From a virus, in the IMG/VR virus record IMGVR_UViG_3300014968_000003, positions 1-49,767 of that record: DNA of 49,767 nt. One strand, given 5' to 3'. The translations under genes and the position numbers were made by a program. The first letter of the stretch is position 1. Each line of letters starts with the position of its first letter. The notes below the pieces were generated by a model, which searched no databases, was not told the DNA's origin, and saw only the letters and a list, made by a program, of their open reading frames with translations. Shown one piece after another: positions 1-49,767 of this stretch.

Positions 1-123
1 CGGCTACGGCTCCGGCTCCGGCGACGGCTCCGGCGACGGCAAAGGATAAAAACATTTAGTCCAAGTGACTTTAAGCAAAGGTAAATACACACAATGGCAG
101 ATCGCGTATCAATCACAAGTCCC
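1..123. repeat. Terminal redundancy: identical to 49645-49767. Indicates assembly overlap of a circular or circularly permuted genome.
   Basis: Base-by-base comparison of both ends. The repeat covers the end of the GGC-NNC tract, the spacer, and the first 30 nt of the ORF at 94 (= 49738). Confidence 0.9.
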
Positions 124-1062
124 GTAGCTCGCATGGTTGCGGGAAGTCTCTATAAAGCCGTCGATAAGGATTTCGATGGTAACCCACTTAAGTACAAAAC
201 CGGCCCGAAGGCAGGTCAGGAGCGAGTTGAATATTACTTCGCCGTCGCTATTCCAAAGACGAAATCAAACTGGTGGGAAGAGCCGTGGGGAGCGACAATT
301 CTTCAGGTCGGAGCTCAGAGTTTCCCGCAAGGCTATCAGCGAAAAGACTTCGCTTGGAAGATCACTGACGGCGATTCGACTGAATTGAACAAGCGTAACA
401 AGCGCCCTTGCGATAACGAAGGATACAAGGGACATTGGGTGCTGAATCTTCGTGGCGGACATGCGCCGAAGACCTATCGCATGGTCAACAACGAACCGAT
501 TCCGATGGCTGAGGGCGATCAGATCAAACCCGGCTATTACGTCCAGGTCGCTTTCAACGTCGAAGGGAATGGAAACCAGAACAATCCTGGCGTTTACCTG
601 AATCATTCGATGGTCTGTCTACGCGGATATGGACCTGAAATCCTTGCCGGCCCTGACGTAAAGGATGCAGGCTTCGGAGGCGGTGCGCTACCGGCAGGCG
701 CTTCTGACGCCCCTTTAGCTGTCAGCAGCCCATTCCCGCCCGCTGCATCGTCTGCCACCAACCTACCGGCTGCGCCCATCCCTGCCCCTTCTGTCGCAGT
801 GGTGCCCAACCCCGGTTTTTTGCAAGTACCCCCGCCATCAACCCCCCTTTCTGGTGTGAGTATGAGCGCAGGTGGTGTAATCCCGCCCGCGAGTGCACCT
901 GCGTCCCCTTCTAATCTTCCGTCACCGCCAGCACCACCAGCTCCGAGCGGTCCTATCTATCTCATGACGGCCCAGGCTGGCAACTACACTCGCGAGCAAT
1001 ATAACGCTCAAGGTTGGAGCGATGCACAACTCATTCAAGCTGGCTACATGACGCAGCAGTAA
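94..1062 (+). CDS. ssDNA-binding protein, T7 gp2.5 / DUF2815-like OB-fold core, followed by a ~130-aa Pro/Ala/Ser-rich linker and a short C-terminal module
   Basis: ATG start. The core motifs GYYVQVAFNVEG...GVYLNHSMVCLRGYGPEI resemble DUF2815 SSBs. It sits next to a DUF2800-like nuclease and a DNA polymerase, which is the usual module. Confidence 0.55.
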   Translation: MADRVSITSPVARMVAGSLYKAVDKDFDGNPLKYKTGPKAGQERVEYYFAVAIPKTKSNWWEEPWGATILQVGAQSFPQGYQRKDFAWKITDGDSTELNKRNKRPCDNEGYKGHWVLNLRGGHAPKTYRMVNNEPIPMAEGDQIKPGYYVQVAFNVEGNGNQNNPGVYLNHSMVCLRGYGPEILAGPDVKDAGFGGGALPAGASDAPLAVSSPFPPAASSATNLPAAPIPAPSVAVVPNPGFLQVPPPSTPLSGVSMSAGGVIPPASAPASPSNLPSPPAPPAPSGPIYLMTAQAGNYTREQYNAQGWSDAQLIQAGYMTQQ

Positions 1063-1066
1063 CCAA

Positions 1067-1183
1067 TCGTCCCTGCCACTGTCTCAGGCGGCAAGACCGT
1101 TGATTCGTACCTTGAGAGCGGTAGGTCTGCGGGTAATCAGATTCACCGAAAGCAGCCTCAAGCGACTGGCAGGGCAGGGACGA
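1067..1183 (+). other. Long-range stem in the SSB-ParB intergenic region: an 11-bp perfect helix, TCGTCCCTGCC (1067-1077) with GGCAGGGACGA (1173-1183), enclosing ~95 nt
   Basis: Reverse-complement match read directly. There is an inner helix GCA(A)GACC / GGTCTGC. No U-run follows. Confidence 0.3.
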
Positions 1184-1212
1184 ATAATCACTATCAGAAA
1201 GGACATCAGACA

Positions 1213-2046
1213 ATGGCTGTTGAATTTAATGTGAAGGCGACTCGTGGAACGATCTACGAGTTCTACCCCGATGAAATCGAAGTGCGTGAAGAACTGAACG
1301 GTCGGCAAGATAAGCCTGACATTGAATGGCTAATCGCCGATATCATCTCGCAGGGTCAGATCCAACCTTGTGGAGTTTGGAGCGACGGCGGTACGCCCGT
1401 TCTCTCTTACGGATTCTCGCGCTGGCGTGCGCTTTCTGAAATCAACCGCCGCAAACTGACTCCAGAGGCGATGAAGCTCAAGTGCTCTTACTTCAAGACC
1501 AATGAGCAAGGGGCTTTCGTCCGCAACATTTCTGAAAATCGAATGCGGAATGAGACGACACCGATTGATGACGCTCACAATATTCAGCGACTGGTTGGAT
1601 GGGGTCTGACAGAGACTCGAATCGCCGCTATCTACTTCCCTACAGCGGCCACTGAAGCGGAACTCGTGGAAGCGGTAAAGTGGATCAATGATCGTCTCAA
1701 ACTCATCTCCTTATCTCCTGAAGCTGAGATCGCCGTCAAGTCTGGTCGAATCAAGAAAGAGTCAGCGGCCCAAGCGATTGCGAAACTGAAGAGTTCGCAA
1801 CAGAAGGCGCTGCTGAAGAGCAAGCCGGAAGGCGAGATCACCGCAAAGGACGTGAAGGCTTTCCTTGGTTCTAGCAAACCAGAGAAGCCAAAGATCTGGA
1901 AGAATGATCCGGAGCTTATGCGCCGTCTCACTTTGGTGCTGGAATCCGCCGACTTTGAAGCTTACGATGAGAGCGTCCATACACTGATCGAAGTGAATGC
2001 CGAAGCGCTGGCGGCACTCAAGAATTACGTAATGCCGGGAGAGTGA
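1213..2046 (+). CDS. ParB N-terminal (ParB/sulfiredoxin-like nuclease) domain protein
   Basis: ATG start. Motifs: PDEIEVREELNGR...IEWLIADIISQGQIQPCGVW...LSYGFSRWRAL, a ParB-box-like G..R..A. Confidence 0.65.
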   Translation: MAVEFNVKATRGTIYEFYPDEIEVREELNGRQDKPDIEWLIADIISQGQIQPCGVWSDGGTPVLSYGFSRWRALSEINRRKLTPEAMKLKCSYFKTNEQGAFVRNISENRMRNETTPIDDAHNIQRLVGWGLTETRIAAIYFPTAATEAELVEAVKWINDRLKLISLSPEAEIAVKSGRIKKESAAQAIAKLKSSQQKALLKSKPEGEITAKDVKAFLGSSKPEKPKIWKNDPELMRRLTLVLESADFEAYDESVHTLIEVNAEALAALKNYVMPGE

Positions 2047-4046
2047 TGATCCCCACCCCACCATCCGCCAAGCCCGTAGCGTTCTATGATACGGAGTGCT
2101 ATCGCAACTATTGGGTGCTGAAGATTCAAGTTCAGAACGGACCCATCTTCAGCTTCCGATTGCGTTCCGGACAAAGTTTCAGTCAAGCCGATAAAATACG
2201 CATCGCTGATCTATTCGCGATGTTCTGCGTCATCAGTTTCAACGGCATTTATTACGATGTACCGATGCTATGCGCGGCCCTTGCAGGCTTCTCTTGCGAG
2301 CAACTAAAGTGGCTATCAGACGAGATCATCGTCAATAAACGCAAACCCTGGGAGTTGAATCTTCCACTTCAGTGGGAACCTGCCGATCACATCGACATCA
2401 TGAACGTGCTGCCAGGGGAAGGTAGTGCCAAGCAATATGCAGCGCGGATCCACGCAAAGACAATCAAAGATTTACCTTTTGAACCTGACCAATGGCTTTC
2501 TGATGTCGAAATTGCTGAACTCGATGCATATTGCGAACTTGATTTAACCAACCTTGAACTAAAGTACGAAGCTATCGAACCTCAGCGCATCATTCGAGAT
2601 CATGACAGCAAACGATATGGCCTCGATCTTCGCTCCAAGTCTGACGCACAGCTCGCAGAAGCCGTCATCAAACGTCGATGTGAGGAAGCTCTAGGACAAC
2701 GCATATTCAAGCCTGAGATCGATTGGAATATGCAGTTCCGTTACGACCCTCCGAAGTGGATTGGCTTCGATATCCCTCAGCTTCAGGCCGCTTTGCGATC
2801 AATCGAATCGGCGGTATTCGGACTCGGTGCAAACGGTATGGTCGATATGCCGCCACAGCTTAAAGGGCTGGAGATTCCACTGGGGGAGGCAGTCTATCGA
2901 CTCGGCATTGGTGGCCTCCACAGTTCGGAAAAGTGTGTATCCTATCGAGCCGACGATACATGGCTGTTGAACGATATCGACGTTGAAAGCTATTACCCTA
3001 ACCTGATTCTTCTATCAGGCGAGTTCCCCGCAGCCCTCGGGCCCGTCTTCCTTGAAATTCTCGGAAGCATGAAGGATGAGCGTCTCGGCTCAAAGAAGCT
3101 GGAGCGAATTCTATCCGAACGCGGTGATACTTCGAGCTCTGAATTCAAGATTGCTCACGTTGAGAACGAAGGCGGCAAGGTCAAAATCAACGGTACGTTC
3201 GGAAAAACAGGATCTCCCTTCTCGATTCTCTTTGCACCGAAGATGATGATTCAGACCACCATCACAGGGCAGCTATCCTTGCTGATGTTGATCGAATGGC
3301 ATGAGCTTTACGGCATCCAGGTAATATCCGCCAATACTGACGGTTTGGTGATTCACGTCCGGCGCGATCAGGAATATCTAAGTCAGCATTTGATCGAACA
3401 GTGGCAGATACGAACCGGCCTTAAGATGGAGAAAACCAGTTACAGCGCAATGTACATGCGAGATGTGAACAACTACTTCGCCGTCAAGATCAAAGGTGGA
3501 GTGAAGCGCAAAGGTGAGTATAGTAAATCCGGCCTCATTGAAAAGAAGAATCCCGATGTTGAGATTTGCTCCGATGCCGTAGCCGATTTCCTTGAGAAAG
3601 GAACTCCGATTTTATGGACAATAGCGACTTGCCGCGATATTCGAAAGTTCGTCACGGTGCAGAAGGTCGCCGGTGGAGCTGTAAAGATGTGGGGAGAAGG
3701 TCCGCAATTCAAACTGGTGCGAGATATGATCCCGGTGCTTGAGGCGAACGGATGGGAACGTCGAGGGCGAAAGTGGTTTAAAGAATCGGTGGAGTATGAC
3801 GCAACTACCGCTTATGCCGCCTGCTTTCCACCGCAGCATCCTGACTATGTGGGCAAAGTGATCCGATGGTATTATGGCGTCAATTCGCCAGGCCCGATCG
3901 TTTACAAAAACTCAGGGAACATGGTTGGACTCAGTTACGGTGCGCAACCCTGCATGACGCTGCCGGATGAGTTTCCCTCAGACATCGATTACGCTTGGTA
4001 CGTTCGCCGCTGCCAGCAGATATTGGAGGATGTAGGATATGCCTAA
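2046..4046 (+). CDS. Family B DNA polymerase with 3'-5' exonuclease domain
   Basis: Exo I FYDTE; Exo III YCELD; motif A DVESYYPNLIL; motif B KINGTFGKTG; motif C SANTDGLVI. The ATG at 2046 overlaps the upstream TGA. The track start at 2043 is GTG. Confidence 0.8.
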   Translation: MIPTPPSAKPVAFYDTECYRNYWVLKIQVQNGPIFSFRLRSGQSFSQADKIRIADLFAMFCVISFNGIYYDVPMLCAALAGFSCEQLKWLSDEIIVNKRKPWELNLPLQWEPADHIDIMNVLPGEGSAKQYAARIHAKTIKDLPFEPDQWLSDVEIAELDAYCELDLTNLELKYEAIEPQRIIRDHDSKRYGLDLRSKSDAQLAEAVIKRRCEEALGQRIFKPEIDWNMQFRYDPPKWIGFDIPQLQAALRSIESAVFGLGANGMVDMPPQLKGLEIPLGEAVYRLGIGGLHSSEKCVSYRADDTWLLNDIDVESYYPNLILLSGEFPAALGPVFLEILGSMKDERLGSKKLERILSERGDTSSSEFKIAHVENEGGKVKINGTFGKTGSPFSILFAPKMMIQTTITGQLSLLMLIEWHELYGIQVISANTDGLVIHVRRDQEYLSQHLIEQWQIRTGLKMEKTSYSAMYMRDVNNYFAVKIKGGVKRKGEYSKSGLIEKKNPDVEICSDAVADFLEKGTPILWTIATCRDIRKFVTVQKVAGGAVKMWGEGPQFKLVRDMIPVLEANGWERRGRKWFKESVEYDATTAYAACFPPQHPDYVGKVIRWYYGVNSPGPIVYKNSGNMVGLSYGAQPCMTLPDEFPSDIDYAWYVRRCQQILEDVGYA

Positions 4047-4467
4047 GCTATCTCACGGCACTCACATCCATCGCAAAGGCTATCCTCGCTTATCTGCCGG
4101 CGTCTGTCGTGACAAGTACGTCCACATCCTAGTTGCCGAAGGAATGATGGGCAGACCTCTTGAGCCGTGGGAAGAAGTACATCACAAGGATGGAGATCGA
4201 TCAAATCCCAGGTGGACCAATCTGATCGTCATCGACAAGGTGAAACATAGCGAGATCAGCCGCCGACAACAGATTCATCAGGCTGGTGGAATGGAGCAAG
4301 CACTTGCCGCCGCTTTAGCTTACCGGGAAATCATGGGGAGAGGATATGAAGAGATGGAAGTGCCTGAACTGTCAGACGACGGTAATGAGGATGGATTCTC
4401 AGATACCTCGTTCCTGCCGGAAGTGTTACTCGGGCAGGGCATGGATGAAAGAGATTTGGAGCAGTGA
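4039..4467 (+). CDS. HNH endonuclease
   Basis: HHKDGDRSNPRWTNLIVIDKVKH motif. The ATG overlaps the end of the polymerase gene. Confidence 0.85.
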   Translation: MPKLSHGTHIHRKGYPRLSAGVCRDKYVHILVAEGMMGRPLEPWEEVHHKDGDRSNPRWTNLIVIDKVKHSEISRRQQIHQAGGMEQALAAALAYREIMGRGYEEMEVPELSDDGNEDGFSDTSFLPEVLLGQGMDERDLEQ

Positions 4468-4540
4468 GGAGCGTCTTATAGTAACTGAGGTAGGGGGAAG
4501 TAGCTTTGAGGCTGCTCCAAGCTAAGTAAAGCGTTTTATC

Positions 4541-5194
4541 TTAAGGCGTATGGCGAGCTACGGCAGCCGAAATATCCCACAATTCCCCCATTCGCTTTAC
4601 TGGCCACATGTACCAGGGAATAGGCTTCAGATAATCAGCCGTCACCTTGTCTGTAACCTTGCGAGCGTCCGCCGTGATTCCCGCTGCTGATCCTGTTACG
4701 TCTCGAACATTTCCGAGAGTCGCCGCAAGGTCTGGTTGATCCTGAGCCATGTAGGTTCGAAAGTCTGTTACCGCTCCGTTGGCGTTCTCAATTGCCGGAG
4801 GTAAGGTGCGGAGGACTGCCGGAATCGCGTCTGTAGCCGTACGTGCTGAGTCCAGAAGCGGCCCTACAGCCTGCATCTGCCTATTGGCGACCCCTACAGC
4901 CTCCGTAACGCTTCCGAGCGTACCTTGAGCAGCTCTGAGCGTTCCGTCTATTGTTCCGAGAGTCCTATCGAGATGCCACATCTCCGCGCGGAGGTCTCGC
5001 TCGATCGCAGCGACAGATTGAACTTGCTGTTTACTGGCGTTCGCCCATGCACCAGTGGCCGCATCGATATGGCTTACGGTGCTGTTGAGATCCGGAATCT
5101 TAGGAAGAGTGAGAACTCGATATCCGATCGCAGACAAAGCAAAGGCCCCAGCCGCAGCTAGGGCCCATGCGCGTGTCTCGCTTTGCCAGGTCAT
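4541..5194 (-). CDS. N-terminally membrane-anchored protein with a long helical ectodomain, function unknown. It is the last gene of the late operon and an i-spanin/lysis-accessory candidate.
   Basis: TM segment AWALAAAGAFALSAIGY. The ATG at 5194 lies one base after the upstream TAA. The track start at 5245 is TTG. Confidence 0.5.
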   Translation of the reverse strand: MTWQSETRAWALAAAGAFALSAIGYRVLTLPKIPDLNSTVSHIDAATGAWANASKQQVQSVAAIERDLRAEMWHLDRTLGTIDGTLRAAQGTLGSVTEAVGVANRQMQAVGPLLDSARTATDAIPAVLRTLPPAIENANGAVTDFRTYMAQDQPDLAATLGNVRDVTGSAAGITADARKVTDKVTADYLKPIPWYMWPVKRMGELWDISAAVARHTP

Positions 5195-5195
5195 T

Positions 5196-5621
5196 TTAGG
5201 TTGCCGAAGGCGTTGGCTGAGGGAAGTTTGCCAAGAGTGCAGCAAATTCTTTGAGCACTTTGTTTACGAGAGCGACGCTTGCCGGATTGGTAATGTGTCC
5301 TGCCGTAAGTGCGGCAGCCAGATTGTTTTGAATTGAGGCGATCATCGAAGCTGCGGAAGGCGTCGGGCCGGCGTCCGTAATGACAGCGCGCACAACCGTA
5401 ATATCCTGAATTGATTCCGAAATGACGCTTTGCACCTCACCTGAAACCGCACTTCCGGCGATAGGTTGCAAAAGAGTGACCAGAACAGGCCCAGCATAAG
5501 CGAGGGTGGTATCGGCGATTTGCAGGAATGTTGGGGCTTCACCAAGAATCTTGGTTACTTCGTTTTTTGCCCAATTACAGAACGTATGTTCTGCATTCTT
5601 CAATTCAATGAGAAAACTCAT
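5196..5621 (-). CDS. Hypothetical protein
   Basis: ATG preceded by a strong GGAGG Shine-Dalgarno (cctcc at 5627-5631). Confidence 0.6.
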   Translation of the reverse strand: MSFLIELKNAEHTFCNWAKNEVTKILGEAPTFLQIADTTLAYAGPVLVTLLQPIAGSAVSGEVQSVISESIQDITVVRAVITDAGPTPSAASMIASIQNNLAAALTAGHITNPASVALVNKVLKEFAALLANFPQPTPSAT

Positions 5622-5644
5622 TTTAACCTCCGTTGACGATTAAG

Positions 5645-5833
5645 AGAAGTGCGACGATTAAATGGTGCTGGTTCCTTTTGCCCGCTGAGGAAGGACTTGA
5701 ACCTTCAATGGAACACCGTTCCGAGCCCAGCCGCCCGCCATCTGTTAATTCAGACTGACGTCCCATATTAAGACCTGTTCAATCTCTCAGGGTGCGTATG
5801 CCAATTCCGCCACTCGTCAATCGCCGCACTTCT
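5645..5833 (-). ncRNA. Structured tRNA-like RNA element. It is not a canonical tRNA: a D-arm-like hairpin, a class-II-variable-arm-like hairpin and a canonical T arm are enclosed by a 17-bp closing helix.
   Basis: Arms 5645-5661 and 5817-5833 pair 17/17 in the minus sense (two G.U pairs). T arm GAAGG-TTCAAGT-CCTTC is the reverse complement of 5690-5706. GGAAC-GGT-GTTCC is 5710-5722. GCG-GAATTGGCATA-CGC is 5794-5810. No 5-7-5 anticodon arm could be built. Confidence 0.4.
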
Positions 5834-5853
5834 AGTTGACGATTGTATCAAAA

Positions 5854-6144
5854 CTACTGAGCGTGAGGAAAGAAAATCACTTTGATGAGAAAGCCAATCA
5901 CAGCGATTGCAGAGCCGTAGCTCATCACAAGACCTTTATTCAAAAGAGAATCATATTTCTGAAATTTCGCGTCTGTCATTTTCTCCATCCTTTCTTGAGA
6001 ATCTTCCAGTAATGCGAGTCTGGTAGTAACCGAAGGGTTGTCTTTCCCCTTTCCTTGATACATATCCGTTTTCAATTCACGAACGTCTGAGATCAACTCT
6101 GCATATTCATTCACCTCAGGCCCCCAGATATTCGATTTGGCCAT
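5854..6144 (-). CDS. Small C-terminally membrane-anchored coiled-coil protein (holin/lysis or fibre-assembly candidate)
   Basis: C-terminal TM MSYGSAIAVIGFLIKVIFF. ATG at 6144; the track start at 6201 is TTG. Overlaps the fibre gene end by 29 nt. No clear RBS. Confidence 0.4.
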   Translation of the reverse strand: MAKSNIWGPEVNEYAELISDVRELKTDMYQGKGKDNPSVTTRLALLEDSQERMEKMTDAKFQKYDSLLNKGLVMSYGSAIAVIGFLIKVIFFPHAQ

Positions 6145-6958
6145 ACACGTAAGCTTGAGAACTGCCGCTTGCTGTTCCTGCAAGCGTAGATGCACCGACA
6201 AGCATTCGAGCGTCTAATGTATCGCTGATCGCACAGGCGATAATAGCGCTGAAGGAATAGGCCATATCTCCATCTGAAACTTGAGGATATTCGTTACAAA
6301 GTCGTGCGAGACTTCCGTTTTTGAAAATTTGAGTACCTGCGAGTTGTCCGGCAGGGGCAGGGAGATAGATTGATCCACTGAAACGGTACTTGCCCGCCCA
6401 CGGTGCCTGAAAGTTCTTATTGGTGCCATTCCAGAGCCCGAAACTATCGAACTCTACCGTATCCCAAAGAACCTTCGATACTCCGCTCACCAAAGTCTGT
6501 TGAGCGCTTGCGTAAACTGAAGCTACTTGAGCAATGCCGGCAGACTGAAGTACCCATCCCGCTCCACCAGTATCGGGATTAGTAATGTTGTTATCGACCG
6601 TCGAAATCCAAAAACCAAGTCCAGAAGCGGCTATCAGACGAGCGCCTTTTGGATAACCACCAACAGCACTGGAAAAAGCAGAATCGTAAAGAAAAGACGC
6701 TCCCGCATTATTCCACACAACGGGAGCGGATATTTGATTCAACGCCCCGTTCATATCAAGCCCGCTCATGACAACCCCGCCGCCCGTGATTGGAGTCATG
6801 GTGGTGGGAGGGAAACCATCATTGAAACTAGCAGCACCAGGAGTTATGCCGATTTGGGAAGGGACCGGGACGGTACGTTTACCACCATAGCCACCGGACG
6901 GAGCAGCATTTACCGCAAAGGGCTCTACGATTTTGGCTGGTGCTCCGCTTAATTGCAT
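6116..6958 (-). CDS. Tail fibre protein with a C-terminal C1q/TNF-like globular head
   Basis: The ATG at 6958 lies one base after the upstream TGA; the track start is TTG. The C-terminal pattern VEFDS...FQAPWAGKYRFSGSIYL...IFKNGS...SFSAII...SDTLDARM...GQIEYLG fits a C1q jelly roll. Confidence 0.6.
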   Translation of the reverse strand: MQLSGAPAKIVEPFAVNAAPSGGYGGKRTVPVPSQIGITPGAASFNDGFPPTTMTPITGGGVVMSGLDMNGALNQISAPVVWNNAGASFLYDSAFSSAVGGYPKGARLIAASGLGFWISTVDNNITNPDTGGAGWVLQSAGIAQVASVYASAQQTLVSGVSKVLWDTVEFDSFGLWNGTNKNFQAPWAGKYRFSGSIYLPAPAGQLAGTQIFKNGSLARLCNEYPQVSDGDMAYSFSAIIACAISDTLDARMLVGASTLAGTASGSSQAYVYGQIEYLGA

Positions 6959-6959
6959 T

Positions 6960-7520
6960 TCAAACCCCTTCTGAGAATATCCCAAAACCCATTGTAGTCA
7001 CCCAAGGTTGCCCCATTTCAGCGAATCCAATGAAAGGATAATCTCCCGATTGAATCCCGACTCGAACACCAGAAGGATTCAAGAAAATTGTAGATTGCTG
7101 AAGAATCAAAAGTTGAATCGAAGTAAGAGGGAATTCAAAATTATAGACCATCGTCATTCCCCCAGTGTCTAGTACATACGCTCTGCTTCCCGCCCCAAGC
7201 CAATTCTGTAGAAGCTGATTAATGGCCGGTGAACTCGGATAAAGGATGTTGCTGAGAGCCTTCAACATGATGAGAGAGCGGAATGTATCGGCATCGTTCA
7301 AGTAAGTTCCAAGAGCAACGATTAGAGACTGAGGAATACCAACAATTCGACTCCAGATCGAAAGTCCGAAAATATTGGCTGTTGCAACGTTGAAGATGGC
7401 GTTATAGAAACCGTCAATATCTTTCGATGGGTCAATATTCGCGTTCATCCCATTGACGATCGCAAGGATGCGCGGAGAGTTGCCATATTCGCTTTGAATC
7501 GTCTGTTCAACGTTGACCAT
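6960..7520 (-). CDS. Baseplate wedge subunit in the Mu gp48 / P2 gpI position (DUF2612-like)
   Basis: TAATG coupling with the upstream baseplate J gene, plus position and size. Confidence 0.5.
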   Translation of the reverse strand: MVNVEQTIQSEYGNSPRILAIVNGMNANIDPSKDIDGFYNAIFNVATANIFGLSIWSRIVGIPQSLIVALGTYLNDADTFRSLIMLKALSNILYPSSPAINQLLQNWLGAGSRAYVLDTGGMTMVYNFEFPLTSIQLLILQQSTIFLNPSGVRVGIQSGDYPFIGFAEMGQPWVTTMGFGIFSEGV

Positions 7521-8770
7521 TAGATGTAACTCACCGTGATGTTGCTTGCGCTGATACTAGGAGTCTGATCGATTCCAACTTGGGCCTGCTCTCCAGTTGG
7601 AGATGCTGTTGTTCCTACCTGTACTCCCAAAAGTGTCACATAACTGCCGATGTTAGAAACGACTGCGTAATATTGAGCTGCAATCACGCTTCCGCCGATG
7701 CGAGCCCTTGCGTTTCCGTTCTGCCCATTGAACTGAGCGATGATTGCATTTTTGATGAGAGTAGTTAGATTCGCCGGCAGGTTCGGGGAGTTTACCACTT
7801 GAACGGCGAAGTAGATGGGCAAACCGACAGGTCGAATGAAGCTGACCTGATACTGTGGCTGAGGAAAGCTATAGGTAGTATCGCTAACCGTTTGAGTGCT
7901 AACCGTCCCATGTCCAGGAACCGGCGATTGCCCCACTGGATAAGCGGAGTAATCGCAACCATCATCTTTTTTGCTCCAGATAGCCTGGGCAACTTGAGCA
8001 TCGATTCCACCAACGACTGCTACGTAAACCGAATGTGGCGCGAGAGGATAGTTCGAAGCTCCGTAATTCACTTCAATGCCAGCAGGATTATCGATCACAA
8101 AACAATCAAGAACATTGTTAATCTCAAACACTGAAGCATAGATCGCCTGATTCGTCCCCCGCCCATTGATAGCAACTGAATTCTGTCGACGAAACTCAAA
8201 ATCAGCGCGGCTTTCAACCACATTGCCAATAATCCCGTCTGAGGGATTCGTGATCGTATCCCAGCCGTTGATCTGCTGATAGACCTTCGTCAACGTTCCA
8301 GCAGAGCAAGCGATAGCGCCCGTCGCCTGATTCTGCCACTGGCTTGTAACCGTCCCGCCGCTACCGATGGTGACACTTGTCAACAGCACATACGTGTTGC
8401 CGCTCTGATCCTGCGCCAGCGTGCCGGCAGGGATTGGAGTACCTGAGATGCCCCCAAGGGTGCAAGTAACCGCCGTGGCTTGCGCAGGCTTGCGCGTGAG
8501 GAAGTAGATTCGAGCTAAGGCGTCCTGAAATCGACCGCTGGCATATTGAGGATCGAACTGATTGGCGAGGTAGAGAATCTGTCCGTCTTTGTCTGCAATG
8601 ATCGCCGATTCGCTTGACGCTACCTGCCCCTGTGGAGTTGTCAGCCCAGGACCGAGAACGCCTCCGAAAGCAGAATTAATATCAGCTTGAGTGCCGGCGA
8701 GAATAGCGGACTCTTGTGGGACAATAACCCCGGCGTCTTCGAATTGGATCTGAGGTACGCTAGTCGCCAT
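7520..8770 (-). CDS. Baseplate J-like protein (Mu gp47 / P2 gpJ family)
   Basis: Size, position and N-terminal similarity pattern (QIQFED...LAGTQADINSAFGG...DALARIYFLTRKPA). Confidence 0.75.
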   Translation of the reverse strand: MATSVPQIQFEDAGVIVPQESAILAGTQADINSAFGGVLGPGLTTPQGQVASSESAIIADKDGQILYLANQFDPQYASGRFQDALARIYFLTRKPAQATAVTCTLGGISGTPIPAGTLAQDQSGNTYVLLTSVTIGSGGTVTSQWQNQATGAIACSAGTLTKVYQQINGWDTITNPSDGIIGNVVESRADFEFRRQNSVAINGRGTNQAIYASVFEINNVLDCFVIDNPAGIEVNYGASNYPLAPHSVYVAVVGGIDAQVAQAIWSKKDDGCDYSAYPVGQSPVPGHGTVSTQTVSDTTYSFPQPQYQVSFIRPVGLPIYFAVQVVNSPNLPANLTTLIKNAIIAQFNGQNGNARARIGGSVIAAQYYAVVSNIGSYVTLLGVQVGTTASPTGEQAQVGIDQTPSISASNITVSYI

Positions 8771-9129
8771 TAGAACGTCACCGTCGAAGACACGTTGTTT
8801 TCATCTACTATGTAGACTGAACCCGTCACTGCGCGATCACTGAAACTCGTGATAATCGTCTGCGCCGTGCTCACTCCAGGCACACTTAAAGCGATAGTGT
8901 TGATCATCTCGATAACCAGAGATGCAGGCGGCAACTTGCCGAGAATTTGAGTCCAGTAAGGAATACCCTGAGTAGTATCGTAATACACTTCTCCCGCGAA
9001 AGTCCGAATCGCACTCGCCACGTCTTGAGCAACAGCAAGCGGAGGAAAGGCGACTGCAATATTGCCGTCGTTATCGACGGTCAAGTCCCATGTATCCGGG
9101 TCGAGTTGAAGTGTGGAGTAGACAGTCAT
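8770..9129 (-). CDS. Baseplate wedge protein, gp25 / gpW / Mu gp46-like
   Basis: 119 aa, coupled between the spike and J genes. DLTVDNDGNIAV...VAQDVASAIRTFAGEVYYD pattern. Confidence 0.6.
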   Translation of the reverse strand: MTVYSTLQLDPDTWDLTVDNDGNIAVAFPPLAVAQDVASAIRTFAGEVYYDTTQGIPYWTQILGKLPPASLVIEMINTIALSVPGVSTAQTIITSFSDRAVTGSVYIVDENNVSSTVTF

Positions 9130-9785
9130 GACAGTGGCGGACTTGTTGGGTCTCCTACGGGTTCGGAAGTGTGCGTATGATGGACTGCGCTAATAGAACT
9201 TGGACCTGCAATCACATCGGTTTCTGCCGTTATTGTACCGTTAGTTTGATTCACGTCTCCCTGCAAATTGATCGTAGGGGCTTGAATGGTTATCGTAGAA
9301 GGAGAAACGATCGATATGCCTTCCGAACTGAATTGAATGTACTGAGTTGGAGCATCCTTAGAAAGCCCGAGTCCGATATACATCGCATCAGAGAAACTGA
9401 AATATCGGTCACTTCCAGGATTCGCTTGAGTTTGCGTACTGATCACTTTGCTGATATCACGGCTGGCGAACAGGCAGAATCCAATATCGCCTGCAACCGG
9501 GTCCAGAATTATTCCATTCCCTCCGGCACTTTGCATTCGTAGATAAGGCACATTACTGATCGTTGTGTGAGGAGTGCTATTACCTCCAGCATCTACCTGA
9601 TTCACGAGAGGTTGGACATCCACGGTGCCAATGGCTGATCGACCTCCTGAATTGGTGCATGAAATCACTTTGACAAGAGTGGCCGTCTGCATCTTGAGCA
9701 ACTGCTGTTCGATAAGAAATTGAAGTTGGTTATATCTCCCTACCGGAGTAAAGGGAGTGAATACACCAGGCGCGATTGTGCTCAT
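9126..9785 (-). CDS. Baseplate central spike, gpV / Mu gp45-like
   Basis: ATGA coupling. N-terminal OB-like LVKVISC...GTVDVQPLVNQVD...VPYLRMQSAGGNGIILDP motif typical of gpV-type spikes. Confidence 0.65.
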   Translation of the reverse strand: MSTIAPGVFTPFTPVGRYNQLQFLIEQQLLKMQTATLVKVISCTNSGGRSAIGTVDVQPLVNQVDAGGNSTPHTTISNVPYLRMQSAGGNGIILDPVAGDIGFCLFASRDISKVISTQTQANPGSDRYFSFSDAMYIGLGLSKDAPTQYIQFSSEGISIVSPSTITIQAPTINLQGDVNQTNGTITAETDVIAGPSSISAVHHTHTSEPVGDPTSPPLS

Positions 9786-10687
9786 GATGCCAGCGCCAGT
9801 CCGGTTTTAGTTCCGCGCACATCCATAAACCAAGATCCATTTGGCTTTGCACTTTCCAATCGAAGCCCGATACTAGTGGCAATCCAAAGGCCGGCAGCGC
9901 GGGGAGTTTGAGGACTTACAACGATAACGGGGCCTCCGAAAGTGACCGAAGGATTGAAGAGACATTGAAATTTCACTCCCACTCCATCGAAAGTTGGATA
10001 ATCGCGAAGTCCGGACGCCTTGGATACAGTCGTTGCCGGTTTCGATCTAGCTTGGTTCAACGGAGTAATGGCGACAATCGTATTGTCGATGTAAAGCCAC
10101 ACTCCAGCAGCTCTCGCGATATCTTTCAGTTGCTCCAATCCAGTGTTGGCGAAATAAGGATTGACGATAGGTATCTGGCCTACTCCGTTATTTTCAAGCG
10201 TATAAGTCGCCGCGCCCGAACTGATGCTTGCGTTGATCTTTCCAATTACGGTTTGCATGAGGCTGACGGCATCTACCGGACCTGAGAACGCTGTCGGAGT
10301 CAACGGTTGTAGCTGACTGAAGTAAGCCGCTTGAGCTTGGATGCTGAGATACACATCCGGCATATTATCGTAATTCGCCCATGCATTAATAATATTTCCA
10401 GTAAAAACAAGAGTACTTTGCTGACCGTCGATTGCAAAAACTTGTACGGTATTTGGGATGTAGGCAAGCGGCTGCCACTGAATTGTGGTGATAGAATTCA
10501 TGTCACTTTGAGAGACTCCGAATATCTGGGCTCTCAAAGTTCCCATCATCATGCCGCCTGCCTTGTCTATATCGACAGACGCACGAAAGCCCTGAAGTGT
10601 AATCGTATTCGCGGAGGAAGAGCCGAAGTTCCCCGTTCCGAGATTAATTACAAATTTCAGCCCTTTCGGATTGTCAAAAGAATTCAT
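9782..10687 (-). CDS. Baseplate hub protein (Mu gp44 / P2 gpD position)
   Basis: Gene order and size; ATG start. Confidence 0.45.
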   Translation of the reverse strand: MNSFDNPKGLKFVINLGTGNFGSSSANTITLQGFRASVDIDKAGGMMMGTLRAQIFGVSQSDMNSITTIQWQPLAYIPNTVQVFAIDGQQSTLVFTGNIINAWANYDNMPDVYLSIQAQAAYFSQLQPLTPTAFSGPVDAVSLMQTVIGKINASISSGAATYTLENNGVGQIPIVNPYFANTGLEQLKDIARAAGVWLYIDNTIVAITPLNQARSKPATTVSKASGLRDYPTFDGVGVKFQCLFNPSVTFGGPVIVVSPQTPRAAGLWIATSIGLRLESAKPNGSWFMDVRGTKTGLALAS

Positions 10688-11005
10688 TTACTTCGATTCC
10701 GGTATTGAACTGCTTACCGGCTTGTTGATGCGTGGATCCGGCAATGCTGCGTCTTGAGCGCAAAGAAGATTCATTTGGACGTCGGTGTTCCTGTCCCGGT
10801 ATGGAACCAGAATCAAACCATGATCCGCCTTATCGCCGGCAATGGCTGGAAAAGCAGCCATTTCTCTATACCCTTCCGGGCAAGCAACTGGCACTGCGGG
10901 AGCCACAGCAGCCTTGACCACTGGCCTCTTGCATCCGTTCGCGTACACCAGAAGCGTGAAGACCAGAGCAAACACAACTACTACCCAAAACAATCTCTCT
11001 TTCAT
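10688..11005 (-). CDS. Small lipoprotein (signal peptide + lipobox) embedded in the tail module
   Basis: The ATG at 11005 is preceded by GGAGGAAGG; the track start at 11011 is GTG. N-terminus MKERLFWVVVVFALVFTLLVYANG-C, followed by a Pro-rich mature region. Confidence 0.6.
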   Translation of the reverse strand: MKERLFWVVVVFALVFTLLVYANGCKRPVVKAAVAPAVPVACPEGYREMAAFPAIAGDKADHGLILVPYRDRNTDVQMNLLCAQDAALPDPRINKPVSSSIPESK

Positions 11006-11213
11006 TTCCACCCTTCCTCCTTAAAATAACCCCTTGCGTCTGTTCTTGATTAGTTAGCAGCCAATCAAGTCATTGCTAAGGGGCCTCGAATGACCTTGAA
11101 TCATTTCCATCATTGCAACCGAACAGTTCATCCAAACGCTGTTTCGTAACCTACCGGAATCTCCCTTTGTTGAATTTTTCCGAAAGCGACTGTCTCCGGA
11201 AATCTTTATGCAT

Positions 11214-14200
11214 CTAGGGCTTCTCACATTTGTAATCAAAACCTATGCTCCCGGTCGCCAGTGCTGCGCCAGACGTGACGGTCATGCCCGTTGCGGTTGC
11301 GACTGAATGCCCCAAGTTGAGTGGAGTTGCCAGCGTGTCATTCTCGACCACGGTGCATTTGTAGATAGCCCCGGTCGTGGGCCAAAGGAGCGTGGAGATC
11401 GTCCCTCCAGCGGATACCGCCCCGGTTAACGTTGCCGTATACGAACCAGAGGTCGATGTGCACGTGGCAGTTGTGCAAGTCCAGCTCCCTACATTAGTTC
11501 CTGACGTGTTGGATGTGACCGTCTGCGGAATAGAGATGGAGGAGGGCAGCACGCCAAGGTACCAGCCGCCCGACGCCGATGAGATAAGAAGCCCAACCTG
11601 ACCGCCGTAGAGGGTGGAGGAATTAGCGGTCCCCGAGGATGCGCCGCTGAATGTGACGTTGTGAGTGGTGGGATTGGCGATGATTACCATACGAGTGAAG
11701 CCAGCTGGAATCGTCGACGGTAGGACCACGGCAGAATTTGATCCATTCGCCATTTCAAGCCGGGTGTCAGTCGCGAGTAGCGTGTAGCTAGCTACTGCAA
11801 TCGAGGATGTATTGTTTATGGCACCCACAAAAGAATTTCCGTTCACCTTCGCGGTTGTCGTTGTATCCGTAATGATTGAAGCCGCCCCGCCAGGACCGAT
11901 ACTTTGACTTGTGAGTCCTGTACCGCCGTTGGCGAAAGTTATAGGAGTGGTTCCCGAGTTAATGATAGTCCATGGTTGTCCAACCTGATTTGAGGCAGGT
12001 ATTGAAACTACAAGTAATGCCGAGCCTGTTTTTAAGAGACAATCGGTTGCCGAAGTCAAAGTGAAGGTTGTAGCCGTAGTGCTGGTGCAGGAATGAGCGC
12101 TACTAAAAGGGTCGCCAGGCATGTATTCCCAATGCCCGGGAAAAGTAGATGTGATTGTCGAAACGCTGTTTGGCGGTATCTGAGCACCAACCGCCCCGCC
12201 TGTTTGACCAGCACCAGCAGTTAACGTAATAATTCCGCCAGCTTCATTCGTGAGATAAATCGTATGCGGAAAAATCGTCTGTGAAACTGGAGGCAGAAAA
12301 ACATTACCACTTGCAGTTGAGGTAAATCGTATGTTATCGGCAGATGGAGAAATTACAGCCGTGCCTCCGGTAACCGCAGCCGTGGTGATTGTGTCAAGAA
12401 ATGAACCTGAAGGCGGAAGAGGGGTGGTTTCAGGCACAGCTGTAGGGCCAGCCCATGCTTTATACATAGCTATTTGCCCAGTATTATTTGGATGTCGATC
12501 ACCACAAGCTACTAGCTCTGATGTAGGGCCAGTACTCAGCCAAGATGCCCGATCCATCACAAAATTAGGGGCCATGCCGATCGATTGAAGGTATTTGATG
12601 TTCCTTTTTTGCATCTGCGAATACTGCCATGCGTCTGCGTACTTTGTATCGCACGTCGATCTTGTAACATCACCAACCCACAGTTGCTTTGCGGTAGCGC
12701 CGTTATCTGCGTCGCCCGTATAACCTATGCCCAGTACGCAAACAAGACCGCCATTAGAACCTGGAGTAACAGTCACTGAGTGCGACCCAGGTGCTCCTAC
12801 AACCTGGCCGAGGTTGATTGAGCTGATGGTATCCGTGGCCCCCAATGCTAGCGTGGCGACGGCAGGCGCGTTAAATGTTTCAGTATTCGTGTCGGTGCTT
12901 GAATCTTGGTGATATTTGAAGGTGCCGGTAGTCGTACCACCTAAGTCATATGTTCTGATCCACATAAAAACGGTGGGCTCTGGATTGTTAGTGGTCGTTG
13001 TGAAAGGAAAAACAGCCGGGGTAGTTCCGTTTGTGCATATGCCGGTCGCCTGCGTATAGGTAGTATCAAGACTCCAACCGGAAGGAAGAGAGATTTGGTT
13101 GCCCATCACCTTTTGTGATGAAGGAATTATCTCCCAGGTAATAGCAGCCATCATCGCTGAATTAGCAACAGCCTGATAGGCCCCAGCCCCTTTGTTGAGC
13201 GCGTCATTGATGAAGCCCATCAGTGTGCGCATAATCCCGTCCCCAGCAACGGGAGCATCGGAATTAAACACCTGCTTTACAATATCGGCAGCTTGAGCGC
13301 CCGCAACACCGGCGTTCTTCCAGGTACCGCCTAAAGTTACAGGGGTTACTCCAATCTGCGACGCCAACATGCTAACCCATGTGGTTGAATTGTAAGGTAC
13401 AGTTCCCGTCCCGCCCGTCGATCCGACACCATAAGTAATCGAATCACCATTGTTTATAAATCCATTAATACCTGCCGATGTAGTTGGAAATGTTTGTGTA
13501 GGCATCGGGATAGCATTTGCGAGTGAAGGCGAAACAGAAACCCCATTCCCTTGCGTTGGATCGACAGGTCCGATTGTCGTCGAGGTCTGATATATAACGG
13601 GCAAAGGCACTGTGCCTGTAGGAACCGTACTTGTCACACATCCTCCTGCTCCTGAATTCGCCGATGGAGACCAGACTGTACCGCTAGTGGAGCAACTTGC
13701 GGCGGTTATCTCAACTCCAGCTATATCGGAAGGAGTGGCGGCACGGGAAGTTGTGGGAGTGAGAGCCCAAACAATTGCTGGAGACGAAGGAAGAACAGCG
13801 CCAGAAGTAGCAGGAACGGAAAAAATCGTTCGGTCATCAAAAAGTGAAGTGATGGCAGAAGATCCAGTTATTACTTTCGCAATTGGAATATCAGCCGATC
13901 CAAAAGTTGAAGTCTTGACAGAAACATTGCAACTTGAAGTTGTGTCCAGATAAACATAATTCGTCGTGCTGGCACTCATAGTCAACGTCCCGCCATTGAA
14001 CGAAACGATGGTTCCAGAGCAATTGGCGGAACCGGGGCCTATGTTTAAAACAAGTCCGGTTGCTGTCGGCAGCGGAGTGCCGTCGGCTTTAGTCTGCGAC
14101 GATTGAGTGGGCCAATATCCAGGAGCAGTCCCGTTTACATATTTAGCATTCGCCGAAAAAATCGGAGCATTCTGCGTCTGGGGATTCTGAGCTGTAACAA

Positions 14201-14246
14201 CAAAGGCCGTTAGTGTCAACCACATTGTTATGATTTTCTTCAACAT
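11214..14246 (-). CDS. 1010-aa tail-associated protein with an N-terminal Sec-type signal/anchor and an SGNH/GDSL hydrolase-like domain (receptor-binding / polysaccharide esterase candidate)
   Basis: AGGAG RBS overlapping the upstream stop. N-terminus MLKKIITMWLTLTAFVVTAQN. Block I FINNGDSITYG; block III GFINDALN; block V-like GDRHPNNTG. Thr/Ser/Gly-rich beta-rich remainder. Confidence 0.6.
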   Translation of the reverse strand: MLKKIITMWLTLTAFVVTAQNPQTQNAPIFSANAKYVNGTAPGYWPTQSSQTKADGTPLPTATGLVLNIGPGSANCSGTIVSFNGGTLTMSASTTNYVYLDTTSSCNVSVKTSTFGSADIPIAKVITGSSAITSLFDDRTIFSVPATSGAVLPSSPAIVWALTPTTSRAATPSDIAGVEITAASCSTSGTVWSPSANSGAGGCVTSTVPTGTVPLPVIYQTSTTIGPVDPTQGNGVSVSPSLANAIPMPTQTFPTTSAGINGFINNGDSITYGVGSTGGTGTVPYNSTTWVSMLASQIGVTPVTLGGTWKNAGVAGAQAADIVKQVFNSDAPVAGDGIMRTLMGFINDALNKGAGAYQAVANSAMMAAITWEIIPSSQKVMGNQISLPSGWSLDTTYTQATGICTNGTTPAVFPFTTTTNNPEPTVFMWIRTYDLGGTTTGTFKYHQDSSTDTNTETFNAPAVATLALGATDTISSINLGQVVGAPGSHSVTVTPGSNGGLVCVLGIGYTGDADNGATAKQLWVGDVTRSTCDTKYADAWQYSQMQKRNIKYLQSIGMAPNFVMDRASWLSTGPTSELVACGDRHPNNTGQIAMYKAWAGPTAVPETTPLPPSGSFLDTITTAAVTGGTAVISPSADNIRFTSTASGNVFLPPVSQTIFPHTIYLTNEAGGIITLTAGAGQTGGAVGAQIPPNSVSTITSTFPGHWEYMPGDPFSSAHSCTSTTATTFTLTSATDCLLKTGSALLVVSIPASNQVGQPWTIINSGTTPITFANGGTGLTSQSIGPGGAASIITDTTTTAKVNGNSFVGAINNTSSIAVASYTLLATDTRLEMANGSNSAVVLPSTIPAGFTRMVIIANPTTHNVTFSGASSGTANSSTLYGGQVGLLISSASGGWYLGVLPSSISIPQTVTSNTSGTNVGSWTCTTATCTSTSGSYTATLTGAVSAGGTISTLLWPTTGAIYKCTVVENDTLATPLNLGHSVATATGMTVTSGAALATGSIGFDYKCEKP

Positions 14247-14255
14247 TGTTGCTCC

Positions 14256-15287
14256 TTATGCGTAAACGGAAATGAGGGCAATTCGGCCTGTATCCGAAGC
14301 GGAAAGATAAACATTAGTAGCATCGAACGCTGGTGTTTGGGCGATGATTTGACCATCCGACAACATGAAAATTCCGATTCGTGACGGGATAGTGAGCAGA
14401 CCGTGAGGTACGCTGAATAATCCCGGCGAATCCGAAGTGACTGTAAGTATAGTAGCTGAATCCGCAATGTTGATGGTCGTGTTCGTCATTGGAAACACCG
14501 TTATCTTTGCGGTTACACCTTCCCCGGTAGCAGCGAAATACAGATTCGTATCGTCAGCAGCTTGAGACTCCCAAAGCCAACCGAAGGAAGTCGGCAGGAT
14601 ATCGATCAAACTGGGAGTTCTGCCGAGGCCATGAGGCACTGCAAACGTACCAGGATCAGCAGGAGAGGAAGCACTCAGAGTAGCAGCGGGAATTTGAATA
14701 GTAGGAGAAGTCTTAGTCACTTCTGCAAGCGTTGGCGGTCGATAGACAAGCAAAGTGGCAGTAATGCCCACATCAGAAGCGGTTAAGTACAGATTCGTTT
14801 TGTCGGCAAAGAACGGCTGACCCCAGATAACACCGGATGAAGTAGGTACAATTTCAAGCACGGTGGGAATACCGTCAAGGCCGTGAGCAAAAGCGAAATT
14901 ACCGGCATTCGGAGAAGTGATCGTGAGAATCTCTTCTAAGATCAAAATTGACGGAATTCCAACCGCTGCGAAAGTTGTTTCGAGCACTTCCGAAGCGTCC
15001 AGGTACATCAGCATCCAACGCGAGTTGAAGCCGGTATATTGCGGATCATCGATCCCCTGCGTATCGATGAAATATAGATTGCCTTGAAATCCGTCATACG
15101 AATTGCAGGCGTCGAGCGGAACACCGTTTAACGCCAGACAGCCAATGCACATATCGACGCCATTGGAGTTTAGATCGACGAAGATGCTGCCAGCACGCAG
15201 GTAAATATTGATCTGACAGTTCTGGTTGCTTAAGACGCAGAGAACTATCTGATTCGGCACTGCCTGAATTGGGATCGTCAGAGGCAT
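14256..15287 (-). CDS. Tail/baseplate-proximal protein carrying three tandem copies of a ~60-aa HGL...NLYL domain
   Basis: ATG start. Repeats at roughly aa 118-183, 197-266 and 276-343. Confidence 0.55.
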   Translation of the reverse strand: MPLTIPIQAVPNQIVLCVLSNQNCQINIYLRAGSIFVDLNSNGVDMCIGCLALNGVPLDACNSYDGFQGNLYFIDTQGIDDPQYTGFNSRWMLMYLDASEVLETTFAAVGIPSILILEEILTITSPNAGNFAFAHGLDGIPTVLEIVPTSSGVIWGQPFFADKTNLYLTASDVGITATLLVYRPPTLAEVTKTSPTIQIPAATLSASSPADPGTFAVPHGLGRTPSLIDILPTSFGWLWESQAADDTNLYFAATGEGVTAKITVFPMTNTTINIADSATILTVTSDSPGLFSVPHGLLTIPSRIGIFMLSDGQIIAQTPAFDATNVYLSASDTGRIALISVYA

Positions 15288-15293
15288 ATAGTC

Positions 15294-15953
15294 TTAGAAC
15301 TTGAGATTTGGAAAAACTGCCGTTGCACCTTTCTTAAGAGTTGAAACGTCAGAACTCGGTTGCACTATTCCGCTGCTCGATTGTGAAGTAGAAGCCGGAT
15401 TCTGAGGCTGATTAATAGGACTTTGAGTTATTGAATAACTGACGGAAACCTGCCGAATCTCCCTCAAATGAAGTTCGACAATGAGCATGTTCGCTCCGCT
15501 GTCAGCTCTCCGAATGATGTTGTAATCGACAATGTTGTAGTTGTGATAAGTGGCTTCTGGAATAACGACACTATACAACTGAGTCGATTGACAAGCGGCA
15601 TCAAGTTGATTGAGGAAAGTCGTTCGATCAGCCACAGTGCCAGTAAAGCAATATCTTACAATCGGCTCTGCCGGCAGAATCACTTTGTTGTAGCTGGCGA
15701 ATCCCCCGTCTTGAACCGGGAAGTCACTTACGCGAGTCTCCCGTTTGAACTCGAAGCTGTTGGTCGAAAGAATCGGGCCTTGACCCAATAAAGCTGTCTG
15801 AACTACAGCGGCAAGGAGACTATTACCGCCACTTGAAGATGAGCCAAGTTGATTACCGCTAGAGTCGTAGATACCCCATTGCGTTTGTTGCTGAAGCGCA
15901 TTCAGTAACACCGTGGCGATAGTTCCGAGACTGGCGAGAGCAATAGTGGCCAT
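15294..15953 (-). CDS. Tail protein directly after the tape measure (Mu gp43 N-terminal-like, DNA-circulation-type)
   Basis: ATGA coupling with the TMP stop. FEFKRETRVSDFPVQDGGFASYNKV motif. Position. Confidence 0.4.
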   Translation of the reverse strand: MATIALASLGTIATVLLNALQQQTQWGIYDSSGNQLGSSSSGGNSLLAAVVQTALLGQGPILSTNSFEFKRETRVSDFPVQDGGFASYNKVILPAEPIVRYCFTGTVADRTTFLNQLDAACQSTQLYSVVIPEATYHNYNIVDYNIIRRADSGANMLIVELHLREIRQVSVSYSITQSPINQPQNPASTSQSSSGIVQPSSDVSTLKKGATAVFPNLKF

Positions 15954-17794
15954 CAGTTCAACCCCACGTTGGCCTGCGACACCAGAAGGTAATCGAGTTC
16001 ACTCGCGAAGTCTTGGGCGATGCCAGCAGCATCCGTTGCCTGCGTGTGGATGGTGAGGTTGCTGATATCGACACGTCGAGAATTGTCCACGCTTTGAGGC
16101 GCTGAGGGCCCTACAGCTCCTGTAGCATAGCTGGAGGCATTAGGGATACCTGCGAGACCCCGAGCGAACGTACCGCGCCTGTAGGCTTCCCCGATAGCAT
16201 CCGCAGGACGTTCATAAGCTCGCGATACGGTCGAACCCGCCCCGTACGCCGTAGTTTGCTGTTTGAGAAGGTTTCCGGCAGCTTTGTAATCGCCTTGAGT
16301 CAACTCATATTGAACGAACGCAAGTTGATCCTCGAAAGTAGCATCTCGAATATCTTTACCACTCCACGCTTTGAATTTAGCTTGTCTGTCCGGATGCCAC
16401 TGTGCAATACCGTAGGCTTTACCGTTATCTCCAACAGTATTTGCACGTCCTCCGCTTTCCGCCCAAAGATTCGCTGCAATGCCCGCCGCTTGATCTTGGC
16501 TCCAACCTCGATTCATAAAAAATCGCTGCATCCGCTCAACAGTCTGCCCACCTCCGGAAAGTGGTCCGGGCTTATTATTCAATCCGAATGGATCTGGCAT
16601 CTCAAAACCCTGATTATCGGTATCTTTCGCGAGCTTATCCCAATCATCCTTGACAGCGTTCCATTTATTCCGGTCAACACCGATACCGCCTTTCCAATCA
16701 AAAGTGAAAAGTCCGGATAAATTCTGCGCCAAATCGATATAACGTTTCATCGATCGCATGAAGCGCTGAAGCATATCGTCGAGTCCCGTAATAGCTTCTT
16801 GAGCCAATCGAATGCCAGGCTCCCACTTAGACCAGTCGATGAGGCTATCCCCGCCGCGCTTCCATGTCTGATAATCCTGCCACAGGAGCGCAATAGCGCT
16901 TCCGAGAGCGATCACGGCAGCAACGGTGAGATTAATAGGTGCAGCGGCGACTCCGACCGCAATGAGGCCTACAGCCATCACTTTCAGGAAATCGACGATG
17001 AATTCCTGATTGTTCTGGCACCAGTTACCGAAGCGTTCAAAGCCAGCGATGATCTTCTCAAGTGCGGGAAGCGCGTCCTGAAGCAACCCAAGTCCCAACA
17101 ACGTAAATTGTTGCTTGAGTCCTACAATACTGTCTTGAAGACGCACAGCATAGGGAGTCAATCTGGCAAGCTGATCCCCATAGGCTTTCTGCCGAGCGAG
17201 TGTCAACTCAAGTTCTTTGCGGCCTGTAAGAAGTAGATTGATCGTTCCTTCATCGATACCCATCATGGCGAACATGTTATGCATGGTAGGACGATCCTTG
17301 CCTTCAGCAAAACTCGCCATATCAAGAAGTTCTTCAGTGACCGTCCGCGCCTTACCGCCCACCCCAGCCATCGAAATTCCCATCATGCTGAAGTAGGGAA
17401 TGAGGCTGGATTCTCCGGTAAAGCGAAGCTGAGTCTGAGCCTTAGATAACATCGCAAGCGTACCCTGGAGCCCGGCAACAGTGCCACCTACATGCTCGAC
17501 GGCGTTTCCCCATTGCGTAATGCTGGAAACACTCACTGCGATGTTTTTGGAGAAACGATCAAGTTGAGCATTCGCTTCAATGAAGTCTTGAACAAACACT
17601 TTTACCGCCGTCGCTCCCCCGATGATAGCGAGCAAACTGACTAAGCCTTTATTGAGACCGCTGATCGATCCTTCTGCCTTTGTGGCAGATTTCTCAATCG
17701 AGTCCAGATCACCCTTAGCTTTCGGAGCACCTTGAGACAACCCTTTGGAATCCAAACCCAGCGTAACAACAAGAGCGTCGATGATAGTAGCCAT
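15953..17794 (-). CDS. Tape measure protein with a C-terminal phage-tail-lysozyme-like domain
   Basis: Helical/TM-rich body. C-terminal FFMNRGWSQDQAAGIAANLWAESGG...GIAQWHPDRQ...QLAFVQYEL. Lies downstream of the frameshifted chaperone. Confidence 0.8.
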   Translation of the reverse strand: MATIIDALVVTLGLDSKGLSQGAPKAKGDLDSIEKSATKAEGSISGLNKGLVSLLAIIGGATAVKVFVQDFIEANAQLDRFSKNIAVSVSSITQWGNAVEHVGGTVAGLQGTLAMLSKAQTQLRFTGESSLIPYFSMMGISMAGVGGKARTVTEELLDMASFAEGKDRPTMHNMFAMMGIDEGTINLLLTGRKELELTLARQKAYGDQLARLTPYAVRLQDSIVGLKQQFTLLGLGLLQDALPALEKIIAGFERFGNWCQNNQEFIVDFLKVMAVGLIAVGVAAAPINLTVAAVIALGSAIALLWQDYQTWKRGGDSLIDWSKWEPGIRLAQEAITGLDDMLQRFMRSMKRYIDLAQNLSGLFTFDWKGGIGVDRNKWNAVKDDWDKLAKDTDNQGFEMPDPFGLNNKPGPLSGGGQTVERMQRFFMNRGWSQDQAAGIAANLWAESGGRANTVGDNGKAYGIAQWHPDRQAKFKAWSGKDIRDATFEDQLAFVQYELTQGDYKAAGNLLKQQTTAYGAGSTVSRAYERPADAIGEAYRRGTFARGLAGIPNASSYATGAVGPSAPQSVDNSRRVDISNLTIHTQATDAAGIAQDFASELDYLLVSQANVGLN

Positions 17795-18401
17795 TAGTCT
17801 TCGCGCCTCCCGTTGTAATCGTCAACTTGGATTATCTCCAGAAGATTATAAGCGTCCTCAATCCCGTAGACCGTATCGAGTTCATGAAGAGTAGCCAAGC
17901 GGCGCGAAACGATTGTTCCAATGATGTTCGTTACGCTCCGGTATGCTTCTTTTTTTCGACCGCCTCTAGATGTGGCTTGAGGTATTCTAGGACGGCCTTC
18001 AAAAAACCCATGTTGAGATTCCACACCTGAATGCGGAGTTCGATTCGAGTTGGAATCTCTTCAATATCCCCGTCTGTCATCAGAGCGCGAATAACTGCCG
18101 GCTGCTTTGGGTCTGGAATGATGCGGATGGTGTCGAACATCTCTTTCAGTAACGGCTCCAGTACATCCCATTTAAGAGAAGTGAGCGCACGCATACCGAA
18201 TTCGGCGAGAGCTGCAATACCGAGATTGTTGAGGATCCCTGGAGGGATATCCACGTTGCCTTGCAAGAGGGCCATGAAGATTCGCAGAGCCCACGCTTCC
18301 CCCTTCGCCGCGCTCATCTCGGTGATCTCATATACCTTACCTTGATCGCGCCCTTCAGCTTTGATCGTATGCTGGATTACCTTGCGCATCGAGCTAACCA
18401 T
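17794..18401 (-). CDS. Tail assembly chaperone GT-type fusion product made by a -1 programmed frameshift
   Basis: The -1 frame is open from the slippery site to 17794. The 608-nt span equals 3n-1. The extension ...LHELDTVYGIEDAYNLLEIIQVDD is typical of T-domains. Confidence 0.6.
17931..18401 (-). CDS. Tail assembly chaperone (G-type, zero-frame product)
   Basis: Position between tube and TMP. Ends ...AVEKKKHTGA just after an A AAA AAG slippery site. Confidence 0.7.
   Translation of the reverse strand: MVSSMRKVIQHTIKAEGRDQGKVYEITEMSAAKGEAWALRIFMALLQGNVDIPPGILNNLGIAALAEFGMRALTSLKWDVLEPLLKEMFDTIRIIPDPKQPAVIRALMTDGDIEEIPTRIELRIQVWNLNMGFLKAVLEYLKPHLEAVEKKKHTGA
17949..17955 (-). promoter_or_regulatory. 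-1 ribosomal frameshift slippery heptamer A_AAA_AAG
   Basis: The minus-sense sequence GTC GAA AAA AAG AAG read directly. Both frames are open across it. Confidence 0.6.
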
Positions 18402-18865
18402 CCTTTGAGATATTTTTCGTTGTTTGGGATGCTCATGTAATACTCTCGCCGCTCTTTCTTAAAAGCCTCAACCAGCGCATTTTCAGGCATCCTGTTGGCT
18501 GCCCTAATAGTATCTGGCCCCCAAATACCATCTCGTGCTACATCGAGTGGTAGACAGCGCTGTAGGAGCTTGACGGCTACCGAACTGCCCATGTTCACTG
18601 CTGCGTCGAAAACACGCTTGGTCACTTCGTTGGATGTCAGTTGAGAAAACCAGCTAGGAGTCCAGAAGTATCCGAGATAGAAGTTGTAGACGCTGGCAAC
18701 CCGAGATGGTTGAGAGAGGGCTGCAATACGTGCATAGGCTGTAGGAAACGAATGACTGTTGATGCCTGCAATCGCTTTCCCGCCTACATCCGGAATGGGT
18801 TCGAATTTGCGCTCAGGATCTTCCGAATCCATGAGCCAATTGAAAGCTGTATCGAAGTCTGCCAT
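18377..18865 (-). CDS. GH108-like / PG_binding_3-type peptidoglycan hydrolase (endolysin or virion-associated muramidase candidate)
   Basis: The ATG at 18865 follows the tube-gene TAG. DVGGKAIAGIN and ...ARDGIWGPDTIRAAN motifs. No canonical EGGY catalytic motif was seen. Confidence 0.5.
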   Translation of the reverse strand: MADFDTAFNWLMDSEDPERKFEPIPDVGGKAIAGINSHSFPTAYARIAALSQPSRVASVYNFYLGYFWTPSWFSQLTSNEVTKRVFDAAVNMGSSVAVKLLQRCLPLDVARDGIWGPDTIRAANRMPENALVEAFKKERREYYMSIPNNEKYLKGWLARCAR

Positions 18866-18867
18866 AG

Positions 18868-19299
18868 CTAGATGATAGACCCGAGTAGGCTCTCCCACAT
18901 GATCGTGTAAGCAACCGGCTGTAACACCTTCGCTCCGTTCGGAATCGGAGCGGCATCCGTCAGTACCCCGCGCACACCGCTGTAGACCTTGCCAGGACCA
19001 GGAAGAGTTTCGGTAGCAGTGAGATAGTAGATGGACTTCGCCACAACTTGAGCTTGTGCGATAGCGTCGAAGATCGCCACACTTGGAGAATCAGCCTGAA
19101 AGTGAAAAGTCTGTTTCACTGAGTTCAAGACAACGCCGGCAGTCTGACGCCCATCGACTCCGCGCTGAACTTCGGCAATCGTCAGATTGTCAGCTTCCCA
19201 CGCGGCGTCAGCCGAATACCCGGAGAGAACAACTGGAGTATCGAACAATCCCGGTGCGGTGATTGCAACGATGCTATTTGCACTTGTAATATCAGCCAT
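18868..19299 (-). CDS. Tail tube protein (DUF3277-like)
   Basis: 143 aa, AGGAG RBS, immediately downstream of the sheath gene. Confidence 0.65.
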   Translation of the reverse strand: MADITSANSIVAITAPGLFDTPVVLSGYSADAAWEADNLTIAEVQRGVDGRQTAGVVLNSVKQTFHFQADSPSVAIFDAIAQAQVVAKSIYYLTATETLPGPGKVYSGVRGVLTDAAPIPNGAKVLQPVAYTIMWESLLGSII

Positions 19300-19308
19300 T
19301 GTTCGCTC

Positions 19309-20859
19309 CTAGAGAAGATCGATAACGCCCATCGTGATCTGTTGAATCGAAGAACCGTCCGTGTAGTAGAGATTCACTATCGGCGTACCGCGTTGCTGCC
19401 GTACAGTCGCGCCAGGATCTTGAATCTGAAGGTAGTATCCCTGATTCTGAATCTGAGTGGCATAACCGGCATTGCCGAGTTTCGATGTAATGTCGGCAAT
19501 CTGCGTGCTCGAAAGTTGTACGCCAGTGCGAATCTGACCGAAGTTGATAGCGCCCGCAATCGGACCGCCGACGAGAGTAGTGCGCAATGCGCCGTAACCG
19601 TTCGCATTGTAAGCAAGCGACCCAATCGTGGTGAGCAGCGTAAGATTCGCAACATTCAACTGATCGGAGAGCCAAGCGTCGCCGACGAATGTATCGATCC
19701 AACCGAAATCGCCAGGCATGTTCGAATTGGCGAAGAAATCGAAGTTCTGATTCCGTGTGGCGACCGCGCCGTAAGTCGAATATCCGTTGGCAATGAGATT
19801 CTGATAGGTCTGAAGATTGGCGCAAGCGGGATACAAACCACCTTGCGAAAGGAAGGTCAGATTGGTGCGCCCGTTCTCTTCATTGAAGTTGATCGAAGCG
19901 ATCGCTCCGGATACAAAGATGGCGATGTTCATCACCAGTTGAGCGAGAGTGGTTCCGGCAGGAATGTTGATATTCGGATCGCTGAGTACGGCAGGATCAC
20001 CACCGATACAAGCCACTCCATTGTATTCAGCAGCCAGCGCGACAACACCGAAAGGTTCTGTCGCCCCATTGACGCTGGCTTGCGTATCGCTATCCCACGC
20101 GAGCCAAAGCACCTGATCGTTTTGGGCAGTGAACCAAGCGGCAAATCCTTCTTTAGCTGCCAGATTCGGTTCAAAGAGCGTAACCATCGTTTCCCAATTT
20201 TGATTGAGAGCCCAAGCGTTCACCATCGCCGTACTGGGAGTATCGGCTACTGCTCCCTGCGATAACTTCGCTCCTGTAGCCTGAGTGAACAAGAGGCCGG
20301 CAGCAAGAGTTCCGGTGGGGTAGATTACTGTCTCAGCCGCACCAGTAGCCGTACTGGTGATGAGGAATTGACCCGTAACAGCGTTGAACGTGACACCGAA
20401 TCCAGGAGAAGTAAAGCCCGCTTGAATGAGAGTGGCAGCATTGCTGAAACTGGTGGCGCTCGAAAGGTTGATACTTGCCGATGTTAGAGGAGTACCGGCA
20501 ATCGTGACTGTAAGTGTACCGGGCGAGAGGGCCTGAAGAGTAGCGAGAGGAATGTTCAGCCAACTTCCGGAAGTGATAAAACCCGAGCGATTCGCAGCGT
20601 TATATGCCGCAAAGAGCATGACCGAAGGATTGAGGGTCGCGCCTTCATATCCAGCGAAATAAATAAGCGCAGCGGCATATTCGACGGAGGCAAGGCCGAA
20701 GAAACTCCCTACTGCCGCTGCGCTGGCAAAACTTAAAACCGTTCCCGTTGGCATCGCCAGGTTTTGAGTAAGAAACAAACCGTTCAACACCAAGCCGGCC
20801 CCGCCAGCTTTCAGTACGGAAGGCTTTGCGCCTACGAATGCGGATGCGGGAATCGTCAT
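19309..20859 (-). CDS. Contractile tail sheath protein (DUF3383-like)
   Basis: 516 aa, upstream of the tube gene, ATGA coupling with the upstream gene. Confidence 0.7.
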   Translation of the reverse strand: MTIPASAFVGAKPSVLKAGGAGLVLNGLFLTQNLAMPTGTVLSFASAAAVGSFFGLASVEYAAALIYFAGYEGATLNPSVMLFAAYNAANRSGFITSGSWLNIPLATLQALSPGTLTVTIAGTPLTSASINLSSATSFSNAATLIQAGFTSPGFGVTFNAVTGQFLITSTATGAAETVIYPTGTLAAGLLFTQATGAKLSQGAVADTPSTAMVNAWALNQNWETMVTLFEPNLAAKEGFAAWFTAQNDQVLWLAWDSDTQASVNGATEPFGVVALAAEYNGVACIGGDPAVLSDPNINIPAGTTLAQLVMNIAIFVSGAIASINFNEENGRTNLTFLSQGGLYPACANLQTYQNLIANGYSTYGAVATRNQNFDFFANSNMPGDFGWIDTFVGDAWLSDQLNVANLTLLTTIGSLAYNANGYGALRTTLVGGPIAGAINFGQIRTGVQLSSTQIADITSKLGNAGYATQIQNQGYYLQIQDPGATVRQQRGTPIVNLYYTDGSSIQQITMGVIDLL

Positions 20860-21386
20860 GAGTAAACCTCAGTTTTGGCCGTTATTACAAGGGCCGATTG
20901 TTGGGGAACAGTTACGATTGGATTGTACTGCATAGAAGCTGTCAATGACCATCGATCTTCGTATTGTGCCTCTCCGGTAATCAAAGCTCCTTGAATTCCG
21001 TTACTACAGTACAGAGGAGCGATGCCGTCAGGGAATTGATCCGGAGCATAAGATGATCGAAAAACAGTCTTCACTGCTTTGCAATAATCCCCCGCTGCAA
21101 TGCCGTAGAAGTCGATTTGAATGTCCATCTGCGTCGGTGTAGAGATACTCTCTTGCTGTACGGAAGGATCTGCGCTTTGAATAACGGTTGGTGTCTCCAG
21201 GTCACTTTGACTAGTCTCCTGTAGTTTGACAAAAGCGAGAGGGTCAGTTCCGTTATAAGTCGGAGGAGCTACACGATTCTGCTGCCCGCGAACAATAGGT
21301 AAATCTGTCGGTAGAAATGGCGTAAGGAAGCTGGCGAGAGCTTCAATGACGGCATCGATCGTGATGGAAGGGAAGTAGAGAGTCAT
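20856..21386 (-). CDS. Neck / tail-terminator-position protein
   Basis: Gene order only. Confidence 0.4.
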   Translation of the reverse strand: MTLYFPSITIDAVIEALASFLTPFLPTDLPIVRGQQNRVAPPTYNGTDPLAFVKLQETSQSDLETPTVIQSADPSVQQESISTPTQMDIQIDFYGIAAGDYCKAVKTVFRSSYAPDQFPDGIAPLYCSNGIQGALITGEAQYEDRWSLTASMQYNPIVTVPQQSALVITAKTEVYS

Positions 21387-21994
21387 TGTTTTCTAATCAC
21401 CACCTTCGTCCAATCTGACCACGATTCCAGCACCTTCTCCACCAGCCAGGTTCCTGCCAACGTCGCAGGTACGTTTCGATTCTGAGGTACACCGTTCGAT
21501 ATTACAGTGATAATCGCGCTCACATCCACATCGCTCGCCTGAAGGTAAAGATTCGTAGCATCCGAAGGGGCTGCTTGCCATATCTCTCCGGAAGTTGTCA
21601 TCAGAATCTTCACTTGATCAGGGACAACCTTCAAGCCGTGAGGAACTGTAATTACTCCTGTTTGAGACGCTGTTACTGGAATCTGAATAGAAGTTGTCCT
21701 ACCACTTTTGATCGTGACTAAATCTCCACCACGTTGGTCAGGTCGAATCACGCCAGCGAGGTTGCCGTACATGTAGAGAGCTCGCAAAGCGCCTTGAAGA
21801 TTCAATTGCTCAATCTGTTTTAGATCATTTCCGTCAAGTGCTTGAATCTGAGCAGGTCCACTTATCGCTCGCTTATATTGAGGCACTTGCCGTTGCCCCG
21901 CTCCCATCACCCATCCGTCCGAAACCTGAAGAGACACAAGAATGTTTCGATTCACGGTAGAACTCACCGAGTTGGCAATCCCGCGAAGGTTCAC
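21383..21994 (-). CDS. Neck / tail-completion-position protein with one inserted HGL...NLYL domain
   Basis: GTG start in a GTGA overlap. Insert at roughly aa 101-166 (nt 21497-21694). Confidence 0.45.
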   Translation of the reverse strand: MNLRGIANSVSSTVNRNILVSLQVSDGWVMGAGQRQVPQYKRAISGPAQIQALDGNDLKQIEQLNLQGALRALYMYGNLAGVIRPDQRGGDLVTIKSGRTTSIQIPVTASQTGVITVPHGLKVVPDQVKILMTTSGEIWQAAPSDATNLYLQASDVDVSAIITVISNGVPQNRNVPATLAGTWLVEKVLESWSDWTKVVIRKQ

Positions 21995-22545
21995 TTCGTT
22001 ACCTCAGAACCTACAGCAGCAAGCATAGTGCCGCTCCACACCAAAGGTTTCGCAACGGTGCCACTGGGGGCAACCGCACCGTTGCGAATGTCCTCTTGAG
22101 CTTTCAGTACATCCTGAATCGTTACATTGAACTCAGCAGTCCCAGGAAAACGCAAATGAAGTAAAACAGTAGTAGGAGATAGAGGCGGACTGTTGGTCTC
22201 ACGGATGCTATTACGAAGCTGTTCCTCAAGAATCTTTCCCATTGCGGCTAAAATCACCGTTCCGTTGTAATCGTTCTGCTCTGCCAAAACTCCCAATATC
22301 TTCGGCCACTCTGGCGAATATTTCTTTACCATCTCACGAAAGAACGATCGAGGTGGGGAAGGGAAATTACCACCGTGGCCGAACTCATCCCAATAGGCAA
22401 CTTGCGCGACTGGCGTGCCGTCCGGATACTTCTTATCCTCAAGAAAACCGACACGAACATATCCACCTCCGAACTTCTTAGCGATGGCGAGTAGTTGTTT
22501 ATTGACACTATCGCCTATCGGGATGTTCGAAGTTCGTTTCACCAT
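21991..22545 (-). CDS. HK97 gp10-like head-tail adaptor
   Basis: VRVGFLEDKKYPDGTPVAQVAYWDEFGHGG...PPRSFFREM pattern. Position. Confidence 0.65.
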   Translation of the reverse strand: MVKRTSNIPIGDSVNKQLLAIAKKFGGGYVRVGFLEDKKYPDGTPVAQVAYWDEFGHGGNFPSPPRSFFREMVKKYSPEWPKILGVLAEQNDYNGTVILAAMGKILEEQLRNSIRETNSPPLSPTTVLLHLRFPGTAEFNVTIQDVLKAQEDIRNGAVAPSGTVAKPLVWSGTMLAAVGSEVTK

Positions 22546-23261
22546 CGCCTCAACATACCGGGCCAGTAACCGGCAGGCCGCATTGGATATCCGGGGTTAG
22601 GGCCAGCGACATACCGAAAGCTACGAAGATTCAAAGTAGCCTGCCAGAAAGCCGCCCCATACTGCGACTGATTGAAGAACGCAGCGCTCTCTGAGCCAGC
22701 ACCAGCAGCGAAATCGAAGCTAGCACTTACCGAACCTTCAGTCGCACTGCTGGTGCGCCCTACAGGACGCGGAGCGCCGTTTCCTTGCGACACCTGAGAG
22801 TTCTGAAAGACGCTCACCGTGGCAGTAACACCAACATCAGATGCGCTGAGATAAAGATTCTGAGCATCAGCGGCCTGAGTCTGCCACAGTGCCCCCGCGC
22901 TTGTCGCAAGGATATCGATGTTATCGGGAACTACTCCTAGACCATGAGAGATAACGAAAGGGCCAGCGGTAGGGGCTGTAACGGGGATCTCTACCGATAC
23001 CGGAGCAGGTTCGATCGATATCGCGTCTAAATCCCCTTGCAGATAGCTCAAATGAGCTACAAGCATATTCAGCAGCACTAGACGGCGGGAGACGTCCTGC
23101 ACCGGACTACAGGGAGTGTTATTGAGATACAACCCGGCGTCATCCGTAAAATAAGCAGTCAGCTTCGATGAGGGAACCTGAGAGAACTCAGGGTATCGAG
23201 TCAGAAACTTATTCAAATCGAATACAGCTACGCCGCTACCAGGTACGCAGAACCCGCCCAT
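22539..23261 (-). CDS. DUF4054-like head-tail connector with one inserted HGL...NLYL domain
   Basis: N-terminal FDLNKFLTRYPEFSQV... and C-terminal ...GSVSASFDF...YGAAFWQATL flank an insert at roughly aa 88-153 (nt 22803-23000). Confidence 0.55.
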   Translation of the reverse strand: MGGFCVPGSGVAVFDLNKFLTRYPEFSQVPSSKLTAYFTDDAGLYLNNTPCSPVQDVSRRLVLLNMLVAHLSYLQGDLDAISIEPAPVSVEIPVTAPTAGPFVISHGLGVVPDNIDILATSAGALWQTQAADAQNLYLSASDVGVTATVSVFQNSQVSQGNGAPRPVGRTSSATEGSVSASFDFAAGAGSESAAFFNQSQYGAAFWQATLNLRSFRYVAGPNPGYPMRPAGYWPGMLRRW

Positions 23262-23264
23262 CTG

Positions 23265-23624
23265 TTAGTCCTCAGTCGCCGTCTTCACCCGATGTTCATC
23301 GGGGTTGAGTTGCTCAAGGCCTGTCTTATCGTCTTCACGCTCGCGATAGATTGCCTTTGCATCCTTCTCATCCTTCGCAACAAAGATCGCGCCGGACTTC
23401 AAGGGTTGGAAGGGGTTGCGAGGGTGAGCGTGGACTGCGTGCCACATATCCCAGAATTCCTTATCGACCTGAGTGGTCATATAAGGAACTGCCATGATCA
23501 CCCCGTTGCGGCCCTTGGGAGCATCGTTAAGTCCGTTAATCTTCACCGTAGCCTTCGGGTCCATCGGAGACCTCAGAATAAGCCCCATGGGGAGCTTAGA
23601 GCCTACTGTCACTACTTCCGCCAT
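23265..23624 (-). CDS. Hypothetical head-associated protein
   Basis: ATG with AGGAGGG RBS, directly downstream of the capsid gene and hairpin. Confidence 0.5.
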   Translation of the reverse strand: MAEVVTVGSKLPMGLILRSPMDPKATVKINGLNDAPKGRNGVIMAVPYMTTQVDKEFWDMWHAVHAHPRNPFQPLKSGAIFVAKDEKDAKAIYREREDDKTGLEQLNPDEHRVKTATED

Positions 23625-23646
23625 ACTTCTATCCCTCCTAAGTGAA

Positions 23647-23670
23647 AGAGGGTGACCGTAGCCACCCTCT
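23647..23670 (-). terminator. Hairpin after the major capsid gene (8-bp stem AGAGGGTG/CACCCTCT), followed in the minus sense by TTCACTT
   Basis: Read directly. The U-tract is weak, so it may be a partial terminator or a stability element. Confidence 0.35.
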
Positions 23671-23693
23671 AACGTTTCATTCTACATCCGTCC

Positions 23694-24722
23694 TTAGATG
23701 CCAGTCATGGTAACGACAAACATCGGGCGGAAGATGATCGTTCCCCAAGTTCCCTGCGATTTCTTCTGCCGGAAGCTGGACAGATCGATGACTACCGGAT
23801 GCGCTCGAAGCTTCTCAGTGAAGGCGCAGGATGCTGTTCGAACTCCCTCAACTTCATCGGCGATAAGTTGCACCATGTTGCCGCTTGGAGTCGAATACTC
23901 CGGAGCAGTCTTGATGGTCAGATTCGGGAAGTTCTTCTTAATGCGGTCCAGCACGTTGACGTTGAAATCCGAAGTCTTCGTAAACCAGACTTCCGAAGCC
24001 GCCGAAAGTGCCAGAGTAAACTTCGATTCGGTATCAACCAAGCTGTTCGTCTGATTGACCATCGTTTCGATCAGCAACGCGATATCGTTCAGAATCTCGT
24101 TTGCTGAAGCGTTCGGCCATCCCGTACCACCTTCTGTCTTGATCGTCGGAGAGATGGCTGGAAACAGCGAAGGGTCATTCAGGATGCCGTAGTTCTCCAG
24201 CCCATTCACGCCGAAGAAATAGGTCTTATTCTGAAAGAGATTCAAGGTGCTGATGCTAGCCTTGTTCTTGCGGAAGGCCAGGTCAATCAAACCCTTGCCG
24301 GCGCGTTCAACTTCACGCTCTCCCCACTGCGTAATCGTCTGATAGTGATACGACTGACGCTGTGGGTAATTGATGTTGGCATTCGACATTCCGTTGTTGG
24401 AGTAGTCGCCGTAACTGGAGACCTCGCCCACATCTTCAGCTTCGATGAACATGGCGGTATCGGTCGTCCAATCGCCTTTCTTGACCTCATCTCCCACAAT
24501 CTCAACCGCTCGCATCGGCTTGACCAGAATGTCAATGATGCGGGGATCGACGTAGGTGGTGAACATCGACGGGACACCGGCGTTACTCTGCGTAACGAGC
24601 GCAGGCTGCGCGTCCATCGCAAGGACGTTGCCGGTAGCATCAGCTCGCAAAATATCAGCGTTGGGCTGACCCATAAGGATGATGCCGGCCATTTCTTGAA
24701 GAGCGAGCAGCTCTGCGTTCAT
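23694..24722 (-). CDS. Major capsid protein (HK97-fold, DUF2184-like)
   Basis: The ATG at 24722 (MNAELLALQEM...) is preceded by a GGGGA RBS and lies downstream of the neighbouring stop at 24751. Size and position after the scaffold and decoration genes fit. Confidence 0.7.
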   Translation of the reverse strand: MNAELLALQEMAGIILMGQPNADILRADATGNVLAMDAQPALVTQSNAGVPSMFTTYVDPRIIDILVKPMRAVEIVGDEVKKGDWTTDTAMFIEAEDVGEVSSYGDYSNNGMSNANINYPQRQSYHYQTITQWGEREVERAGKGLIDLAFRKNKASISTLNLFQNKTYFFGVNGLENYGILNDPSLFPAISPTIKTEGGTGWPNASANEILNDIALLIETMVNQTNSLVDTESKFTLALSAASEVWFTKTSDFNVNVLDRIKKNFPNLTIKTAPEYSTPSGNMVQLIADEVEGVRTASCAFTEKLRAHPVVIDLSSFRQKKSQGTWGTIIFRPMFVVTMTGI

Positions 24723-24750
24723 CGTGTTATTCCCCGTTTCATTGAAGTAA

Positions 24751-25899
24751 TTACTGAGGTTGCTTGGAAATCTTAACCAAAGAGCCCACCGCGCCGTCAC
24801 CGTCAAGATTCGTCGGATAGGCTTTCCATCCGGAATCAATGCCGCCTGCGGTAGTGAAAGCCTCCGAAGCTACATATTGCGTAGCCGGAAGGAAGAGTTG
24901 ATAGGTGCCGACGCCGCCCGCGCCGTTCACCGGAGTCAACTGTTGCTGAATCGAAGTGGCGGGCATGTTAGTACCCGTAATCGGCATACCAGGCTGAAGT
25001 ACACCGCTTGCAACCGCTGTAACCTTCAACACGTTTCCGAAGGTGGTCACTCCGGTAGCTGAAGCGAAATAGGCCGTACCAGGTGCGCTCAGACTGTAGG
25101 TACCCGCGCCTCCAGCAGTGCCGCTAACTTGAGCGGTGATCGTGGTGCCGACAGGAAGTCCAGTCACCCCGGCAACTGTATCACCAATTGAGATCAGTCC
25201 CGTCGAAGCACTCACCACCAGCACATTGCCATACGTAGTGATCGTCGCAGCGCTGGCGGTAACCGGTTGACTCGTTTCATAGACACCAGCCCCGCCGACA
25301 GTGCCGCTGATCTGAGCGACAATCTGAGTGCCGATAGGAACACCGGTGCCCGCAACGAAATCGTTGATGCTGACTACGCCGGTCACTGAGCTAAGAGTGA
25401 TCTGCTCCGGGTTGCCAACAACGGCGGTACCGGTCGAAGTCGAACCGAGAGCGGCGGTATTGGTCGAACCGATCGAACCGGTAGCAGACGCTCCAGTCGG
25501 TGCACTGGTATAAGCGCGCCCATCGGCATATCCGGCATAAACCGTCGAACCCTTGACCATCGCAGCCGGCCCCATGTTCTTCACCCAATAGTCGCCGCCA
25601 TTGGATAGATCAATTTGGAATCCGGCAGGAACCAACATCGAATATTCCGCAAGGTAGACTTGGATGAGCGCCTGTTGAGCTCGATGAAGGAAGCCATCGG
25701 GAGCAACGGGGCCAGTGGCAAAAGGATCGGCACTGACAAGATCGGGGCCAACCCAATGGAATCGTCCAACGATGGCACCGGCCAAACCCGCTACCAGTCC
25801 GCCAGGGCCAGCCAACACCGAAGAGCGCGGATTGACGCTTGCGAAATCGCCTTCAACTGCTGGCGGATTGAAGTTATTCACTCGTGTTTGGAAAGGCAT
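24751..25899 (-). CDS. Head decoration/cement-position protein with three tandem ~55-60-aa repeats
   Basis: Repeats at roughly aa 165-222, 224-287 and 289-345 (G.I..GD.V.G.G.P.GT.I.AQ.SGT.GG.G.Y). Confidence 0.5.
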   Translation of the reverse strand: MPFQTRVNNFNPPAVEGDFASVNPRSSVLAGPGGLVAGLAGAIVGRFHWVGPDLVSADPFATGPVAPDGFLHRAQQALIQVYLAEYSMLVPAGFQIDLSNGGDYWVKNMGPAAMVKGSTVYAGYADGRAYTSAPTGASATGSIGSTNTAALGSTSTGTAVVGNPEQITLSSVTGVVSINDFVAGTGVPIGTQIVAQISGTVGGAGVYETSQPVTASAATITTYGNVLVVSASTGLISIGDTVAGVTGLPVGTTITAQVSGTAGGAGTYSLSAPGTAYFASATGVTTFGNVLKVTAVASGVLQPGMPITGTNMPATSIQQQLTPVNGAGGVGTYQLFLPATQYVASEAFTTAGGIDSGWKAYPTNLDGDGAVGSLVKISKQPQ

Positions 25900-25930
25900 C
25901 GTGTTACTCCCTTGAGTTGATCTAGTTGAC

Positions 25931-27199
25931 TTACATCACGCGGAAACGAGCTGCATTCGGAAAACGCTTGACTACTGTGGCCGAATCCATTGCAACTTGA
26001 GTAGTCGGAGCAGATTCGCGCTGCTTCAGTCCAAGCCGGAACATCGCACGCTTCGCACCGAGGCCGGCAGCTTCCGAATGATCGATCTTCATGTGGTCGA
26101 GAGCGAAGCCGTAGACGCCTTCTGCCGAGTCCATCGCGATCACATCGCCGACAACGGGACGCACGTCGCGCTTGGCTTCCTCAAGAGATGCAAATTCACT
26201 GCGGAGACGCTTTTCGAGCGAATCCATCGCGCCTTTGACATCTTCCTTGGAGGCGGCATCCTTCGCCTTATCCTTCGCGCCGGCCTTGTCTTTCGCAGCC
26301 TTGCGCTTCTTTTCTTCCTCGTCGTCTTCGTCCTCGTCCGAATCCTTGGCACTCATGCAATCCTTGCAGTCGCAGTCCTTCGCGTGCTCATCGGCATCTT
26401 CGGCTTTTGGCTCATCTTCGATATCCGCCATTGCGTCCATGACAGCGATGACTTGCTTGCGGTCGATGGCCGCGTCCATTGCTAGGACGGCATCGGCAGC
26501 TTTCTCACGTTCCGGTTTGCCGAACGTCTTCCGCTTGGCGTTGCCAACAACCTTTTCCAGTTCCGAACTGGTTACTTTCGGAAAAGCCGTGGTGACGGCC
26601 ACAACTAGCGCATTGCCGAGCTTCGTTCGTTTCATAATGAGAGTCTCCGGATGTTGATCTGCCGCAAGAACATCGTTTCCCGCCCTACCCGACTCGACCA
26701 GGGCCAAATGATTGGCTTGAATCTGAGTCATAATACCATCGTAATGTACACCTTGGTAATCCCCTGATGACATTAATGGTTCATATCGGTAACTGCAAGA
26801 GAATTCTCTGACCTTATCGGTTTCGATGCCGGCAATGGCTGCAGCTTCCCAGATGTAGGTGTCTGCGTCCAGATAAGGATCAAGGAATTCGACATCGCTA
26901 CCAACCGCGCCGACAATGTATTTTTTCTTCTCTTGCTCGTCCATCCCATCGAAATCGGTGATGAAGATGTGCTTATTAAGAATCGGCAGACCGCGAAAAG
27001 TCTGAGCTGCTCGCGCAAGTTCTTCCGGATCTCGCAGCATGTAATAGATGCGGCCAGGATCGAGCCCAAGCTTATCCCACTTCGGAATCTCATTGCCACG
27101 ATAAGGATTGACGGCAGCTTTCGTGATGTGCGAACGAGCGATATGAAGCCGCCCATCGGCGGTGTACGTCCTCATCGTTCCATCGAAAGCTAGGATCAC
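25931..27199 (-). CDS. Prohead scaffold / protease-like protein (DUF2213-like) with a highly charged K/D/E-rich segment
   Basis: YTADGRLHIARSHITKAAVNPYRGNEIP N-terminus; DSDEDEDDEEEKKRKAAKDKAGAKDKAKD tract. The track start is GTG; an alternative ATG is at 27175. Confidence 0.6.
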   Translation of the reverse strand: MILAFDGTMRTYTADGRLHIARSHITKAAVNPYRGNEIPKWDKLGLDPGRIYYMLRDPEELARAAQTFRGLPILNKHIFITDFDGMDEQEKKKYIVGAVGSDVEFLDPYLDADTYIWEAAAIAGIETDKVREFSCSYRYEPLMSSGDYQGVHYDGIMTQIQANHLALVESGRAGNDVLAADQHPETLIMKRTKLGNALVVAVTTAFPKVTSSELEKVVGNAKRKTFGKPEREKAADAVLAMDAAIDRKQVIAVMDAMADIEDEPKAEDADEHAKDCDCKDCMSAKDSDEDEDDEEEKKRKAAKDKAGAKDKAKDAASKEDVKGAMDSLEKRLRSEFASLEEAKRDVRPVVGDVIAMDSAEGVYGFALDHMKIDHSEAAGLGAKRAMFRLGLKQRESAPTTQVAMDSATVVKRFPNAARFRVM

Positions 27200-27239
27200 A
27201 GCGCGATCATAACAAAATGAATAATGATGAAAATATCAG

Positions 27240-27271
27240 TTGACACGCAACCGGAAGTGTGGGACGATAGA
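27240..27271 (+). promoter_or_regulatory. Promoter-like conserved element TTGACAC-N-CAACC-N-GAAGTGTG-N-GA-N-G-N-TAGA, copy 1 of 2
   Basis: TTGACA, a 17-nt spacer, then TGgGACGAT (extended -10-like). About 29/34 identical to 35092-35123. It heads the plus-strand island. Confidence 0.35.
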
Positions 27272-27293
27272 GAAGTCAAAGGAGATTTAAAGG

Positions 27294-27563
27294 ATGATTA
27301 CCTTCTCACACGATCAAAAGGAAACTCAAATCGCCATCGCTAAGCGTGCAAATAAGGTTGCTAGCAAAGCTGGCTTTTCTTATACAAGAACAGATGCCCT
27401 GATGGATATTTCAGCAACACACGCGATCTGTCCTCTCCGTTTATCTGACCTTCTTGAAGCCAACGATTTCAATTTCAAGCATGATGTTTTCGGCATTCGT
27501 CGTCATCTCAATCGCGAAACGGGAGAATTGGAAGACTGCTTTCTTCCTCGATACTCAGCCTAA
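27294..27563 (+). CDS. Hypothetical small protein (first gene of the opposite-strand island)
   Basis: AGGAG RBS, ATG start. Conserved-looking HDVFGIRRHLNRETGELEDCFLPR tail. Confidence 0.6.
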   Translation: MITFSHDQKETQIAIAKRANKVASKAGFSYTRTDALMDISATHAICPLRLSDLLEANDFNFKHDVFGIRRHLNRETGELEDCFLPRYSA

Positions 27564-27616
27564 TCTTACCCTCACCTTCACCAGGGATGCGACTGAAACG
27601 CATAGGAGACCTCACC

Positions 27617-27802
27617 ATGCATATCCATATTGCTCTCGTCCTCGCGGCCCTCACCGCAACCTTCACCCTATACTTCATGCCTTTCCTGATTGCATGGTAT
27701 CGCCGGCATCGCCAGGTGACTGCGATCTTCTGGTCTAACTTTTTCTTTGGTTGGACTGGAATCGGTTGGTGCGCAACGTTCATCTGGGCGGTGATCCGAT
27801 GA
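27617..27802 (+). CDS. Superinfection immunity protein family (Imm_superinfect-like) small membrane protein
   Basis: The ATG at 27617 has an AGGAGA RBS. LYFMPFLIAWYRRHRQ...NFFFGWTGIGWCATFIWAV matches the family signature. Confidence 0.7.
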   Translation: MHIHIALVLAALTATFTLYFMPFLIAWYRRHRQVTAIFWSNFFFGWTGIGWCATFIWAVIR

Positions 27803-28005
27803 TTCGAGAAGAGTGACCGAAAGCCAAATTCAAAATCGGAGATCGCGTTCACTTTCCTTACGGTCGAAAGATAGGAACTGTTAAGGGGATTCTTGCTCAA
27901 ACTATGCCTGATAAAAAAGGCAATGATTATTTTCTTGGATTCGTTTATCAAATCAATCGATATTACGGATGCACAGAACAACAACTCAGAAAAGTGAGGA
28001 AGTGA
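27799..28005 (+). CDS. Small SH3/KOW-like ORF interrupted by an in-frame TGA at codon 6 (27814-27816)
   Basis: ATGA-coupled ATG at 27799. After the TGA the frame reads PKAKFKIGDRVHFPYGRKIGTVKGIL...GFVYQINRYYGCTEQQL. There is no canonical start between the TGA and M at 27904. Confidence 0.3.
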
Positions 28006-28009
28006 TCCG

Positions 28010-28141
28010 ATGACGTGGATTATCGCAATTTGCTACACAATCACTTTTATCAGCCTTGGGATGGCGGTACTTTTCCTTATCGCCGCAAACGACCCCGCAG
28101 GCAAACTCTCAGAATTTCTAGCAAGATTTTTAGAAAGGTGA
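28010..28141 (+). CDS. 43-aa single-pass membrane peptide
   Basis: GAGGAAG RBS 7-8 nt upstream. MTWIIAICYTITFISLGMAVLFLIAAN... Confidence 0.4.
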   Translation: MTWIIAICYTITFISLGMAVLFLIAANDPAGKLSEFLARFLER

Positions 28142-28145
28142 TTCG

Positions 28146-28304
28146 ATGAAATCCGTAGTCGATTTCCTCTATGCGCACAATCAACCGGAACCGTGCTTGG
28201 ACCCTGAGTGCGCCTTTTGCAAACTTTGGGACAATAACATCACCGAAGAGTTCGCCAAACAGATAGTCGATCTACTGCCGATGCAAACTGAGGTGATTCA
28301 GTGA
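28146..28304 (+). CDS. 52-aa Cys-containing small protein
   Basis: The ATG lies 4 nt after the previous stop. CLDPECAFC motif. Confidence 0.35.
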   Translation: MKSVVDFLYAHNQPEPCLDPECAFCKLWDNNITEEFAKQIVDLLPMQTEVIQ

Positions 28305-28360
28305 AACAATCGCTCGTCATTCTCGCCGGCCTGATCGCTTACGGAATCGTAATCGTCATC

Positions 28361-29164
28361 TCAGGCTACAACACCCAAGCCAGGAATCACGCTCACGCTA
28401 ATACACCGGCAAAACGGTTCCTCACCAGGGTTGATATATTCTAGAACGCCTTTCTCGTTCTTGATGGGGCAACCCTGAGCTACCTTAAAGCGCCTGCCAG
28501 TAGCCTTCTGATGCTCGATACGTGGATGTTTGCCAGCTCCGCTGTGACGCCACTCAGCCTCAGTAATACCCAATTCCAGACGGCGTGCTCGCTCGACTAC
28601 CGCATTCGCTTTACTCGACTGATCGAAGGCGATATTGGCAGCTCGCCGCTGCGTGATGCCCGAGATCCGCTGAATATCGCGAATCATAACATCCAAGCCT
28701 TTTCCCTGCGAGTATGCGCGGGAAAACGAGCCCTGTACGCTACCCAGGTATTGCTGAGGGATGCTCTTAATCAGTCCGATGTTTTCCGCAAGAGAAGCAT
28801 TAAAAGCGTCCTGTATGCCAGGTGTCATTGAAAACTTGACAGTGAAGCCAATATCTCGAAGAGTCTGCTGCATCGCCCGGTCAGTTCCTTGCATCTGGCT
28901 CTTGAGATAAGCCTTGGCAATCTTCGGGGCGGCTTTATCGAAACGTTTCATCCAACGCTTATAAAGATCGTTAAACGTCTTCTGTATCTGCTGCGACGGT
29001 GTGGCATCTTCGGCCACTGTTGGGGGCGCATCGCGGTACTGAGCGCGAAGCCAATAGACGACACTATCGTTCATCTCTCGCACTAAATCCAAGAGTTGAC
29101 GCTGATAGCGTTGCCTGAGGCCGGCGTTCGGTCGGATTGGAGGAAGTTTAGTTGTGGTGACCAT
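28361..29164 (-). CDS. Head morphogenesis protein, Mu F / SPP1 gp7 family
   Basis: C-terminal EWRHSGAGKHPRIEHQKATGRRF...INPGEEPFCRC signature. Confidence 0.8.
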   Translation of the reverse strand: MVTTTKLPPIRPNAGLRQRYQRQLLDLVREMNDSVVYWLRAQYRDAPPTVAEDATPSQQIQKTFNDLYKRWMKRFDKAAPKIAKAYLKSQMQGTDRAMQQTLRDIGFTVKFSMTPGIQDAFNASLAENIGLIKSIPQQYLGSVQGSFSRAYSQGKGLDVMIRDIQRISGITQRRAANIAFDQSSKANAVVERARRLELGITEAEWRHSGAGKHPRIEHQKATGRRFKVAQGCPIKNEKGVLEYINPGEEPFCRCISVSVIPGLGVVA

Positions 29165-29819
29165 GACATACGATTGTTGCGCCGTAACTTGAACTGATCA
29201 CATAACCGCCAGAACTGCCCTGAGCAACACCTTCAGTAATACTTACGGTGCTAGCTCCTGTAATCGTAGCGTTCAAAATGATGGCTGGCTGAGTGGAACT
29301 TCCTCCTGCAATCGCCGACGAATACATTGTCCAGCATCCAACTGAATATGAACTATTGGCGAAAGATGCAGGAAAAGTCAGAGTGCCGGCAGAACAAGTT
29401 CGACCCCCTCCGTCATCGGAAAAGGAACATCCCGAAATACTCGCCATCTGGTCTTGAGCGCCCGAACTGATAGCAGTAACACGACCTTGAGGGTCAGTCG
29501 TTACGCTCGAGGGAAAAGTGTAGGTTCCCGCCGTACCCGATGTAGGCAGCGCAGCACTCGGCAAGGTGCTCGCATCAACGTAATGTGACCCATCCCCTAG
29601 CAGGATGTGATTTGAAGGCGCTGCCCCTGCCTGCTGATAGCCGGCAGTACTGTTGATCTGTCCAGTAGCCGAAATCGTATTGCCGAACGTTGAAGCTCCC
29701 GTCACCCCGAGAGTTCCGCCCGCAGTGATGTTGTTAAATATCCCATTCACCGCAAAACCCATCAGGCCGATTGCGATAATCGGCAACGCTATCAATCCGA
29801 GCTTAGCTGTCCACTTCAT
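29148..29819 (-). CDS. N-terminally membrane-anchored protein with a tail-fibre-like repeat region, encoded inside the head module
   Basis: TM GLIALPIIAIGLMGFAV. The fibre-type motif ILLGDGSHYVDASTLPSA...SGTAGTYTFPSSVTTDPQGRVTAISSG. Confidence 0.5.
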   Translation of the reverse strand: MKWTAKLGLIALPIIAIGLMGFAVNGIFNNITAGGTLGVTGASTFGNTISATGQINSTAGYQQAGAAPSNHILLGDGSHYVDASTLPSAALPTSGTAGTYTFPSSVTTDPQGRVTAISSGAQDQMASISGCSFSDDGGGRTCSAGTLTFPASFANSSYSVGCWTMYSSAIAGGSSTQPAIILNATITGASTVSITEGVAQGSSGGYVISSSYGATIVCHGHHN

Positions 29820-29979
29820 GTTCGGCCTCTTTCTGCAAGTACAAACGCTGCCCTACTTGATCGATCATTTCTGTCAGTTGCTTTCCGTCACCTTGCTCAA
29901 CCAAAGCAATCATTCCGTGCAGAAATAACGGATGGCATCCGTTACGCATAGCGTCTTCCAATTCTTCCGGTATTGTCAT
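29803..29979 (-). CDS. 58-aa hypothetical protein, too short for the ORF track
   Basis: ATGA coupling with the portal stop. Translation: MTIPEELEDAMRNGCHPLFLHGMIALVEQGDGKQLTEMIDQVGQRLYLQKEAEHEVDS. Confidence 0.35.
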   Translation of the reverse strand: MTIPEELEDAMRNGCHPLFLHGMIALVEQGDGKQLTEMIDQVGQRLYLQKEAEHEVDS

Positions 29980-31487
29980 GGCACGTCCTGTTCCTCTAAG
30001 TCTTCATTATCAACCTCAGGAACGTTCTCAACATCCAAACCTTCGTAACCGCTATCAGCGTTACGTGCCAACTTCTCACGGACCTCAACATCCGCGAGGA
30101 TGCCGGCACCAACATAAGCAACGTCACGCTCGGCGTCCGACTTGCGAAGTTCAGCCAGCTCCTTAGGCGTCATCTGATAAAGTGGCTGCCAGTTCACTGT
30201 GATCCCAGGATCGATCGAACCGTATCGAATCAATTGAACAATCTCTAGCACGCGAGTAACAACCCAACTCCAATCGCGATATTGAAGAGATCGAATCCAA
30301 TCCTTGAAAGACTTCATTTCCCCCTCAGCCAGGTTTCCGAAGCCGGTAGGAGAGACACCTAAGAGCTCGACGGCAGGAATATGGCTGACAGAACACATCT
30401 GTTCCTGCGAAGCCGATTGCAGTTCGGCCAGACCACCTAAAGGGACGTTCTGAACCACAAGGTCTTCGTTGGTCATATCGAGCAACATCAGACCTTTGTT
30501 ATTGCGAGTGAGCGTGAATAGTTCGGCTCGATTATAGAGATTATCAACGTCAATTCCAGATCCACCTTGAAGCACTTGAGCCATCTGCGTTTTCATAGTG
30601 ACAATGCTGAAGTTGTTAATGAGATCGCTCACCGATTGACGAGTCCGCAACCAATTATCGACGTAAGGCTCTGCAAGCTGACTTATGCTCATTCCGCCGA
30701 AGTTGAAAGCCGGCTTCAACATATCGGTAACAGGCCGCGTCACTACAGTCAGCAATCGATCGGCATGAACCTGCTTACCCAACATGTACCAACCAACAGG
30801 TCGATAGAAATCTTCTCGCGTCGGATCATCGGCGTTATAAGCCTGCGGAGTCGTCCACATTGCCTCAACCGCTTTGACTGTGAAGTATTTATTGATCTTC
30901 TCGTCTTCTTTAATCGCCTGTTTCTTGACAGTGCGGGGGTCGAGTACAAGCGGCATCATTCGATCAGTTTGACTCTTAATGTCCAGAAACAACTGAGCGC
31001 GGCCATAGAAGCTATCATGATCAACCATCTGAGCGACGATTTCCTTCAAGTCCAGGTCATCCAAATCCTTTTCAAGCTGGACGATCTTTTCCTTGATTTC
31101 TGGCGTATCTCCGTTGGTCGAACCCAACTTCAGCCATTCGCGAGTAATCGCGTTGCTCATTGCCTGAGCGAACATGCGATATTCCGCCCGCGTCGAAAGC
31201 ATGGATAGGTAAGGGTAGCCAGGAAAACCAACCCATTCGGAGCCGTATCCTACGCCAGCTCCCATCGCTTGCGAATAGCTGTAGCAACTATCGTCAGCCG
31301 TCAGTACCGGAACTTTAACTCCCGCTGGAATGACTCCAGACATTAGTTCTGGGGGCTTGATGGGATAGGCGTATGACTTCTCGGGTTTAGCCTCGGCACG
31401 CGCGCGCAAGAGAGCGGAACGGAGTCCAGCATAGGGCTGAGAAGTAGAAGCGGAAGCTTGCGGCTTGCGGCGTTGACGAATAGGCAT
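29976..31487 (-). CDS. Portal protein (DUF1073-like)
   Basis: Size and position after TerL. The first ATG is at 31487 (MPIRQRRK...); the track start at 31538 is TTG, so the start is uncertain. Confidence 0.7.
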   Translation of the reverse strand: MPIRQRRKPQASASTSQPYAGLRSALLRARAEAKPEKSYAYPIKPPELMSGVIPAGVKVPVLTADDSCYSYSQAMGAGVGYGSEWVGFPGYPYLSMLSTRAEYRMFAQAMSNAITREWLKLGSTNGDTPEIKEKIVQLEKDLDDLDLKEIVAQMVDHDSFYGRAQLFLDIKSQTDRMMPLVLDPRTVKKQAIKEDEKINKYFTVKAVEAMWTTPQAYNADDPTREDFYRPVGWYMLGKQVHADRLLTVVTRPVTDMLKPAFNFGGMSISQLAEPYVDNWLRTRQSVSDLINNFSIVTMKTQMAQVLQGGSGIDVDNLYNRAELFTLTRNNKGLMLLDMTNEDLVVQNVPLGGLAELQSASQEQMCSVSHIPAVELLGVSPTGFGNLAEGEMKSFKDWIRSLQYRDWSWVVTRVLEIVQLIRYGSIDPGITVNWQPLYQMTPKELAELRKSDAERDVAYVGAGILADVEVREKLARNADSGYEGLDVENVPEVDNEDLEEQDVP

Positions 31488-31544
31488 AGCACAGATAGTA
31501 TGCCATGCCTGCCCGTCAGCTCTGGCGGAATTCCGCAATCTCCT

Positions 31545-33038
31545 CTATCGCCTGCGTGCTGCTGCCAACGCCTCCGGCGATATGGAAATCATACCGAAGA
31601 GCGGATAGAGGCGTCTGAGGGCCTGCGTAAAGGCGTCAAGCTGATCGTCATTAGCTACCGAACCTTCGCCGCGATAGCGCGTTACTTCTGATAGCCATGT
31701 ACCAGGTAGATGCTGGCCCATGACCGAACCAACCCAAGGCGCAATATCGGGATGTGGCAGCCACACGTTCTTTGCTTCCCATACACTCGTCACCGCATGA
31801 GCTCTTGCCAACTTCGATCCATCCGGCTCGATTGCGATGAGACCAAAGACTTCTTTCTTCAGAAAGTCGATGACTGCTGGCCCATTGGCTTTATCTTCGA
31901 TCAGCACTTCGCGAGCTGTATAGTTCTGCCAGCTACGAAGATCCTTGACAGCTTGAGCAGTCGCCGTAAATCCCATCTGTCCGCGTATCTGGTGAATGAG
32001 ATAGACGTAAGCTCCTGCCTTACCCCACTTCTGCCCAACAACGTAATCGCTGCCATCCGTATCCTTGAAAGCACAATCCCACGAATCAATGATGATATCG
32101 AATCGCTTTGGTAACTGGCGAGGGATATAGAACTGAATTCCAATATCTCGGAATATCGCGCCACCTAACGGTATCGGCGTCTGCTGATACATTGCTGAGA
32201 ACCAGAAGTCGCTGGTGACAGACTTAGCTTCTCTTAGAAAATGTTCGCTCTTCAACTCAGGAACGAGAGCACCATGCGGCAGACGTGGATTATATCCAGC
32301 TTCATTCGGATAGTTCAGGGCAGGGAAGCGCAACACTGTAAGTCGATGTTTATGCTCAGGTTTGCTGTACATCGCCTCAATGCGAGCTGGTAGATCATCT
32401 TCAGCCCAGGATGTAGCCATGACAATCTGACCGCTGTTCTCGCTTAGTCGAGTGAGGAATACTGATTGATACCAGTTCCAATGCGTTTCTTTCGTTACTT
32501 CGCTCAACGCTTCTTTTTGATCTTTAGTTGGATCATCGATAATGCCGACATTTACCGTCTTACCTGTTAGTCCAGAGCCAATGCCGACACTTACATAAGA
32601 ACCTTCACCATAAGGCGAGTTAAAGAAGCCTACTGTCGATCGATCGAACTTATCTTTCGGTTTTGTTTTTGGAAATAGCTTGCGATGACGATCATTAGCT
32701 AGATTACGGCGTACCCATTGAGCCATATCATTTGCAAGATCGGAAGCATATGAAGCCGTTCCTATCCTTACCTCAGGATAAGCTGACATAAGATAAGCTG
32801 GCAGCTTTCGGCTAACCATCTCCGATTTACCATGTTGAGGTGGGGCTTTAAGAATCAAGACGGGTCGCAAGCCGGCATTAACGTCAGCAATGAACTTATC
32901 GAGAGCGCGGCATACCGCTTCAGAGAAGCTACTTATCTTAAACTGAGGATTGGTATAGCGAATGTAACTATGGAAGTGAATGCGAGCGCGCCGGCGTTCT
33001 TGCAGCTCCAGCAATAAAGATTCTTCAGTGACTGGCAT
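31545..33038 (-). CDS. terL: Terminase large subunit
   Basis: Walker A LKAPPQHGKSE, ATPase + RNaseH-like nuclease architecture (IIIDSWDCAF...), 497 aa. Confidence 0.85.
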   Translation of the reverse strand: MPVTEESLLLELQERRRARIHFHSYIRYTNPQFKISSFSEAVCRALDKFIADVNAGLRPVLILKAPPQHGKSEMVSRKLPAYLMSAYPEVRIGTASYASDLANDMAQWVRRNLANDRHRKLFPKTKPKDKFDRSTVGFFNSPYGEGSYVSVGIGSGLTGKTVNVGIIDDPTKDQKEALSEVTKETHWNWYQSVFLTRLSENSGQIVMATSWAEDDLPARIEAMYSKPEHKHRLTVLRFPALNYPNEAGYNPRLPHGALVPELKSEHFLREAKSVTSDFWFSAMYQQTPIPLGGAIFRDIGIQFYIPRQLPKRFDIIIDSWDCAFKDTDGSDYVVGQKWGKAGAYVYLIHQIRGQMGFTATAQAVKDLRSWQNYTAREVLIEDKANGPAVIDFLKKEVFGLIAIEPDGSKLARAHAVTSVWEAKNVWLPHPDIAPWVGSVMGQHLPGTWLSEVTRYRGEGSVANDDQLDAFTQALRRLYPLFGMISISPEALAAARRR

Positions 33039-33055
33039 GTTTCTGAGTATATGAG

Positions 33056-33130
33056 AAAAATTTAAAGCCTGCTTAGGGCCGTAGTAGCGCTGGATTGCTA
33101 CCTTGACAAGCCCCTAAGACAGGCTTTAAA
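33056..33130 (-). terminator. Strong intrinsic-terminator-like hairpin between terS and terL: an 18-bp stem with one bulge, a 32-nt loop containing a sub-hairpin, then TTTTT in the minus sense
   Basis: Arms 33061-33078 and 33111-33130 are reverse complements. The A5 run at 33056-33060 gives U5 on the late transcript, 17 nt before the terL ATG. Confidence 0.5.
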
Positions 33131-33240
33131 TCCGGATAAACCTGGGCCAGTGGTGAGTGTAGTCTCTGGAATCCCTATCGCATCGTCCGTCGTTCCCTCG
33201 TCAGGTACTAATCCGATCCTCACCGCGATAATCAATAGTC

Positions 33241-34095
33241 TCATGTATTGACGAGAGTGTCAACACTTTTCAACTTCAAGAGCATTTGGGCAATCTGATC
33301 GTCAGTGAGATCTTCAGCACTGACATTAGCCGCCATCGGAATCGCTCCCCCACCAGGTCCGCTGATCTCGGTGGGGTTCACCAGCATCCGGAGAAACTTG
33401 GCAATGTTTTCAAGCGCCTTGTCCTGATCGCGAAACTTAATCTCCAGCCCATCCTTGGTTTTCTTCAGACCTGCGTAGAGCCTCCTGGCGGATCCGGTAA
33501 CGTCTCGGAGGTCTGCTACCCTCACCCGCTCCGTTCCGTCACCGTGGCAGACCGGACAGTCGGGATTTGGGCTGTTGTGCGGACTGTACCCAAAGCCACC
33601 TAGCGGCATCGGTGGGACTCGCTTCATGCAGGGCTGCTCACACTTGGCATTGCAGAAATGTTCTAAGCATCGCCGAGTGGTTTGGTTGTACTCGAATTGC
33701 GTCCATTGATATTCATGATTCTCGCCGTAGCAGTGCCGACAGCAATCGATGCGGAGAGTAATGAGTTCGCTCGGGTCCGCGCTCGCTATATCCCGCCACT
33801 CTTGCAGTACCCATTCAACACTGATTGCGCTGGCTTTAGCTCGTTGAGCGATGATTTCAGCGATAGCATCTTGTACGTCCGCTTCGGCCAATAGCTGTTG
33901 AGCTCTATGATTCGCAGACGTAGGACTATATCCACAGCGTATAGCCGCCTGAGTGCCATTGAAATCAATGACATACTCCCTAACGAACTGTTCGCGAATC
34001 TCTGCTTTCGCCATGACTGCCACAGTGTACCATGCTTCGGTTATCCAGCCCATCGAAATGTTCCTAAACCAACGGGGTGGATACGGGGTATTCAT
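33241..34095 (-). CDS. terS: Terminase small subunit (Terminase_2-like) with an unusual Cys-rich C-terminal extension
   Basis: FVREYVIDFNGTQAAIRCGYSPTSANHRAQQLL... The likely true start is the ATG at 34014 (MAKAEIREQF), because 34084-34103 carries operator-like repeats. CCRHC...CLEHFCNAKCEQPC...CPVCHGDG. Confidence 0.7.
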   Translation of the reverse strand: MNTPYPPRWFRNISMGWITEAWYTVAVMAKAEIREQFVREYVIDFNGTQAAIRCGYSPTSANHRAQQLLAEADVQDAIAEIIAQRAKASAISVEWVLQEWRDIASADPSELITLRIDCCRHCYGENHEYQWTQFEYNQTTRRCLEHFCNAKCEQPCMKRVPPMPLGGFGYSPHNSPNPDCPVCHGDGTERVRVADLRDVTGSARRLYAGLKKTKDGLEIKFRDQDKALENIAKFLRMLVNPTEISGPGGGAIPMAANVSAEDLTDDQIAQMLLKLKSVDTLVNT

Positions 34096-34145
34096 CGGGG
34101 TATGTTGATTCTAATACATTTAACTCTATATTACCCCGTACCCCG
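34084..34145. promoter_or_regulatory. Operator-like array: CGGGGTA x2 (34084, 34096) facing TACCCCG x2 (34132, 34139)
   Basis: Heptamers read directly. They form a large imperfect palindrome at the head of the late operon. Confidence 0.4.
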
Positions 34146-34337
34146 TTGTATAAGGTCACTCTACGTAAGAGAGATTGTAGTTGTTTTATGTAGAAATACT
34201 CTATGAATTAAATCTTAGAGTTTTGCTACATTATGTACAGTCATTTTCCCCACCTATATACGAGTTTAAATGCATGTCGGGTTACGGGTTATTTTCCAAT
34301 TTTGGCTTGCATCTTATTCATTTTAATAAACTTATTT

Positions 34338-34357
34338 TACCCCGTATATCTGGGGTA
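34338..34357. promoter_or_regulatory. Palindromic operator-like site TACCCCG-TATATC-TGGGGTA, just upstream of a candidate early promoter (TTTACT-15-TATAAA, 34368-34394)
   Basis: Read directly. The -10-like TATAAA ends 8 nt before the ATG at 34403, and no SD is present, so a leaderless mRNA is possible. Confidence 0.4.
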
Positions 34358-34402
34358 TTTCGGGGGCTTTACTTTTCTTAGAAAATCGTATAAAACGCAT
34401 AT

Positions 34403-35095
34403 ATGGAAATTATCACCAGAACTGTCGCCCGTCGCCGTGATTTGCCTATGTATTTTACTGGCAAACCTTGCAAAAACAATCACATAGCCGAACGCTACTT
34501 TGAAAGTGGAGCTTGTAAAGAATGTATTAGGGAGAGCAAAAGCACCGCATTGAGCCCGATTTCTAAGGCTATTGAGGGTGAGATTTTATCTCCAACCACT
34601 CGGCCCATCGATGCTCTAAAATTAGCCAACGCTCAATTGGCTTTAGCAAAAGCCAAACTAGCTCTAGCAAAGGCTACCAATCTAAATTCTAAGAGTTTAG
34701 ATTATCAAGAAGAAAAAACTTCTAAGAAAGAAGTCAAAGAACGCCGTCGCATCATAACGGAAGAACTCGTCGATACTCATCTGAAGTGTTTTCCAGAAGA
34801 TTATCGAAAGGTTCTTGAGATTGTGTGGGTGGCGACCGTCATGCGGAATCCGATGCTCAAGAAAGAGGATGTAGTCAAACGTCAGCTTAATCACTGCACC
34901 TGGACGTTCCGGTGCTACGCGGAAGACAGGAAAGCGCTGTATGCGATCACCGATGAAATCTTCGGCATTACATCTTCGAAGACTTACGACGTACAAACAG
35001 ATCGAGCCCGCATTCTGGCCGGCATCGAAACTGAGGCCGAAAAGGAGCGAGCAGAAGAATACTGGCCGAATCTCGGACCTAATAATCCAGGTTGA
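34403..35095 (+). CDS. Early protein with an N-terminal zinc-ribbon-like motif and a coiled-coil
   Basis: YFTGKPCKNNHIAERYFESGACKECI motif; ATG start. Confidence 0.6.
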   Translation: MEIITRTVARRRDLPMYFTGKPCKNNHIAERYFESGACKECIRESKSTALSPISKAIEGEILSPTTRPIDALKLANAQLALAKAKLALAKATNLNSKSLDYQEEKTSKKEVKERRRIITEELVDTHLKCFPEDYRKVLEIVWVATVMRNPMLKKEDVVKRQLNHCTWTFRCYAEDRKALYAITDEIFGITSSKTYDVQTDRARILAGIETEAEKERAEEYWPNLGPNNPG

Positions 35096-35123
35096 CACAC
35101 AACCTGAAGTGTGAGAAGGTAGA
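35092..35123 (+). promoter_or_regulatory. Second copy of the conserved promoter-like element (see 27240-27271)
   Basis: GTTGACACACAACCTGAAGTGTGAGAAGGTAGA. It overlaps the upstream stop and supplies GAAGG 8 nt before the ATG at 35127. Confidence 0.35.
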
Positions 35124-35126
35124 TTC

Positions 35127-35408
35127 ATGGCAACTGAAGAGTACTTGCAAAGCGAATGTCCGGGTAGTCACATCCAAGTGGATAACGAGAAACGAATCGT
35201 TTATTGCATCCCTTTTCGCTTATCACATCGTCAATACTTTGCCGAAAGACTGATGAAAATTCGCCCTATTGGCTATCGCACTCTCGTTGCTCGCATTTCA
35301 TGGGAGATTGTTGTGGGCCAACCTGAATGTTTCGATTTCAAACCGTACCCACTTCAATATCCCCGCATCTCTTGGCTAGAACGTCTACGGTGCAAGCTAT
35401 GGAAGTGA
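35127..35408 (+). CDS. Hypothetical early protein
   Basis: ATG with GAAGG RBS. Confidence 0.55.
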   Translation: MATEEYLQSECPGSHIQVDNEKRIVYCIPFRLSHRQYFAERLMKIRPIGYRTLVARISWEIVVGQPECFDFKPYPLQYPRISWLERLRCKLWK

Positions 35409-35557
35409 GGCCGAACTCCCCCTCCTACGCCAGCATGATCGTAAGTCAATGGGCCGCCACTCAACCCACTCCTCAATCTCTCACTCGAATGGAAAGGGAA
35501 GTCTTGAATGAAATGCTGCGATCTAACGAAGCTTCCGGACGCCGCAATCGTGTCTGA
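35399..35557 (+). CDS. Hypothetical 52-aa protein
   Basis: The ATG at 35399 overlaps the previous stop region. It overlaps the next ORF by 50 nt, so it is doubtful. Confidence 0.3.
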   Translation: MEVRPNSPSYASMIVSQWAATQPTPQSLTRMEREVLNEMLRSNEASGRRNRV

Positions 35558-35705
35558 GTACAATCGGCGGCGAGCGGCCATGCGGAAGCCCGGAGCCGGT
35601 CAGAAGCTCGCTCAGTGCCTTTGGTGTCCTCAGATGCTCACCGCACGTCAACGACGCGACGGTGACTGTCCTGGATGCGGTAGTCACAGGCAGAATAAGC
35701 CATGA
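35508..35705 (+). CDS. Small Cys-rich (zinc-ribbon-like) protein
   Basis: SEYNRRRAAMRK...CLWCPQMLTARQRRDGDCPGCG pattern. Confidence 0.55.
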   Translation: MKCCDLTKLPDAAIVSEYNRRRAAMRKPGAGQKLAQCLWCPQMLTARQRRDGDCPGCGSHRQNKP

Positions 35706-36046
35706 CAGCCAGAGAGCGAGTAGAGAGTGCCTGGGAGCAGGTTGTTCACGGTTGGTATATTGTGTACGAACCTGCGCCCTATCAAATCCGGGGCGGTACG
35801 GGACTAGCAGCTTATCTGATTGTGGAAGCCCCCACCGAAGCCGAAGCGTGGGACGAAGCCTTGCGCATCACCTTAGAGCGAAAGGAAGAGGTGCGGTGCC
35901 TTGAAGAGGAAATCGAGTGCCTCTATAGCTGTGTTCCGATGCGCATTGGTATTCCGCACAGCCTTATAGGCCGCACCATCACCCGCCTTACCCAGCTACT
36001 CGAAATCGCACGAAGGGGATTCAAGACAAAAGGGAGTAAGCAATGA
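35702..36046 (+). CDS. Hypothetical early protein
   Basis: ATGA coupling on both sides. Confidence 0.6.
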   Translation: MTARERVESAWEQVVHGWYIVYEPAPYQIRGGTGLAAYLIVEAPTEAEAWDEALRITLERKEEVRCLEEEIECLYSCVPMRIGIPHSLIGRTITRLTQLLEIARRGFKTKGSKQ

Positions 36047-36324
36047 GCGTTTTCGTAGATGGAATGAAAGCCAACCATGGCCGTATGGTGATGTGCCACA
36101 TGATCGCCGATACACACGAAGAGCTAATCTCGATGGCCAGCAAGATTGGCGTGGATACGAAATGGATTCAGTCTGCCGGAACATATCGAGAACACTTCGA
36201 CATTTGCAAGTCAAAACGGGCATTGGCGATAACAGTTGGAGCCATCTCAATATCGCGGCAGTCTCTTGGACGGATGTTAATGAGTCGCCGCACCGAAGCA
36301 CCCGCACCACCGAAAGGACTATAG
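36043..36324 (+). CDS. DUF4031-like protein
   Basis: VFVDGMKANHGRMVMCHMIADTHEELISMASKIGV...EHFDICKSKRALAITVGA matches the DUF4031 pattern. Confidence 0.6.
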   Translation: MSVFVDGMKANHGRMVMCHMIADTHEELISMASKIGVDTKWIQSAGTYREHFDICKSKRALAITVGAISISRQSLGRMLMSRRTEAPAPPKGL

Positions 36325-36327
36325 ACC

Positions 36328-36531
36328 ATGACAGAGCCAATACATAGAAATCAAGTGGGTAACAAATTCCTCGTAAAGATGCCGTTTGTGTTCATTCTCC
36401 TCTTTGCGGTTGAGGTGTCGGGATTAATTATGGCTACGACAGACCGCAATATAGACAGACGATGCATATGGGGCATCATCTCAACCGTAGCCTCCATTCT
36501 GATGGGTATGATTCTTGGGCGGTTAGATTAA
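36328..36531 (+). CDS. Small two-TM membrane protein
   Basis: Hydrophobic segments FVFILLFAVEVSGLIMA and GIISTVASILMGMILG. Confidence 0.5.
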   Translation: MTEPIHRNQVGNKFLVKMPFVFILLFAVEVSGLIMATTDRNIDRRCIWGIISTVASILMGMILGRLD

Positions 36532-37163
36532 TGACACAGCCAATACGTGAGGGGATGGAGCAGCAAGAACAGTGGATCGTGATCTACACGGGTGAAGGTG
36601 CCGCTTCATTTGTAGGAACGAATCTCAAACAGATTTTGCATGACGGTGGGTGCTGCTGTGGGCAGCCTTGGGATGTGTGCAAAGACGAGACTCTGATATG
36701 GATCATCGAGGATATGGACCACGCAGACAAGTGGCTGCTCGATGAATCCGGCAAGCGCTTTCAGTATTCAACCGATTTTGAGTGTTCGCAGTTAACCGTC
36801 ACTCGCCTCGATAGGTCGGTCATCCCTCCCCCACCAGCGAAGGAAGCGCAGCCTGTATTAGAGCAGGTAAAGATCGTAGAGCGGTGGCGTCCCGGTTACG
36901 AAGTCTATAGCCAGTGGGATAGAGAACTAGGCAGCATCGCATGGGCCTTTTGCCTGATTATTGAAGAACTCTCCACCGCCGAGTTGGTGACGATCCCTGC
37001 GCTTGAATCACAACTCGCTCAGGCAGAGTGGAGAGCTAAGGTAGTGGAAAGAGCGATGCAAAGCTATCGTTTGAGTCGTTGGCCTCCAATGGAAGCACTA
37101 AAGCAAGCCGAACTTGAACTCATCGCAGAGGGCCAGGTTAAGCCTACAGGGGAGCAGAAGTGA
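36531..37163 (+). CDS. Hypothetical protein (210 aa)
   Basis: TAATG coupling at 36531; the track start at 36462 is upstream in the same frame. Confidence 0.55.
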   Translation: MTQPIREGMEQQEQWIVIYTGEGAASFVGTNLKQILHDGGCCCGQPWDVCKDETLIWIIEDMDHADKWLLDESGKRFQYSTDFECSQLTVTRLDRSVIPPPPAKEAQPVLEQVKIVERWRPGYEVYSQWDRELGSIAWAFCLIIEELSTAELVTIPALESQLAQAEWRAKVVERAMQSYRLSRWPPMEALKQAELELIAEGQVKPTGEQK

Positions 37164-37297
37164 ACCCAGATACCTTATGTGTATGCGGCCACAAGTTCCG
37201 CTATCACTTCCACTACCCAGACGCATGGAAGTGCGTTATCTGCTACACCTCTAGTAACACTAAATGTTGCACAGGATTTAAGGAGGCTAAACAATGA
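37160..37297 (+). CDS. 45-aa Cys/His-rich small protein, too short for the ORF track
   Basis: GTGA and ATGA coupling at both ends. Translation: MNPDTLCVCGHKFRYHFHYPDAWKCVICYTSSNTKCCTGFKEAKQ. Confidence 0.4.
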   Translation: MNPDTLCVCGHKFRYHFHYPDAWKCVICYTSSNTKCCTGFKEAKQ

Positions 37298-37587
37298 CCG
37301 GAAGAGCAGGATTGGAAGCTAAGATTCTCCAGCTTGAAAATGAATTAGCCGTGATACGCCATGCGCAAAGCACCTCAGCGAAAGCCGAGGAGCGCGAAGT
37401 TCACAACGCTGATGCTTTGATCCAACAACTCAATGAGGCAGAGCGGGTGATAGGGGAGATGCGGGATGCATTGGAGGACGGTAAGAATCAATTGATAGCA
37501 CTGAGTTCTTGCGACGATATCCCAGATTCTATCTACGATTCTCTCTCTGCTGCCGACGCCTACTTTGCTAAGAAGATGAAGGAGTAA
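37294..37587 (+). CDS. Coiled-coil protein
   Basis: AGGAGG RBS; heptad-rich sequence. Confidence 0.55.
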   Translation: MTGRAGLEAKILQLENELAVIRHAQSTSAKAEEREVHNADALIQQLNEAERVIGEMRDALEDGKNQLIALSSCDDIPDSIYDSLSAADAYFAKKMKE

Positions 37588-37588
37588 A

Positions 37589-37777
37589 ATGTTTCTAAAA
37601 CAAGCATCGATCTGTATCAATTGTGAGTGGATTGGGGAAAATCTCACTCATTGCGAGAAGTGCGGGAGTACGGACCTTATGTCACTTGGAAGATGGTTTG
37701 TTTCTATCAATCAGCCGTATCGGTTTATCGGAATAGATAAAGACTTCTCAGTTGCTACCCCGTTACAAAAGCCTTAA
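37589..37777 (+). CDS. Zinc-ribbon small protein
   Basis: CINC...CEKCG motif. Confidence 0.5.
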   Translation: MFLKQASICINCEWIGENLTHCEKCGSTDLMSLGRWFVSINQPYRFIGIDKDFSVATPLQKP

Positions 37778-40178
37778 ACGCATTTCTCTTCTCATCTGGC
37801 GGTCGAACGGTATTAGCTCTTTCATACTCTTTTGCCGCCAGAGTAGAGTCTGTTATCTGCTTTGCTAGATTCGAGTCATGCACATACAAACGTGGTTTGC
37901 CTTGATCCGGAATCACTGGATTGTTGACTCTACCGTCTTTGAACGCCGGATGCCATCGATATCCTAAACTTTCCAGCATCTCTTTCCTGCGCAAGTGGCT
38001 GCCGGCTCGCCTGAGTATATTCAGCTTCTCTAGGTGTTTATCAAGCGCCATGGAACTCACCCAACCACCACAGAAACCCGGCAAACCTTGAGAGATGGCC
38101 TCTAGTATCTCCTGCTCGATAGCACCTTGAGATGCTGTAATGGCCTCTCCGGTAGTCGAACTTTGCGGAGCCCGCTTGCATTCAGTGGCCGGATTCAACT
38201 CTGCCGGAATCTGAAAGGTACAAAGGAATTCGGTTACTTTGGCGAAACCATCTTCCGACTTAAGCCAGTTATAGAGTTTGCTGAAATAATCCGTAGTCAT
38301 TCCATCACGGATTAGATCTTCAGCCCCTTGTTGAGCTGTAAACAACACACAGAAACGTCGATCGTTGCGAGTTTTAGCTATCGCATCGCGGTGATTGCTG
38401 TTGAACATGAAATTGCCACAAATGCCAGAGGTGACTTGATCTACACCTTTACCTTCGATCTCCAGCTCCTTGCCGGTAATCATCGGCTTCAATTCTTCAA
38501 TCACATCGCGACGATCGCCGGGCACATAGATGTCTTCAACTGCATAGAGAATCTTTCCGACCATCCATGAGTTGAATTGAGCCGCTAGCTTCGATGCTTT
38601 TGGCCAGTGAACGTAGCGTCTTCCGATGGCTTCAGCTAAACAGAGAGTGAGAAGAGTTTTTCCGTTGCCTTCTACACCTTGCAGCAACGGAGCCCATTCG
38701 AACTTGACGCCTTTGTGCTGCACGCAAGCTGCCATATAGCTTACGATGATCATTTGATCCCATGCGTTCGGGAGTAGCTTAGCAACATGCTGAAGGAAGA
38801 GAGCTACGTCGCCGGATACGCGAGGAACTTCAACTGGAACATAGGTATTGACGGAACTCACCCCATTGCGCCAGATGATCTCACCGAAGGGCAACTCGGG
38901 TCGAAAGCAAAGAGATTGCACCTTAGGGTGTTCAAGAATTTGGGATTGAGTGAAGGCTTCCCAGGGATCACTGCTGAATTTGTCATTACCCTGCATCATG
39001 TAAAACAATCGCCCGCCGTAATGTACGCGAAATTGATCAGGTTTGAACAAGTGACCGTTCGGCACAAGTACCCGGTGACAATCCGTAACATAAACACAAC
39101 CAGCGAACAGTTCTATTTGCTGATCTTGCGTGAATGTCCGATCTCCGGTAATCGCTGTCGCAGAACTCCCCGTAGAGACTTCCGTAGGCCCTTGGAGGCT
39201 CTGAGGTATGGTCGCAGGCTCTTCAGGCTGCTGCAGCACGTCTATTTGCCGTCCTACCACCCCTAGAATGGTGCGAGGAAGGTAGTCTTGCCGACCCCAC
39301 TTGTCTCTCACAAGCTTGGACTGCCACATCAGCCGTTCGATACGCTCACAATCCTTACCAGTCCAGAAGGCCAGGTGTTGAGCAAGAGAGCTATCGGCGC
39401 GGGATTCATCCCAAGGTCGCTTACGGTCAGGGTCCGGGAAAGATGCTGCCAGCTTACCTTCATCCGCAAGCCATAGGTCAGCGAAAGCTACCTTGGTGCC
39501 GAAAGTGCTGTTGGCTGACTTTGAGCGTAGAGCACGGCGAATGAGTTCTTTGTCGTCAGCGGGTCCGCGCCACTCTGGATCAGGACCACCTGTGAGAACT
39601 ACAGGCCAGGCATTGCTCCAATGACCCATGCTATTGGCGGACGCTGGATCAGCAGGGAAGTAGCGGGCCACCAGCGAGGCGAGGACCATAGACTGGTCTC
39701 GTCCAGCGTCGCCGGTGGCGCCCAGTCCCGTAAGGGCAATAAATCGGCCATGATCATAGAACTCAATATCAAGTTCTTCATTTTTGCATGAATGCTGCGG
39801 AGGCTTTCCCGAGCCAATAACATGAAGGCCCTTTCCTGAGCGAGACATTTCGATAGCGCTTCCGGAAAGTAGCTGGCAGATTTGAATGGCGTGAGGAGCC
39901 CACCCCGTAGGCGTGAGGCAGCTATCGATATCGACAACCCAAAAAGGATCGTCCTTAGTGAAGACAAAGCCGATTCCATACGATTCCCCCTGTTTGTCAA
40001 GAGCTTCTTTAGCCGTCATCCATATCGCAGGATCGTGAGCACTATGAACCCTCTGAGTCTTCGGATGCAGTGGCAGCTTATCGGTTTTTCCCGGTCGCGA
40101 TTCAGACGGAACCGCCTTATAGAGAATGAACTGCCGGTAAGCGCCAAGCGGCGCAAGCGCTGAGGGAAGTTCTTTCAC
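37755..40178 (-). CDS. Bifunctional primase-polymerase / SF3 (D5/P4-like) helicase
   Basis: N-terminal prim-pol-like region (YGIGFVFTKDDPFWVVDIDS). Walker A GVEGNGKT. GTG start with GGAGAG RBS. Confidence 0.8.
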   Translation of the reverse strand: MKELPSALAPLGAYRQFILYKAVPSESRPGKTDKLPLHPKTQRVHSAHDPAIWMTAKEALDKQGESYGIGFVFTKDDPFWVVDIDSCLTPTGWAPHAIQICQLLSGSAIEMSRSGKGLHVIGSGKPPQHSCKNEELDIEFYDHGRFIALTGLGATGDAGRDQSMVLASLVARYFPADPASANSMGHWSNAWPVVLTGGPDPEWRGPADDKELIRRALRSKSANSTFGTKVAFADLWLADEGKLAASFPDPDRKRPWDESRADSSLAQHLAFWTGKDCERIERLMWQSKLVRDKWGRQDYLPRTILGVVGRQIDVLQQPEEPATIPQSLQGPTEVSTGSSATAITGDRTFTQDQQIELFAGCVYVTDCHRVLVPNGHLFKPDQFRVHYGGRLFYMMQGNDKFSSDPWEAFTQSQILEHPKVQSLCFRPELPFGEIIWRNGVSSVNTYVPVEVPRVSGDVALFLQHVAKLLPNAWDQMIIVSYMAACVQHKGVKFEWAPLLQGVEGNGKTLLTLCLAEAIGRRYVHWPKASKLAAQFNSWMVGKILYAVEDIYVPGDRRDVIEELKPMITGKELEIEGKGVDQVTSGICGNFMFNSNHRDAIAKTRNDRRFCVLFTAQQGAEDLIRDGMTTDYFSKLYNWLKSEDGFAKVTEFLCTFQIPAELNPATECKRAPQSSTTGEAITASQGAIEQEILEAISQGLPGFCGGWVSSMALDKHLEKLNILRRAGSHLRRKEMLESLGYRWHPAFKDGRVNNPVIPDQGKPRLYVHDSNLAKQITDSTLAAKEYERANTVRPPDEKRNAFKAFVTG

Positions 40179-40183
40179 TTAGG

Positions 40184-40504
40184 TTACTCTCCGGAGATGT
40201 GAGCGACGACTTGAGCCCGCATCGCTGCCGGCATCTTCCGAGCTTCAGGATGTCCCGCAAGCATGGCTTGGGCAAGAACAGGGAAGTTCGATTGTTTCAT
40301 GGCAGCGCGTACCAGTGTAGCGCGTATATCGTGAATCGAACCGAGATAGTTGCTCACCAATCCATAGGAGCATCCCGCTTCGACTGCTACGGTCGCCTGC
40401 GTGAGAGAGGTAAAGCCGCCAGGCTTCGACGCCAACCGAATGCCAGCCGCAATAATCTCAGCCCTTCGTTTGTTTACTTGTTGAGGCTTGAATTTGGAAG
40501 GCAT
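40184..40504 (-). CDS. TetR-type HTH regulator (N-terminal DNA-binding domain-sized, 106 aa)
   Basis: RRAEIIAAGIRLASKPGGFTSLTQATVAVEAGCSYGLVSNYLGS matches the TetR_N pattern; AGGAGA RBS. Confidence 0.55.
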   Translation of the reverse strand: MPSKFKPQQVNKRRAEIIAAGIRLASKPGGFTSLTQATVAVEAGCSYGLVSNYLGSIHDIRATLVRAAMKQSNFPVLAQAMLAGHPEARKMPAAMRAQVVAHISGE

Positions 40505-40565
40505 TCTTCGTGTCTCCTACAGATTTCTTCAATTCGTTCGATCATCGCCCTATAGCCACGAGGTT

Positions 40566-41039
40566 CTACAGTGAATCGTCCCCGGTTGCAAACCGGGCAT
40601 CCCCGCCGTCCGCACACACCAATTGAATCCACTTCAGTTGCGCTTGCTCGTGGCTGCTTGCGCCGTACTTCCAGTTCGCTTCCTTGCATTCCCGACTGAT
40701 GAACTGCGCGATCTTGCTGCCCACCATCTGAGGCATTATTGTCAACGGTCTCCATCCGATTAGATCCCCGCTTTTGATAGTTTGATTGAGTTTGGGGGAG
40801 TCGTTTGCAAGACCGTATCTTACAGGAGTGCCGCGCTCATTCAACAATACTCCTACATTGTTCCGCCACAGTTTGATTCCTTTGCGAGCTGCTTCCAGAC
40901 GCACGCGAGCTTGCACGTTGGCTTCGGACGCTCCGTTGATAGTTGATACAGTTAGATTTCCATTCAATCCGAAGATTGTTTCCAATTCTGTAAGCGCATC
41001 ATAAGGTATGTTCCATTTGAGAGCCCATTGAGTGATCAT
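40566..41039 (-). CDS. VRR-NUC domain nuclease
   Basis: ATGA-coupled ATG at 41039; the track start is GTG. GIKLWRNNVG...DLIGW...FISRECKE...EQAQLKWIQLVCADGG. Confidence 0.6.
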   Translation of the reverse strand: MITQWALKWNIPYDALTELETIFGLNGNLTVSTINGASEANVQARVRLEAARKGIKLWRNNVGVLLNERGTPVRYGLANDSPKLNQTIKSGDLIGWRPLTIMPQMVGSKIAQFISRECKEANWKYGASSHEQAQLKWIQLVCADGGDARFATGDDSL

Positions 41040-41371
41040 CGCATTACCGCCAACATCCACAGAATCTTGACCCCTAAATGAATCGTTTGATCAGCATCCA
41101 TCCCGATCCAATCTTCGCATTTAGAAAAGTCTGTGATGAAATGAACGGCGAACTCAGTGAGTCCGAGCCAAACGGAATTGGTGATGAGCAACACAGCACC
41201 GGCGTGAATCAAGCAATGGGCGGTCATGCACCAATACCAGGGGCACCATGCAAGATAGGGGCTCTTGTGCCGATTCTTACCTTTGCTCAGAAACTCACCC
41301 TGAAGTGGATAATCGCAAAGAGCGTGAGCTGCGAACAAGAGCAGTATGAGTTTTAGCCCATTAACAATCAT
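41036..41371 (-). CDS. DUF3307-like integral membrane protein
   Basis: HALCDYPLQGEFLSKGK motif; 3 hydrophobic segments. Confidence 0.5.
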   Translation of the reverse strand: MIVNGLKLILLLFAAHALCDYPLQGEFLSKGKNRHKSPYLAWCPWYWCMTAHCLIHAGAVLLITNSVWLGLTEFAVHFITDFSKCEDWIGMDADQTIHLGVKILWMLAVMR

Positions 41372-42290
41372 AGTTCACCTCTTCCGTCGCTTTGATGAAT
41401 TCCGCTGCAAGTGGCGCGACAATTGCATTGCCATATCCGCGCAACTTCCCCATACGGCCGGAAACCCCATGAGCCAACGGGAATAATCCGGGTTCAATTG
41501 GCCGATACTTTTCGTCTCGGCCATGCCACCAGTCGGCATCACCCCAGAATCCGCGAGTTGCGCCTGACGCGGTAGCTGATCGAGTCTCAGTCTCTCCGAG
41601 CCATCCGTGTTGCCCGCTTCGTTGTAATTCTCCGTCGCTGGCGATCCCGCTTGAGGAGTCGGCACACTCGCTAGAGCTTGGCATATATCTGCTAATTGAC
41701 TGCAAGCATTCACTCGATTCAATCGACGTTCTGAATACTTCTGAGCTTTTTCTGCTGGTATCCGAGAGTTGTTCCAATCCCCTAAATTGGGAGTCGGCAC
41801 GGAAGTACAAGCGTTGCCGGATGTGCGGAGCACCGATGCCCGCAGCGCAAATATCGACCGCCCTGCAGGAGTATGCCGTATCTTCCAGGTCAGCCGAAAC
41901 AGTGTCGAACCACGAGAGTCCAGCCGGGCTTGCAACCTGCTCCCCAAAGATCGTGACAGGTCGTCGCTGTGCGATGAGCCAATGAGCAGCGGGCCAGAGA
42001 TGCCGCTCATCAGCAACCCCGCCGCCTTTGCCTGCCGCGCTGAAAGGTTGGCAGGGGCAGCTAGCAGTCCATACAGGGCGAGAATCGGGCCATCCCGCAA
42101 GTCTGAGAGCAGAAGACCATCCTCCGATGCCGGCGAAGAAATGGCATTGGGTATATCCGATGATGTCTCTTGCTGTAACATCTTCAATGCTCCTGGTATC
42201 GACATCGCCGGGCGCTATAGAGCCGTTGACTATCAACATTCGTAACCAATTTGCCGCAAATTTATCGCATTCATTGTAATAAGCTGCCAT
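41361..42290 (-). CDS. DNA (cytosine-5)-methyltransferase
   Basis: Motif I FFAGIGGWS; motif IV SCPCQPFSAAGK; motif VI IFGEQV; motif X YGNAIVAP. Confidence 0.85.
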   Translation of the reverse strand: MAAYYNECDKFAANWLRMLIVNGSIAPGDVDTRSIEDVTARDIIGYTQCHFFAGIGGWSSALRLAGWPDSRPVWTASCPCQPFSAAGKGGGVADERHLWPAAHWLIAQRRPVTIFGEQVASPAGLSWFDTVSADLEDTAYSCRAVDICAAGIGAPHIRQRLYFRADSQFRGLEQLSDTSRKSSEVFRTSIESSECLQSISRYMPSSSECADSSSGIASDGELQRSGQHGWLGETETRSATASGATRGFWGDADWWHGRDEKYRPIEPGLFPLAHGVSGRMGKLRGYGNAIVAPLAAEFIKATEEVNYDC

Positions 42291-42768
42291 TGTCTTTCCT
42301 TCGTTTCCATGCTCTCAGTAAACCTTCAGAAATTCTTTTTGAATGCTCTTCTGTTCGAGGACTCCTTCGTTTTCCTTTTTTAGCCTCAGAAAGTTTTTCT
42401 CTATGTTCTTTTGATAGAGTCTTTCCGAGATGAGCCGCACGTAGTTTTTCTTTAGTGGATTCTGACAGTTTATAACCGCGTTTACCGTCTCCACCAGTAG
42501 TCATGTTGTATGCGGCATGAACAGATTTGAGAAGTTTCATTTCCTTTTTGCATAAATCTTCCCAACAGTCTGCTGTATCTACAGCGCGAATAGAAAAATT
42601 TTCAATCCCGTACTTACGCATGGCACGATAAAGGCTTCGATCTTTTCCTTTCTTGCAATCATTTTTGTGTTCACTCCATCTTCTCTGTAAGGTTCTGGAA
42701 GTTATCCCCACATAAAGATGCCCGTTGATATGATTTTGAATGATGTAAACAAGCATGGTAAAGATCAT
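42271..42768 (-). CDS. Free-standing GIY-YIG homing endonuclease with NUMOD3-like repeats
   Basis: VYIIQNHINGHLYVGITS...RRWSEH...YRAMRKYG, then SESTKEKLRAAHLGK / SKEHREKLSEAKKGK / TEEHSKRISEGL. The start at ATG 42768 (AGGA upstream) is preferred over 42981. Confidence 0.8.
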   Translation of the reverse strand: MIFTMLVYIIQNHINGHLYVGITSRTLQRRWSEHKNDCKKGKDRSLYRAMRKYGIENFSIRAVDTADCWEDLCKKEMKLLKSVHAAYNMTTGGDGKRGYKLSESTKEKLRAAHLGKTLSKEHREKLSEAKKGKRRSPRTEEHSKRISEGLLRAWKRRKDNGSLLQ

Positions 42769-42796
42769 ACTATAACCAATCCTTTTTTTTTGTTCG

Positions 42797-43027
42797 TTAT
42801 AGTACGCGCTCAATCTCCACCCATCCGTAAACCTGACCAGCGAGTTCATCGGCTTTCTGACGAATAGGTTGGACAATATCCTTCGATTCAAGTCGTCCTT
42901 GAAGCATATCGTAACGACGATCCTTGCCGACTTCGCAGTAATCGTAAAGCGGTTCTTCTGTCCGTCGCGAACGGCGAACATAGAAGGTGAGCGGCCTGTA
43001 ATCGGTAGACTTATAACTGACGATCAT
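42797..43027 (-). CDS. Hypothetical 76-aa protein
   Basis: ATGA coupling to the helicase stop. Confidence 0.4.
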   Translation of the reverse strand: MIVSYKSTDYRPLTFYVRRSRRTEEPLYDYCEVGKDRRYDMLQGRLESKDIVQPIRQKADELAGQVYGWVEIERVL

Positions 43028-44769
43028 GAGTTGAAATATAACTCAGCATTGACACTTCCGTCAATACCGTACTTTGAGCACTCCGTCATCACCTGTATAG
43101 CAAGCTCTTCAGCTTCACGCGCACCGAGTAACTGAGCGTTAGCTACATCTACCCCGAACTTAAAAAAGAACCTGCGGAAGCTCTCTGACAGTCCGTATCC
43201 GCGCGCGAATTCAAGCCCCGCCCACCAGGCAATAGCGTTACGCAGTGATCGTTGATTTTCCTGCCGCTTCACCCAATGACCGCGTGCTGCAATTTGCGCC
43301 GGCAATGGCAGATTCGCTGGCGCATAGAAGTCGCCGTTCTTACGTGCAATATCGCCTCTGAGTTGAGCGAGCACATCGGGAGCGAGTTCAAGCAGATCTC
43401 CGTCTACGAACTCTGGAGCAGAGCGTTCCTTCGGAGTTAATTCGACGCTGAACCCGCAATATGGGCAGACTCGAAAAATACGTTCATAAGGAGCGAAGCA
43501 TTGAATGCAGACAGTCAGAGGAATCTCATCCCCCTTGCTCTTTCGCTTAACACGTCGATCAAGACTCCAGTGTTGATGCTTGTCTGGCGGTCCTTGATGA
43601 CGCAGCACATTGCCGACGTGATCGAGAATGATGGCGCGAGGCTTCCCACTTGATGCAATATAAGCCAGACGCTCTTGTTGACTGAAACTATCCCAGGAGC
43701 GCGATAGTTCCGGTGAGATCATCAGTCGGAGAGCGCGTCCGAACTGCTGCGAGTAAAGCGCGAAGCTATGAGTGGGACGAGCGAAGCTGACAACTTCGAT
43801 TGCTGGCAGGTCGAAGCCTTCGCCGAAAAGATCCACGTTGACGAGCTGCAAGACCTCTCTACGCTTGAATCGTCCAATGATGTGAGCCCTGAGAGTATCG
43901 GGAGTATTCGCGCTGACCACTTCTGCCGGTACTCCAGCGGCACGGAAAGCTGCGGCTGTCTTTGTGGCGGATTCCACCTCGACCTCGAAAGTCACCCCAA
44001 GCTTGCCTTCGGCAAAACGTTTGTAGTGCTTAACGACATCCCCAGTCAACTTCGAAGACTCTCGGCGGGCCGCTCTGAGCTTCGGAGGGCTGTAGTCTCC
44101 GCTTGATTCACTGACGGCTACCGATCCGATATCGAAGTCGGAAGGAATCGGCGGGCAGACGATGCGGTAGTCTGTGAGGTAGCCGAGGTCGATAATTTCT
44201 CGCATGGTGGGTGCGAGCACCATAGCGTCTGCGAGCCCTTCATGGTGACGCCCCAGGCCGCGTCCGTCAGCTCGCTTAGGTGTAGCAGTGGGGAATAGCC
44301 CGCGAGCGTTAGGGAATTTCGCTTGAGCCTTCCCCCACTTGTTATCTTTGAGTACATGATGACCTTCATCCTGAATGGCTAATCGAATCTGCCGGAACCA
44401 GGATTCTTCCGGCATTCGAACGATCGTATCGACCCCACCCACACCAGTCTTAGCGGTAGGATCGAGATAGCTGTACCCCACTTCGGCCACTTGCAGGCTA
44501 GTGATGATGCGCATCAGACTAGTATTGCTGCCTATTAGACGATGCCTCACTCCATTGCGAGCAAGCGCAACGCTGATCTGCGACACAAGCTCTTGCCGAT
44601 GAGCAATCGCAATGCTTGCACCCGGTTCGTCATAGAGCAGTTTCGCGAGCACTACCGTCTTACCGAAACCAGTGGCCGCAACCCCAATGACGTTCTGAGC
44701 TCCCGCTTCCCACGCTTTATAGATATCTCGTTCGAAAGGGATTTGAATGGACCTAAGAGGAACGGGCAT
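43024..44769 (-). CDS. SF2 DEAD/DEAH-type helicase with a C-terminal zinc ribbon
   Basis: Walker A ATGFGKTV; Walker B IQDEGHH; CIQCFAPY...CPYCG. Confidence 0.8.
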   Translation of the reverse strand: MPVPLRSIQIPFERDIYKAWEAGAQNVIGVAATGFGKTVVLAKLLYDEPGASIAIAHRQELVSQISVALARNGVRHRLIGSNTSLMRIITSLQVAEVGYSYLDPTAKTGVGGVDTIVRMPEESWFRQIRLAIQDEGHHVLKDNKWGKAQAKFPNARGLFPTATPKRADGRGLGRHHEGLADAMVLAPTMREIIDLGYLTDYRIVCPPIPSDFDIGSVAVSESSGDYSPPKLRAARRESSKLTGDVVKHYKRFAEGKLGVTFEVEVESATKTAAAFRAAGVPAEVVSANTPDTLRAHIIGRFKRREVLQLVNVDLFGEGFDLPAIEVVSFARPTHSFALYSQQFGRALRLMISPELSRSWDSFSQQERLAYIASSGKPRAIILDHVGNVLRHQGPPDKHQHWSLDRRVKRKSKGDEIPLTVCIQCFAPYERIFRVCPYCGFSVELTPKERSAPEFVDGDLLELAPDVLAQLRGDIARKNGDFYAPANLPLPAQIAARGHWVKRQENQRSLRNAIAWWAGLEFARGYGLSESFRRFFFKFGVDVANAQLLGAREAEELAIQVMTECSKYGIDGSVNAELYFNS

Positions 44770-45952
44770 TGCGTTTTATCTCCAGGTATTTTCCATAAGC
44801 TTCGCTCTTAGGCTGAGTTAAACCGAGTCCCTTGCACCAATGATCGTTACGCAATAACACCTTACACATTCTTCGCCAACTCGGAGCCCATTGAGCATCT
44901 TCAAGGATCTTCGGAACCTCATCTGGAATCTCACTATAACCACGCCCACGCCAGCCTTTGATGAAACTTCGAAAGCGACTGATGTAATGATCTCGCGTAG
45001 ACTTCGGAAGTGATTGGAGAAGAAGATTGCAGAAAGTTCGCCAGGTATGACCGTCTGGTTTTGTAATCTTGTTGTAGCCCATTATATTGCCGTTTTCTTC
45101 AATGTAGAGAGCTCCGAAATTCGCCCCATTAACACGAGCAATAAGACGGTACCACGTCTTCGGCTCCAGAACATGATAGAGCCATAAGCCCTTTCGCTGG
45201 TCGTCTCCATATGGCTGACAGAGACGTTGCTGCGAGAGCTTAACGCCAGCACGATACATTTGGTCGTAAATGGAATTGTGGGGGAGCGAAGGATTTTGAG
45301 CATGAAATCTCCAGATATCTTCAGTTTTCCAATCGTAAATGGGATAAACGTTGAAGAGTTGATCTTCGATTCCGGTAGTCCATCGTTTGCCTTGAAACAT
45401 CACTTTATCGAAGATAGCAATGGTACGAAATCGATTCAGACTCTCATCAGCCCGAATCCCAACAAATCCTGCCGTCCGCGCACCTTGAGCATACCAAAGG
45501 CCCCAAAGAACGATGATTTCTTCAAATTCCATGCCGGGAACAAACCAAGGATAATCCTTTGCTGTCTTTGCACAAGTCGGCATTTCGCGAACCCAGATAT
45601 CACGCTTCGATTCATCCCAGGGAATCCATCGCGGTTCAAAGTGAGTGACGGCGTTACGAAGTAGAATCGGAAGACAGCACCAGTGGAGATCAATGTGCGA
45701 TTTATAGAGTCGAATCATTTCTTCGATGTGTCGGATAGTAGCGGTATATTGGGCTTCCAGATCGACGATGAGGACGCCGATTATGCGATTCCTTCGGACG
45801 GCCTCTTCCATCACCAGATGGAAAGTGACGGAACTATCCTTACCCCCGCTGAACGAGACATAAACCTTCTCAAAATGATCGAAGATGAATGAAATACGCT
45901 CCCGAGTGGCTGTAAGAACGTCGATATCAGAATAACGCTTGAGATTCGGCAT
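44753..45952 (-). CDS. PAPS reductase / PP-loop ATP pyrophosphatase family protein, IbrA-like (with a DUF3440-type C-terminal region)
   Basis: PP-loop VSFSGGKDSSV. 399 aa. ATGA coupling to the upstream ParB-like gene. Confidence 0.75.
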   Translation of the reverse strand: MPNLKRYSDIDVLTATRERISFIFDHFEKVYVSFSGGKDSSVTFHLVMEEAVRRNRIIGVLIVDLEAQYTATIRHIEEMIRLYKSHIDLHWCCLPILLRNAVTHFEPRWIPWDESKRDIWVREMPTCAKTAKDYPWFVPGMEFEEIIVLWGLWYAQGARTAGFVGIRADESLNRFRTIAIFDKVMFQGKRWTTGIEDQLFNVYPIYDWKTEDIWRFHAQNPSLPHNSIYDQMYRAGVKLSQQRLCQPYGDDQRKGLWLYHVLEPKTWYRLIARVNGANFGALYIEENGNIMGYNKITKPDGHTWRTFCNLLLQSLPKSTRDHYISRFRSFIKGWRGRGYSEIPDEVPKILEDAQWAPSWRRMCKVLLRNDHWCKGLGLTQPKSEAYGKYLEIKRNARSS

Positions 45953-47052
45953 CAGTAGAGGTTAGCCTCCGTCTTCGATTGAGCTTCGTCCATCGTCAAT
46001 TGCTTTCTTCCATTCAGCATCAGCCACATATTGAGCCACTTCAAAGCAACTTCGTTGGCTGTTTGTTGTTGAGATTCCGATAAGAGATTGAAGCCTCCAC
46101 GGAAGATAGAAGGTATTCCGTGAACTACGCAAAGAGACGCTTGACCAAGCCAAGCGATACGGTTCATACGCTCATTGGTTAGATAGTGCTCACAGCTTTT
46201 AGACCATTCAAGAATCACTCTCTGAAGAGCAGATTCAAAAGCCGGAATGTCAGCAAGCATCGATCGATAGATCTCTTCGCAATCCTCTTTCGTGAGTTCC
46301 CCCGGCGGTTTCGATTCATAAAAACCTGCCGGATAACATTCCCATTTATCCCAGGTATGCAGAATACGCCCAGCTTCCAACTCAATCGAATCGCCATCTT
46401 CAGCGAGAGGAATGAAATCGTCCTGAAGATCATCCACATCCCAAGATTTTGAAAAATCGGAATCGGCAAAAAGCTCTGCAATGCCGGTTATCTGGCATAA
46501 ACGGAGAACTTCATCCGGTTCCATTCCCAGATTCTTGCTGATCTTTTCGTCGCTCCAATTTCGTCGCTTCAGTTCGATCACAATATCGCTCATGGAATCG
46601 ACTTTATGTTTCCCACGGGCTCGATTGTGGCGGATAGTAGCAGCCATCCGATCAGCCTTATCGAAGCGATTTTCGTTAATGGTGACTATTGGAAGATAAC
46701 CATGAATACGGCGGTTTACGTCCGGCATTTCGCGCCCAACCCGATGACGATGGAAGCCATCTACTACTTCAAATTGAAGTTGATCGGGCATCGTTACGAT
46801 AGGTTGAGTGTAGCCATCTGCCAGAATGCTCAGTCGTAGGAGTTCCATCTCCGGAGGAGCCACTTCATTGGGGTTATAATCGTTGGCCCGAAGCGCTTCG
46901 ACCGGCACCCATCGAACGAAATCAACCGGCTCAGACTTGAAGGGACTGATCTCATGGAGAGCTTCCCTAATCAAATTGAGATTTTCGACTAAAACTTCCG
47001 TATCGCTGGTGGGAATCTTGCTGATGAGAGCCAATATCGATTCGACAATCAT
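45952..47052 (-). CDS. ParB-like nuclease domain protein, IbrB-like
   Basis: VPVEALRANDYNPNEV...ADGYTQPIV...VVDGFHRHRVG. The ATG at 47052 has a GGAG RBS; the track start at 47112 is TTG. Confidence 0.7.
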   Translation of the reverse strand: MIVESILALISKIPTSDTEVLVENLNLIREALHEISPFKSEPVDFVRWVPVEALRANDYNPNEVAPPEMELLRLSILADGYTQPIVTMPDQLQFEVVDGFHRHRVGREMPDVNRRIHGYLPIVTINENRFDKADRMAATIRHNRARGKHKVDSMSDIVIELKRRNWSDEKISKNLGMEPDEVLRLCQITGIAELFADSDFSKSWDVDDLQDDFIPLAEDGDSIELEAGRILHTWDKWECYPAGFYESKPPGELTKEDCEEIYRSMLADIPAFESALQRVILEWSKSCEHYLTNERMNRIAWLGQASLCVVHGIPSIFRGGFNLLSESQQQTANEVALKWLNMWLMLNGRKQLTMDEAQSKTEANLY

Positions 47053-47134
47053 CGTAGGAACTCCAAGATCATCCAGAAAACGAAGGCTTCCGTCGCTAGA
47101 GTATAGAGGCAAAAACGAAATTCAAATTTCATCG

Positions 47135-47163
47135 TTGACATAAACGTCAATATAGATTAGAAC
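47135..47163 (+). promoter_or_regulatory. Candidate sigma70-type promoter TTGACA-17-TAGAAC, overlapping the inverted repeat TTGAC-ATAAAC-GTCAA
   Basis: Read directly in the divergent region. An AAGGAG RBS precedes the ATG at 47194. Confidence 0.35.
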
Positions 47164-47193
47164 TGTGATTGCGTCAACCAATAAAGGAGATTT

Positions 47194-47961
47194 ATGCCAA
47201 CAACTTTGACCATCGATTTGGATTCGTTGAGTTCCGAAAGCGCCCAGCGAATCTCAGCAATGATCCTCGCATATGCGGGGTTGGAAGCGCCTGAAACAGA
47301 GATTCACTATGAAGGTGATGAAGCTCCGGAAGTGATGATCAACTTCAATCAGACTCCAGCCCCATTACCCGAACCATCAGCAGCTGAAGCGTTCGGTTCT
47401 GGTCCTCAATTGGTGCTTCCAAACCCTTCCTTGCCGCAGGATGCGAATGCGAATGCCATTTCGTCGAATTCACCTACTGCGGCACCTACGGTAAATGTAT
47501 CAACTGCGACGGCCCTTGCTAATGTTCAACTCGATAGCCATGGGCTTCCTCATGATCCTCGCATCCATTCGAAGGAGAAAACCTTCACCAAGGAAGGATC
47601 CTGGCGCATCCGCCGTGGACTTCCGGACGGTTACGCGGAGAAAGTCACGGAAGAGAATCGTAAGCTAATGGCGATTCCTTCGCTCGCTCAAAGTGCAGCT
47701 CCACTTCCACCCCCGCCTCCAATTGTGGCTTCAGTTCCGATGCCTCCACCCCCTCCCTCTGATCCAATGGCTTTCGTTAACCTCGCTACGAAGGTGACTT
47801 CGGCCATCTCATCGAAGCAACTCACTCCCGATCAAGTGCAGAAAGTAGCGGAAAGCGTTGGGCTCGCCACCTTCATGCAGCTCGCCGTCAGACAGGATCT
47901 TGTGTCGGCAGTGACTCCACTCATTGACGCTCTATTGGCCGGCAATGCGTCCGCTCAGTAA
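47194..47961 (+). CDS. Hypothetical Pro-rich protein
   Basis: AAGGAG RBS. Conserved-looking HGLPHDPRIHSKEKTFTKEGSWRIRRGLPDGY segment. Confidence 0.6.
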   Translation: MPTTLTIDLDSLSSESAQRISAMILAYAGLEAPETEIHYEGDEAPEVMINFNQTPAPLPEPSAAEAFGSGPQLVLPNPSLPQDANANAISSNSPTAAPTVNVSTATALANVQLDSHGLPHDPRIHSKEKTFTKEGSWRIRRGLPDGYAEKVTEENRKLMAIPSLAQSAAPLPPPPPIVASVPMPPPPPSDPMAFVNLATKVTSAISSKQLTPDQVQKVAESVGLATFMQLAVRQDLVSAVTPLIDALLAGNASAQ

Positions 47962-48109
47962 CGACGAAAAACGCGCTCAATTTCGTGTGCTTGAGGAAAT
48001 CCGGAAGGTAACGAGCACTCCTCGATTCCGATTCCTCAAGCATGAGGAGCAACGCTGGCTTATCAAAGAAGCGATTGAGAAGCACGCTTCGATGGAGAAC
48101 GATGACTGA
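47945..48109 (+). CDS. Hypothetical 54-aa protein
   Basis: The ATG at 47945 overlaps the end of the previous gene. Confidence 0.4.
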   Translation: MRPLSNDEKRAQFRVLEEIRKVTSTPRFRFLKHEEQRWLIKEAIEKHASMENDD

Positions 48110-49232
48110 CCATGCTTATCTACCGCCTTCCGCTGCGCATACGTGGTCTGAATGCGCACTTTGGGCAACCATGAACGCCAAGTATCCTCAAGAATCCAGT
48201 TCCGAAGCAGATGAAGGTTTTGCTGCACATTGGGTAGCTTGGGAGATGCTTGTGGGTTCTCCAATGACCCTCAACACGCCGGCCCCCAACGGCCTCCTGA
48301 CCACTGAAGAGATGCTTGAAGGTGGCGACCTGATTGTCGACTGCATCAGTACTCGCAGTAATGGTAATCAGGTTCACGTCGAAGAGCGCATTTCAATCAG
48401 CTCCATCGCTCCCGGTATGTTCGGCACTCCCGACGCTTGGAGTTTCGACGCAAAGCTCTGTCATCTGGAGATCTTCGATTACAAATTTGGCCATCGCTTC
48501 GTCGACGAATACTGGAATCCACAGGGGTTGTGCTACCTCTCAGGGATCGTCGATGTACTTTCAACTCTCTATAAGGTGCCTCCAACTGATTGGGAACCAT
48601 ATATGACAGTGGCTTTCACTGTTGTACAACCTCGCTGTTTCTATCGTGGCAATCCGGTTCGTACACATGAATTTCGCTTATCGGAATGTCGCTCTTACTT
48701 CAATGCATTAGCCAATGCAGCGGAGGCTTCTCGTGTTGCAAATCCGATTGCCAAAACGAACGAACATTGCGGAGACTGTCCGGGACGGCACTCGTGCTCA
48801 GCGCTTCAAAAAGCGGCATACGCTGCTGCCTCTTATAGCTCTAAACGTAATGTTGTGGAGCTTACTCCTAGTGACGCTGCTCTTGAGCTTAAAATGCTGT
48901 CTACTGCTCTGGGCTCTCTTACGGCTAGAGTAGAAGGTCTGAAGGAACTGACGATTCAGAATCTCACGAACGGTAAGCAGGTTCCTTATTACCGTGCTGA
49001 ACCCGGTCAAGGTCGGCAAACATGGAATGTTCCGGCTGCTCAAGTAATTGCTTTGGGTCAGATCAGCGGCATCAGTCTTGCCAAGCAGCCGGAAGCTGTC
49101 ACCCCCAATCAAGCCAAGAAACTTGGAGTCAATGAGGCCCTTGTGAATAGCCTCAGCTTCACTCCGTCAACCGCAACCAGGCTTATCCCTGAAACAGCAT
49201 CCGATGCCGCGAAGGTATTTGGAAGGAGTTAG
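48102..49232 (+). CDS. PD-(D/E)XK nuclease, DUF2800 / Cas4-RecB-like, with a C-terminal Cys cluster
   Basis: MTDHAYLPPSAAHTWSECALW N-terminus; LEIFDYKFG core; CGDCPGRHSC. ATG at 48102. Confidence 0.65.
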   Translation: MTDHAYLPPSAAHTWSECALWATMNAKYPQESSSEADEGFAAHWVAWEMLVGSPMTLNTPAPNGLLTTEEMLEGGDLIVDCISTRSNGNQVHVEERISISSIAPGMFGTPDAWSFDAKLCHLEIFDYKFGHRFVDEYWNPQGLCYLSGIVDVLSTLYKVPPTDWEPYMTVAFTVVQPRCFYRGNPVRTHEFRLSECRSYFNALANAAEASRVANPIAKTNEHCGDCPGRHSCSALQKAAYAAASYSSKRNVVELTPSDAALELKMLSTALGSLTARVEGLKELTIQNLTNGKQVPYYRAEPGQGRQTWNVPAAQVIALGQISGISLAKQPEAVTPNQAKKLGVNEALVNSLSFTPSTATRLIPETASDAAKVFGRS

Positions 49233-49238
49233 ACTTTC

Positions 49239-49532
49239 ATGCCAACAAAGAAAAAGTATGTGATTGTACGTACCTATTCGGCGGGAGTTTTCGCCGGATT
49301 TCTTCACTCACGAATGGGTCGGGAAGTCGTACTGACCGACGCCCGAAGGTTATGGTATTGGGCGGGTGCGGCAAGTCTTTCACAGATGGCCGTCAGTGGA
49401 ACTTCTAAACCCAAAAATTGTAAATTTCCGGTAGAAGTTCCGCGTGTTGAATTGCTTGAAGCGATTGAAATTTTGGATACAACTTCCCTTGCCGAAAAAT
49501 CAATCCGCGAGGTGCCCGAGTGGAAACAATAA
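49239..49532 (+). CDS. Hypothetical protein of the DUF2800/DUF2815 replication module
   Basis: ATG 6 nt after the upstream stop; compact globular-looking sequence. Confidence 0.55.
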   Translation: MPTKKKYVIVRTYSAGVFAGFLHSRMGREVVLTDARRLWYWAGAASLSQMAVSGTSKPKNCKFPVEVPRVELLEAIEILDTTSLAEKSIREVPEWKQ

Positions 49533-49693
49533 CTCACGGCTCCGGCTCCGGCGACGGCTCCGGCTCCGGCTACGGCTCCGGCGACGGATACGGCGACGGA
49601 TACGGCGACGGCTCCGGCGACGGCTCCGGCGACGGCTACGGCTCCGGCTACGGCTCCGGCTCCGGCGACGGCTCCGGCGACGGCAAAGGATAA
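49520..49693 (+). CDS. Candidate 57-aa micro-protein METITH-(Gly-X)25-G, with X = Ser, Asp, Tyr or Lys
   Basis: GTG at 49520 lies 7 nt after GAGG. The frame runs to TAA at 49691-49693, just ahead of the SSB gene. Gly occupies every second position across 51 residues. All frames are open, so coding is unproven. Confidence 0.3.
   Translation: METITHGSGSGDGSGSGYGSGDGYGDGYGDGSGDGSGDGYGSGYGSGSGDGSGDGKG
49538..49684. repeat. Tandem hexanucleotide tract (GGC/GGA-TCC/GAC/TAC)n, about 24 units; its last 40 bp recur at 1-40
   Basis: Read directly. Only four hexamer types occur, each using a single codon for Ser, Asp or Tyr. Confidence 0.9.
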
Positions 49694-49767
49694 AAACATT
49701 TAGTCCAAGTGACTTTAAGCAAAGGTAAATACACACAATGGCAGATCGCGTATCAATCACAAGTCCC
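49645..49767. repeat. Second copy of the 123-bp terminal redundancy
   Basis: Identical to 1-123. Confidence 0.9.

What the first reader, a model, noticed from the sequence alone, without database searches (positions are those of the whole stretch)
5632..5844. Intergenic tRNA-like structured RNA closed by a 17-bp helix that pairs fully only in the late-transcript sense
The 232-bp gap between two late genes is highly organised.
(1) Arms 5645-5661 (AGAAGTGCGACGATTAA) and 5817-5833 (TCAATCGCCGCACTTCT) are inverted repeats with two differences. In the minus-sense RNA both differences become G.U wobbles, giving 17/17 paired. In the plus sense they are A.C mismatches. That pattern is expected for a selected RNA helix made with the late operon.
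(2) Inside lie three tRNA-like parts. There is a textbook T arm GAAGG-TTCAAGT-CCTTC (reverse complement of 5690-5706). There is a GGAAC-GGT-GTTCC hairpin placed like a class II variable arm (5710-5722). And there is TG-GCG-GAATTGGCATA-CGC (5794-5812), laid out like the 3-bp D arm of bacterial tRNA-Leu.
(3) It is still not a tRNA. About 50 extra nt separate the D-like and variable-like parts, I could not build a 5-7-5 anticodon arm, and the acceptor halves pair only with mismatches or a bulge.
(4) A 10-bp direct repeat GTTGACGATT brackets the whole unit (5632-5641, 5835-5844). This looks like a target-site duplication, so a tRNA-derived miniature mobile element is an alternative reading.
Either way this is unexplained structure sitting directly upstream of the GGAGG RBS of the gene at 5621.
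Basis: seen in the sequence. Interest (0 to 1): 0.7.

Follow-up and report, generated by a model that had tools for sequence, protein, structure and literature searches.

The report
Mobile tRNA-like RNA cassette in phage
A roughly 190-bp piece of DNA inserted between two late genes of this phage carries a gene for a folded RNA that descends from a leucine tRNA. The same RNA occurs in two other, very different phages, it is no longer a working tRNA, and its job is unknown.

Summary
Comparison with other sequences changes what they mean.

1. The interval is an insertion. The two closest available relatives keep the same flanking genes. They have only about 30 nt here, with one copy of the 10-mer.
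2. The interior (5676-5818, minus strand) is neither a tRNA nor a decaying pseudogene. It belongs to a small RNA family absent from Rfam. Homologues lie in two other phages: L108, a distant relative, and L207, a lambdoid phage with no detectable similarity in its locus.
   - All three share a tRNA-Leu-type D arm and a T arm.
   - All three have a hairpin with an invariant AAUUAA loop and two to three extra hairpins.
   - Only 3 bp of an acceptor stem remain.
   - 6 of 19 aligned pairs changed on both sides and still pair.
3. No repeat comparable to the exact 17-bp inverted repeat, and no flanking direct repeat, was found at the homologues. L207's flanks pair only imperfectly.

Best reading: a non-autonomous cassette with MITE-like anatomy brought a tRNA-mimic RNA gene into the 5' leader of the 141-aa gene. 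The RNA is co-transcribed with late mRNA. Its function, its processing and the transposase are unknown. No second copy of the cassette was found.

The parts
5842..5850 (-). Pre-existing promoter-like motif TGATACAAT (TGn + extended -10 type). It is outside the insert and is the likely source of the transcript that carries the RNA.
   Evidence: Conserved at the empty sites of relatives as TGATACCAT (L001) and TGATACTAT (L003). The sigma-70 scan, which requires a -35 hexamer, did not flag it. Promoter function is inferred.
5835..5844 (-). 5' copy of the duplicated target 10-mer AATCGTCAAC
   Evidence: Exact direct repeat with 5632-5641. It is present once at the empty site in L001 (ATTGTCAAC) and in L003 (ATCGTCAAC).
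5817..5833 (-). Left terminal inverted repeat, which is also the 5' strand of the 17-bp closing helix (AGAAGTGCGGCGATTGA)
   Evidence: Folds as a helix in the minimum-free-energy (MFE) and centroid structures. Its inner ~6 nt overlap the start of the region homologous to L108.
5676..5818 (-). Conserved tRNA-like RNA core (about 143 nt), homologous to L108 7455-7612 and L207 8768-8916
   Evidence: Covariance model R1 scores 166.5 bits on the window and 185 on L108 (both are training sequences). It scores 47.1 bits, E 9e-10, on L207, which is independent.
5794..5812 (-). U8-G9 plus the D arm GCG-GAAUUGGCAUA-CGC (tRNA-Leu type, with G18 G19)
   Evidence: Nearly invariant in the three homologues. 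A weak blastn hit of this stretch falls on annotated tRNA-Leu genes of Enterococcus phages.
5762..5792 (-). Extra domain PA. Outer helix CCC/GGG encloses hairpin GAGAUU-GAACA-GGUCUU. It sits where tRNA position 26/27 would be.
   Evidence: A helix exists at the same place with different sequence in L108 (CC/GG around AAUGAGAAA-GAAA-UUUCUUAUU) and in L207 (GGGGA/UCCCC). I aligned these by eye. PA is not part of the counted pairs.
5740..5755 (-). Hairpin PB: GUCUG-AAUUAA-CAGAU. The 6-nt loop is invariant. It sits in the position of an anticodon arm and its loop contains UUAA, as in the CUUAAAA loops read in the expanded tRNA-Leu genes L098 and L102.
   Evidence: The loop is identical in all three RNAs. 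The stems covary: UCUG/CAGA, CUUG/CAAG and GUCCCUG/CAGGGAC.
5710..5737 (-). Hairpins PC (GGGC...GCUC) and PD (GGAAC-GGU-GUUCC), in the position of a class II variable region
   Evidence: PC has two pairs changed on both sides across the three RNAs. PD is present in the window and L108. In L207 it is replaced by GGC-GAAA-GCU.
5687..5706 (-). T arm GAAGG-UUCAAGU-CCUUC, followed by CUC, which pairs with GAG at 5813-5815. This is the only conserved remnant of an acceptor stem.
   Evidence: T stem is GAAGG/CCUUC, GUAGG/CCUAC and GCCGG/CCGGC in the three RNAs. Acceptor pairing is only 5/7, 4/7 and 4/7.
5645..5661 (-). Right terminal inverted repeat, which is also the 3' strand of the closing helix (UUAAUCGUCGCACUUCU)
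5632..5641 (-). 3' copy of the duplicated 10-mer, directly followed by the Shine-Dalgarno (SD) sequence GGAGG (5627-5631) and the ATG (5619-5621) of the 141-aa gene

Best explanation
The interval is a roughly 193-bp insertion, or 203 bp counting one copy of the duplicated 10-mer. It landed between a pre-existing promoter-like TGATACAAT motif and the Shine-Dalgarno (SD) sequence of the 141-aa gene.

Cargo. The insert carries a gene, read on the minus (late-transcript) strand, for a ~140-nt structured RNA that descends from a class II tRNA-Leu, probably of the UAA-anticodon type.
- It keeps the parts that build the tRNA elbow: U8, a 3-bp D stem with a G18G19 loop, and a T arm with a UUCAAGU loop.
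- It has lost a pairable acceptor stem; only GAG/CUC remains.
- In place of a 7-nt anticodon loop it has an invariant 6-nt AAUUAA loop.
- It has an added domain after the D arm.
- The same RNA, with compensatory changes, is present in two other phages of quite different kinds. It is therefore a maintained, horizontally spread RNA gene of a family not in Rfam. It is not a tRNA and not a decaying pseudogene.

How the copy arrived (inferred). The 17-bp terminal inverted repeats plus the 10-bp target duplication are the anatomy of a non-autonomous DDE-transposon derivative (a MITE or mobile insertion cassette) moved in trans by a host transposase.

How it is expressed (inferred). It is transcribed as the first ~210 nt of the mRNA of the 141-aa gene and in read-through late transcripts. 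The terminal repeats then form a 17-bp helix that looks like an RNase III substrate. Cleavage there would free the tRNA-like RNA and leave the SD-ATG intact.

What it does (speculative). A tRNA mimic with an intact elbow but no chargeable end could act as a ligand or decoy for a host factor that recognises tRNA shape. Candidates are a tRNA-targeting defence nuclease, RNase P, tRNA-modifying enzymes or LeuRS.
For: Insertion:
- The flanking genes are syntenic in L001/L002 and L003-L005. Their gap is ~30 nt, reading TGATAC(C/T)AT(T/C)GTCAAC-(G)GAGG-ATG with one copy of the 10-mer.

Repeats:
-.
- Flank pairing is -31.6 kcal/mol, against -18.9 +/- 3.5 for shuffles (1/500).

Not a tRNA:
-.
- Acceptor pairing is 5/7, 4/7 and 4/7. 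By contrast, 12 of 14 other expanded phage tRNA-Leu genes have 7/7.
- Relaxed ARAGORN gives three mutually inconsistent intron-tRNA calls for the three homologues.

Conserved RNA family:
- L108 was found by a pattern joining the D loop and T loop.
- L207 was found by a pattern joining the AAUUAA hairpin and T loop.
- The covariance model built from window + L108 hits L207 at 47 bits, E 9e-10.
- 98% of cells pair. 6 of 19 pairs changed on both sides. 0/500 shuffles reach this. Slid controls give ~40% paired and at most 1 such pair.

Different phages:
- L108 shares only a ~45%-identical DNA polymerase with the window phage.
- The L207 locus shows no protein similarity to the window or to the L108 loci. 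It is lambdoid: NinB, a Q-like antiterminator and terminase.

Patchy distribution:
- None was found in 80 DNA-polymerase relatives.

No enzymes for self-movement:
- No transposase, integrase or RT among 30 window ORFs.

MITE definition:
- From PMC11602168: 50-800 bp, TIRs of at least 10-15 bp, TSD 2-10 bp, no transposase.
Against: - No second copy of the cassette or of its terminal repeats was found. The searches covered the window, IMG/VR (15-mer, chance singles only), 185,579 GTDB genomes (paired 12-mers, three chance hits), plasmids and ~1.9 Mb of fetched related loci. The multi-copy criterion and the parent IS are therefore missing.
- The repeats stop 1 nt and 3 nt short of the duplicated 10-mer.
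- The right repeat shares TTAATCGTC with the target (D4). That could point to recombination at short homology instead of transposition.
- L207's flanks also pair significantly, though imperfectly (2/500). A closing helix may therefore be an RNA feature rather than transposon ends.
- Covariation rests on only three sequences, in an alignment fitted to the model.
- The thermodynamic z-score of the window RNA is unremarkable (-1.66).
- Expression, processing and function are untested.
Confidence: 0.6

Rival explanations
1. Same RNA gene, different way of moving. The cassette was acquired by recombination at short homology: promoter or leader motifs shared between phages, or a circular intermediate crossing over at AATCGTCAAC. 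In this reading the 17-bp inverted repeat is not a transposon end. It is the RNA's own processing stem, which travels with the gene, like the stems that flank rRNAs.
For: - The 10-mer is part of a conserved promoter-leader block in this phage group.
- The right repeat and the target share TTAATCGTC (D4).
- The inner end of the left repeat lies inside the region homologous to L108.
- L207's flanks also form a long imperfect duplex (-41.7 kcal/mol, 2/500 shuffles).
- L207's RNA is likewise preceded by TGATAC.
- No transposase and no second copy were found.
- HNH and GIY-YIG homing endonucleases in the genome could supply DNA breaks.
Against: - Ten base pairs is short for homologous exchange.
- An exact duplication abutting near-perfect terminal inverted repeats is the textbook transposition scar.
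- L108 has no significant flank pairing (173/500), so a closing stem is not a constant feature of the family.
Confidence: 0.25
2. A dead relic. The interior is a degraded tRNA-Leu or tRNA-Ser pseudogene, or the tRNA-derived part of an old attachment site. It was carried in by an insertion and has no function of its own.
For: - The tRNA detectors fail.
- The acceptor stem is mismatched.
- Only one copy exists in this phage group.
- The folding z-score is not significant.
Against: - Three copies in phages with 41-56% GC share the same non-tRNA features: the AAUUAA loop, the PA domain and the 3-bp closing helix.
- They keep their helices through changes on both sides.
- No integrase is present in the window.
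Confidence: 0.08
3. A real tRNA that needs unusual maturation. It would be an intron-containing or expanded tRNA (Leu, Ser or a UAA-reading suppressor) that is spliced or used as it is.
For: - Relaxed ARAGORN with introns calls tRNA-Ser(GGA) with a 66-nt intron in the window and tRNA-Stop(UUA) in L108.
- Phage tRNA-Leu genes with 50-75 extra nt and perfect acceptor stems do exist.
Against: - The three relaxed calls disagree in isotype, anticodon and intron position.
- The acceptor stem is unpaired at the same places in all three homologues.
- The anticodon-like loop has 6 nt.
- There is no CCA. The base in the discriminator position is G, A and A in the three RNAs.
- The Rfam tRNA model gives no hit even at E<=10.
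Confidence: 0.04
4. A Y-RNA-like partner of a host Ro60/Rsr protein. Such RNAs have a long terminal stem plus a tRNA-like domain, as in YrlA and Deinococcus Yrn1.
For: - The architecture resembles Yrn1: the ends pair, D-like and T arms are present, and the 'anticodon' loop has 6 nt (PMC4201824).
- The 5' sequence GACGAGUG is one mismatch from the GNCGAAN0-1G motif.
Against: - No TROVE/Ro60 gene is within 4 kb or among 30 scanned ORFs.
- No Rfam match of any family at E<=10.
- The terminal stem is not conserved among the homologues.
Confidence: 0.03

Closest known systems
Prokaryotic MITEs / mobile insertion cassettes (non-autonomous IS derivatives). MITEs have been reported in a few phage genomes (PMC11602168).
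   Same: 193 bp, intergenic, 17-bp terminal inverted repeats, 10-bp target duplication, no transposase. An empty site is seen in relatives.
   Different: Single copy. No related IS or other copy was found anywhere searched. The repeats do not reach the very ends. The cargo is a conserved structured RNA gene rather than filler or a protein gene.
Bacterial Y RNAs (YrlA, Deinococcus Yrn1), which are tRNA-mimicking ncRNAs (PMC4201824)
   Same: D-like and T arms with the nucleotides that form the tRNA elbow. The ends pair in a long stem (window copy). There is a 6-nt loop in the anticodon-arm position, as described for Yrn1. Some are phage-encoded.
   Different: No Ro60 gene nearby. The GNCGAAN0-1G motif is not matched exactly. 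No Rfam hit. The terminal stem is not conserved in the family.
Phage-encoded tRNA-Leu genes, including the 'expanded' ones found here in IMG/VR (L096-L111, L118)
   Same: Near-identical D arm (GUGGCGGAAUUGGNAnACGC) and T loop. Extra nucleotides lie between the D arm and T arm. UUAA sits in the anticodon-position loop, as in tRNA-Leu(UAA).
   Different: Those genes have 7/7 acceptor stems, A73 and often CCA, and some are scored as tRNA by Rfam. The window family has 4-5/7 acceptor pairs, a 6-nt loop, and no tRNA score.
tRNA-derived SINEs of eukaryotes
   Same: A tRNA-derived small non-autonomous insert flanked by a target duplication, with an A-rich stretch after the tRNA-like part.
   Different: SINEs move through RNA using a LINE reverse transcriptase and have no terminal inverted repeats. 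No RT is seen here.
RNase III processing stems around rRNAs, and 23S rRNA intervening sequences (own knowledge)
   Same: A long helix made from sequences flanking a structured RNA inside a longer transcript. The insert's ends give a 2-nt 3' overhang geometry.
   Different: Cleavage is untested here, and the helix is present in only one (perhaps two) of three family members.

Membership tests
canonical tRNA | Recognised by tRNA detectors (ARAGORN default; Rfam RF00005 at gathering score) | tested here: not met
   ARAGORN finds 0 genes. Rfam gives nothing at gathering thresholds and no tRNA hit at E<=10. The same holds for the homologous RNA cores in L108 and L207.
canonical tRNA | 7-bp acceptor stem with discriminator base and CCA or a CCA-addable end | tested here: not met
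   5/7, 4/7 and 4/7 pairs in the window, L108 and L207. Only GAG/CUC is conserved. No CCA.
canonical tRNA | Anticodon arm with a 5-bp stem and a 7-nt loop containing U33 | tested here: not met
   The hairpin in that position has an invariant 6-nt loop AAUUAA.
canonical tRNA | D arm and T arm carrying U8, A14, G18G19 and U54-U55-C56-A58 | tested here: met
   Read directly from UG-GCG-GAAUUGGCAUA-CGC and GAAGG-UUCAAGU-CCUUC. The T stem covaries.
MITE / mobile insertion cassette | Small (50-800 bp), no transposase gene | tested here: met
   193 bp. The only ORF inside (47 aa, 5623-5766) has no counterpart in the ORF list around the L108 copy. No transposase domain among 30 window ORFs.
MITE / mobile insertion cassette | Terminal inverted repeats of at least 10-15 bp | tested here: met
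   17 bp, 15/17 identical. They end 1 nt and 3 nt from the duplicated 10-mer.
MITE / mobile insertion cassette | Target-site duplication (2-10 bp), with an unduplicated empty site in relatives | tested here: met
   10-bp exact repeat. One copy in L001/L002 and in L003-L005.
MITE / mobile insertion cassette | Several copies, and/or an autonomous IS with the same ends | tested here: not met
   None in the window, IMG/VR, GTDB genomes, plasmids or the fetched loci. The collection scans needed exact 12-15-mers, so diverged copies could have been missed.
YrlA / Y RNA | Encoded within ~4 kb of a Ro60 (TROVE) gene on the same strand | tested here: not met
   Pfam scans of the neighbouring and of all large ORFs show no TROVE domain.
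YrlA / Y RNA | GNCGAAN0-1G motif near the 5' end; match to the published covariance models | tested here: not met
   The 5' sequence is GACGAGUG, with one mismatch. No Rfam match of any family at E<=10.
tmRNA | tRNA-Ala-like acceptor and a tag reading frame | tested here: not met
   ARAGORN tmRNA search is negative even when relaxed.
tRNA-derived SINE (retroposed RNA) | Reverse-transcriptase-mediated insertion; no terminal inverted repeats | tested here: inconclusive
   Target duplication and an A-rich tail are present. Terminal inverted repeats are also present, and no RT domain appears among the scanned ORFs. The mechanism cannot be tested from sequence.

The most novel reading that the evidence does not exclude
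Phages exchange a previously undescribed tRNA-Leu-derived mimic RNA. It has an intact tRNA elbow, no chargeable end, and an invariant AAUUAA loop. It travels as a self-contained mobile cassette whose terminal repeats serve twice: as DNA-level ends for insertion and as the RNA-level stem that releases the RNA from whatever transcript it lands in. The RNA would act on a host factor that recognises tRNA shape, for example as a decoy for a tRNA-cleaving defence nuclease.
Probability: 0.25. Interest if true: 0.8.

Novelty: new variant of a known kind. Interest (0 to 1): 0.6.

Why it matters
Phage tRNA genes are well known, but tRNA-shaped RNAs that cannot be tRNAs are rare. Those that have been studied (tmRNA, Y RNAs) turned out to have distinctive biology. 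Here one such RNA is conserved across a virulent Bcep781-like myophage, a freshwater phage and a lambdoid temperate phage. In one of them it was caught as a fresh insertion with a clean empty site in relatives. That yields three things:

- a candidate new RNA family that standard tRNA and Rfam annotation misses;
- an example of how small RNA genes move between phage genomes;
- a simple experimental handle, since the element sits in the leader of a late gene and can be deleted precisely back to the ancestral sequence.

If the RNA proves to be a decoy or cofactor for a host tRNA-binding protein, it would add to current work on phage tRNAs and tRNA-targeting defences.

Tried and rejected
Searches for known families and other copies:
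- Ordinary tRNA, tmRNA or any known RNA family: ARAGORN and Rfam are negative.
- Similar DNA in GenBank phages, PLSDB plasmids and E. coli genomes: only marginal 24-36-nt hits to tRNA arms, or nothing.
- Other copies of the cassette through its terminal repeats: IMG/VR gave 83 loci with a single chance 15-mer match.
- Close relatives of the phage through the 141-aa protein: none in IMG/VR. The nearest relatives, at 57-66% identity, came from Logan assemblies.
- The RNA near the DNA polymerase of 80 related phages: absent.

Alternative readings of the interior:
- Protein-coding reading: the 47-aa ORF 5623-5766 has no counterpart in the ORF list around the L108 copy, and the substitution pattern preserves helices. 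Rejected.
- Retron, group II intron or integrase-attachment-site readings: no RT or integrase domain was found.
- Intron-containing tRNA: the relaxed ARAGORN calls are mutually inconsistent.

Other checks:
- The GGAAAGAC hairpin motif seen next to related RNAs occurs in the window only at chance level.
- The broader set of expanded tRNA-Leu genes matches model R1 only through the D and T arms, not through the interior.
- Thermodynamic stability alone does not single out the region (z -1.66 minus strand, -1.13 plus strand).
Full report
**Setting.** The window is a ~50-kb phage genome. The plus strand carries a replication module: a Gp2.5-like SSB, a ParB-like protein, a DNA polymerase and an HNH endonuclease. 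The minus strand carries a long late operon: terminase, portal, capsid, sheath-type protein, baseplate J, wedge and tail fibre. Its large terminase is 43-48% identical to those of Proteus, Stenotrophomonas and Bcep781-type Burkholderia phages. The finding lies at the far end of the late operon. It is bounded by a 41-aa membrane-type ORF (5854-5979) and a 141-aa ORF (5196-5621), both on the minus strand.

The two repeat differences are G.U on the minus-sense RNA and A.C on the plus sense. The repeat sequence occurs nowhere else in the window with up to 3 mismatches. The flanks pair far better than shuffled flanks (1/500). ARAGORN and Rfam find no tRNA, tmRNA or any known family, even at E<=10. 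The 'wobble only in the late sense' argument is weak. A transition in a helix gives G.U in one sense or the other with equal chance, so two of two in a named sense has p of about 0.25 (inference).

**It is an insertion.**
- Homologues of the 141-aa protein (57-66% identity) led to Logan contigs from related phages.
- L001/L002 and L003-L005 have the same gene order: baseplate J, wedge, tail fibre, small membrane protein(s), 140-aa gene.
- In both, the space before the 140-aa gene is ~30 nt. L001 reads TTTTGATACCATTGTCAAC-GAGGTAATCCA-ATG. L003 reads TGATGATACTATCGTCAAC-GGAGGAAATA-ATG.
- The window reads TTTTGATACAATCGTCAAC-[193 nt]-AATCGTCAAC-GGAGGTTAAA-ATG.
- The relatives therefore carry an empty site with one copy of the 10-mer.
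- The insertion point lies between a conserved TGATAC(N)AT motif and the SD. That motif has the TGn + TAnnAT form of an extended -10 promoter (own knowledge; function inferred). The element is now the leader of the 141-aa gene's mRNA.

**The interior is a conserved RNA, not a wreck.**
- An IMG/VR scan for a tRNA-Leu D loop followed 85-112 nt later by GGTTCAAGTCC returned 17 loci.
- One of them, L108, is clearly homologous to the window element over ~145 nt.
- A second scan, for TGAATTAACA followed by the T loop, found a third member, L207.
- A covariance model built from window + L108 scores L207 at 47 bits, E about 1e-9.
- The three RNAs share, in order:
  - (G/A)ACGAG-UG;
  - D arm GCG-GAAyUGGyAUA-CGC;
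  - a helix-enclosed extra domain (PA);
  - hairpin PB with an invariant AAUUAA loop and covarying stems (UCUG/CAGA, CUUG/CAAG, GUCCCUG/CAGGGAC);
  - hairpins PC and PD;
  - a T arm with covarying stem (GAAGG, GUAGG, GCCGG);
  - CUC and an A-rich tail.
- On the model-based alignment, 98% of cells pair and 6 of 19 pairs changed on both sides. No shuffle of 500 reaches this. Sliding the partners drops pairing to ~40%.
- Caveats: there are only three sequences, and the alignment is fitted to the model.
- The proposed comparative fold costs -54.8 kcal/mol, against -69.9 for the MFE. The MFE keeps the closing helix, PA inner, PB, PD and T.

**It is tRNA-derived but not a tRNA.**
- The D arm is almost identical to that of tRNA-Leu genes. 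Weak blastn hits land on annotated phage tRNA-Leu and tRNA-Ile genes.
- The nucleotides that build the elbow are intact.
- The acceptor stem pairs at only 5/7, 4/7 and 4/7 positions, with the same mismatched places. There is no CCA.
- The anticodon-position loop has 6 nt. It contains UUAA, as in the CUUAAAA loops read in the expanded tRNA-Leu genes L098 and L102. This suggests descent from that isoacceptor (inference).
- Relaxed ARAGORN with introns gives Ser(GGA)+66-nt intron, Stop(UUA)+92-nt intron and Val(AAC)+20-nt intron for the three homologues. These calls are not consistent with one another.
- By contrast, 12 of the 14 other expanded tRNA-Leu-like genes tabulated from the IMG/VR scan and JGI locus L118 have perfect 7-bp acceptor stems, most followed by A73 and several by CCA. 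Seven stretches in those loci are scored as 126-136-nt tRNAs by Rfam. The window family is a distinct derivative of that kind of gene.

**Distribution.**
- L108 is a distant relative of the window phage (DNA polymerase ~45% identical). There the RNA lies between the SSB and polymerase genes, on their strand.
- L207 is a lambdoid phage with NinB, a Q-like antiterminator and terminase. No protein similarity to the window or to the L108 loci was detected in the fetched 14-kb locus. There the RNA follows the Q-like gene and a terminator.
- GC content of the RNAs runs from 41% to 56%.
- None of 80 IMG/VR relatives of the polymerase has the RNA within 6 kb of the polymerase gene.
- GenBank phages, plasmids and E. 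coli genomes have nothing similar.
- This is a patchy, horizontally spread accessory RNA gene.

**What the repeats mean.**
- No comparable exact inverted repeat or flanking direct repeat turned up at the L108 or L207 copy. They are therefore not a conserved part of the RNA.
- A 193-bp element with 17-bp terminal inverted repeats, a 10-bp target duplication, no coding capacity and an empty site in relatives fits the structural definition of a prokaryotic MITE (PMC11602168).
- Points against that reading:
  - No other copy and no parent IS was found in any collection. The collection scans required exact 12-15-mers.
  - The repeats end 1 and 3 nt inside the duplication.
  - The right repeat shares TTAATCGTC with the target.
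  - L207's flanks also form an imperfect long duplex (2/500), whereas L108's do not (173/500).
- I therefore keep a substantial rival. In it, the cassette moves by recombination at short homology, and the repeat is an RNA processing stem that travels with the gene.
- No transposase, integrase or RT is encoded in the window. HNH and GIY-YIG homing endonucleases are present.

**How it probably works.**
- Shown: the insertion, the conserved structure, the orientation with the late genes, and the position between a conserved promoter-like motif and the SD.
- Inferred: the RNA is made as the 5' part of the 141-aa gene's mRNA and within read-through late transcripts. The 17-bp helix (15 Watson-Crick pairs + 2 G.U) is a plausible RNase III site. 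The insert's ends leave one unpaired nt at the 5' end and three at the 3' end, which is the 2-nt 3' overhang geometry. Cleavage would free a ~150-190-nt tRNA-like RNA and leave the SD, 13 nt downstream, accessible.
- Speculative: with an intact elbow but no acceptor end and no decoding loop, the RNA would bind factors that read tRNA shape. These include RNase P, TruB/TrmA/Dus, the LeuRS C-terminal domain, Ro60-type proteins and tRNA-cleaving defence nucleases. It could act as a decoy or cofactor.
- The closest described analogues are bacterial Y RNAs. Deinococcus Yrn1 also has paired ends, D-like and T arms and a 6-nt 'anticodon' loop (PMC4201824). The Y RNA membership tests fail here: no Ro60 gene, an inexact motif, no Rfam match.

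**Verdict.** The region is a newly inserted, MITE-like cassette carrying a member of a small, undescribed family of phage tRNA-Leu-derived mimic RNAs. Function, processing and the mobilising enzyme remain to be shown.

Noticed in passing
L096-L111 (IMG/VR) and L118/L122/L123 (JGI); e.g. L096 566-691, L098 4435-4570, L102 879-1009, L118 6130-6283: These are phage tRNA-Leu genes with a perfect 7-bp acceptor stem, A73 and often CCA, and normal D and T arms. They carry 50-75 extra nucleotides between the arms. The extra sequence sits near position 26/27 in L098, inside the anticodon loop after CUU in L102, and in the variable region in L118. Default ARAGORN misses all of them. Rfam's tRNA model calls seven at 32-41 bits. 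The inserts are too short to be group I introns.
   Followed up: partly
L115 (~2070-2200), L119 (~4430-4690), L120 (~5540-5950); also L114 and L121: A tRNA-Leu gene is interrupted directly after its D arm by an inverted-repeat-flanked insert that contains a complete second tRNA-Leu(CAA). The outer genes in L119 and L120 have further inserts in the anticodon loop and the T loop. No target duplication is seen at these inserts.
   Followed up: partly
L108 7622-7645; L126 ~2255-2280; L136 ~1043-1068; L096 and L109 just upstream of their expanded tRNA-Leu genes: A recurrent motif, TTGAC(A/T)-stem-GGAAAGAC-stem, lies next to these tRNA-like RNAs in several otherwise different phage contigs. It could be a promoter or a processing signal. 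In the window GGAAAGAC occurs only at chance level.
   Followed up: partly
L108 7750-7850: A second tRNA-like unit lies in the same intergenic region. It has an 11-bp terminal stem GCCGATCAATA/TATTGATCGGC and a T arm GTAGG-TTCAAAT-CCTAC, almost identical to that of the first RNA. Rfam tRNA scores it only 16 bits. L207 likewise has a degenerate second T-arm-like hairpin at 8922-8940.
   Followed up: no
window 5842-5850, with L001 3974-3982 and L003 3976-3984: TGATAC(N)AT is conserved in three diverged phages directly upstream of the 140-aa gene. It is an extended -10-type promoter candidate inside the late operon. The RNA in L207 is also immediately preceded by TGATAC.
   Followed up: partly
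window 4039-4467 (+) and 42271-42981 (-): Free-standing HNH and GIY-YIG/NUMOD3 homing endonuclease genes. The HNH gene lies next to the DNA polymerase gene, 1.2 kb from the insert. These are further signs of mobile DNA traffic in this genome.
   Followed up: no
window 5811-5820 / 5836-5845 and 5635-5643 / 5653-5661: The 5' copy of the duplicated 10-mer can pair (9/10) with the start of the RNA core. GACGATTAA also occurs twice at the right end. This gives alternative pairings that would compete with the 17-bp helix in read-through transcripts.
   Followed up: no
L207 8640-8742 and 9027-9095: In the lambdoid phage the RNA lies between two intrinsic-terminator-like hairpins directly after the Q-like antiterminator gene. 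This is the slot where Stx phages carry tRNA genes (own knowledge). The two terminator regions give weak isrJ-like Rfam hits (22 and 20 bits, below threshold).
   Followed up: no
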